Origin: Callorhinchus milii
Lineage: Eukaryota
Direction: 5' to 3'
DNA length: 64,000 nucleotides
NCBI RefSeq assembly: GCF_018977255.1
Contig: NW_024704742.1
Span: 5,024,001-5,088,000, forward strand
Both the position numbers and the translations under genes were made by a program. Below, one piece after another: positions 1 through 64,000 of this stretch (within the stretch, counting starts at the first letter, position 1; every line of letters begins with the position of its first letter). The notes below the pieces were generated by a model. That model did no database searches. It was not told where the DNA came from and saw nothing but the letters and a program-made list of their open reading frames with translations.

Positions 1-122
1 CCCTGTTGGTTTTCTTCTGGTGGGGGAAGAGAGGATGACATGGGTAAACCATTCGTTGGACTGAGGAGACATAGAGTACCTGGCAAAACCAATCAAGTCT
101 GTAGTAATGCAAGGCAACCTTG

Positions 123-161
123 GGGGGGTGGGGTGGGTGGGGGGGGGGGGGGGGGGGGGGA
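123..161. repeat. Poly-G tract
   Basis: G run with a few T interruptions. Confidence 0.9.
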
Positions 162-214
162 GTCCTCGCAAGCAACACGCACGCAATCTCGCACGCACCA
201 ACATGCATTTATAC

Positions 215-420
215 ATCATCCGGGATAGCGTCCAAGAGCGCTTTACGGTGGCACGGTTTGAAGCAGGACTGGGTAGAAACAGTCGAAGAGAAAAGTCTTC
301 AGGTGCGATCTGAAGGTGGGCCAAGAGGGGCGAGGTGGAGGGATTGACGCATTGAGTTCCAGAGGTTCAGGACATAGTGGCTGAAAGCATGGCTGCAGAT
401 GGTGAAGCAGTGTGGTTGAG
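215..420 (-). mobile_element. Degenerate L2 LINE 3' fragment
   Basis: Reverse complement resembles the other L2 3' ends here (GCTTTCAGCCAC...CTCTGGAACTC...CCTTCA...AAGAC). Confidence 0.6.
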
Positions 421-1907
421 GGACTCGCAAAACTTCCAAACACATTTCCTGAATCCTGCAAGTCAACGCCCTAATGGGCTCATAAAAGAACTAGCTGAAC
501 CGGAGCAGCTTCCAATTTTTATAGGGCCAAGATACTGTGAGATTTGGCCGCTTTCTCTAACCCAGGAAACCTAGGCTTAGAGACTCGAAAATCGCCAATT
601 GCCCAAGCACCAGCCTCGCTGAGATTTGGTAACTCAGCACAGACCATTCATCAGATCTAGGAACTTCCTGCGCCTGAAAGAATCACAGAAATACAGCGCA
701 TTTGTTTAGCATTCAGCTTAGAATAACTGCTATAAAGGCAATACAATACAATTTACATTTATGAAGCACCGTTCACGACAAGAGGACTGGATCTCTAACA
801 CGCAAATACTTCTCATCACTCCAAATTTTGCAGAATCCTACAGATGCCCTGCAAATTAATTAAACTTGCAATGGTCATGTGAATTATTAATTCTACATTG
901 AGAAAATGGTTACAATCACTGTCCAGGCTAAAAAAGCCACCAAAATAAAGAAAGCATATCCTAAAAATCAACTGTATCTTGTGGGCGGATAAACACGATT
1001 GATTTCGAACCGTGGATCTCATTTCAAGGTTTGAATGAGATTAAAATTTGCTTTGCGTTTCACTCGATTGAAGAAACCAAAGTGTACTACATATCTCCAT
1101 CAGAATTCTGCCCTGCAATCCTCCTCCTTTTTTAAAAAAAACACTCTGCGGGGAACCAGTTAATCGTTTGTGGTAATCCACCTGCTCCCAATTTGTGTTC
1201 AAGGTTTTTAAAATTAAATTATTTTGATTTTGTGCCAATTCAAAATGTCATCATACTAATCTCTTCACAGCGTCTCATTAATCCCATGCTAGGATGTTAG
1301 CAAAAAAAAAGGGGCAGTGCCGTCTTTTGTGAATAGAATTAAAGCAATTTTGCATGCGTAGAACACGAGCGGTTTACAGGGAATAAATAACATATGGCCA
1401 TTATATCTCACTTGCATCTACACCACCCCAAATCCCTGTGGCTGACCTTCAGCAGGCTGCTTCCTCTTATCTATCAGTGTCTGACACCAATCTTATCAAT
1501 CTGAGCCCCTCAGCTAAAACTACTGCTTTGCAATCGTTCCCCGGTAACCATTATTCTGTATAAATCATGCGATAGAACTACAAACTAATTCCTTTATACT
1601 CGCCTGTGAATCACATAGCGTGCAATAATGACCTCACAATACTCTGTCTTCAAGCTGACATCAGGATAGCTTCACATTACTGAGACTATATCATGAAAAT
1701 TTAACTATCAGTAAAATTCTAGGAAAAAAAGAATTTATTACGAGTGCAACATCATCACACTGTGTAATGCGAACAAAACGCTGTTAGAATCTAAAGGTAT
1801 CTTTCAAAGCATCCCGATCGAACTAAGTCTGATAGTTTAGAAAGCGTTTGATAATGATGAGTAATGGATTAGGGAACTGAGCTGAAAAAGTGTGTTTAAA
1901 TACTCAC

Positions 1908-2158
1908 CCGGCTAGAATGCAAGAAGTGTTGGCGTGGAATTATTAAACTGTACTCCAGGTGACAACTGCTATTTCTGTGCTTGCTCAAGATGTCTTCTGC
2001 CGTTAACGATTTAGGCATTTATAAAACATTAGATGCCGATTACCGAAGACCAGAAATGACTTTGCTGAAATACCATTCCTGCAATTCGGCACAGCTCACC
2101 AACAACGATTTACGATCATACAATACAAAGACTTGCATTTAGATTCACAGGTCTCAAA
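1908..2158 (-). other. Candidate internal exon (5' UTR or first coding exon) of an unidentified minus-strand gene
   Basis: Strong acceptor cccttttctctcttctag|T and donor CGG|gtgagt. Contains several ATGs, one (2018) open to the donor: MPKSLTAEDILSKHRNSSCHLEYSLIIPRQHFLHSSR; not recognised. Confidence 0.5.
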
Positions 2159-2320
2159 CTAGAAGAGAGAAAAGGGTGGCAAATATCAATGTCGTGTCCC
2201 AGTACGGCGTGTGTTTGTTTTAAGCAGAAAGTCCTGGTTTCCCCTCTGCCCCCGGTGTCACAAGGAATGAGAACAAAGTGAGCAAAGCCACAGAGAATAA
2301 TGGTTTGAAACAGACCGCGG

Positions 2321-2330
2321 GTGACGTCAC
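2321..2330. promoter_or_regulatory. Palindromic CRE site GTGACGTCAC
   Basis: Full TGACGTCA consensus in a locally CpG-retaining context; function untested. Confidence 0.3.
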
Positions 2331-3337
2331 AAGGCTGATTGTTACACGAATTCTAACAATATCTGCAGCTGTCCGAGCAAAACTCAACGGAAACAATATC
2401 CGTTGCTGTCAGATCAGAATTTGATACGGAAAAATTGGCAAATCAATTTTTTTGTTGTTGTTGTTGTCGGGGCAAAACCCAATGCCAATACGTTGGCTTC
2501 GAAAAAGAGTTTTCGCACATGACTACCTTGTGGATCAAAGCGGAATGCAGTATATCATTAAAATATACACAAGAGAACATCGTCGGTTTGGTCTGTGCTG
2601 ATCTAGATTTTCAACTAGTTCAGTTTAGGGTACATCTTTTGGCTTTGTATTTTATCTGGGCTATAGGGAAGAGGAAAGAAAGGTGGTGGTGGGGGGGGAG
2701 CCAGGATTCCTGCCCCATCCAGAAACTTGTACTGGAACATGTTCAAGTGTAAATTTGATGTGCTGAGTTGCTAGTTCCTCCCCTCACCCCCAACAGTTCA
2801 ATAGCCTTCTCACAATCAGTCTGAGCTCCCAAGTGAAAAATGGCGCCTTGAGTGTGCTTCGGGTACTCAGCACAAGTCAGCACGTTCAGAAGACCGCACT
2901 GCTGAGGGGGGAAAAATTGGTCCAAAAAGGATAGCTTGGCAATAGTTCTGTTACTAGACTCTTCCAAAGCACCCGAGCATGAAAAAAAACATTTTTCCGA
3001 AGGCTCAGTGGATAAATGTAGGTTATTTTATCTTTACCTGACCAATAAAGACCCAAATTCAATCCTCGGTTTGTGCGGTAGCTAATGTTATTGGTGGGCG
3101 TGAGAACAGTCAATTGACCGCAGCGCTGAGTATTCGAAAACACTCACTGGTTAGATTTTTGGACAAGGTACTGAGGACCTGTTGTTCTTGTGGAACTGTT
3201 GGGTCAACAAGCGTTGACTACTTTAGTCAAGTGTTGAGGCTTCAAGAGAAGGCTTCTTTCAATGACAGATGCAAGTAAGCGGAATAGGGATCCCAATAAA
3301 CCGAAGCTCTGAACTACAGGGCGTAAGGTTGCGTACC

Positions 3338-3480
3338 AATAATAATAATACTTGCATTTGATATAGCGCCCTATCATGTCTTCAAGGCGTCTCAAAGCAC
3401 TTCACAGTACTGTAAAGTGAATCAACTATATATTTTGTGGGCGAAAGACAAAGAGTCGTGGATTGAGTGACCAAATTATT
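3338..3480 (-). mobile_element. SINE 3' fragment
   Basis: TTGCATTTGATATAGCGCC...CTTCACAG...GTAAAGTGAAT matches the SINE tail seen in many copies. Confidence 0.85.
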
Positions 3481-3582
3481 ATTCTTGTTTTACAACAATA
3501 AATTATTATTCTTGTTTTACAACAATAAATTATTATTATTATTGTTTTACAACGATAAATTATTATTATTGTTTTACAACAA
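3475..3582. repeat. ~27-bp tandem repeat (AAATTATTATTCTTGTTTTACAACAAT) x4
   Basis: Four near-identical adjacent units. Confidence 0.9.
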
Positions 3583-4699
3583 TAGCGTCCTTCATGCAGG
3601 GTAGCGTCCCGGAGCACTTTACATTTATTTAACTTCTTTCACTTAACACTACAATTGGCAAATAAAACTATACCTATTTCTGTGGTATGTACCAGACTGC
3701 CTTGGTCCCAATGAATTATCCTCTGAACAAAATCCTATACAAAATTTGGTTTTAACTTCATCATTGAAAAGAAGAAAGGAATAAATTTAAGGTTTCATTT
3801 TGACCCAATTTACCCACACAAAATGCAATCTGAGCACATGACTGACAGAAAATGATCTGAGAAAAATCACCTGCCAGAAACCTGCACAAATCTGCATCCG
3901 TGTGAATGAAGTGAGTGCATGACTGGTAATGAATTTCAATGAATCACAAGAGAAAACCCTACAATCTGCTCTACAGGTTTACAACTAGAAATGCATTGAC
4001 ATTCCAATGCATAAAGTATGATGTGATACTTTGATAAATCACTTTCAATTTCATATAATACAATGAATTTCATATGATACAACTGAAGCCTTACTTACTA
4101 CGGGTCAGTTTGCACAAGATTTCTGGGAAGAGAAAACGCAAACTAAATGCACAATTCAGGCTTCTTATTTATTTTTTTAAAAAACAAATGAGAAATAAAG
4201 CAAATTAGCCACTTCCCATCTTTCCAATTCCCCCAAAGAAACTTTGTGAAGGACTTTGACGTTCAACACTATATCAAATGCAAGGATTATTGTAACTTTC
4301 TGTACAGGATGTGACAGACACAATTGCATTACAATGCTGAAGGATAAATATTCCACTATTATTCATTGTGTAAACTGTCAAATTAAGGGAGCAATGAGAA
4401 GAATTACTTCCTTCCGCCACTATCATGAGTCACATTTTCCTGATGTGTAAACCATAATGGATAGTCCCATAATATTGACAGTAGATTCTTTATGTTATAA
4501 GTACAAGATTGGATTTTTCTTTCGTTCACCAATTTTCTGCTCATTTCCTTAAAGGCGATTTGGCCTTTTTCCATCCGGTGAGGTAATACTGCACAGGTGC
4601 CCCTAACCTCGCTGACATGTTAAGGCTACTGGAAGATGAATCGCACTCTTCGAAAGGGTCTGAAGGCAAACTCCTTCGGTTTGGATTTTCAAATCCCTT

Positions 4700-5030
4700 C
4701 AATCCCTGGCACCTCCCTCCCTATACGATCTGCTTACTCCCTACTCCACCCGCTGCCTCCGCTCGGCCGGCTCTGGCCTCCTGCTTGTCCATCGAAGCCT
4801 CTGCTCCATCGTCGGTGGCCGTGTCTTCAGCCACTATGCCCGAAACTCTGGAATTCTCTTCATCAATTCCTCCGCCTTGCCCGCTCCGCCCCACACCCCA
4901 CGTTCAAAATCCCACCTAATGACCTTCCTTTTTGATCCTCCTTACGGTCACCTCTCCTGGGATCAGACTCCGCCACAAGCGCTCCGGGACTCTACCCCGT
5001 GTGAAAGGCCCTACATGAAAACACACTACA
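4700..5030 (+). mobile_element. Degenerate L2 3' fragment
   Basis: CTTCAATCCCTGGCACCTCCCTCCCTAT...TCTTCAGCCAC...CTCTGGAATTC...GTGAAAGGCCCTA, homologous to other L2 copies. Confidence 0.65.
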
Positions 5031-5529
5031 GGAGCAACTCAACCCTTTTGACTTGGATGGATATATTTCTTATTTCAGAGCCCCTTTTGTCAGGAAGAAA
5101 TGAAGCATCACAGTAAAACAGAAATACGGTACGTGAACGTTAAATAACCCCCCTTTTTTCCAGCTCAGATTTGTAGTACTTCGTTTCAGCAAACGACCGA
5201 GGTGTAGTCTTCTTGAAAAGTTTTCTCCCCAGGCTATTTAATAAGCCTCCAAAATCCGTTTAAGTAGCAGCACAGTGCATTGCTTTCCAGGCCAAACTCA
5301 TTGCCTGTATTATATATTATTATTATATATTTGTCTCCAGAGGGACTTGGTAATGTAGAAAGGGCAACACTGAACCTGAATTTGAGTCAGGTCAGCTGTT
5401 TGCTTAAAGAAAAGCCACATCTTCAGAGCTGATTGCCAGAATACCGGTTTAAACCAACATTTTTTATGAGTTGTATTTATCAATTTGTGCATTGGAAGTG
5501 CATCTTTGAGTAAACGTCAGCATGTCAGG

Positions 5530-5960
5530 CAACAACAACAAATTACACTCGTATAGCGCCCTTCACGTCGGAAAGACGTCCCCGGGCACTGGGCAACCAG
5601 GGGTTTTGGACCCGAGCTGGGAGTTGGGGGTCAGAAGGGGAGGAGGGTGGGGGTGGGAGGGTGTCCAAAGGCACGATCAAAGAGGAAGGTCTTCAGATGA
5701 GACTTGAAGGAGCCAAGAGAGGGGAGTGGGTCGAAGGGATTGCGGGATAGAGTTCCAGAACGTGCGGGCAGAGATGCTGAATGCCCGACCGCCATTGGTG
5801 GGGCGGGAAGTGCGGGGGACCTGAAGCAGGCCGGTGTCCGCCGAGCGGAGGGTGCGGACAGGCTGATATGGGGTTATGAGGTCGGAGAGTTAGGGGGGAG
5901 CAAGACCATGGGGGGCCTTGAAGGTAAGAACGAGGGTTTTGTACTCGATTCTCTGAGGAA
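5530..5960 (-). mobile_element. L2 3' fragment with (TTG)n tail
   Basis: Reverse complement of the L2 3' end including GACGTGAAGGGCGCTATA and the TTGTTG tail. Confidence 0.85.
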
Positions 5961-7039
5961 TTACATGTTAGATGTTGACATTAATTTTATCGAAGAGGAA
6001 ATAATGAAAACCAATTATTCATTCCCAGAGAGGAATTGCGATTATTTTAAATCTAGACTGCTGACACATTTTCATGCAGAAAGTAGAGCACATAGGAGCC
6101 CTCCAAGCATTTGCAAGACTTAACGTTAAGGTAAAGAAATGTCTGGCAAGGAATTCTCTGAGAGGCTGAGGCAGACCCATGGTACCCAATTTGTTACTGG
6201 ATAAGATTTTAAATGGGAGAAAAGGTTTCAAGATAATCATTTGCTGAAGGTATCTCAACCAAGACAAGTATTGGTCGATGCTCAAATATAAGAACAAACA
6301 GAACTCCAATCCAAGACTTGCTGATCACTGGTCTCTATTCCTTATAGGCATTCGTCTCCATCACTTGAATTATTTTGTTAAGTTTCCTGTCATCTTCCAG
6401 ACTCTGATTGCCTGGGTTAAGTTTTTCTATTTTCCTCAAGAAGTGCGCATTCTGAAGTGTGAAATATTAGATACCACGGAGACAGCCAGTCTCCAGATCA
6501 GGCTCCGCAAAGGTGGGGGAGAGGAAGAGGAGGAAAAAGGAAAATTAGCCTTTTCTTTGATGTGGATCCAGTCAGAACTGCCAGAATGTTTTTTTTAAAA
6601 GAAATCTTCCTCGTGTTAACCTAAAGCATAGTTTTGGTTAAGATACTAGAAGGTGCCAAGTATTTGTGAACCTGTACCCTAACAAAACGAAAAAAAGGGA
6701 GAACCTTTTTCAGTAAAAAATGTTCTCAGTCTTCCAGGGCACTGCTGATAGCAGCCCTGTCGGCCTGGCTCATCGGCAGGACTTGGGAGGGCAGACCAGT
6801 CACTGTGTGTAGGGTTTCTTCCTATTCCGCTCCTGTTAACCTTGCAATCCAAAGCCCTAACGGCCAGGGTGTTTCTGCATTAGCAGGAAAGCTTGCTTTC
6901 CTTGAAAGTGCTTTCAATGGCAAGTTGTGCTGGTTTAGTTGGTTGGACTCCAGCTGTACCCCAACGTATATGCTGCACCAGCGCCTAAGCACAAAACATC
7001 CAGGACTCTGCAGCTCGTGTCCTCTCCCACACCCGGCTA

Positions 7040-7520
7040 CATGACCCCATCGCCCCCACCCTCGCCCCGCGCCAGTGGCTCCCCATTCCCCAGAGGATAG
7101 AGTTCAACATCCTTGTCCTCGCCTTCAGTGCCCTCCACGGCCTTGCCCCCTCCTACCTCTGTGACCTGCTAACCCCTTAATCAACCTGTCCGCTCCCTCC
7201 GCTCAACAGGTTCCGGCCTGCTCCACATCCCCCGCCCGGCCCCCCCCCCCCACCCCAGCCATCAGCGGACTGGCCTTCAGCCTCTCTGCCCCCACCCTAT
7301 GGAACTCCATCCCACATTCCCTCCGCCTCACTCCCTCCCTCCCTCCCTCGCCTCCTTCAAGGCACATCTCAAGACCGTCCTCTTCAACTGTGCTTTTAGC
7401 CGCCTTCTACCCTCCCTTATCCCAACCCACACCCCACTGTGGGGGCCCAAAGCCCTGACGCTGATTGTCCAGCGCCTTGGGATGTCCTCCCGCCATGAAA
7501 GGCGCTATACAAATGTAATT
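7040..7520 (+). mobile_element. L2 3' fragment (ORF2 C-terminus and 3' UTR)
   Basis: WLPIPQRIEFNILVLAFSALHGLAP motif typical of the L2 ORF2 end; tail GAAAGGCGCTATACAAATGTAATT. Confidence 0.85.
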
Positions 7521-9062
7521 CCTGTCTCCCTCAGTAATGCTGCAGTATACATTATTTCTCACCAGTGGCACACATCTATCCGCACCAAAATGTAGTATGA
7601 AGTACCGATCCCATTTCAAATCGCCAGCACGACACCAACTCCAAGACTTCAGAACACTTTTCTTTCGTTCACAGTAGCCCCAGTTGGGGCAATTCTGGTT
7701 GCTGGGAAGCCTAACTTTTATTTACATTTTTCCGCACTATAATCTGAACTGTCAGGACTATATTCTGAACTGTCAACTCAATTTTGATTGCACTAGTCAC
7801 TGGCAGCAACTTTCCAGTACGTCACTTATTTGACTATTCCACGTGTGCGAAACTTGAATGTTGTCATTTGACTACTGCAAGTCAGGGATGACAATGCCAA
7901 GCCAGGATTATTAAGGTCTTGAAACGTCCTCCCGACATGAAATGTATATAAACGTAACACAATATAAATGCTAAAATATATTACACTCTATATGAACGTA
8001 AATTTGTATTGCATTCTACGTGTGAAACTTGAATATTGAGCAGATAGTTTGAGCATCAAATTTTGCTCTAAAGGTCCCTTCAATTTTTCCTTTCTCTGCG
8101 TCTGATTTTGAAAATTTCCAGTAATCATAAATGCAGAGGTATCTTCAGCCAATATTCCATTGTCATACAATAACTACTACTGATTTTTGGAGACGTTGTT
8201 GGTGGCACATCGCTTGTTTGAGAAAGCCTCAAAAGGGAATCTAAGCAGAGATTATCTCCAGTAATTGTACATCGCTTACCTCACACCTATCCCGGGAAAT
8301 ACATTACAGCAAACCAGATTAAGTAGTATCAGTTAGCACCATTCATTTAATATGATTTGTGCAAAGTATGAGTTATGTCAAACTTGAATAAAATATAAAC
8401 TCTTCAACGGGACTTGGGACAGATATACAACTTAGGCAATTATACGATTGATACAGATCAGACTTGTGTGAGTTTTACTGTACATTGTTCAGTTGTTTTA
8501 ATTGAGGAATCCCAATGGAAATTGGGGCAGATTGGACCCGTACTACAAAATCATCACAGCCAAAGTTCAATCCTGCCCTCACCATCTCTCCCTCCATCAC
8601 CCCATCATCCATACAAGCACATGCTGACTCCAGACCAGACACTGCCCCACCCCTCCTTCCAACCTGACATTGAGAATAACGTAATTTTCTCGCTGCCTTC
8701 CATGTTCCAATTAATTAATGCAGCACAAGATTGTCCTCGTCTGCGTGGCCAACCGGTGCATTTACTCACTCAGCTATTGCGGCTTTATTTTCTCAGCCTC
8801 CCCATCCTGACACAGCATTTTCTATTGATCCTTCCATCAGCGCTTTTCAAGTCCACAGAATAAGGGCATCAGTGAAAGTGGTTGGTAAATCATTTTCGAC
8901 ACGCAGCATCGTACACAAAATGATTAACCCTTTCGGATGCTAACTTATCTACCGTGGAAACGATCAATTCGCACATGTAACCCACCCACGCAAACACACA
9001 CACACATATACACACATATATACACACGCACAGCAACGCGTGCAGGTGGGGAAAAAAAACAT

Positions 9063-9170
9063 TTCGCCCGCAAAACACACAGTCGATTCACTTTACAGTA
9101 TATTCCGTGAAGCGCTTTGCGACGTCTCGAAGACGTGACACGTCGCTGTTATCAGACGCTAGGATTATTA
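9063..9170 (+). mobile_element. SINE 3' fragment
   Basis: TTCGCCC...TTCACTTTACAGTATATTCCGTGAAGCGCTTTG...GGATTATTAT. Confidence 0.85.
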
Positions 9171-9849
9171 TCACAAAATTGCTTTCCATCCATTTGCAAC
9201 GTAAAAAGGAACGTTCACGGTCAGTCTACGTGCAATCCACACGGCAGCAGCATCCCGAGTGATGTGCTCAAGTCCTTCAAGACAACAACAACAACACCAC
9301 CGCCTCGCATTATCTATCTTATAAGCTACCTTCGGAGTGCGGTAGGATCCTGGAGTGCTTTACCCTTTGGCGGACGGAGCCTGACACTGAGCCACGGGGG
9401 GGGGGTTAAATCAATGAATTAGCAACCCAACAAGCGCTCATCATCAGAAAAAGCCGCACCCGGATCAAAACGTGTCCGCATACCAAATCCCCGCCAACCT
9501 AACCGGGTCGGTGTGACCGAAACGAAACAGAATAGCTCGCGGAGGACCCTGTGACTCATTTCTTTTTTTTTAAAAAAAATTAACAATATTTCTCTCTCAC
9601 CCTCTCTCCCTCTCTCTCTCAATGCCAATGAACCAAATGACCCATCCCTTTGCCAGTCAGTCACACTGTGTGGTGGTCTCACCCCCACCCCCACCACTAC
9701 CACCACCCACACACACACACACACACACTCAGCTCAGGAAGTTTGTGAGAATAAGAAGTGGAAAGAAAGAGGAGAGAGAGAGAGAGAGTCCTACCAGCAG
9801 CAGTCAGGGGCTCCTTGGGCTGTGAAATGGACTGTGGACTCCTAGGCCA

Positions 9850-10221
9850 GGGAGGGGGAGAGAGGGAGGGGGGGGAGGAGGGGGAGAGAGGGGGAGGGAG
9901 GGAGAGGGGGGGAGAGAGGGGGAGGGGAGAGGGGGAGGAGGGAGGGAGGGGAGAGGGGGGAGGGGGGAGAGAGGGGGAGGGAGGGGGGGGAGGGGGGGAG
10001 AGAGGGGGGAGAGGGGGAGAGAGGGGGGGAGGGGGAAGAGGGGGAGAGAGGGGGGGGAGGGGGGAGAGAGGGGGGGGAGGGGGAGAGAGGGGGGGAGAGA
10101 GGGGGGAGGGAGAGAGGGGGGAGGGGGGAGAGAGGGGGGGAGGGGGGAGAGAGGGGGAGGGAGGGGGGGAGAGAGAGAGGGAGGGAGAGAGGGGGGGAGT
10201 AGAGGGGGGAGGGAGAGGGAG
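9850..10221. repeat. ~370-bp polypurine (G/A) tract
   Basis: Almost only G and A, with repeated G4-G8 runs. Confidence 0.95.
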
Positions 10222-10325
10222 GTTTGTCTCCTTTACAGGGTGTTTCACACCGACTGCAGACACCAGTCCAGCAACAGCCACAGGACTCCGGGTCTCCTCT
10301 CGGCCACTTCTCCACTGGGGCTCTC

Positions 10326-10685
10326 ACACACACACACACACACAGAGTGAGGGAGAGAGAGAGAGAGAGACCCGGACAGCGTCAGGAAATAGAGAGAGTG
10401 TATGTGAGAGCGACAATTAAAGACAGTGACAGTGTCAGAACTGCAGAGTGTGTCACACACAGTGAGACACAGAGAGACACAGAGAGACACAGAGACACAC
10501 ACAGAGAGACAGAGACACACAGAGAGACACACAGAGAGACACAGAGAGAGACACAGAGAGAGACACACACACACACAGAGACAGAGACAGGAAGAGGGAG
10601 AGAAGGTGTCAGATATGAACCAGACGGCAGCAGAGAAACCAGAGAGACAGAGAGAGAGTCAGAGACACACACACACACACACACA
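10326..10685. repeat. Compound (AC)n/(GA)n/(GAGACACA)n microsatellites
   Basis: Directly visible, interspersed with short unique spacers. Confidence 0.9.
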
Positions 10686-10920
10686 GTGCGGTGGAGCCCC
10701 GGTGGACAGGGAGTGAAGGGGCCGCAGGATGTGCAGTATGGCCGACCCTGTGTGGGTGTGTGTCGGGTCGGGCCGCCGGGGGGGGGGCTGGGGGTGGCCG
10801 CCGGGGGGGCCGGGGGCCGGGGGGGGGAGGCTCGGGGTCGGGGCCGCTGTCTCTCGGCCTCTCGAGGCCCCGCGCCGATCGTTTGTTTTCAAACCGGCGG
10901 CCGGTGCGGCGCTGCGGGTC

Positions 10921-11180
10921 GGGGGGGCGGGGCTGAGGGCAGGGGGCGGGGCTGAGGGCAGGGGGGCGGGGCTGAGGGCAGGGGGGGGGCTGAGGGCAGG
11001 GGGGCGGGGCTGAGGGCGGGGGGGGCGGGGCTGAGGGCAGGGGGCGGGGCTGAGGGCAGGGGGGGGGCTGAGGGCAGGGGGGGGGGGCTGAGGGCAGGGG
11101 GGGGGCGGGGCTGAGGGCAGGGTGGGGGCGGGGAGGGGCGGGCTGAGGGCAGGGTGGGGGGCGGGGCTGAGGGTAGGGGG
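10921..11180 (+). repeat. G-rich minisatellite, ~12 units of GGGG(C)GGGGCTGAGGGCA
   Basis: CTGAGGG recurs about every 18-22 bp; an inverted unit follows at ~11190-11209. Confidence 0.9.
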
Positions 11181-11399
11181 CGGTGCCTCTGCCCTGAGCC
11201 CCGCCCCCTCCATGACCCATGCAGTGAGGTGTGGTCTGAGCCAACAACAACAACAACAACAGCAACTTGCATGTGTACAGCCCCCCTGCACTGGGGGGGG
11301 GGGGAGGGGGAGAGAGAGCGCCTCCCCCCCCCCGAGAAACAGCTGACCTCACGTGAGCGTCCCGCCCCAGCCTCCCCCTCCCCCTCCGGGTGGGGGTCA

Positions 11400-11572
11400 A
11401 AAATAATAATAATAAAAAAAATAATAATAATAATAAAAATAACAATCCGTGACCGTTTGCAGGACGTCGTTGGGCGTAATCGGCTGCCGCCTCCGGCCCA
11501 CGAAAATACGCAGTCGCTCCTGCGCTTCACGACGTATCCTGCGAAGCGCTTCGGGACGTCCCGGAGACGCCC
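11400..11572 (+). mobile_element. GC-shifted SINE 3' fragment
   Basis: AATCCGTGACCGTTTGCAGGACG...CGGCTGCCGC...GCGAAGCGCTTCGGGACGTC aligns to the SINE consensus with many T-to-C and A-to-G changes. Confidence 0.75.
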
Positions 11573-12327
11573 AACGCCCAACCCCCGGGGGGTCCGAACG
11601 CCTCCGGGCACTGTAAAAGCGGCTGTCGGATTCCCTCGTCCCCACCCTGAAGGGTCCGTGGAGACGAGTGGTTTTCCTTCTACTGACTGGAAATCGATGC
11701 CATTTCGGTTCCAATCGATTCAGTGACTATATATATATATATAAAATATATAATAATCCTCGCATTTGATACAGCGCTTTTCACGTCTTCTTGACGTTTC
11801 AAAGCGCTTCACAGAACAGACTGTAAAGTGAATTGACCGTATATTTGTGGGCGAAACGCGGCAGCCAATTGCGCACAGCAATGTCCCACAGACAGTCGTG
11901 GGTTGAAAATGACCAATTTATTATTGTTTTTGGTTTTGGAGGGATTATTATTAGGCTCTGTGTGGAGTAAGGAAACTTGCCCAAGGTTTCGCCCTCTGCC
12001 TGGAATTGAACTCAGGTCTCTCACTTGCAAAGCGAGTGCTCTAACCACTGAGCTACAGGACTCCACAATATATCCCGCTTTGTAGGGACCTTATCACCTC
12101 CTTCTACAACCAGGGCCACGTGATCAATAGCACGTTTCCCTCTGTCACAAGTTAATGCATTTATTTAGTGAAAAGTCACCGTTATCCATACGACTGGATG
12201 CTGCGGCTTCAAGATAGTTATCCGCCCTTCAGAGTGTGATCGTGTTCTAAACGACTTGTGCCCATCTATTGTTTATCAATAAGATGACGAATTGATGATA
12301 CTGTAATCTACAATTTAACCTGATAAC
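11573..12327 (+). repeat. Local duplication copy A (paralog of 16641-17288)
   Basis: Shared unique strings, e.g. TACTGACTGGAAATC, TTTCCCTCTGTCACAAGTTAATG, GATGCTGCGGCTTCAAGATAGTTATCC, TGATGATACTGTAATCTACAATTTAACCTGATAAC. Confidence 0.92.
11752..12066 (-). mobile_element. Full-length tRNA-derived SINE (short subtype) with 7-bp TSD AATATAT
   Basis: Head GTGGAGTCCTGTAGCTCAGTGG (A box)...GAGTTCAATTCC (B box); L2-like tail; TSD at 11745-11751 and 12067-12073. Confidence 0.92.
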
Positions 12328-12354
12328 ACTGAGATCCCGCCACGTAAGCCATTA

Positions 12355-12460
12355 GAACTCACAAACATACGCAGTCAATTCACCTTACAGCGTATTCTGT
12401 GAAGCGCTTTGAGACCTCTCGAAGATGTGATAAGGCGCTATATCAAAAACAAGGATTTAT
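12355..12460 (+). mobile_element. SINE 3' tail
   Basis: CAGTCAATTCACCTTACAG...GTGAAGCGCTTTGAGAC...GGCGCTATATCAAA. Confidence 0.8.
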
Positions 12461-12702
12461 ATGTATTTTGATCACTGGATTGATCTAAAGTGAAATATCC
12501 TTCTCTCACCAGCAGTTACACATTTGCAAAGTGTGAAAGCACGCATGTTTATAAACAGCAAGTTAGGAGTAAACAGCGCAATCAATTCAGTTTTAATTGG
12601 CACTCGTAACATTTTGAATTCCACGGAGTTAGAGCTCCTCCTTGTGACACAAGGAATAAGTACTGGGAAGTTTCATTCACGTACGTTGGAATTTTGGAGC
12701 AG

Positions 12703-12912
12703 AAAACAACAAAATTACATTTGTATAGTGCCTTTCACGCCAGGAGCAGGTGCCAAGGCGCTGGACAGTCAGAGTTTCGGACCCGAGCTGGTGGGAGGGA
12801 GGTGGGCTGGGAGAGGGGGAATGAGGGTGATCAAAAGAACGGTCAAAGAGGAGGGTCTTGAGATGGGTCTTGAAGAAGGCGAGGGAAGGGGCGAGGCAGA
12901 GGGACTGCGGGA
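12703..12912 (-). mobile_element. L2 3' fragment
   Basis: SLAFFKTHLKTLLF motif plus L2 tail in reverse complement. Confidence 0.85.
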
Positions 12913-13014
12913 TGAACAACCGTTCCACCAATGCAGTGCTGCTCTAGAGTGTCAAACTAGACAAATTCAAAGTCTTAATTTGTGTGCAACCAAATAGGCA
13001 AGCTGACAATCTTG

Positions 13015-13140
13015 TGGATAAAGGGATATGGGGATAAGGCGGGTAGGTGGAGTTAGAATAGATCAGCCATGATCTTATTGAATAGCGGGGCAGGCTAGAG
13101 GGCCGAATGGCCTACTCCTGCTCCTAATTCTTATGTTTTT
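13015..13140 (+). mobile_element. CR1-type LINE 3' end
   Basis: GATCAGCCATGATCTTATTGAAT...GGCCGAATGGCCTACTCCTGCTCCTAATTCTTATG, the tail type common in shark CR1 elements (recalled). Confidence 0.75.
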
Positions 13141-13207
13141 ATGACACATAATTGTAAACACTTCAATCAAATTACATCTCATGGAGTATACATCCTTTAG
13201 AGGTACA

Positions 13208-13295
13208 TTATAATAATAATCCTTGCATTGGATATAGCACCTTATCGCTTCTTCAAGACGTCTCAAAGTGCTTCACAGAATATACAGTAAAGTGA
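13208..13295 (-). mobile_element. SINE 3' tail
   Basis: AATAATCCTTGCATT...CTCAAAGTGCTTCACAGAATATACAGTAAAGTGA. Confidence 0.8.
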
Positions 13296-14379
13296 TGTTG
13301 CACACCAGGTTTCCAGCGATGCTCGGACCTGACATCCCAATTCCAACAAACTCACGCTCCTGCACACAACTTGTCACTCTGAGTGGCTTTCTTAGCAACT
13401 GAGCATAAGTGCATCAGGTAATATTTCCCCCACAGTGTGATCAGTCTTGCAAAAGTAAGTGTTGCACAATACCTTTAATAGAGTGTGTACTGTTTAAGTT
13501 GGGTATCGAGAACAAGAGAGTGGCAGAGAGAGGCTGATGGAAAGAGATGGCACAGTGCGGTACTGCACTTCATATACCTGTTGGAACTTTTTTTTTAGTT
13601 AGCGACTGTTACTAATTTGTAATTTGTGTGATATCCAATTATTCACACTGGTTGTCTGTAATGGGGTCAGTTTTCCAATTAGGGCAGATAATTGACTCTC
13701 TACTGTAAATAGATATATGGTCTGTTGAGGATTTGTGACCATATAAATGACAGGCCAAGCAAGGCAACCGGTCATGAGTGAATAATGTAGAGCAAATAAT
13801 AAACAAACAGCAGATTGGTGGGAGCAGATAAGAGTCCAAGTTAGAGTGGATCATTCATGGTCTGTAAAAGAAAAATGGTTCATTGTTATCAAATGGCCTT
13901 TTCTTGTTGGTGCTTTATTCTTTGTGTTCATTTTTCCAGGTCAAATGACATATGAAAGGCAGACATTCAACTGAGTAAAAGAACAGTATTTTTGTTTTGA
14001 ACGATCGATACTGCACTCTACCAGGAGAGTAAAATGGTCTCCGTCAAGCTGTCAATTAACTGTATTTCAGGAACCTCACTGACAGATCAATTGGAAAATA
14101 TCTCTGGAATTGTCTGCACTGTAGGTAGGCAATAAAAGCAGTGAGCGGCAATAGAATGCATGGTAGGTGAGGCGATGTGAAGAATCAATCTGTTTTAATG
14201 GCTAAATCCCCCTATTATTATTATTATTATTAATGATTTCTTTAAAAAGAATCGTAGAAATATTTAAATAGACGATCTGTGTACAACAATTTTCGGATGC
14301 ATGTTGTAAGAAAAGCTTTTTATCGTTGAGCATTTGTTATCAATCTGCAGCAAAAAAACACCCTTTTAGCTATCAAACT

Positions 14380-15085
14380 AACCAGTCAGATTTTGAGGGT
14401 ATCCGTTCAACTTCCACTCCCTCCCCATCTCCCTCCCTCCACATCTTCGAACCCGTCTCCCCCTCCTCTCTTGACACCACCATATCCAACATGAAACACA
14501 CCACCTGTTCCCTTGACCCCAGACCCACCCCTCTCCTTACCTCCCAGCTCCACCTCCTCGCCCCTCTACTCTCCGACACCATCAATCTCTCCCTCTAATC
14601 GGGCACCGTTTCGAATCCCCTAAAAACAGCTATAATCACCCACGTCCTGAAAAAACCTTCCCTGGACCCACCCCTGCTTTTTAACTGCCAGCCCATCTCC
14701 AACCTCCCCTTTCTTTCCAAGGTCCTTGAAAGAGTCGTTGTTTCCCAGCTTCGCTCCTACCACTCCCTTAATGAGCCCCTCCACTCGGGTGTTTGCACTG
14801 CTCACAGCATGGAAACTGCTCTGGTCAAGGTCACAAATGACATCCTGTCCATCTGTAACCAGGGCCTCCTCTTCCCTCCTCATCCTCTTTGCTGCCTTCG
14901 ATACCATGGACCACTCTATCCTCCTCCACCGCCTCTCCTCTCACCTCAATCTTCAAGGTTCTGTCCTTGAACAGTTTAGGTCTTATCTCTCAGCCCCGTC
15001 TCCAATTTGTCTCCGCCAACAGTGTCTCTTCCAGCTCCCGCACAATCTCATGCCGTGTTCCTCAAGGCTCTGTCTTCAGTTCTCT
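14380..15085 (+). mobile_element. L2 ORF2 reverse-transcriptase fragment (frameshifted)
   Basis: RT motifs in shifting frames: TTCSLDP, PISNLPFLSKVLERVV, HSMETALVKVTNDIL, AAFDTMDHSILL, VPQGSV. Confidence 0.9.
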
Positions 15086-15089
15086 CCAA

Positions 15090-15225
15090 TAGAAGAGGGA
15101 GTGAACAGGTCGATATGGGGTTAGCAGTTCACAGAGGTAGGGAGGAGCAAGGCCATGGGGGGCTTTGAAGGCGAGGACGAGGATTTTGGACCCCATCCTC
15201 TAGGGGATGGGGAGCCAGGCGAGCA
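15090..15225 (-). mobile_element. L2 ORF2 C-terminal fragment, opposite orientation
   Basis: Reverse complement gives KILVLAFKAPHGLAPPYL. Confidence 0.8.
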
Positions 15226-16075
15226 TAGCATCAGAATTGTAATTAGCAGTTTTAAACACCTGGATGCCTTTCTTTACCCAGAGCGTCTTAGATATAAAAT
15301 GAATCAGAAAAATAGGTTATCCATTAGATGATGATAACTGATGCTTTTTGTTTTCAAATGTATTTTTCACCCTTTCTCCCTTCACCAAACCAAAATGTTG
15401 GTGCCTCTATCCTTTGGGGCAATGTACCTTGAGTTACCTGTAAGGAGACAAACATGAAGAGGATAGAGGGTATCATTTCCCAACACATTACTGCCAATTC
15501 TCCCTGTACCAGCTTTCCTGGTTGAACGGATGAAAATTGCTATTTAAGGGGATGTGGCAATGCAAACTTCGACTCTGCGTTGTATTTGCACAATGATCCA
15601 TATTGCAGAGTTCCAGTTGTGTAGCAGTTATTCTGCTCATAGGCATGTCTTCTCTATAGTAATCACAAAAGATTGTATAATATAGGCTTCCAAAAGCTCT
15701 GACTTTTCTTTTTGTTCCACTCTTTGTTTAACTCTCCTTTTCTCTTGCTCTCTGATCTGCTCTGTTTTGTTCTGAACCTCTGTGTCTGTTCTCTGTTTTA
15801 ACTCACTGGTCTCAATCCCCATTTTACTCTGTTTTGAATTAAACAAAGAATTAAACAGAGAACGAAACAGAGAATAAAACGGAATGAAATAGAGAATGAG
15901 ACAGAGTGAAAAATCCTGAAGCGTTAGAATGCACATCAAAATTCACATCTTTGTTTTACTCTCTGTTTCGCTTACTGTTTTGCCTTTTTTTTTTTGCAAT
16001 CTTCCCAAATAAGAAAGCGAAACGAACATAGCATTTAGTTGTCCCGTCCCTTTGTGTTGAAAATCTGCATTTTGA

Positions 16076-16440
16076 AGCTTCGTGGTTAGAGCACTTGTCA
16101 TCGCAAGCGAGAGGACCTGGGTTTGATTTCCGGGCAGGGCGAAACCTTGGGCAGGTTTCCTTACTCTACACCGTCCCTGTTTACACAGCAGTAAGTAGGA
16201 ACCTGGTTGTTAGTCGATTGGCGGATCGCTTTTCTGTGAGTAATAACCCTTCAAAAAATAACAATAATAATTTGGTCACTCAATCCACGACTGTTTGTGG
16301 GACGCTGCTGTGCGCAATTGGCTGCCGGGTTTCGCCCATAAAACATACAGTCAATTCACTTTACAGTATATTCTGTGAAGCGCTTTGAGACGTCTCGAAG
16401 ACGTGATGAGGCGCTATATCAAATGCAAGGATTATTGTTG
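16076..16440 (+). mobile_element. Near full-length SINE (long subtype)
   Basis: tRNA-like head, internal CCTGTTTACACAGCAGTAAGTAGGAACCTGG segment, Deu-like TTGTGGGACGCTGCTGTGCGCAATTGGCTGCC and L2-like tail. Confidence 0.9.
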
Positions 16441-16640
16441 TAAGCTAAATTTGCAGTATCGGACGAGGTGCAATTTTGTAACCTTTTTGGTTATCCAACA
16501 AAATAATCATCGATATAACAAAATAGCACAGATTTATGCCATAAATCAAGAAATATTCAATCAAGGAACATTTATTTTGTTGGCTAACCAAAAAGGTTGC
16601 TTAGCCTATTCACACTCACTAACTGGGCTCACATATGAAG

Positions 16641-17288
16641 AATGCCCAATCCAGAGTTCAAATACCTACGGGAATTTTAAAGTGGTTATTGGATTCCCTC
16701 ATCCCACAATGAAGGGTCTGTGAATACGAATGATTTTCATTGTACTGACTGGAAATCAATGCCATTATCAGTCTCGTTATCATGAAATATTTTGGTTCCA
16801 ATCGATTCCGTGACCATATATCCAGCTTTATAGAGACCTTATTACCTCCTTCCACAACTAGGCACACAGGATCAATAGCACATTTCCCTCTGTCACAAGT
16901 TAATGAATTTATTTAGTGAAAAGTCACTGCTATCCATATTACTAATAATAATCCCTCCAAAAAAAAAACAATAATAAATTGGTCATTTTCAATCTACGAC
17001 TGTTTGTGGGACATTGCTGTGTGCAATTGGCTGCCGCGTTCGCCCACAAGTATACAGTCAATTCACTTTACAGTGTGATCTGTGAAGCGCTTTGGGACGT
17101 CCTCCCGACGTGAAAAGCGCTATATCAAATGCAAGGATTATTATTATTATATTACTAGATGCTGCGGCTTCAAGATAGTTATCCACCTTTTGGAGTGTGA
17201 TTGTGTTCTAAACAACTTGTGTTCATCTATTGTTTATCAATAAGATGATGAACTGATGATACTGTAATCTACAATTTAACCTGATAAC
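16641..17288 (+). repeat. Local duplication copy B (paralog of 11573-12327)
   Basis: Same strings in the same order and orientation ~5 kb downstream. Confidence 0.92.
16945..17148 (+). mobile_element. 5'-truncated SINE with 9-bp TSD ATATTACTA
   Basis: TSD at 16936-16944 and 17149-17157; the empty site is visible in duplication copy A. Confidence 0.9.
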
Positions 17289-17489
17289 GCTTATGTAATC
17301 CATTATAACTCCAGATTCTATGGCATAAAGGACTAATGAAATGCAACATCACCACAGAGCTAAGAAAAGCAATCTGAAAGAAACGTTTACTCATTGGGGT
17401 TCGTTAGGTGCTGTTTACTAAAATAGTAATTATTCTGTTCCAAGATTTTTAAAAATATTTTTTCTGATTTTTTAAAGTATTCATCTCTA

Positions 17490-17735
17490 AATTTGTTCAG
17501 TTGGACGCACTCTCCCCTCTGGATTAGAAGGTTCTGGGCTCAAATCCTACATCTGGCGGCAAACGAGAACATTTCCTTTGGCATCCTGGCCAACAATCCT
17601 CCAGATAAATCAATCATTCATCTCATCGCTGTTTGCGTTACCTTGCTGTACACAAATTGGCTGGCATGCTTCCCTGCAAATATACAGGCACTATACCCAA
17701 CAGCAATTAACTGCGAAGCACTTTAAGACATTTTA
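17490..17735 (+). mobile_element. Internally deleted old DeuSINE
   Basis: Degenerate tRNA head then TCCTGGCCAACAAT...CTTGCTGTACACAAATTGGCTG. Confidence 0.55.
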
Positions 17736-18329
17736 AGGCCATTCATCTGTGTACAAAGGAAGTCTTATCCTAATGCTCCAACTCTGCTCTCTACGAGTTC
17801 ATCAAATCAATTCAAAATTTAATAATAATAAAATGTAGTGATAAATAAGAGTCCTTTTGTGCTTCAACAAAGATAGTGTTACCATCGCAATACTGTGAGA
17901 TTTATATTTTAGTGCATCAATACTTTACAAGCATTTTTGGACCTGTATCATGCATTTTTCTTACAAGATGTCAGATGAAAAATTTTGGCTGAATTGTCTG
18001 TCTCTCTGGTGTCAACCGAATGTGTTTGTGCCAAGCAAATGGGAGTGCTAGGAAAACAGGAATGTCAGAGTCACAAGAGAGGCATCCAGGGGAGAGCGGG
18101 ATTCTCAAGAAGCAGATCATATGCCCTTTTTATTTAGCTACTTGATATTTACTTACCATTTAGTTATCCCTTGAGCTGTCACTGCGGCAGGCAGGACACT
18201 GAGCACGTCTAGGGGAAGCAGAAGGGTTTGGATCAGTTTGCAATAACTCCCACTTATTAAAATAAAATACATTTCTTCTGCAGTCATCTATAAATATGCA
18301 AAAAGGATTTAATAAGGTGGACGTTAATA

Positions 18330-18640
18330 GGCTGGTGAGTTCAAAGTGAGGGGGGCAGTGAATATCAGATGGTCAGTAGCAGATCCAAAATGGAGTTTAG
18401 GAGGAACGTCTTTGCATAGAGGGTGGTGAGAATGTGGAACTCGGTGCCAAGAGTTGTGGTTGAAGCAAAGAACATCAATGTATTTAAGATGAAACTTGAT
18501 GTGCACATGAGAGAAAAGGCAATAAGAGAGGGGGATTGGAGAGGGGATTAGGAGGGATGGACGCTCGTATGAAGTATAAACACCAGCATGGACTAGTTAG
18601 CCTGTTTCCATGCCATATCACTCTATGTAACCCTATGCGA
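18330..18640 (+). mobile_element. CR1 LINE 3' fragment
   Basis: GAGGGTGGTGAGAATGTGGAAC (RVVRMWN)...TTTAAGATGAAACTTGAT (FKMKLD) CR1 ORF2 end plus 3' UTR. Confidence 0.75.
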
Positions 18641-19327
18641 TTCCCAAACTATCATACATGACATGATACTAGCCTCAATAATTATTTATTATTGGGATTA
18701 ATAATATTATCATTGCATAATAATGGTTTGCTTGGCATTTGTTGGCTCGGAGGTTTATTTGGGAAAATAGAAGGCAGTTAATCTGACAGGACTAAACAGG
18801 AACCCAACCCATCTCTCATCAGCCCCTTCTACTGACAAATACAGTAGCCCTATGTTTACTCGTGCAGTTGCATATTTCTATCACTAGAGAGAGAAAGTGT
18901 GCTGTGCGATGTTGGTGCTGTGCTATACAGTGCACTATCCAAATAGCAGCTGTGATAGAATGGTCTTGCGCAGATGAAGTCTCTCTCCCTCCACACCACA
19001 CGCCCACCCCCTCCAAAAAAAAATGCCCAGCTAATCTGGATAAAGCACAGCTGTTGCTGGAAGTCTTTTGAATTCCTTTTGCCACTTCTTTTCCCAGACT
19101 GATCCTGAGAGGATCGCACAGGGAGGTAAGTGCCCGTGTTCCCAGACAGAACGAGGAAGCAACACTCACTCGTTTGTGGAGCACAGCAGCAGTTTCTGGA
19201 CTTCAGCCCAAACGATAGGATCTTTGTTGTGACACAGCTCTGCCCAAGATTGCAATGCTTTTATATAACCTTGAAGGGGAGAAGCGTATTTGTGTGTTGG
19301 ATCTGATCCACTATTTGGATAATTAAA

Positions 19328-19460
19328 AGTTTCGCCCACAAAATTCGCAGTCAATTCACTCTACAGTAGCACTTTAGAGATGTGAAGCACTTTAGAGATG
19401 GCTCGAAGATGTGATAAGGTGCTACATCAAATACAAGGATGATTATTATTATTATTATTA
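19328..19460 (+). mobile_element. SINE 3' tail
   Basis: TTTCGCCCACAAA...CAGTCAATTCACT...AAGGATGATTATTATT. Confidence 0.8.
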
Positions 19461-21374
19461 GCTGCATGCCTCTTCAGTGTTTAACAACAGCTTTCAGCTT
19501 GCACTTATCTTGTACATAAACTTGGGACGTCCTCCCGATGTGAAAGGCACTGTACAAGTGTGCCACACAGCAAGGTGGGAGAAAGTGCGGAAGGGAAGTA
19601 AGGGGAAGGTGACTGAAGATATGGTGAAAGAGGTAGTTTTTTTAAAAAAAAAGAAGAGTTTTGAAGAAAAATGAGGCAGAGGGATTTTAGGAGATACTGT
19701 AGTTTCAGAGTATGGGGAGATAAATGCTGACAGCTCAGCCACCACTGGTGTTTGGAGGTGGGTGACTGTCACATGTTTGCAGAATTAAGGGATTGGCTAC
19801 AGGAGATTAAATTTAAGCATTATTATTAATAACATGTCAACATTATTTTTTATTTCAATACCCCATTCAGTCATTTACCATTGAATGATACTATCCGTTC
19901 TGCACCCACACAGTGAAGTGCGGCAAATAGGTCACCACACTATCGAACGTGTACCTGGTGCTAACTGGCCCATCGACTGAGAAATGATGGCTTGAACCTG
20001 TACAGAAATAATCCTCTGCACAAGGATCCATATAACCCCCTGATTCATTGAACCTGTGGAACCTGAGAGTTATGTGGCTATCGTGAAAAGCGATACCCAG
20101 TCATTGCTGATATTTATTCTGTTTATTATAGAAATTGGGGGCCTGAGGGTATAAAATAAGAGCATCCTCACCCTTACAGTCAAGGCTATAAGTAACGGTT
20201 ATAAACTGCTCAAGTTTCACGCTCGTGATTGGCTGTGTTTGCAACGCACGCAATGTACCATACATCTTGAATGTCTACTTTTACTTAGGTCTCCCTCAAT
20301 AATGGGTGAAGGTGCTGCTCAATTTACAGATACTACAAAATACAGACTGGCACATTACAGGTTTGATCCCCAAGTCTGGCGATATGCAAGATAAATATTG
20401 ACCATTCGGCTACATTACTCAATTAAACCGAAATGAATCGAATCTGGTTCAATTCAAGCTGCTTGGATTTGGCTTATCTTTTTGACAACGTTTTCCGGTT
20501 ACCCATTCATTTCGGGAAGATAACTAGGCATTGCACTTAAAAAGAGATTTTCATAAAGAAAACCTCAGAGGAACCAAGAGAGTATGTTAGTTCACAACTC
20601 ATGTTGCTATTTAAAATCTTTCCATTACACAAAGTACTGTTTAAGAGTGAATGATTTATGCGATGGACTTATTCTTTCAGGTTTGATAGCTTTTTACGGG
20701 ATAGGAATCGTCTTTCGTGTTTTAACAGGTTGTTCTATTATGTAAGAGCATATTTATATTTCACATCTCGTGAGCAGAATTGTCACAATAAGAAAGGTCT
20801 GAACAGATGGGGCTGGCAAAATGCATTTGGTGCATTTAGTGGTGTCACCTGATCCTTAATTGAACACTTTGGCATTGCTCTGACTTTTGCAAAGAAGACT
20901 AATGCCCATTCATTTCACTTGGTAAAGTTATATGTGCGGGCTTTTATTCCTCTTGAAGTAGCTCGTGCAGACTCCAGGGAGTTTAAGCAGCATTATTATA
21001 ATATAAGTGTATAACATTTAAAGGAAGTGCTTACCTCTGTTCTTCTCATTGCTGCCCAATGTGGATAAGAAGATCTTTCACTCCAGCAGCCTAGGGAGAG
21101 AGTGTTGAGAGAATACAATTTCCAAATAGATGCAAGAGCCTCAAGAACATTGCTGCAACTTCTTTTTTTTTCTTTCAGTGCCTTACAGAAATACTTTACA
21201 CCTGACAGGATACAGGAACATATGACACATCACAGTTTTCTGTTCCCAATTGCAGTTTTCCCCTAATCGATATTCTCTTCCGGCTCCCAATCCAGTCTAT
21301 ATCTCATTCCTACTCCTTAGATCCCTTTGCCTCCATTTGGAGAAAGAGAAAAGATTAAAAGGACATTTTTTTAA

Positions 21375-21411
<37 letters not shown>

Positions 21412-21669
21412 TTGGGGGATATAGAATGCTTTACCGAGTGCAGTAGTTGAGACAGAATCTATAATTAGCTTTAAAGAAAAACTTTCTACAGTTCAATGCC
21501 AACAAGACTGAGGCTCTCCTGCTTGGCTCCCATCAGCACCCACTCACCTCAACCTGCATGGGTGCTTACTACACCTCACCGAGGCAGTGTAGAGCCTCTG
21601 CCTTATTCGATGCCCCTCTCTCCACCAACTGTTCTTCCAACCTTACATTCAGGCTCTTACATGCTCGGC

Positions 21670-21860
21670 TTTCCCTGAGCTCCGCAGAATTGCCCACATC
21701 TGCCACTATTTCTCCTGCTCCAGCTAATGAGACCTTCAGCCACGCTTTCAGCACTTCCAAGCTTGATTACTCTAAACTTCCTGCTCGGTAGACTCTATAG
21801 CATTTTCTTAAACAAGCTGCAGACCATCCAGAACTCTGCTACCCATGTCCTCTCCATTAA
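21670..21860 (+). mobile_element. Degenerate L2 fragment
   Basis: TSKLDYS and KLQTIQNSA motifs. Confidence 0.6.
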
Positions 21861-22869
21861 ACTTTTTTTGCTCCAGTAAAAACAGCTCCAAAAGACTCTC
21901 AACATTAGTGATGTCCTCTGGTACAGTTCCATCTAGAATCTCATGCCTACCATCAGATCCAGCTTTGACAATAGGAAAGAAGGAAACTCACCGATTGAAT
22001 CTCTTGCTCAAGTTTCAGTGGTTTCGTCAAGCATGAATAGACAGAAGGTTGTTAGTGAACCAGCCATCTGGCTTTTTGACCTATTATGCGTAGTCGATGG
22101 GATGATCTCAAGAGGGAAAATACAACAGCCCAAAGTTGGCCCGTGACACTGCAGTGTTATTAGTCAACAACAACTTGCATTTATATATCCCGCTTCACAC
22201 AAGGTAGCATCTTGAAGCACGGAAAATAACTTTGAGCTGGTTAGCAAGTCCAATGGCAATGCAAATAAGTGTTGGACCTAATCATTGTGACTGAGTCGGG
22301 GAGAGGGATCGCACTGATGTTGTGGATGTATTTATTGACTGGCATACATCAATGTTTTGATAATTATCATCGGTGATAATGAACATATTACAGGTCAGAA
22401 TTTTGACCGTGTTTTCATTTGTAGCTGGTTTACAAGTTCATTTATAATGACAAACTGCTTTTGATGTGAAGGAGCTCTGTTCTAACTATTAAATATTTGA
22501 GTCTTTATGGACTATTTTGCCTTTTACCTGAGTGGTTCTATTGTTACAGACATCTTACATTACTGTGAAAGGCTTGCTGTGAAATGTTTTATTACTTTGC
22601 TTAAAGCAGCCTGTAAAGATGAACTCTTGAGATAAACCCACTTAGGTCTCCTTATCGAGGACAATGCGACTGAGGTACAATGCCTCAAAGCCTTTGTCAA
22701 TGTTGCTCTGAAAGGCCTGGGGATGAACTTGTTCTGCCCTCTAGTTTTATCCATTTCTCTGCATTGCAATCCCACTACAACATTGCCATTATCACAGCTT
22801 GGAGACTTGGTGCCTCTACGTGTCTTTAATTAACTAACTTTACTCTGTGAATCCAGGTCACTTGTAATG

Positions 22870-23110
22870 TTCCTTTGATTTGAAATAACATCTCATTACA
22901 TTACCAAAAATGTCTCAAAGCAATTTACAGAACATACTCACAGTGTAGTGACTGTATTCAATAGGCAAACACAACAGTCAGTTTGTGCACAGCAATGTTC
23001 CACAAACAACACATTCTATCGGGTGAGGGGAGATTGTCAGCCAGGACACAGGAGAAAGTCCCTCCTCTCTTTAAATGGTATCATGGGATCTTTAATTAAC
23101 ACCCAACTGA
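22870..23110 (-). mobile_element. Old DeuSINE fragment
   Basis: TTTGTGCACAGCAATGTTCCACAAAC...CCAGGACAC...CATGGGATCTTTAA. Confidence 0.65.
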
Positions 23111-23372
23111 ACAATAGATAGCAATCCTTGCATTGATTGATTAATTGTCTTGTAGCTTCGTGGTTAGAGCACTCGCCTCGCAAGCGAGGAGACCTGGGTT
23201 TGATTGCTGTCCAGGCTGAAACCAGCCAACTCATTACAAATTGAAATGCGAACCTGAAGCCTTCAAACTCAGTGCTTCACCAGAGGCTTTACCCACAAAA
23301 TTTTACGTTTGATATTACGTTGATAAAACATGGCGTCCTAAGGCATATTTGGAGTCCTGCAGTGTATTGCTT

Positions 23373-23699
23373 ATAATAATAATAATCCTTGCATTTGATA
23401 TAGCGCTTTTCACGTCGGGAGGACGTCCCAAAGCGCTTCACAGAATAGACTGTAAAGTGAATTGACTGTATATTTGTGGGCGAACGCGGCAGCCAATTGC
23501 GCACAGCAATGTCCCACAAACAGTCGTAGATTGAAAATGACCAATTTATTATTGTTTTTTTGTTTTTTTTTGGAGGGATTATTTTAGGCTCTGTGTGGAG
23601 TAAGGAAACTTGCCCAAGGTTTCGCCCTCTGCCTGGAATTGAACTCAGGTCTCTCACTTGCAAAGCGAGTGCTCTAACCACTGAGCTACAGGACTCCAC
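23373..23699 (-). mobile_element. Full-length SINE (short subtype)
   Basis: Head nearly identical to 11752-12066; tail GGGACGTCCTCCCGACGTGAAAAGCGC. Confidence 0.92.
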
Positions 23700-23825
23700 G
23701 CCCTGGATTGAAAATGACCAATTTATTACTGTCTTGAACTGGGGTTGACTGGTTGTCCAGTTCCCTTTAACTCCCACCCCACACCCTCACCATCCTATAG
23801 TGAAGCACTCATCCTCTGCTCAATG

Positions 23826-24157
23826 TTCGATTCTCGAGCAGGGCGAAACCTTAGGCAAGTTTCCTTACTCCACACGCCTCTGCTTACCTTGCAGTAAGTA
23901 GGAACCTGGTTGTTAGTTGATTTGCGGGTCGCTTTCTGAGGGTAATAATCTCTTCAAAAAAATAAAAAAAATAAAATAATAATAATTTGTTCACTCAATC
24001 CACAACCGTTTGTGAGACGCTGCTCTGTGCAGTTGGCTGCCATGTTTTGCCCACAAAATATACAGACAATTCACTTTACGGTATGTTCTGTGAAGCGCTT
24101 TGAATTGTCTCAACGAAGTGATAAGGTGCTATTTCAAATGCAAGGATGATTACTATT
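23826..24157 (+). mobile_element. SINE (long subtype), 5'-truncated
   Basis: B box GTTCGATT, GCAGTAAGTAGGAACCTGG segment and tail. Confidence 0.85.
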
Positions 24158-24159
24158 AG

Positions 24160-24410
24160 TAGTCGAATAGCATCTTTCACAGTGGGAGGACGTCTCAAAG
24201 TGCTTCAACAGCATTTTACAGTGAAGGTAGTGACAGTGAATTTGTAAGCAAAGATAACATACAATATGCACGCAGCAATGTCCCACAAACAGCCGTGGAG
24301 TGAGTGATCACTGTTAAATGGGGGGATTGTTGACCAAGACACTAGGAGAAACTCTTCTTTTTGAACAGTGCCACGGGTTCTTTAACGTCCACCTGAAGAG
24401 GCAGATTATT
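24160..24410 (-). mobile_element. Old DeuSINE fragment
   Basis: GCAGCAATGTCCCACAAAC...GTGCCACGGGTTCTTTAACGTCCACCTGAAGAGGCAGA. Confidence 0.7.
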
Positions 24411-25449
24411 TTCTTCAATATAGACAAGGAGATGAAGAGCGAGAACCCTAAATTCCCCCCTTCCTTAGTCTAGGGCCACTAAAGCTAATTAGAACATCTG
24501 AGGCCCTCAGCAGAAAGCACACTGCGCCACTGTTGAGCCATTCTATGACTTGCTTCTTGCTTGAGCACTCATTTGAGGCTATTCTTTGTGCATGTCACAG
24601 AATAGCTGTCGACCAACATTTATACTTTGTCTGTTAAGTTCCCAAGTTTAAATGGGCTCAACTTCTCCCTTATACTTAAAATGACAGCGTTACTGAGGAT
24701 TGAACAGCACTTAACAGTCACGGATTTTGTCTGGAACAAAGGAGTCTGAGTACACAACGTTCCAAACAAGTAAGCGCGACCTTATTCGGAGTTTCACGTT
24801 AGTAAAAATTCAAAATTAGACCTGGTACTCAGATCCTTATCCAAAAATATTCACAGAAATCCTCTTGGACTTGCCATTGCACGTACAACCGGGACAAAGT
24901 TTCCGTGAAATTATGTTTTGGGCCATTATACTGCCTGTGCAATGGAGCAAAGTAGTTGTGAATTGGTTCCCAATCATTTGGTGTAATTATATCTAGTGAT
25001 CCCATTGATATAGAGTACTTAAAGTAGGCACCATTGCGTATGCAATATGTGGGTTGGTATGAGTCAAATTAAATGAGACAGAAAATTTGATTGACTAAGG
25101 TTAGATCGGAAGGTAAGATTCCATCAACTGAAGTAATGTGGAACGACATTGTCACAGGCTCTTCACCGATGCAGGCTCATCATCACTCACTGGTGCAGAC
25201 TATTGGAGTCCATCCTCATATCTGGGGCGTTCCTTTAATTCCCGATATCTTCATTGTTTGACAATTGAGAAGCTTTGCATCTGGAGTACTGAAAAAACTG
25301 GTTCGTGGAAATAGCAAATCAAGGAACACCATCTCCCCCACACACTTAGCCAACAACATTTGAGGCCTGGAATCCTCAAAAGTCTTAGGCTTAATGTTAT
25401 TGTCTTAAAATTTAGCAACATGTGGATTTTGGAGAATTCTTAATTCAAT

Positions 25450-25743
25450 ACGTCTCCCCGCCTTGCCTGAACCCACCACTGGGGGAAGGGCCTTCAGCCA
25501 CTCTGCCTCTACCCTCTGGAACTCCATCCCGCTGTCCCTCCGCCTCGCCCCTTCCCTTGCCTCCTTCGAGACCCATCTCAAGACCCTCCTCTTCAACCGT
25601 GCCTTCGATCACCCTCACTTCCCCCCCTGCCCTCCACTCTCCCCGATCCCAGCTCCCAGCTCAGGTCCGAAACATTGATTGTCTGGCACCTTGGGTCATC
25701 CTCCCGACGTGAAAGGCACTGTACAAATGTAGTTTTGTTGTTG
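25450..25743 (+). mobile_element. L2 3' end
   Basis: GGRAFSHSASTLWNSIP...SFETHLKTLLF plus tail CCTCCCGACGTGAAAGGCAC...TTGTTG. Confidence 0.9.
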
Positions 25744-26310
25744 CTCACAGTATGCAGCAAACCCTTGTCCTCAGCTCTGAACATTAGTCATATGTTGTTT
25801 TCCCTCTTAGGGCTGTGTGAGACACTCTGAGTTAACTCAAGCCATTACCTTGGACAAGATCCAAGGTTCTTCCTAGTAGAGGAATGAACAGAAGATTGGG
25901 ATTAGATTAGCTTTAATGGAAAAAATACCAGATCAGACATAATGGGCAGAATTCCACCTGAAACAAGATTTACTCCATTTGCTTAGCATTTCAGTGTCTA
26001 GTATTTGGCAAAATTCTTAAATACAGTCTTAATTTGTAAGCCCATTATTCTATAAAAATTTTTAACAACTATAGGAAACCCAGTTTCAGCGTTAACCCTG
26101 AAGTCAACAACTTGCCCAATTCTGATCTGAAAGTCCAGATCCAGGTGGAATTTAAATCCCTTTCTTGCCTTAATATTTAAGATTGCCGAGAAATGTGGAA
26201 AATTCTTACACACACTTTTAATTTGGAAGCCATTTTTCTGCAGCTCTTGAAAAGAACAGGAATTTTTTAACATTTCTGCCCAATCTTAAATCTTAAAAAT
26301 TAAAAACAAA

Positions 26311-26678
26311 TGTGAAGTCCTGGAACTTAGTGGTTAGAGCACTCGCCTCACAAGCGAGAGGACTGTGGTTCGATTCCCAGCAGGACGAAACATTGAGCAA
26401 GTTTCCCTACTCCACACGCTGTTTACCGAGCAGCAAGTAGGAACCCGGTTGTTAGCTGATCGTCAGATCGTTTTCCGGGGGTAATAATCCCTTCAAAAAA
26501 AAAATAATAATTTGGTCACTCAATCCACGACTGTTTGTGGGACGCTGCTGTGTGCAATTGGCTGCAATTCAGTCACAAATTATACAGTCAATTCACTTTA
26601 CAGTATATTCTACGAAGCACTTTGAGACATCTCGAAGATGTGATAACGCGCTATACCAAATGTAAGGATTATTATTAT
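26311..26678 (+). mobile_element. Full-length SINE (long subtype)
   Basis: AGTGGTTAGAGCACTCG...GGTTCGATTCCC head through GGATTATTATTAT tail. Confidence 0.9.
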
Positions 26679-28330
26679 AAAAAGGTCTTACAGGCTAAGA
26701 TTCAGGAGGATGTCACGCATTACGATGGCTGAGAATCTTAAATGTGGAATATTTAAATTATAAAATATATGCAGAGGAGTTTTTGCTTATTTCTGGAGTT
26801 TTTTTGTAATACAATTCATGTTTTTTTTCTGTTTGTCAAGTATTTTAATTTTTCTCAGCAGAATTTTTTCTTCAGGAGTAAAATGTCTTTCCTCCCAGTG
26901 GCTTTTCATCATTTCTTGTAGGTTTGCTCAATACATCTCCAAATCATATAATAATTCTTCGCCTGAGTTGTTTTTCTCTTAAACTGTGTTGAATAACATA
27001 AATCTTGATCTGGCTTTGCTCACTCCCAGTTTCATAATGTAAATGTAGCTCTTGGCACAGTGACTACTGCAGCAAAGAAGATTTGATTTCAATTGTATCC
27101 CTTTTCAATATTTAAGGAGAATGAATGAACGTCATCTGTTAATGTAAGATTTTCACCCCTATAGGGGATTTTGAATGCAACCCCAAATAAGTGCACTGAG
27201 TAGCATTTCAAACATAAGATTTTTTTTAATGCACTCTGTGAGTGGACTGAGAACATTTCAGAATCATTCAGACATGATTCCATTCTATCAGACAAGCCTG
27301 GATATAATTCACATTTTTGACATTTCTTGGCAGCGAGAGTGAACTCTGGGAATTTTTTTTAGCGTTGCCAAATAACTTCTGGACAAACAAGTGCAGTTCC
27401 TCTGCTGCAAGTTCCATCGTCTCTGCCAATAGTGGGTGAGACTCCCAACAGCACATTACTTGCTTTCCACAATCCGAATTTGCACTTGACCCGTTCGAAG
27501 TTTCCTCTCCTACGTGAAGCTCTTGGAGAAAAGTGTGTGCTGTTCCCTTTTGCTGTGAATTTCATAGAATGACAGGGAGTCGGGAGGTCCCTGCTTTCAA
27601 TGGGGCGGGTGAGGGGAGGGGGAAGGGAGGGGAGTCTAAAGCACAAAATCCCATCTAACGTCCCAAACTGTTTCTATTTACCAGTAGGAATCCTGTCCTC
27701 CTTTGCGTTGTAATGTCACCAAACAGTCTGTTTCTGTTGGCGATTGAACAAGAATCCCAAAGGCTTTTGAGGTAACTCTCTTGCTCTGTGTCTCCTTTTA
27801 CCTCTATCTATCTCTTTCTTGTCTTTTTTTCTCTGACTCCCACCACTCTACAAAACAAAATCTAGTGTATGTGTGTGGATGAAGATGCATGCAAGCACAT
27901 GAGGTTACTAAGAATGCAATTTATCCCCAAAGTGTGAGTAAATGATAACTCTGGTAACCACCACCAACAGCGATTTTCATTTACACAGCACCCTTCACTC
28001 AGAATAGTGGGAGGTGATGCTTGGTGGGGTCAAAGAGATCGATTTTAAGGCAGGATTCAAAGGCAGATAGAGAGGGGGAGCGGGATAGAGGGTTAGGGGG
28101 TGGGAGGGAGTTCCAGTGGTAAGGAGCATAATAACTCAGATCAATAGGCACGATATCAAATGCAAGGCTTTTAAAAAATATTATTCTAACTTTTGCTTCT
28201 GGTGATAATTTGTAGATGGATGAATGGTTTACTTTTAAACACACTTGAAAGTTAAAGTTTTTTTTAAAAAAAGAGAAATTCACATTTGGGTCTTCGCACA
28301 CAAAACATGCAGTTAATTCACTTTACTGCA

Positions 28331-29002
28331 TTCCCCCACCTCCGCAACATCGCCAGGCTCCGCCACTGTCTCACACCGCAGACCGCCGAAACCCTCATAC
28401 AAGCATTCAAGGCTCATTCGAGGCTCGACCATGAAAACTCACTGCTTGTCGGCCTCCCCAACTCCTCCCTCCATAGGCTGCAGATCATCCAGAACTCTGC
28501 AGCCCGTGTCCTCTCCCGCATCAGGCTCTGTGATCCTATCACCCCCATCCTCACCCGATTCCACTGGGCTCCCATCACACAGAGGATACACTTCAAGATC
28601 CTGGTCCTCACCTTCAAAGCCCTCCATGGCCTTGCTCCCTCCCTATCTCTGCGACCTCCTGCCAACTCCCTACCAACCTGCCCGCTCCCTCCGCTCAGCG
28701 AGCTCCGGCTTGTTTCACATTGCCCGCCCCGCCAAGTGGGCGAGCCTTCAGCCACTTTGCCCCTACCCTCTGGAACTCCACCCCGCAGTCCCTCTTCCCC
28801 CCCCTCCCTTGCCTCCTTCAAGACCCGTCTCAAGCCCCTTCCTCTTTGACCGTGACTTTGATCACCCTCCTTCTCCCCACTGCCCTTCACCCTCCCCAAT
28901 CCCAACCCCCAGCTCGGGTCCGAAACACTGATTGTCCAGCGCCTTGGGACATCCTCTCAAGGTGAAAGGCGCTATACAATTGCAAAGATTATTATTATTA
29001 TT
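28331..29002 (+). mobile_element. L2 3' portion (ORF2 C-terminus and 3' UTR)
   Basis: HLRNIARLR...SRLDHENSLLVGLP...LQIIQNSAARVL...ITPILTRFHWAPITQRIHFKILVLTFKALHGLAP. Confidence 0.92.
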
Positions 29003-29959
29003 CTCTACATACATTGTAAGGAACTGGTGTGAAGAAGTATTTCATCATTGGAGTGGAACGGTGACATTATTATCAGTCCTCCGACCTTGACAAGGGGAGT
29101 TAAAGTGAGATACAAAGTTGTGACCCACTTCCTGGAAAATCAATGGATGACATCTAGAGAGTACATTTACATTACCAAATTAATAATAATAATAATAGTA
29201 ATGCAACACTATTCTCAAAATATTTCAGAGTAAAAGTAACTGAGCAGTAACATTGTTTACTTGCTTTCTCTGTGTATTATATTAAACCAAGCTGAAATGA
29301 TAAAGGATAACCACACGCACGACACAGTAAAGGGTATAAGAAAATATCACAGAGATCCGCAATGATGGTCTGCAACTGTGGAACTTTTCTGATCAAGGAA
29401 GGAGAGGTTCCCAGAAAAGCTGTGCTACTAATAATAGGTTACATTTCATGAACACGCTGTGACCTCCCAGTCAGAGTAAGTGCACTCGAGCATAGTAATG
29501 TCATATCACAGATCAATAGGGAGATCAGCCAACCATGTTATTCACAGTCAAGAGGAAAATCAACCCACTCAGCTGTACTGTTTCAAAGGGGAGGTAGAAA
29601 TCTAATACAAATCAAGTTAAATATGCAGAGAACATGTGATTCTTTCCATAGTGAGGATGTCCCATAGGGTACCCAGTAAAGCAAGCAAAGGGGATGTATA
29701 TGCATGAGACCACATCCATACCCTGACACAAGTGTTGTTGATGTGTTACACTCTTGTTTACCCCAATAAAACATCACATTGGTTTAAATTACTGGCCTCT
29801 GTTCATTGGGTTTCAGCCTCGGGCACGTTTCAAGGTAGAGAATCTCAAGGCAGAATGAAGTTTCCAGGAGTATCCTGTGCATCAAAGTTTCTTTTGCTTC
29901 GCACGATAGATTTATTCTTGGTACGTTCGCAAGACCGACCCAACTTAGATTCGTTCTGA

Positions 29960-30200
29960 AGTTGTTAGCCGATCGTCAGATTGCTGTTCCGAGGCCAATA
30001 ATTCCTTCAAAAAAAAATAATAATAATTGGGTCACTTCAATCTCTGTCTGTGGGATGCTGCCTGTGTGGAATTAGCTGCCGCGTTTCGCCCACGAAACAT
30101 ACAGTCAATTCACTTTACAGTATATCCTGTGAAGCGCTTTGAGACGTCTCGAAGACGCGCTAAGGCAGGCACTATGTCAAATGCAAGGATTATTACCATT
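29960..30200 (+). mobile_element. SINE 3' half (long subtype)
   Basis: GTTGTTAGCCGATCGTCAGAT...GTGAAGCGCTTTGAGACGTCTCGAAGACG. Confidence 0.85.
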
Positions 30201-30579
30201 AGCAGTAGACCCCAGGGTTCCTGGGAGCAGGGCCCAATACAGCACTGTTTGAATCGCGCACTATTTGAAAACAAGAGGAAATATCTCCCGGTGTCCTGGC
30301 CAATAATACCCCAAATAAAATTGGTCATTCACTTCATGACTGTTTGTGGGACATTGCTGTGTGCAAATTGGCTGCCGGGTTCACTTACAAATACACAGCC
30401 ACTCTACAATATATCCTGTGAAGTGCTTTGAGAAATCCTCTTGATGTTTAAGGCACCGTACTAAAAGTAAGGTTAATTATGTTTTTGGTTGCTGACTGGA
30501 TAAATGCGGTACCTGCTGCATTATTGAGCCATAACATTGCACAGATGGCATAATAATAATCTTTATATTTATTATTATG

Positions 30580-30770
30580 AATAAAACATTACAGCTTAGA
30601 AACAGGCTATTGAGGCCAACTAGTCCTTGCTGGTGTTTATACTCTACACAAGCTTCCACCCCACCTAAACACCCCCCCCCCCTCTCTCTTTTACCCCTCT
30701 ATTCCCTTCTATCTCATTTAGGTATCAAATTTCCTCTTGCATAGATTGATGCTTTTTGCTTCGATTCTTA
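30580..30770 (-). mobile_element. CR1 3' fragment
   Basis: Reverse-complement match to the CR1 3' UTR at 18480-18640 (TATAAACACCAGCA...GGACTAGTT). Confidence 0.65.
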
Positions 30771-31135
30771 CCATTTTTTTTCTGAAACGGTGGTTCAAAA
30801 TTGAAGGTCATTAATCTGGCAGCAAACAATGGAAAGAAACTCGAAAGGATTAAAGAACTGTAGCAGCACATGTGTGGTCCCAGTTCATATGAATTTCATA
30901 GAAGATGTAAGATGTTTACAATTAATATCAATTGTATAATTTTCCAAATTCCTGTATCTATTGTATCACAATTTAGAAATAGCAGTTATCGTCATTGTCA
31001 TCAAGTACCTTCATAAATTACCTGCTCATTTTTTGCTGTATTTTAATACCCCAGTGCTTCCAGCGGGTTTAAAATTTTAATATCGGAAATATTACATAAT
31101 TTAAACTCATATATAATAGAATTCGACTGCAGTAT

Positions 31136-31310
31136 GGGAACACTCAGCAGGTCAGGCAGCATCTATGGAGAAAGGAAAGCGAGTCATTTTTCGACCCAAA
31201 ATGTTTGACTCACTTTCCTCTCTCCATAGATGCTGCCTGACCCGCTGAGTGCTCCCAACCACTTCTGTTTTTTGTTTCAGATTTCCAGCATCTGCAGCAT
31301 TTGGTGTTTT
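31136..31310. repeat. Hairpin repeat (51-bp arms), probably a Penelope-like element terminal remnant
   Basis: Arms 31136-31186 and 31206-31256 with 4 mismatches; followed by TTTCAGATTTCCAGCATCTGCAG. Family assignment is from memory of shark repeats. Confidence 0.7.
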
Positions 31311-31879
31311 GTTTATAAAGTCGATTCGTCTGATGTCACGTTTGGCAAAACGTACGGTTTGATATTTGGAATGTTTCGGTGAAAGTAAATAAGATTTCCT
31401 TTTAATTTCGTGGCGAGCAGCAGTATGATTGCAACGTTAATGTAAATAATGAGCAGAATTCAATAAAGATTACAAAGAGAAATTCACATTTGGGTATATT
31501 TTACACCTGTGTTGGTGTGGACAAAGCTGATAATCTTGGCTCAGGGCTTATGTGTGTTATTGCCAGGGAACAGATAGAACCACTACAACAAATAGCTCCA
31601 GCTCTGAAACTGTCTTTTTGTCAATTGTTTGGTGACGTGTAAGGATTGGGTGTCTGGAGTATTTAGACCACATTTTGAGTATCGTGTTAAGGAAAAATTG
31701 CCATTGTGTATAGTTTCGGGCATAACGTTCATTATAGGAAGTAAATAAAAGTGCGTATTCACTGGGATATTACAGGAATTAAGTAGTTTCAGTTTTGAAG
31801 AGAGACACACAATTGCGTTTACATTTATAGAGTGTGTTTCTGGAGGATGTCTCAAAGAGCTTCAAAGGCTTATAGAAGA

Positions 31880-32150
31880 TAGGGCTGTTTCACCGCAGCT
31901 GAGGAGGTTAAGGGAGACCATAGAGAAATCGTTAATATTATGAGGGTTATGATGGAATAAATAATCATAGATTATTTCCACTCGTGACGAGTCAGCGATA
32001 AGAGGGCACAAATTTAATATCATCCCAAAAAGAGGTAAAGAGAGTAAAAAAAAATACTTCTTTATTGAGAGGGTGGTTAGAAAGTGGAATTTTAGGCCAT
32101 AAGCCAGAGTCAAAGCAGAGTCCATAAATTATTTGAAAAAGAGAATTAAA
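31880..32150 (+). mobile_element. CR1 ORF2 3' fragment
   Basis: GAGGTTAAGGGAGACC...AGAGGGCACAAATTTAA...GAGAGGGTGGTTAGAAAGTGGAAT. Confidence 0.7.
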
Positions 32151-35100
32151 CAAATAATAATAATCTTTGCGCCTTATCACGTCTTCAAGACGTCTCGAAA
32201 CTCTTTACAGGATATACTGTAAAATGAGTTGGCTGCATATTTTGTGGGGGAAATGCTTGTAGAGGAAGAATATTAAAGAGTTTCCTGTTGAAATGTCTTA
32301 AAGTGCTTTACTGTAATTACCGTGAAAGTGTTTAGACTGTGTTTTTATGGGCAAACATGGCAGCCATGAGGGACTGACGACGTTATCTGGGGAATTATTG
32401 CAAGGACACTGGGAGAAATGTCCTCTTTTCAAAGAGTGACACGGTATCTGAAGACGTTCATCTGAAGAACATGCATATCTGACTTCTGTTTAAGAACTGA
32501 AAGTCTGAATCTGAAAACTGAGAGTGAAAGGGGTGTAGAAAGAATTGGCACTAAGGTAGGCAGGAAATGAAAATATATTGGTAATTGAGCCCATTGCTTA
32601 GTCTTCTGTTTTGCTCATAATGCTGCATTTAAAGGAACACTGTAGTTTGCCAACACAAATAGAATTTTTTCTTTTTTTATGTTCATAGATAATTGTGTTT
32701 TCCTTCCTCAAATGGATTAGGTTTGGCTCAGTTTTTAGCGTAAAGTAATGCACAGTTTGTGGGATTGTTGACATTTCTGCACAGCATAATACTGGTTAAT
32801 TTATGACTGGACGGACGTTTATACTGGTCATTAAAAGATCGTTTCATTCCACCAAAGATGTCCATTTTCTCAGCTGGGTTCGTGCCCCTGTGTAAATTAC
32901 CAGCATCGGTTGCACGGCTGGAGGTTGTGGTTTGAGCAGTACGACCACTGCTCAGCGGCCTGACAACATACAGCTGTTCCTGAAGTGCGGATGGCCATGA
33001 TGTCATGTCATATAGAGGCGTTCCCAGGTTTTCCCAACTGTTGTGATCAACACCCCCCCCCCTCTCCCCACACCCCCCACCCCGCCACCACCACGCCCAG
33101 CGGATGCTGTGATGGATTAACTTGATCCCTTGTCTAACCACGTTCTTTTCGGCCCGTCCACTCTCACCCTCTGGTCGCTCCGTGGCCAGACACTTGCTGA
33201 ACACCTCGTTCAGTAAACTCTAAAAATGGCTGCACTTGACACCTTTTTTCCATTGGTGAGCGAGGGGACCCATAAAACCGAATCAGACCAAATCGCACTC
33301 CACTTAGGGAACAAGGGTTGTTCCCGAACACAAGCCTCAACCCCCCCCCACCCCCCCACACAAACTCTAGGCCCCCAAATTGTCGCAGGACAATATTCTA
33401 TGATCCTATTCTATTCAGCCACAATGCCATCGCGCAGCCTTTTTGACCACCTGCATTCTGCACAGCCGCTATTTGACACCTTCTCAGGATCAATGATCTC
33501 AATAAATGCACAGACCTTCAGTAAAGACGTGAGTCAGGAGAATATAAAAGACTTTCAACTCAAGTAAAACTGTAGGTGGGCCCGGTCCCTGCTGAGAGCT
33601 CATCGAGTGAAAGCTTTTGTCAGCGTTTTTACCATTTTGTTAAAACCGTGAAATATTACGGTGTCAGAAATATTTCCACAGACTAAAAGCTTTAATGACA
33701 AGCCCCAGCTCATCTCTGAGTACACAAGCTGGCAGTCAAAATCCAGTAGGCACCAACATACCTCACTCGAGATGGATCTAAACCAATACGTGGATCAATT
33801 AAATGTCCAGGGGTATCATTTTTTCTACTGACATTTATTTGTTGTTTTACTAGATGAATGAGTAAAACTAGCATGAGACAGGAGGAGGGCAAAGCTTCCG
33901 AATAATAATAAGTAAACAACATTCAAATCCATCAAGGACATTGATTTATAAAAAGAAACTCACAGTTTAGGCTTCTATTGTTATATAACATTGTTTTTAC
34001 AAATTGATGGGGTATATAGTCATTCGCTGTGATATGAACAGTGTTCAGCCACGTGCTTAAGACAGCCACTGACACTGTATAAAAGTGTGTATCGATCACA
34101 ACATTAATAGTACTTATTATGTAATGTGTGGACCAAGGTCAACTCTATCACACGTTATAGATAGTGTGCTCACTGAGCAAACACCTGACCTGGCTATAGA
34201 TGATGAACACATTCATACTGAAAGCTGCAGCACAGAGAGACACAGAGTAAAGCTCCATTCACTCAGCCTCAACAATACGTTTAACACCAGCTCCAGGATG
34301 GTTGCCCTCTGTTTCACCAGCGTGACATTTTTGACCTCTCAAAGCAACTTTTTATAGTTGCTCTGTGAGACTGTCAAGTTAAAGCTTAACTAGCACCAAT
34401 TTATGGGCCATTTTATGCTGCAGTTCCAGGACCTTTTAAGCGCTGGGTTGAGATTCTTTGTACTCTTTTTATTTCAGACGCTTACTCAGTAGAAAGAGGA
34501 AGATTTTATCTATCAGTCTGGGCAAGAGTCAAACTGAAATACCAGGCATGAAAAAGCAATAGACTCACTAACTGCGTCACCAAGTCTCCTAGTACCGTAT
34601 TTAGTCCCTTCAAGTGGGGCTGATTGATATGAACTACTGTAACACTACATTATAAATTAATTGAATGAAGTACAGTCTGCAACGTTGCAATGGATCCAGC
34701 ACTGAAGACTGAGACATCTGAAAACAATATGTTAATGCTTGTGTCTTATCACGTTATTAAGATGTCTCAAAGCATTTCACATGATTTTACTATGTCGTGA
34801 GTGACTGGGTATTTGTAACAGATTCGGAGAGACTTTAAAGCGAGCCGGGCGTCAGAAAGGAAAACAAGTAGAAAATGTTGTTCAGCACTGATTTTAGTCT
34901 TACTTACCTCTCAGTAAATAAACAAAGCCCTAAAACTGTTACCTTTGGTTTGCATACACCTAAATACACCTATTATTTTCCACATAGCAATCTTAGACAA
35001 GTACATCAACAGTTCCTTCAGTTATCTGTTTATTTTGACCAATCTGTCCAGATAGATTGAAAACTAAAAAACGCCAGTGACAGCATTCACAAAATCAGAC

Positions 35101-36591
35101 GCGAATAATGCAATCCACAACAGAGGTACCTAAAGGGGATTGGTAATGGTGGAGGAATTAGCTGTCAAATGTACAGCAGTTTCCTTTAATAACTGCAACG
35201 TATAAATCAAACAGCAAGGCTCTAAGTCTCATTGAGATTAACAACATACTGTACCACTGACGGCAATTATTGTCAAACCTTGGTGGGCACTTAAAAGTAT
35301 ATTTTACAAATACTGAATAAAATATTTCATGGCAACTTTTCATCCTCCATTGCTGACAGGTCATTTAATTATAGCATAATCACTTACTGTAATGCAACCA
35401 AATGCTTCCTGTAAAAAAAACAGCTGATAGGAGATGTGTATGTGGGCTTATAGAGTTAAAACCAATCTTTTGGTGTACGGAAAATACATGGAAACTACCA
35501 ATAAGTTTCGGCCACTTCCGAAGAGAGAAAGAGCCATTGAATTAAAAGGCGGCAGGGAAAGAATACTCTGTTATATCTTTTACATGGAAATATCCCATTT
35601 ATTTTACAATAACTATTAAATATTAGATGGAAATTCACAAAGACCCAAGCAGCTGTGTTTTGCTTCTTGTGTATGAAAGCCAATGTGCAGTTTTTGTTGT
35701 ACAAAAGCTGCCTGTAAATGGAAATCGTCGAACTCATGATGTGGTGGTGATGTTTTCCTGCATCAACCTTTTTTGTTCTTACTATAATAAATGTTAACAG
35801 GAAACCGAATCGGACTCGCAAGTCGTGCAAACTGGGTTTTAACATATTCTAAAAAGCAGCTGTCATCACGCCATAATTTCCCCATCATTACAAATAGCGA
35901 CACAAATGCACCCAATCCAGGACTGACACCTTTCTCCTTGCATTTATATTTTAGCTCCATTTTAGGCCAGGCCTTTTATAAATAATGAGACTTAAAGAGA
36001 CTGTGGAAATTTGGCACAAAGCCTCAAGGTGACACTGATGTGAAGCACAACTGAGTGAATGAAATGATGCCCTGTACTTGTCAGTCCACGCCAGCTATAT
36101 TGGAGCAGAGCCCAAGGTCAGGGTACGTTTGAAATAATGAGGTAAGACAAAAGGAAAGTAGATGTCAAGTATCAGATGTTTTATAATTTGGTTAAATAAA
36201 AGGCCTCAGCCTTTTTTTGATTGAAAATCACACGAAGAGAAGGTGGCATACTTTTATAACAGCTTTCCACGGTATATAGAAAAGGCCAAATGACAATTGG
36301 ACCATTAATGAAGACATACCGTAAACATGAGTCGTGAATACTTTTAATAATGCAGGCGAATTTATACATAGTTTTGGGGGCTTTAATTAGATTACATAAT
36401 ATATGTATAATTTATGATCTACATTCCCCGGCTTTCTGTCCTCTGTTAAGGTTCTTGTGTTATATATCTACCTGCATGTGTTGGATAGACAGTGAAGAGC
36501 TCTCAGGTTATGAGCAACGGTGCTCTTATCCACTAACTTATCGATGGGGGCAGACATTGAATTGGGTTGACCCTGCTGTTTATTGCCCTCT

Positions 36592-36638
36592 TACCCCCAT
36601 ACTTCTCTTACGCCCATACTTCTCTTACACCCATACTT
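36592..36638. repeat. 17-bp tandem repeat (CTTACNCCCATACTTCT) x~3
   Basis: Directly visible. Confidence 0.8.
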
Positions 36639-37039
36639 GACCCTTGCTTCAGGTGGCTTCATTTGAGAGTCAGCAGCCTTAAATTGCACCTCACTTAACC
36701 CGTAATTTACACTTCAATGTCGTGCTGAATTGTGTATATTTTTAGTCTTGGTTCGAAAGTCTGTTTTCCACCGTTCTTGAAAACAAGCGGGTTGAAATTA
36801 AGACTGAAGTTAAGAAATTTCCACAGTTTTGCACAATCTTAAATATTACAATAAAATGGTCTTACAGGTTAAGACTTGGAAGAATTTCGGACCTCAGAGT
36901 TGAACCAGTTTTATCGCTCCTTGTGGGTGTGAGCACAGTGGGTTGCTGAGCTCGCATTCAGTACCACCAGAGCTGAAGGCCAGAACCTTGGTCCAAGTCA
37001 CTCCTTTTCAGTCTACCTCTACTGGAACCCACTGTTCCA

Positions 37040-37233
37040 AAGAAAAACAATAATAATAAATTGGTCATTTTCAATCCATGACTGTTTGTGGGACATTGCT
37101 GTGCGCATTTGGCTGCCGGGTTCGCCCACAAATATACAGTCAATTCACTTTGCAGTATATTCTATGAAGCGCTTTGGGACGTCTAGAAGACGTGAAAAGC
37201 GCTATGTCAAATGCAAGGATTATTATTATTATT
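37040..37233 (+). mobile_element. 5'-truncated SINE
   Basis: TTGGTCATTTTCAATCC...GTGAAAAGCGCTATGTCAAATGCAAGGATTATT. Confidence 0.9.
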
Positions 37234-37909
37234 ACTGTGTCTTCAGAGAGTCAATGAGGATGTCTTGAATATGATGCAATGTTATTGAGCCAGAGTAAAC
37301 ATTGACCCTGATAAGCCATTTCAACTCTATGTCTATTGTTGTGTATACTGCAGACAGAGAATTGGAATGAAAGCTAAGGCCATATCTGATGGGGAAAATA
37401 TGTTGCGGTTTAAACGATAGTAAGCGCACTACGAGCAATTTCTCTTGTGGTCTGGAAACCCGTGCTCTCAGCACAAAGTAGAACAGGAGGCCTGTAGCAC
37501 GGGAGACTGGGTATAGTTGTTCTCGGACACTGAATGATTCCCCACCGAGAGGAAAGGTGAATCAAGATAGAGAGTGTTGCATGCACTAAAGCATTAAACA
37601 ACTAACTGCAGAATGTCACTCCCAGAGACCATGCTATCTGTTCACCTGTATTTTGGGGGATCCCAAATAGAGAAAACAATAAGTTCCAACAAGGTAGGAG
37701 ATCATATATGCTGAATACTGAGACTGCTGTTAATTTTGACAAAGGCAAAGCCAACCAACTCAGGAATAAGCTCCAGTCCAATGTCTTTCTCCCGTGAATA
37801 GGTAAGAATGCAACAGCTGGGACAAATACTCTTAGCACAGCAGTGTTTATTCCTTCTTGGTGTAGCCCGTACATAATGATTAAATCTTATGTATTATGTA
37901 TCATGGATA

Positions 37910-38038
37910 TATTTCACCCACAATATATATACAGTCAATTCAATTTACAGTGTATTCTGTGAAGTGCTTTGAGACGTCTTGAAGACGTGATAAGACGCTA
38001 TATCAAATACAAGGAGCATTATTATTATTATTATTATT
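37910..38038 (+). mobile_element. SINE 3' tail
   Basis: Tail consensus match. Confidence 0.8.
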
Positions 38039-38354
38039 CATCTTAAAGTGGTATTTGTTCAATGGGTAATTCCACCTTTGCAACCTTGAAAAGCTTTGGG
38101 AGTGTTTGATCCAGGTCAGCCTGGCATATTTAGTAGGCACTATATCCACAGCATTAGGGGCTATCTGGAATGCATGGATTATTATGGTGTGATCCAGTTA
38201 TACCCAGATATTTCTTGGTATTCAAGTTTCTCCTGCAGCGTGTGGAATTTATTCTACTTGTGACTGTGGCCTAACCCCCGGTCTAGGTTTGCTCGCAAAT
38301 ACTTTATACTTCAATGCAAGGATTGCTGTTATTTCTGCCTGTCTCTCTTCTCAC

Positions 38355-38466
38355 AATTCGCCCACAAAATACACAGTCACTTCACTTTACAGCATATTCT
38401 GTAAAGCGCTTTGAGACAGATGTGATAAGGCGCTTTATCAAATGCAAGGATTATTATTATTATTAT
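38355..38466 (+). mobile_element. SINE 3' tail
   Basis: Tail consensus match. Confidence 0.8.
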
Positions 38467-38949
38467 AACAGTTTCAGATTACTTTGACATTTCTAAACAA
38501 TCGTCTAATGATGAATGGACAATTGGTTAAATCTCTAATACTACAGCTCCAATCAAACACAACATGTTTATGTTTTAAAACTATGTTTTTCTACGAATAC
38601 TGAGGGGCACTACTGAGGGGAAAAGACACCATTTTAAAAGGATTCGTGTTGGATGGAGACAGGTTATGGGAAAATCCACGACCTAAGAGAAAACTTACAG
38701 AGAAGAACTGCTGTGATTTTAACAATTACAATAAGAATTGGCAGTGGATTGAAGTACTCTACTTACTTTGTTTACCTTCTCATTTTAGCTTGTTCTTGCC
38801 TTTTAACCATTTAGTTCTCTTCTTCTTTCTTCCTAAAGCCTACAAACTGAGGCAAATGTGTCAACTTAAAAGCTCCGATGCACTGCGAGCGATAAAGAAT
38901 GACAACTTTAGAATTCAGCAATCTCGTTACACGTGGAATTTATCTCAGT

Positions 38950-39250
38950 TGTGACTTGGGCTCCATGTTGGTCCCTGAGGTAGAGGTTGACCCTCCAGTG
39001 CAATACTTGGGGAAGGGTTGACTTGTCCTTCGGATGAACTGTAAAACTGAGGTCCGTTTGCCTGCTCAGGTGGATATTAAAATTCCAATGAGACTATTCA
39101 AAAGGAAAAGAGACTTTCTCCTGGTGTCCTGGCCTATATTCCCGCAGATTGAGGTATTTACCACATGGCTCTTTGTGGGACCTTCGCTGGCATAAACGTC
39201 TGCTGTGTTCACCCATAAGAACTAAGTCACCACACTTGACAGCAATGAAG
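38950..39250 (+). mobile_element. Old DeuSINE (SacSINE1-like)
   Basis: GTCCTTCGGATGA...TGAGGTCCGTTTGCCTGCTCAGGTGGATATTAAA...CCTGGTGTCCTGGCC Deu domain. Confidence 0.75.
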
Positions 39251-40016
39251 CTCGTTTTGCTGTGATAAATGTTACTAACAAACAAGTGTTTTGTTCTGTA
39301 ATTTTCTCTTCCACTATAGTTTAAAATTCTATCGCAATGGCAACAGAGCTGAGAACCCGACTCCTTCACGACCGCTAATGATTGTACAGCAGGCTGACGC
39401 TTTTGAAGGCCTTGGGCTAAGTCCATCTCTGTTAGTTTGCTACCAATTCTAAGCAAGGCTGATTTTTCTATATTCTTTAGAAATAATCCATTCCTGGTTC
39501 ACTCTGGCTTCAACAGCACTTTCGATCATGCTGCAGAGAAGGGAGTATTTTAAACCTGACATTGGGACCAACACTTTCTCTCAATCTATGGGAATAAAGA
39601 ATGGCAATAAGCACCTGATCAGGGAATCAAAATTAAACAGGTTAAAAAGGGTGCAAACCACTCAAATTGCCAAGGAGGGTGGTTGAGGCCAGGACACTGG
39701 CTAATTTAAAAATAATAACTTGGTGCGATGATGAGACCACCTGAAGGGAGGAGGTTGGGTATTCTGCAAGGATGAGATCAGACGGGCCGAAGGACCTTCT
39801 TCATCTGAATGAATGCTGCGATTTTATGAGCCCAAGGTAACAGTAAACCTTTTAGAATTCAGCAATCTCCTGCTATATACGGAATTCATTCCACCTGCGA
39901 TAATCAGCAGATTCACTTTACGTGGGTTTGGAACGTCAGCTGAGATGGGGAGATGGGGGAGGGAGAGACGCATGAAATAACTTCAGTACAGCAATGGGAG
40001 GGGAGGCTTACAGTTG

Positions 40017-41166
40017 TTTATTGTAATCAGCAATGGCACACCGTGACTTTTCGAGTTCCATTGTCAGTATGGCCGTGCCGATGGTAAGAGTTACTGTACT
40101 GTAGCACTTACCACTTAACAGTTTGTTTCAGCACGTAACTGCTTGAATGCAGTTACTCCAGTAGTTTTGACACCGCAACGTCATTTTACAGCATGTCAGC
40201 ATCGTCACCTGTGTGAACTGCCTAAGACTTCAGATTCCACACAGTAGCTGAGAGAACAGGACCACGGATTTCCTTTGACCTCAGCGCCTTGGGACATCCT
40301 CCCGACTTGAAAGGCCCCTGTACAAATGTAATTTGTTGTTGTTTTGTTGACCTCGGTATTTGCTGGGGATGAGGTGTGTGTGTGGGGGGGGGGGATCAAA
40401 CCCTTCATTTTAAACTGGTTTAATTTATCAGAGAAGCCTTGACTTTTTTAAAAAAAAACATCCATCCCATTTATTGGCTTTCTCTGAACTCCCATATTGT
40501 TTGGCAGCACTGAGATGAGATCTCGACATTTTAGTTTTAATGGCTCCCACCCTTATTGTCCACCTCGGACTTGATCCGCCAGTCCACAGCGGTTTGCCAT
40601 TTCGCTCCTTGCAACTCATCATGGTTTAAACGAAAATGCTACGTGACACAAAATGAAAACAAACTTTTCTTTAGTCTGAAAATAAAAGGCATGGCGAGAT
40701 ATCCCGTTGGCATGTTAAACTGTACAAAAAATATATTTATTATTAAGCCACTGTATTAAACATAAATAATCACCAAGGTCAGAGTGAGGAAGGGGGAATC
40801 TGTTGAATGTGGGGTGTAATATACTGGATGCACTACTGTGTATCGTGTTTTGCTTGCTTTAGAGGGAGGAAGAATCAGAATACTTCAGTAGATTGAGAAC
40901 GTACGTGCTGGTTACGGTTTTCATTCGCAGCTAAGTGGGTCAGGAGCCAAACAGGTTTTAAGAAACATATTCTATTCATGCAACAGTGCAGCTGCAGCAC
41001 ACAATATATTTCATAGTGTTGACAACATCAGTCTTGCGTGTGGAACTGATCTCCATTGAGCTGAAATATAAATATAGTGACGTGTTGATGGTCAGCCCAA
41101 TCCATCCAGTTTAGTTAGTTGCTAACTATCCCATCCATAGGAAGGAAGCCAGGCTAGGATACGATC
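40017..41166 (-). other. SHB: Putative SHB 3' UTR with candidate AATAAA signals at 40736-40741, 40470-40475 and 40017-40022
   Basis: Mostly repeat-poor sequence directly after the stop; TTTATT on + strand at these positions. The true 3' end cannot be determined. Confidence 0.45.
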
Positions 41167-41350
41167 TTATAGCGTTCGGACTATCACAGGGTAGAGTAGT
41201 GACAAATGTTCCGCTCCTTTAATTGGCAGCTTTCTCGTGGTGTAGAAGTGAATGACCTCAGGGACACTGTCAAACGGAGGGCTGTTCTGCCCCAAGATGT
41301 ATTTGTCTTTGGCTTTGGTCAATTTCATGTGCATGAAGCCTTGGCTGCTC
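41167..41350 (-). CDS. SHB: SHB last coding exon (C-terminal half of SH2 domain and stop)
   Basis: Acceptor ttgcttatttacag|G; AA+G reconstitutes Lys in frame with the previous exon. Encodes SSQGFMHMKLTKAKDKYILGQNSPPFDSVPEVIHFYTTRKLPIKGAEHLSLLYPVIVRTL-TAA; the ending LLYPVxVRTL fits SHB rather than SHD/SHE/SHF. Confidence 0.95.
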
Positions 41351-42329
41351 CTGTAAATAAGCAAAGAGGCACATTACAACCAAAACGGACCCCAAGTCAC
41401 TGAAACGCATAACTAAGTGTCAATGAATAGGTTCAGTTTTATTCTCCAGTGATTCTCCAGTCCCTGGAACAGCAGGATAACTGCAGGCTTGGTAATTAGA
41501 GCTGGAGCTGAAAGCATCAATTTAAATTTCAATTCCATATCAGGAATGAATCGCTTTTAGAAGATAATTACTTTGTAAAGTGTTTCACCTTCCGGCAAAG
41601 GGCAGTGTTTCCCAGCACCGTATAGCGGCAGTGGGAAGAGCACAATGCTGCTCGCTTATCCTCTCCAGGGCTTCTTCTGTGCAGAAAAATGGAATAAGGC
41701 AATGCCCAGAAGACTGATGTTTGAACACCAAACATGAAAGCTTCTCACATCGTGAAATTTGTGCCAATCTCAGTATAAAATCTATTTTAAACTGGCCAGG
41801 AAATGAAACAAATCAAGTCAGATTTTAATGCATCTATTCTCAGTGGTGGCCAAGTCAATAGAGCACTATTAAATTACTGAATAAAACTACCCTGAATTAG
41901 AATGAAACATGGCTTTGTTTTGTTCAGGAAACCCGAGAAGAGCAAACTGGCACAGCAGAGCACTCAGGCAGGGCTGTAAAGCTAACACTTGTTCTGAATG
42001 TTATTTACGCATTATTTACATGGGAATAGAAAGAAAAGAATAATTCAGAATAGAATTAGAGACAGAATAAAGGTAATACACTTTTATATTACTAGTTTGC
42101 CACTGTAAGCAACTAGTAGTGTACAAGCGCTGGTAACTATTGCAATGATGTTCTCGCAATCATTTGTTTCTGTGACGCTACGAGGTCTGCAATGGTAACA
42201 GAATCATGAGAAAAGCCATGAGTCAAATCACTTGATTTTCAGCCCCATCTCCTGGTCTCCCTTTACCGTTATGGGTGTCGAGTTGACCGATCTTGCTGCA
42301 TTGTATTTATTTATTATTGTATTTATTTG

Positions 42330-42526
42330 AAAAAAGATAATAATTGGGTCACGCAATCCACGACTGTCTGTGGGACGCCGCTGTGCGCAATTGTCTGCTG
42401 CGTTTCGCCCACAACATATACAGTCACTCCACTTGACAGTATGTTCTGTGAAGCGCTTTGAGGCGTCTTGAAGACGTGATAAGGTGCTCTATCAAATGCA
42501 AGGATTATTATTATTATTATTATTAT
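42330..42526 (+). mobile_element. 5'-truncated SINE
   Basis: AATCCACGACTGTCTGTGGGACG...GGATTATTATT. Confidence 0.9.
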
Positions 42527-42949
42527 ATTTATATTTGATACTTATGCAAAGCTATACTTCCAGACAGGCCCAGAATGTCATTTGCTGCACAGTCTCTGGT
42601 GGTCACAAGCGAAAGTGTGGAACTCCAGAACGCAAAGTAAAAGCTGTATTGGGGGCACTGGAATAAGCTTAGAAACTCTGTAGTTTAGGTAAGATAGTTG
42701 CTTCACACTGATTCCGAGTCGAAGTGCCATCCGTACACATTTCTGCTGATTGGGACGTCTGCTTGATAAGGACGGTAACTTTCCAGACGAGCAGAATTTC
42801 AACCCCAATGCTCAAAACTGACACCTCTGTGAGAAGCTCTCCCGTCAATGTCTTCTCTCTCCTGCAGGTCAGACCTCCTCACCCGACCCGATCGCTGTCT
42901 TAAGACTTGTTCTCTAAGGCGCAACTTAGGTGTCAGGTTCGACCCCCAG

Positions 42950-43140
42950 CTATCCTTCGGTACCCCACATCCTCACTCCAAAAGCTGCTGAAACCCTCGT
43001 CCACTCCTTCGTCACCTCAGCACCCGGCACCCCTCCTTATCTCTCCTCACACCACCACCACCTGCTCCCTCCGCTCGACTGGCTCCAGCCTCCTCCTTGT
43101 CCCCCAGACCCTCTGCCCCACCATTGGCGGCCGTGCTATG
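42950..43140 (+). mobile_element. Degenerate, internally deleted L2 fragment
   Basis: LTPKAAETLVHSFVTS and TIGGRA motifs. Confidence 0.65.
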
Positions 43141-46100
43141 CCCCGAAGCTGTTAACCTCGGACGCTGGATGAATTGGACAAAACATCTGGCCCTGATGTT
43201 TGTACACACTCGGGCTTTCTGCATCACAAGTGGCTCCAGGATGGAGATGGGAGAGTTCAAACTGCGATTGATTGACAGACAGACAGACAGACATTTCATC
43301 TTTATCTATACTCATCTGGGAGGACTCCTGTGGGGGAACTCAGTGGGAGGATTCGGCGTTTTAAAAATGTAAATTTTCTAGTTGCCGCAGCTTAGCTTTG
43401 TTTGTGTAGTGTATTTTGTTCCCACCGCTTAGGTGGATACATGGTCTGTGATGCACGATGCCACAGCACCACTTTGACTCACTGGCCACCAAGTGTAGCT
43501 GCAGCGAAAAACGCAAAACTGAAAATAACTCATGAACTATAGGAGATACCCGAAAACAAATATGGCCATGTCATTCCCAGATGCAAGACCTTTCCGATGA
43601 GGTATGCATCACGTCTCTACATCAATCAGGTATTGAGATCCTTCTTGAAGCAGACAAACATTGTCATTTTATTAGTATAGATATATAATACTGTGCTTCT
43701 AATTGCAACTAACCAATAGACCTACTAGTACTTGTTATTAATCCACTAACTTTCAATCAGTTTAATAAAGTACAGCCAAATCTGTAAATTATTTACTTTA
43801 CAGTGATTTTGTGGGGGTTAATTAACCAATCTGAAGACTACTTTTTGCAAACAAATTTCAGCTATAAAATTCCCCTCTTTGCTTTTGTTTTAATGATTAA
43901 TACACCAGCAGGTTGAGCGACAACCTCTGATCCTTCAATGGAAATACAACAAAGTGTTACATTATTCATACTGAATAACCAATTATTAGCAGTTTCTATG
44001 ATAGCCTTTAGCAGTTTAGTGCTTAACAGGAGACCTGAAACTAAGTTCCCTCTTCACAAGTTAAACAAAGACTTTCTTGAAAACGAATCTCCTCGTTTCC
44101 ACAGAGGAGTTGCTTTTAAACATGTGGCCCAACTCACGCAACATCTGCACGTTTCTAATTAAATTAAGCAGTTTCATGTATCACAGGAATACTCTGACTA
44201 AATCTATTGGCCTTCAGTTCCATTGCCAGAAGTCCCCCACGAAGCAACCAGTAAATTCTGTAATTGTGTAACCTCCTTTTCCCCATTTCTGAAAATCATA
44301 CAAAGAGTGTTTCACTGCAGAGAGTTACCGGTGATTACTGCTGCAGGTACATATACATCTGAGAGATTCTGTAATAATGTTCACAAGCAAGCTATAGAGG
44401 TTAAGTGCTTTGAGACGTCTCGAAGACGTGAAAGGCGCTATGTCAAATGCAAGGGTTATTATGATTAATAATTCTCAGCGGTTCTATAGTTAAGAACATA
44501 AAAATGTAAGAATTTGCAAGGTGAAAGAAGACTGAAGTCCATCTAGTTTGCCTTCCACCTTCCTGGCAGTCGCTTGACATGTCCTGTCCCAAACTATATC
44601 TATATAAAGCTATATAAATGTATAGTTCTGAGTGTTGGCACAGGACTGCTCTTGCACAGCCTCTGGAGAATGCTGGTGGAAAGTTTTTCCAGACCAAAAC
44701 TAACTGGAATAGCATGGTTGGTGTTTACTGAGGAGTATCAGTGTGTTACTGTACTGCAGACCAGGCTAATCCAAGGTGAATGTCAAATAGCTGTGATGAA
44801 ACATTCTTCAGAAAACTTTATAAGCCATCTCATATCAAAGTTTAATGGTAACCAAGTGCCCATTAGTGTGGAAGTCTTTAGGTCATAAATAAATCTTGCA
44901 ATTGATATAATGTCAAAACATCTCAAAGCACTTCACAGGTGATTCCTATCAAGAGTCGAAACTGTATTTATAAGCAAATTGAGTAGTCAATTTGAACACA
45001 GTGACTACCCACAAAATGAATGACCATTTTATAATACCAATATTAACCCTTGATTTTGATACTGTGCCTTATCATCTCTTTGATGCCTCTCAAAGCGCTT
45101 CACAGAATGGTATGTTTACGGTATTTAAAGTGAATTGGCAGACCTGTTTTTGAACGTTTACACTTTTTTGAAAAATAAAAAGTTAAGTCTTAAATTAATG
45201 TTTTTGAAATTCTGGAGGGTGTGTGTATGTGTATGTGTGTGGGGGGGGGGGGGGAGGTCATATTCCCTCGTTCCCCACCCGTAGGTTCTGGAGAATATGC
45301 CCTCTCCGCCACCACAACCCCCAAGCCTGCTTTCCAGCCAGGGACCGATGATACCAGTGTCCTGTGCTGATCCTGAGCTTGCTGACGCTCATTTCATTCG
45401 AGTCTCACTCAAAAACAATGGCCAATAAGGTGAGCTATTCTGGAAGATGGCTGGTGAGTGTAGAACCAACGGGAGCTCAGGCTCAAGTGTAGACATCTCA
45501 CCTGGATCTCGACTTTTTCCTTAGTATTTCAGAGGGTGCAAATTTTGGACATTTCCTAAATTCAAGATAATGTACAGTGTTGAACTGTAATACATATTTT
45601 TTTCTTCTCCCACAAGATCCATACTGGTCCTTGGTTGTCAATAAACAGATCTGTTTAGGTCAGAACTCACAAGACTCGGGGTCTATTGTACAGCTGGTTG
45701 CACGTGTACAGAGCTGCCCAGCACAGGGGAGACAGATTCATGAATGAAGGTACAAATATAATTCATGAGAATGTGAAAGGGAATCACAGTTCATTCCTGC
45801 TACATAAGGTACATTAGCAAATTTGCACTGGAGAGAGATTTGTGGATTCCGTGCAATGACTATGACAATGTCCGTGCTGAACACAGTTTGACATATTGGG
45901 AGTTGTGCTGTATGTATATAAATGTTTTTGCAGTAAATCCAAGCTTAAAAAGTGCCCTATATTCCAAGTGCACATTCTCTCTTCAAACAAACTTTAATAC
46001 ATTGCCTGAATACATTATTTGTCCATGAAACTATGATGCAGCTATTGAATTGGTCCAACACACATTAGTCTCTGTAGTTTCTGACTTCATATCAATGAGA

Positions 46101-46679
46101 ATATTTACAGAACCGGAATGTAAAGGTTGGGTGAGGGAGCGGGTGCCCATTATTCAATACTCAGAGGTTACTTTATTGGCCAAGTGAGTGATTCGTTGGC
46201 GGGAAGGAGTGAACAGACTTGTGCATCATTTTGTGTCTGACAACAGTTCTCTAAGGGACAATTAGCACATTCCCATCACTGGCAGGCAAAGTGCAAACCT
46301 GATGTGATTCTGAGTGGCGCGATGTAAGCCTACTGTCAAGACTGCAGAGTCCACTAGTACACGTCTTGTCAAGTGCTGTCCACCAAGCAGTAGCCAAGGC
46401 ATCTATCACAGAGCATCAGATGCCATTGCCGACCACCAACAGACAAGATTGCTACAGCAGAAACCTCTCATATCTGCTGCCTAGCCAGGGATTATGTCAA
46501 TCAGAGCTCAAGTGATACATAAATAAGTACATAAAGGGTCACACAATACTTTCAGAGGAGCAGACAGGAGCTTTTTTTTCCAGGCGTGAGGATTGGTTGG
46601 ATTGAGTGGTGCCTCTTGCTGCAGGAGCTGACGCTGTGTCATCCAGGCTTTTAGCAATAAAGTATAGGATTTATTTCCC

Positions 46680-46826
46680 ATAGAAGAACATATGGGGAGG
46701 ACAAGTTTGCAGGGCTATGGGGAGAGAGCGGGGGAGTGGGATTCATTTCGACAGCTCTTTTAAAGAGCTGGCACAGACACGATCGGCCGAATGGCCTCCT
46801 TCTGCGCTGTATAATTCCATGATTCT
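46680..46826 (+). mobile_element. CR1-type 3' end
   Basis: GGGCTATGGGGAGAGAGCGGGG...GGCCGAATGGCCTCCTTCTGCGCTGTA...TGATTCTA. Confidence 0.75.
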
Positions 46827-49094
46827 AAGACCACTAATGAGATAACACAACACATCCTGCATATTTTTTAGATTATTGCCATGTGAAGCGAACATTTTTG
46901 TAGGTAAAACTGGCAGCTATTCGTACCAGCAAGATCCCGCAAATACACCATGTGGTGAATAACCAAATCATCTGGAGGAATGCTGGTCAAGACTGCAGAA
47001 GGAACTCCCTCCTTTTATTGAATACTCTCATGAGATCTTGAAACGACAACTCAACACCTCAAATAATGACTGACCCTGACAATGCAATGCTCCCCCCAAG
47101 TTGTGTCCGTGCTGTCTCCCTCAAGTGCAGTCCCATCACCGATGAGGTAAGGAACCTGTCTCTTTTCATTTCATTGAAAGTCAGATATGAGGTAGAAGCA
47201 ACAACAACGACAAACTACATTTGTACAGTGCTTTTCCGTTGGGGAGGACGCCCCAAGACAAGCAGTACGGACACAGGCTACCACAGGCTGAACTTACCAC
47301 AAAACTCACAAGGAGGTCAAGGGGTTCAAGATCTTCCTTTCCAGCTGAGCCGCAACCAAACTGGCTGCTTAAATTATTGATGGCAAACGTAACTTTTACA
47401 TGCTATGAAAAACAAAGGGCAACTACACACGCAGTGGGATTTGCGTGCGAGTGGCTGTGCCTTTACAATCTACAAAATAAATTGCTAACAGGCCGTTTTC
47501 AAGAAATGAAAATAGAAGAAGACAGAAATGTGTAAACAGGTTCATTTACGTCTGAACTAGAAAGATCGTTTGAAGCATTTGTGCTTCCTCGTCACTTCTA
47601 TTTTTTTTACTTCTGATATCCAGCATTTAAGATTGTTTTTTTGCAGCCGGGATATTTGTAAGGTTCAACCATTCATAGACTATCTTCCAGGAATTGCTCT
47701 CAGTCACTGTTCCGTGCTCTGTGGGCAATGTGCTGTTAACCAGTGCGTCAGCACAAGTTAGTCAGTATGGGATTGCTGTGCAAAACAAGATGACAATTTA
47801 GTGGAGGTAAAGGCATAACGTTTCAGTTGAGTTGAATGAGTTACAGAGAAAGCATCCTGGTCTCATTTAAGAAACAGTTTGATGCTGTAATGGAACAGTG
47901 AAAGCAAAGGGGCCAAAGGGACTTCTTTATCCAAACCTCCCTTGTGATTGTGCTGCATGTGGCAAACCAAACTTATTTGTGCAAGCAAGAATTTTTTTTC
48001 CACCTGATTACAATAAATCCAGAGTAATAGTTGCAACTGAGTATAAGATTTAACTCTGATTCTGATACTGGCGGACAGCCAATAACGGATCTCTCATATG
48101 TTACACCATTACAGTCTGAGAGTCTTAAACACCTGCATCCAATGTGTAGTTTCACACTCGATTTTATAGTGGCAATTTCTTCCTCATGTGTTTAACAGTA
48201 AAACACCAGACCTGACCATGTACAATATGATGGATAAGGAAAGAAACCGACGAGAATATCTTGAACGGTAATATTTTTGATGAAGGAATGTTTAAAAGGC
48301 CCTCAGTTTTGGAAGCTTTTTTTTCTTGTTAAGGCATTGATTTGTTCACTGGCCCTGGAAAATGCTCGAATTATGTAACAGCTGGTAAAGGGACCTATGA
48401 TGTAATTTGTGTTTTCCACATGGAAGCCCTGTAAATCAGTCTGATTTGTGAGACCTTGCCCCCCAAGGAGACCTCGGGTTGTCGCTGAAGTCGTGTGAGT
48501 CAGTGAGATCCATGGGGGAAGTTCCCTGCAGAATACACCCTTTTATGCCTTTTCCATGCAATGCACATTTCAAATGCCTTTTCAGCTTTAATAGAAAAAA
48601 ATTGTTTCGTGTTCAGTTGATGTCTGATTTCCTAAGTCCGAATAAACAAGACGAGGCTGGTTCCGTGCTTAATCTTTAAAAATGATGTTCAAATCGCGGC
48701 TTATATTTATGTTCGATAGAAACGATTTCAAATTAAAGCATGGCACTAATTAACAAGCTTTTAGGTCAATGAGAACTAGCACTGAAGATAACTCAAAATT
48801 AGCCTCAGCAGAGATATGGCAATACATCGGTGTGACATTTCTCTCAGTCAGTTACATTACCTTTCCAGCTGAGGCCAGAGAAGATGTAAAGTCTGTGCAG
48901 TGACCACTGGAGATTGGATTTAAATAACAAAAGCCCATGTCACTCGGTATCTTGTACGCCTAACAAAGAGAGGGAGTCAACTTAATCTCACTGGTCTGGC
49001 TTGGATTGCAAGCCTGGCTGCAGTATTGAAAAGTCAGCATTCTCCACGTATGGATACTCAGCCCCTTCAGGTCTCTTTTAATGGGTTTCTGCCA

Positions 49095-49265
49095 ATTTAG
49101 TCACTCAATCCACGACTGTTTGTGGGACGCTGCTGTGCGCAGTTGGCTGCCGTGTTTCGACCACAAAATATACAGTCAATCCACTTTACAGTATATTCTG
49201 TGAAGCGATTTGAGATGTCTCGAAGACGTGCAAAGGTGCTATATCAAATGCAAGGATTATTATTA
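49095..49265 (+). mobile_element. 5'-truncated SINE
   Basis: Body and tail consensus match. Confidence 0.9.
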
Positions 49266-49299
49266 AGAGGGATAACTACAGGAGTGTTCTTCATAAGAG

Positions 49300-49700
49300 G
49301 CCAGATCATGCTCATTCCTCATTTCCTTGGTTTAGAAGATTGTGGGTTCAAAGCCCACATCAGGATTTCAGCTCCTAGTCCAGACTGACACTCCAGTGTA
49401 ATACTAGGAAGTGTCATTTCAGATGAGATGTTGAACTGAGGTCCTGTTTGACTGTTCTTCAGTTGGACGTTGTAGATCCCATGGCAGTGTTCAAAGAGGG
49501 AAGAATTTCTCCCGGTGTGCTTGACAACAATTCTCTTGATTAATTTGTTATTCACCTCACGGCTCTTTGTAAAAGTATGTTGGCACAAAAGCTGCCGTGA
49601 TTTCTACAAATACAGTCAGTACATTTTCCAGTAATTATCTGTGATGTGCGTTGAAACCTTTCAAAGCAATAAGGTGCTATAACAATGCAAGTTCTTTTCT
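49300..49700 (+). mobile_element. Old near full-length DeuSINE
   Basis: AGAAGATTGTGGGTTCAAAGCCCAC...TTTCAGATGAGATGTTGAACTGAGG...GATCCCATGGCA...ATGCAAGTTCTTTTCT. Confidence 0.8.
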
Positions 49701-63320: not shown

Positions 63321-64000
63321 ATCAAGGAAGCTGTATCTCAAAATGAGCCAAATTGATCAAAGCCTGCAGGTCGGAGCCACGCACATTGAATTTTTGGCAG
63401 TATTTTGGGGAGGGTTGGGCGGGGGTGAGAAGTCCTGAAATATCAGAGGTGCCAACCCTTGGATAAAACATTCAATCAATGTCGTGTCTAGTGACACAGA
63501 TGAAGTTAAATATTTCATTGCCCTATTTTGAAGGGTGGAGAAATCGTCTAATCTCCTCGTAAAATATCCTTCCCTCACTGAGATTAACCAAAAGCATAAC
63601 ATTCTGTAATTGATCTTACTGTTGTTTGTGGGACGTTGCTGATACATATTAGTTATAGTAGAGCCAACTGGCCCATTAGCCTACATAATAAGTCACTGCA
63701 AAGTACTGCAAAGCGCAAAGTGCTTTGAAATGCAACGAGAAAAGCACCATTATTATAATACAACTCATCATTTCAATTAAAAAAAACTAAACACTGGAAA
63801 TTGACAGCAGTTCTATCAACATCTGAAAGACACTAAAAAAAGGTTAATGTTTTGGGTGTGAATCTTCATTAGGTTCTGATTTTTGGAGGGTTTATTTCAG
63901 ACTTCGTGGGTTCCCCAATTTTCTTTTTATTTCCCGTTCTAATGACTTATCCATTAATTATTTTCCCTTTCGTACAAAAAAACCCACATTTATTAGCCAT

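Follow-up and report, generated by a model that had tools for sequence, protein, structure and literature searches.

Organization of the locus

The window analysed here is a 64-kb stretch (64,000 nucleotides) of the genome of the elephant shark, Callorhinchus milii. CpG islands were computed in 500-base windows with a GC content of at least 0.55 and a CpG observed/expected ratio of at least 0.65. Five islands were called, of which that at 10547–11787 is the longest; the ratio over the whole window is 0.51, and the remaining four calls appear to coincide with GC-rich LINE remnants. The features at and around the island, including the two copies (A and B) of a local duplication, are as follows.

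8900–9560: CpG-rich flank on the far side of a low-complexity block, observed/expected 1.21, with a SINE piece at 9062–9172
10547–11787: computed CpG island of 1241 bases, GC 0.65, observed/expected 0.67, 84 CpG
10906–11180: G-rich minisatellite, 19-base unit in 14 copies, holding most of the window's GC-box-like motifs
11404–11569, plus strand: fragment of an old tRNA-derived SINE, model positions 115–279, its 3' end cut where copy A begins
11573–11730, plus strand: copy A, proximal part, GC 0.58 and 13 CpG versus GC 0.38 and 5 CpG in copy B
11742–12066, minus strand: young full-length SINE, inserted into A after the duplication
12065–12361, plus strand: copy A, distal part, with a weaker skew, partly polarised via two related species
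12358–12462, plus strand: 3' piece of a SINE, model positions 212–313, starting where the A/B homology ends; probable sister piece of the 11404 fragment
16641–17311, plus strand: copy B, AT-rich and probably parental, interrupted by a SINE at 16942–17150

The island contains the compositionally shifted SINE fragment at 11404 and the proximal part of A, as well as the G-rich minisatellite; the window's 10 GC-box motif matches all fall in 10924–11199. The segment 11400–11730 holds 33 CpG in 330 bases, the window maximum being 34, so the shifted DNA now belongs to the island. Between 8600 and 11200, the GC skew turns from negative to strongly positive near 9750–9800 (up to 1.0 at 10000–10199), and long GA-, CA-, and G-rich arrays are present, a picture typical of a start-site or origin-like region.

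A comparison of 292 stop-free frames with Pfam revealed no coding exon near the island; it returned one real match, an SH2 domain at 59282–59677 on the minus strand, plus one sub-threshold chance match. A simple splice-site scan gave six candidates, none of them at the island, and its best plus-strand exon candidate is 28 bases long (19098–19125), with strong acceptor and donor signals. The SH2 domain appears to be C-terminal in a minus-strand adaptor gene whose last two exons lie at 59283–59402 and approximately 41180–41340, separated by an 18-kb intron. The last exon ends near 41180, 30 kb to the right of the island. Sequence matches of the domain are to generic SH2 only; the gene is possibly SHB-like. 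Synteny raises the possibility that the island marks the start of a minus-strand gene whose first exon is non-coding; TDRD7 and TMOD1 would be candidates.

A duplicated segment at the island edge

BLAST of 11201–12500 against the window identified a local duplication in two copies, A and B, spaced approximately 5 kb apart and aligned in the following blocks.

11601–11704 in A, 16665–16766 in B: 80% identity
11707–11734 in A, 16794–16821 in B
12065–12190 in A, 16813–16938 in B: 88% identity
12193–12330 in A, 17154–17291 in B: 91% identity

The homology stops at approximately 12361 in A and 17311 in B, and no resumption was found beyond 12462. Each copy has acquired its own later SINE (11742–12066 in A and 16942–17150 in B), and the alignment places a 25-base deletion in A. 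The first 26 bases of B match once in the window, at 16641–16666 (0.00 chance matches expected). Contigs from the same organism (X1) cover B at single-contig depth and carry its letters, indicating that B is not a dispersed repeat, and B has no informative open frame.

A unique AT-rich segment of about 480 bases at B would have been copied once, approximately 5 kb leftward, and have landed in an old SINE that borders the CpG island; copying from B to A, with template-switch repair as the putative route, is the history that we infer. Probably the simplest reading of the surroundings is that a templated insertion derived from B broke a single SINE in two, a reading that goes with a 5-base microhomology at the left junction of A. 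The 12358 piece lies on the same strand as the 11404 fragment; the two have about 68 model positions and two CpG doublets in common. A is flanked on either side by a same-strand piece of this SINE type, and the SINE and A are probably not independent controls for one another.

That microhomology was also the only feature in favor of a different origin of the 11404 SINE, as a duplicate of the SINE upstream of B (16073–16440). This idea was rejected: there is no homology upstream of either SINE, and the non-majority letters of the 11404 fragment are shared with the 12358 piece instead. The left junction of A (11577–11588) has also acquired a short tandem duplication of 7 bases and a palindrome made of a C-run and a G-run. 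Just upstream of B, at 16478–16602, lies a MITE-like element of about 125 bases whose terminal inverted repeats measure about 27 bases.

G/C skew between the two copies

An earlier note on this DNA had claimed that A and B differ almost entirely as G/C in A against A/T in B, non-CpG positions included, and that the bias weakens away from the island; the alignment bears out all of this. In the proximal part, 30 differences occur in 152 aligned columns. Twenty-six of them have G/C in A, two are reverse (one gain in B and one junction column), and two are within class, i.e., GC-conservative; outside CpG context, the ratio is 16 to 1. As the region was picked by eye, the binomial p values of 3 × 10−6 for all differences and 2.7 × 10−4 for non-CpG differences overstate the case, but the effect is nonetheless large: about one quarter of the A/T bases in the island-side copy are now G/C.

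Read from B to A, the proximal differences comprise A>G 10, T>C 9, A>C 5, and T>G 2, the last two types giving 7 transversions, and the strands are symmetrical (A>G 10 versus T>C 9, p = 1.0). Within-class changes occupy 2 of the 152 columns in the proximal part and 1 of the 266 in the distal part, both small counts. Equal strands, the presence of transversions, and the unraised within-class changes fit GC-biased gene conversion (gBGC) and do not fit editing, CpG decay alone, or general hypermutation. An artefact of assembly or sequencing, or RNA editing of a retroposed copy, is hardly credible here. Although none of the matches listed shows the A letters in another run, those of B are confirmed in X1 at the sites among the matches listed, four same-organism runs contain more than half of the sampled words from 8000–17500, and strand-symmetric transitions accompanied by transversions match neither A-to-I editing nor a known error mode.

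In the distal part (12065–12330, 266 columns), G/C in A outnumbers the reverse by 21 to 7 (p = 0.013), a count that includes three columns at insertion junctions; the non-CpG differences, 11 versus 6, are not significant alone (p = 0.33). Per 40 columns, the share of A/T sites of B that have G/C in A runs 11/25, 8/21, and 6/28, then 1–5 of 21–29, and this density declines with distance (Spearman rho −0.22, p = 2 × 10−4). The gain/loss ratio does not differ significantly between the proximal and distal parts (p = 0.14). Within A, gains that form a CpG are about twice as frequent as other gains (11/23 versus 15/68).

These counts bear on the proposal that CpG retention is the only process, i.e., that A and the 11404 SINE kept ancestral CpGs while B and the sibling SINEs lost theirs through methyl-cytosine decay. 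Ten of the 26 proximal differences are in CpG context, as such retention would have it; yet it is unable to yield the non-CpG ratio of 16 to 1 or the 7 transversions, and as the sole cause it is contradicted for A/B.

Direction of the change

Outgroup letters were taken from contigs of two related-species runs, X7 and X9, each with one contig on part of B; the listed differences are 40 of 369. A further relative, X16, has none on B among the matches listed. The X9 contig spans 16749–16946 of B with 23 differing letters, of which 16 are among the matches listed; the other 7 are about the number expected in the contig's 69 flanking bases at the observed density. An X9 contig with many single-letter differences also covers 13654–13818, a second orthologous non-repeat stretch from which a local background could be read.

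Between 16727 and 16910 there are 19 outgroup differences among the matches listed, 18 of which align to A. A and B agree against the relatives at 14 of these 18 listed sites, A agrees with the relatives at 3, and 1 is a three-way difference. The 14 shared sites indicate that the duplication postdates the split from those species. Ten sites in 16782–16910 of B have G/C in A and A/T in B, and 9 of them read as gains in A among the matches listed: 8 are without an outgroup difference among these matches, the relatives presumably being identical to B, and at 1 the relatives have another A/T letter in the same listed set. The tenth, 16882, is by the listed matches a CpG loss in B and thus an instance of the retention described above. 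Most of the G/C-in-A sites of the outgroup-covered stretch are non-CpG sites that read as gains among the matches listed, which again speaks against CpG retention as the whole explanation.

Only 2 outgroup differences among the matches listed are proximal, so the polarity of the proximal part is argued from rates. Decay confined to B, at the pooled reverse rate of 9/224 and at loss/gain ratios of 1 to 3, would produce 2.5–7.4 non-CpG losses among 61 sites; 16 are seen (p = 2 × 10−9 to 0.002). Once the proximal-only reverse rate is raised to its upper 95% bound, ratios of at least 2 leave decay of B compatible with the data (p = 0.18 and 0.83). The change between A and B is therefore read as mostly a gain in A, which the outgroup supports for the distal part and the rate argument for the proximal part. 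This agrees with the suggestion of the earlier note that more than CpG decay in B is involved, and the distal outgroup, among the matches listed, does not show the G/C-rich state of the pair to be ancestral. On this polarity, proximal A gained about 23 G/C on 91 A/T sites versus at most 9/224 in B, an approximately six-fold acceleration.

It is very unlikely that A instead represents an ancestral G/C-rich state and B a copy decaying toward A/T away from the island. The scarcity of proximal outgroup differences among the matches listed and the survival of B decay under the most generous rate bound are in its favor. However, the relatives' contigs sit on B, one of them also on its upstream flank at 16459–16471, a flank that is absent from A; the distal sites polarised above point to gains in A; and decay should be uniform along B, whereas the skew tracks distance from the island in the coordinates of A.

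The SINE fragment and its sibling copies

A profile search of the window found 44 pieces of the SINE family, of which 30 with a score of at least 40 and reaching the 3' part were aligned; Rfam recognises only 5 tRNA-like SINE heads, those of full-length siblings. All counts use the core 11443–11569 only. A count over the full alignment (25 gains and 9 losses, non-CpG 10:9) was set aside on account of misalignment in the A-rich linker. A LINE-type tail at 11253 was also considered as a control and left out, being shifted by only a few bases compared to 15 other tails.

Compared with the majority of the young siblings, the 11404 core has G/C at 24 of 62 A/T sites and has lost 6 of 56 G/C sites; in the same count, 16 young siblings show 54 gains at 882 A/T sites and 66 losses at 768 G/C sites. 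Within-class changes number 2/118 in the 11404 copy versus 21/1650 in the siblings. When ambiguous columns and shared letters are dropped, the 11404 SINE retains 16 gains and 4 losses, the largest excess of the 30 copies; the next-largest excess is 4 and the other copies stand at 76 to 71 (p = 0.018). The claim that this SINE has gained G/C relative to its siblings therefore stands as far as the overall shift is concerned, but the non-CpG gain is not cleanly polarised. With context set on the reference, non-CpG gains are 13/43 versus 47/627 in the siblings (p = 3 × 10−5), and the non-CpG gain:loss ratio is 10:4 versus 48:31 (p = 0.56). The strictest filter, with CpGs arising from 12 of the 16 gains, leaves 4:3 versus 55:60 at non-CpG sites (p = 0.71). 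The example quoted in the earlier note as evidence of gain fails, since it consists of TpG-to-CpG differences only, a class unable to separate gain from CpG decay.

As in A, gains that form CpGs are about twice as frequent as the others in the 11404 SINE (11/19 versus 13/43). Two CpG doublets are probably ancestral to an older subfamily, since they appear as TpG/CpA forms in other copies and are intact in the 12358 piece. That probable sister piece offers the best internal comparison: over 70 shared columns, the 11404 fragment gained 13 (6 CpG-restoring and 7 other) and lost 1, compared with 2 gained and 2 lost in the sister. Three other SINE copies lie within 2.5 kb (9062, 11748, and 12358) and together have 10 gains and 1 loss, versus 66:70 in 26 far copies (p = 0.009). 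At non-CpG sites, the four near copies have 9:4 versus 55:60 (p = 0.24). Among them, the piece at 9062–9172 is likewise shifted, with 6 gains and 0 losses (4:0 on a conservative count), whereas in the young SINE within A, 6 private gains stand against 5 losses (3:1 in the core), which amounts to no clear skew.

The strict 4:3 result is what CpG retention would leave behind, and elephant shark repeats have been described as hypermethylated in the tissue that one study sampled (PMC5437953). Retention has very probably contributed to the pattern; as the only cause for both A and the SINE, it is improbable.

A putative recombination hotspot at the island

The reading that best accommodates these observations, and which we consider probable, is gBGC at a stable, unmethylated 'default' hotspot combined with CpG retention. 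A and its neighbours would lie in a zone that fixes A/T-to-G/C changes about six times faster than B does; in the comparison of A with B, GC-keeping changes are not accelerated and G/C losses are almost absent. The acceleration would stem from gBGC at a recombination hotspot of long standing, coupled to the island in its presumed unmethylated state. Missing methylation would add to it, since CpGs both old and new would then persist; the roughly two-fold frequency of CpG-forming changes relative to other gains may reflect this. The outcome is visible in the composition: as the earlier note proposed, the island has extended into neighbouring DNA, by approximately 300–400 bases of repeat-derived and duplicated sequence, with the hotspot named there as its probable driver.

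The relation between acceleration and loss was estimated with the standard gBGC model, using equations given in PMC11161765. In this model, a six-fold acceleration requires a time-averaged B (the model parameter, not the copy) near 6, at which losses fall to less than 2% of neutral; such a near-absence of losses matches proximal A. So high an average over the whole age of the duplicate would favor a lasting hotspot over a short episode. The comparison of the 11404 fragment with its probable sister piece and that of near with far SINE copies also count in favor of this reading. Against the gBGC reading, the 11404 SINE has 4–6 G/C losses, above what a model B of about 6 predicts unless the SINE is older. 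The lack of a clear skew in the young SINE within A, the non-significant non-CpG skew of distal A, the 9:0 skew of a SINE 30 kb away (42330–42514), and the failure of the frame and splice-site scans to tie an exon to the island likewise weigh against it.

The main rival is a local mutation bias, in which an open, unmethylated, transcribed edge mutates A/T to G/C more often or is better repaired, with its CpGs protected. The SINE losses just mentioned and the two-fold frequency of CpG-forming gains in both A and the 11404 SINE are in line with it, and human start sites have been described (PMC13712754) as having a hypermutation peak and a composition shaped by mutation bias together with gBGC. 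Nevertheless, we regard this bias as unlikely to be the main cause: within-class changes are not raised in A or in the SINE, so general hypermutation is absent; better repair would cut losses, yet it cannot lift gains about six-fold; and the gains include transversions and fall equally on the two strands.

Selection favoring a regulatory flank rich in G/C and CpG beside the island is highly improbable. It would explain why CpG-forming changes are enriched and why the stretch now ranks near the top of the window in CpG density over 330 bases. However, dozens of scattered changes in two unrelated pieces, one repeat-derived and one duplicated, do not look like a selected element, and a later SINE insertion and the 25-base deletion interrupt the shifted pieces. 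An unsystematic look at them brought up no gain of a motif.

Comparison with known island hotspots

According to Joseph et al. 2024 (PMC11161765), default hotspots at hypomethylated CpG islands, read from gBGC, also occur in species that keep PRDM9, and they coexist with PRDM9 in most of the mammals studied there. On that account, the missing PRDM9 targeting from which the earlier note argued would not be required for an island hotspot at the present locus. The pattern found here resembles the one described in that study, namely, a non-CpG A/T-to-G/C excess at the island that fades over a few hundred bases, and CpG sites are excluded there for the same reason that proved necessary at this locus. 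The scale is different: that study treats thousands of mammalian loci with three-species alignments, double-strand break (DSB) maps, and sperm methylation, whereas the present case is a single locus known from sequence and polarised via a paralogue, repeat siblings, and a partial outgroup.

Dog CpG islands offer a further likeness. According to Berglund et al. (PMC4350167) and Qiu et al. 2024 (PMC11323403), G/C is gained near islands and start sites, CpG decay within islands is low, and island sequence has been gained. Those reports describe dogs as having no PRDM9, whereas the elephant shark is credited in PMC5519329 with a KRAB-SET PRDM9 without a recognisable SSXRD domain; that study calls the gene partial, with fingers that are not rapidly evolving, and reports no expression found. 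PMC8892340 counts the same gene as complete, and this disagreement in print about PRDM9 status (PMC5519329 versus PMC8892340) adds to the interest of the lineage. Comparable island hotspots are mentioned for passerines in a review (PMC13186367). By analogy, the locus may work like the PRDM9-independent island hotspots of mammals, dogs, and passerines, a class to which it is compared here rather than assigned. DNA flanking shark first exons is near the genome-average GC according to Qiu et al. (PMC11323403), and a shifted flank such as this one may therefore typify only some promoters.

Island gBGC is already well described in dogs, birds, and many mammals, and one extra locus is unsurprising; the value of this one is that of a natural experiment, the same sequence lying inside and outside the reach of an island. 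A literature search covering mostly open-access papers found none on fine-scale gBGC at islands in cartilaginous fish. It is conceivable, though we lean slightly against it, that chimaeras, and perhaps cartilaginous fish generally, have stable CpG-island hotspots with strong gBGC despite a KRAB-bearing PRDM9. If that were true, the very abundant young SINEs of chimaeras would report where hotspots lie and how strong they are, genome-wide and with no need for a map, and breaks at the present hotspot may also have given rise to the templated insertion behind A. Comparing SINEs with their siblings across all islands would reveal whether cartilaginous fish use default hotspots, a point relevant to the time at which PRDM9 took over the placement of hotspots in vertebrates. 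As a lesson of method from the present SINE, CpG-forming changes and older subfamily states should be removed first.

Elsewhere in the window, 30 kb away, a SINE at 42330–42514 has 9 private A/T-to-G/C gains and 0 losses and adjoins a GC-rich LINE remnant at 42666–43219. It is possibly a second, weaker G/C-gaining spot, and its 9:0 ratio indicates that a skew of moderate size is not confined to the island at 10547–11787.
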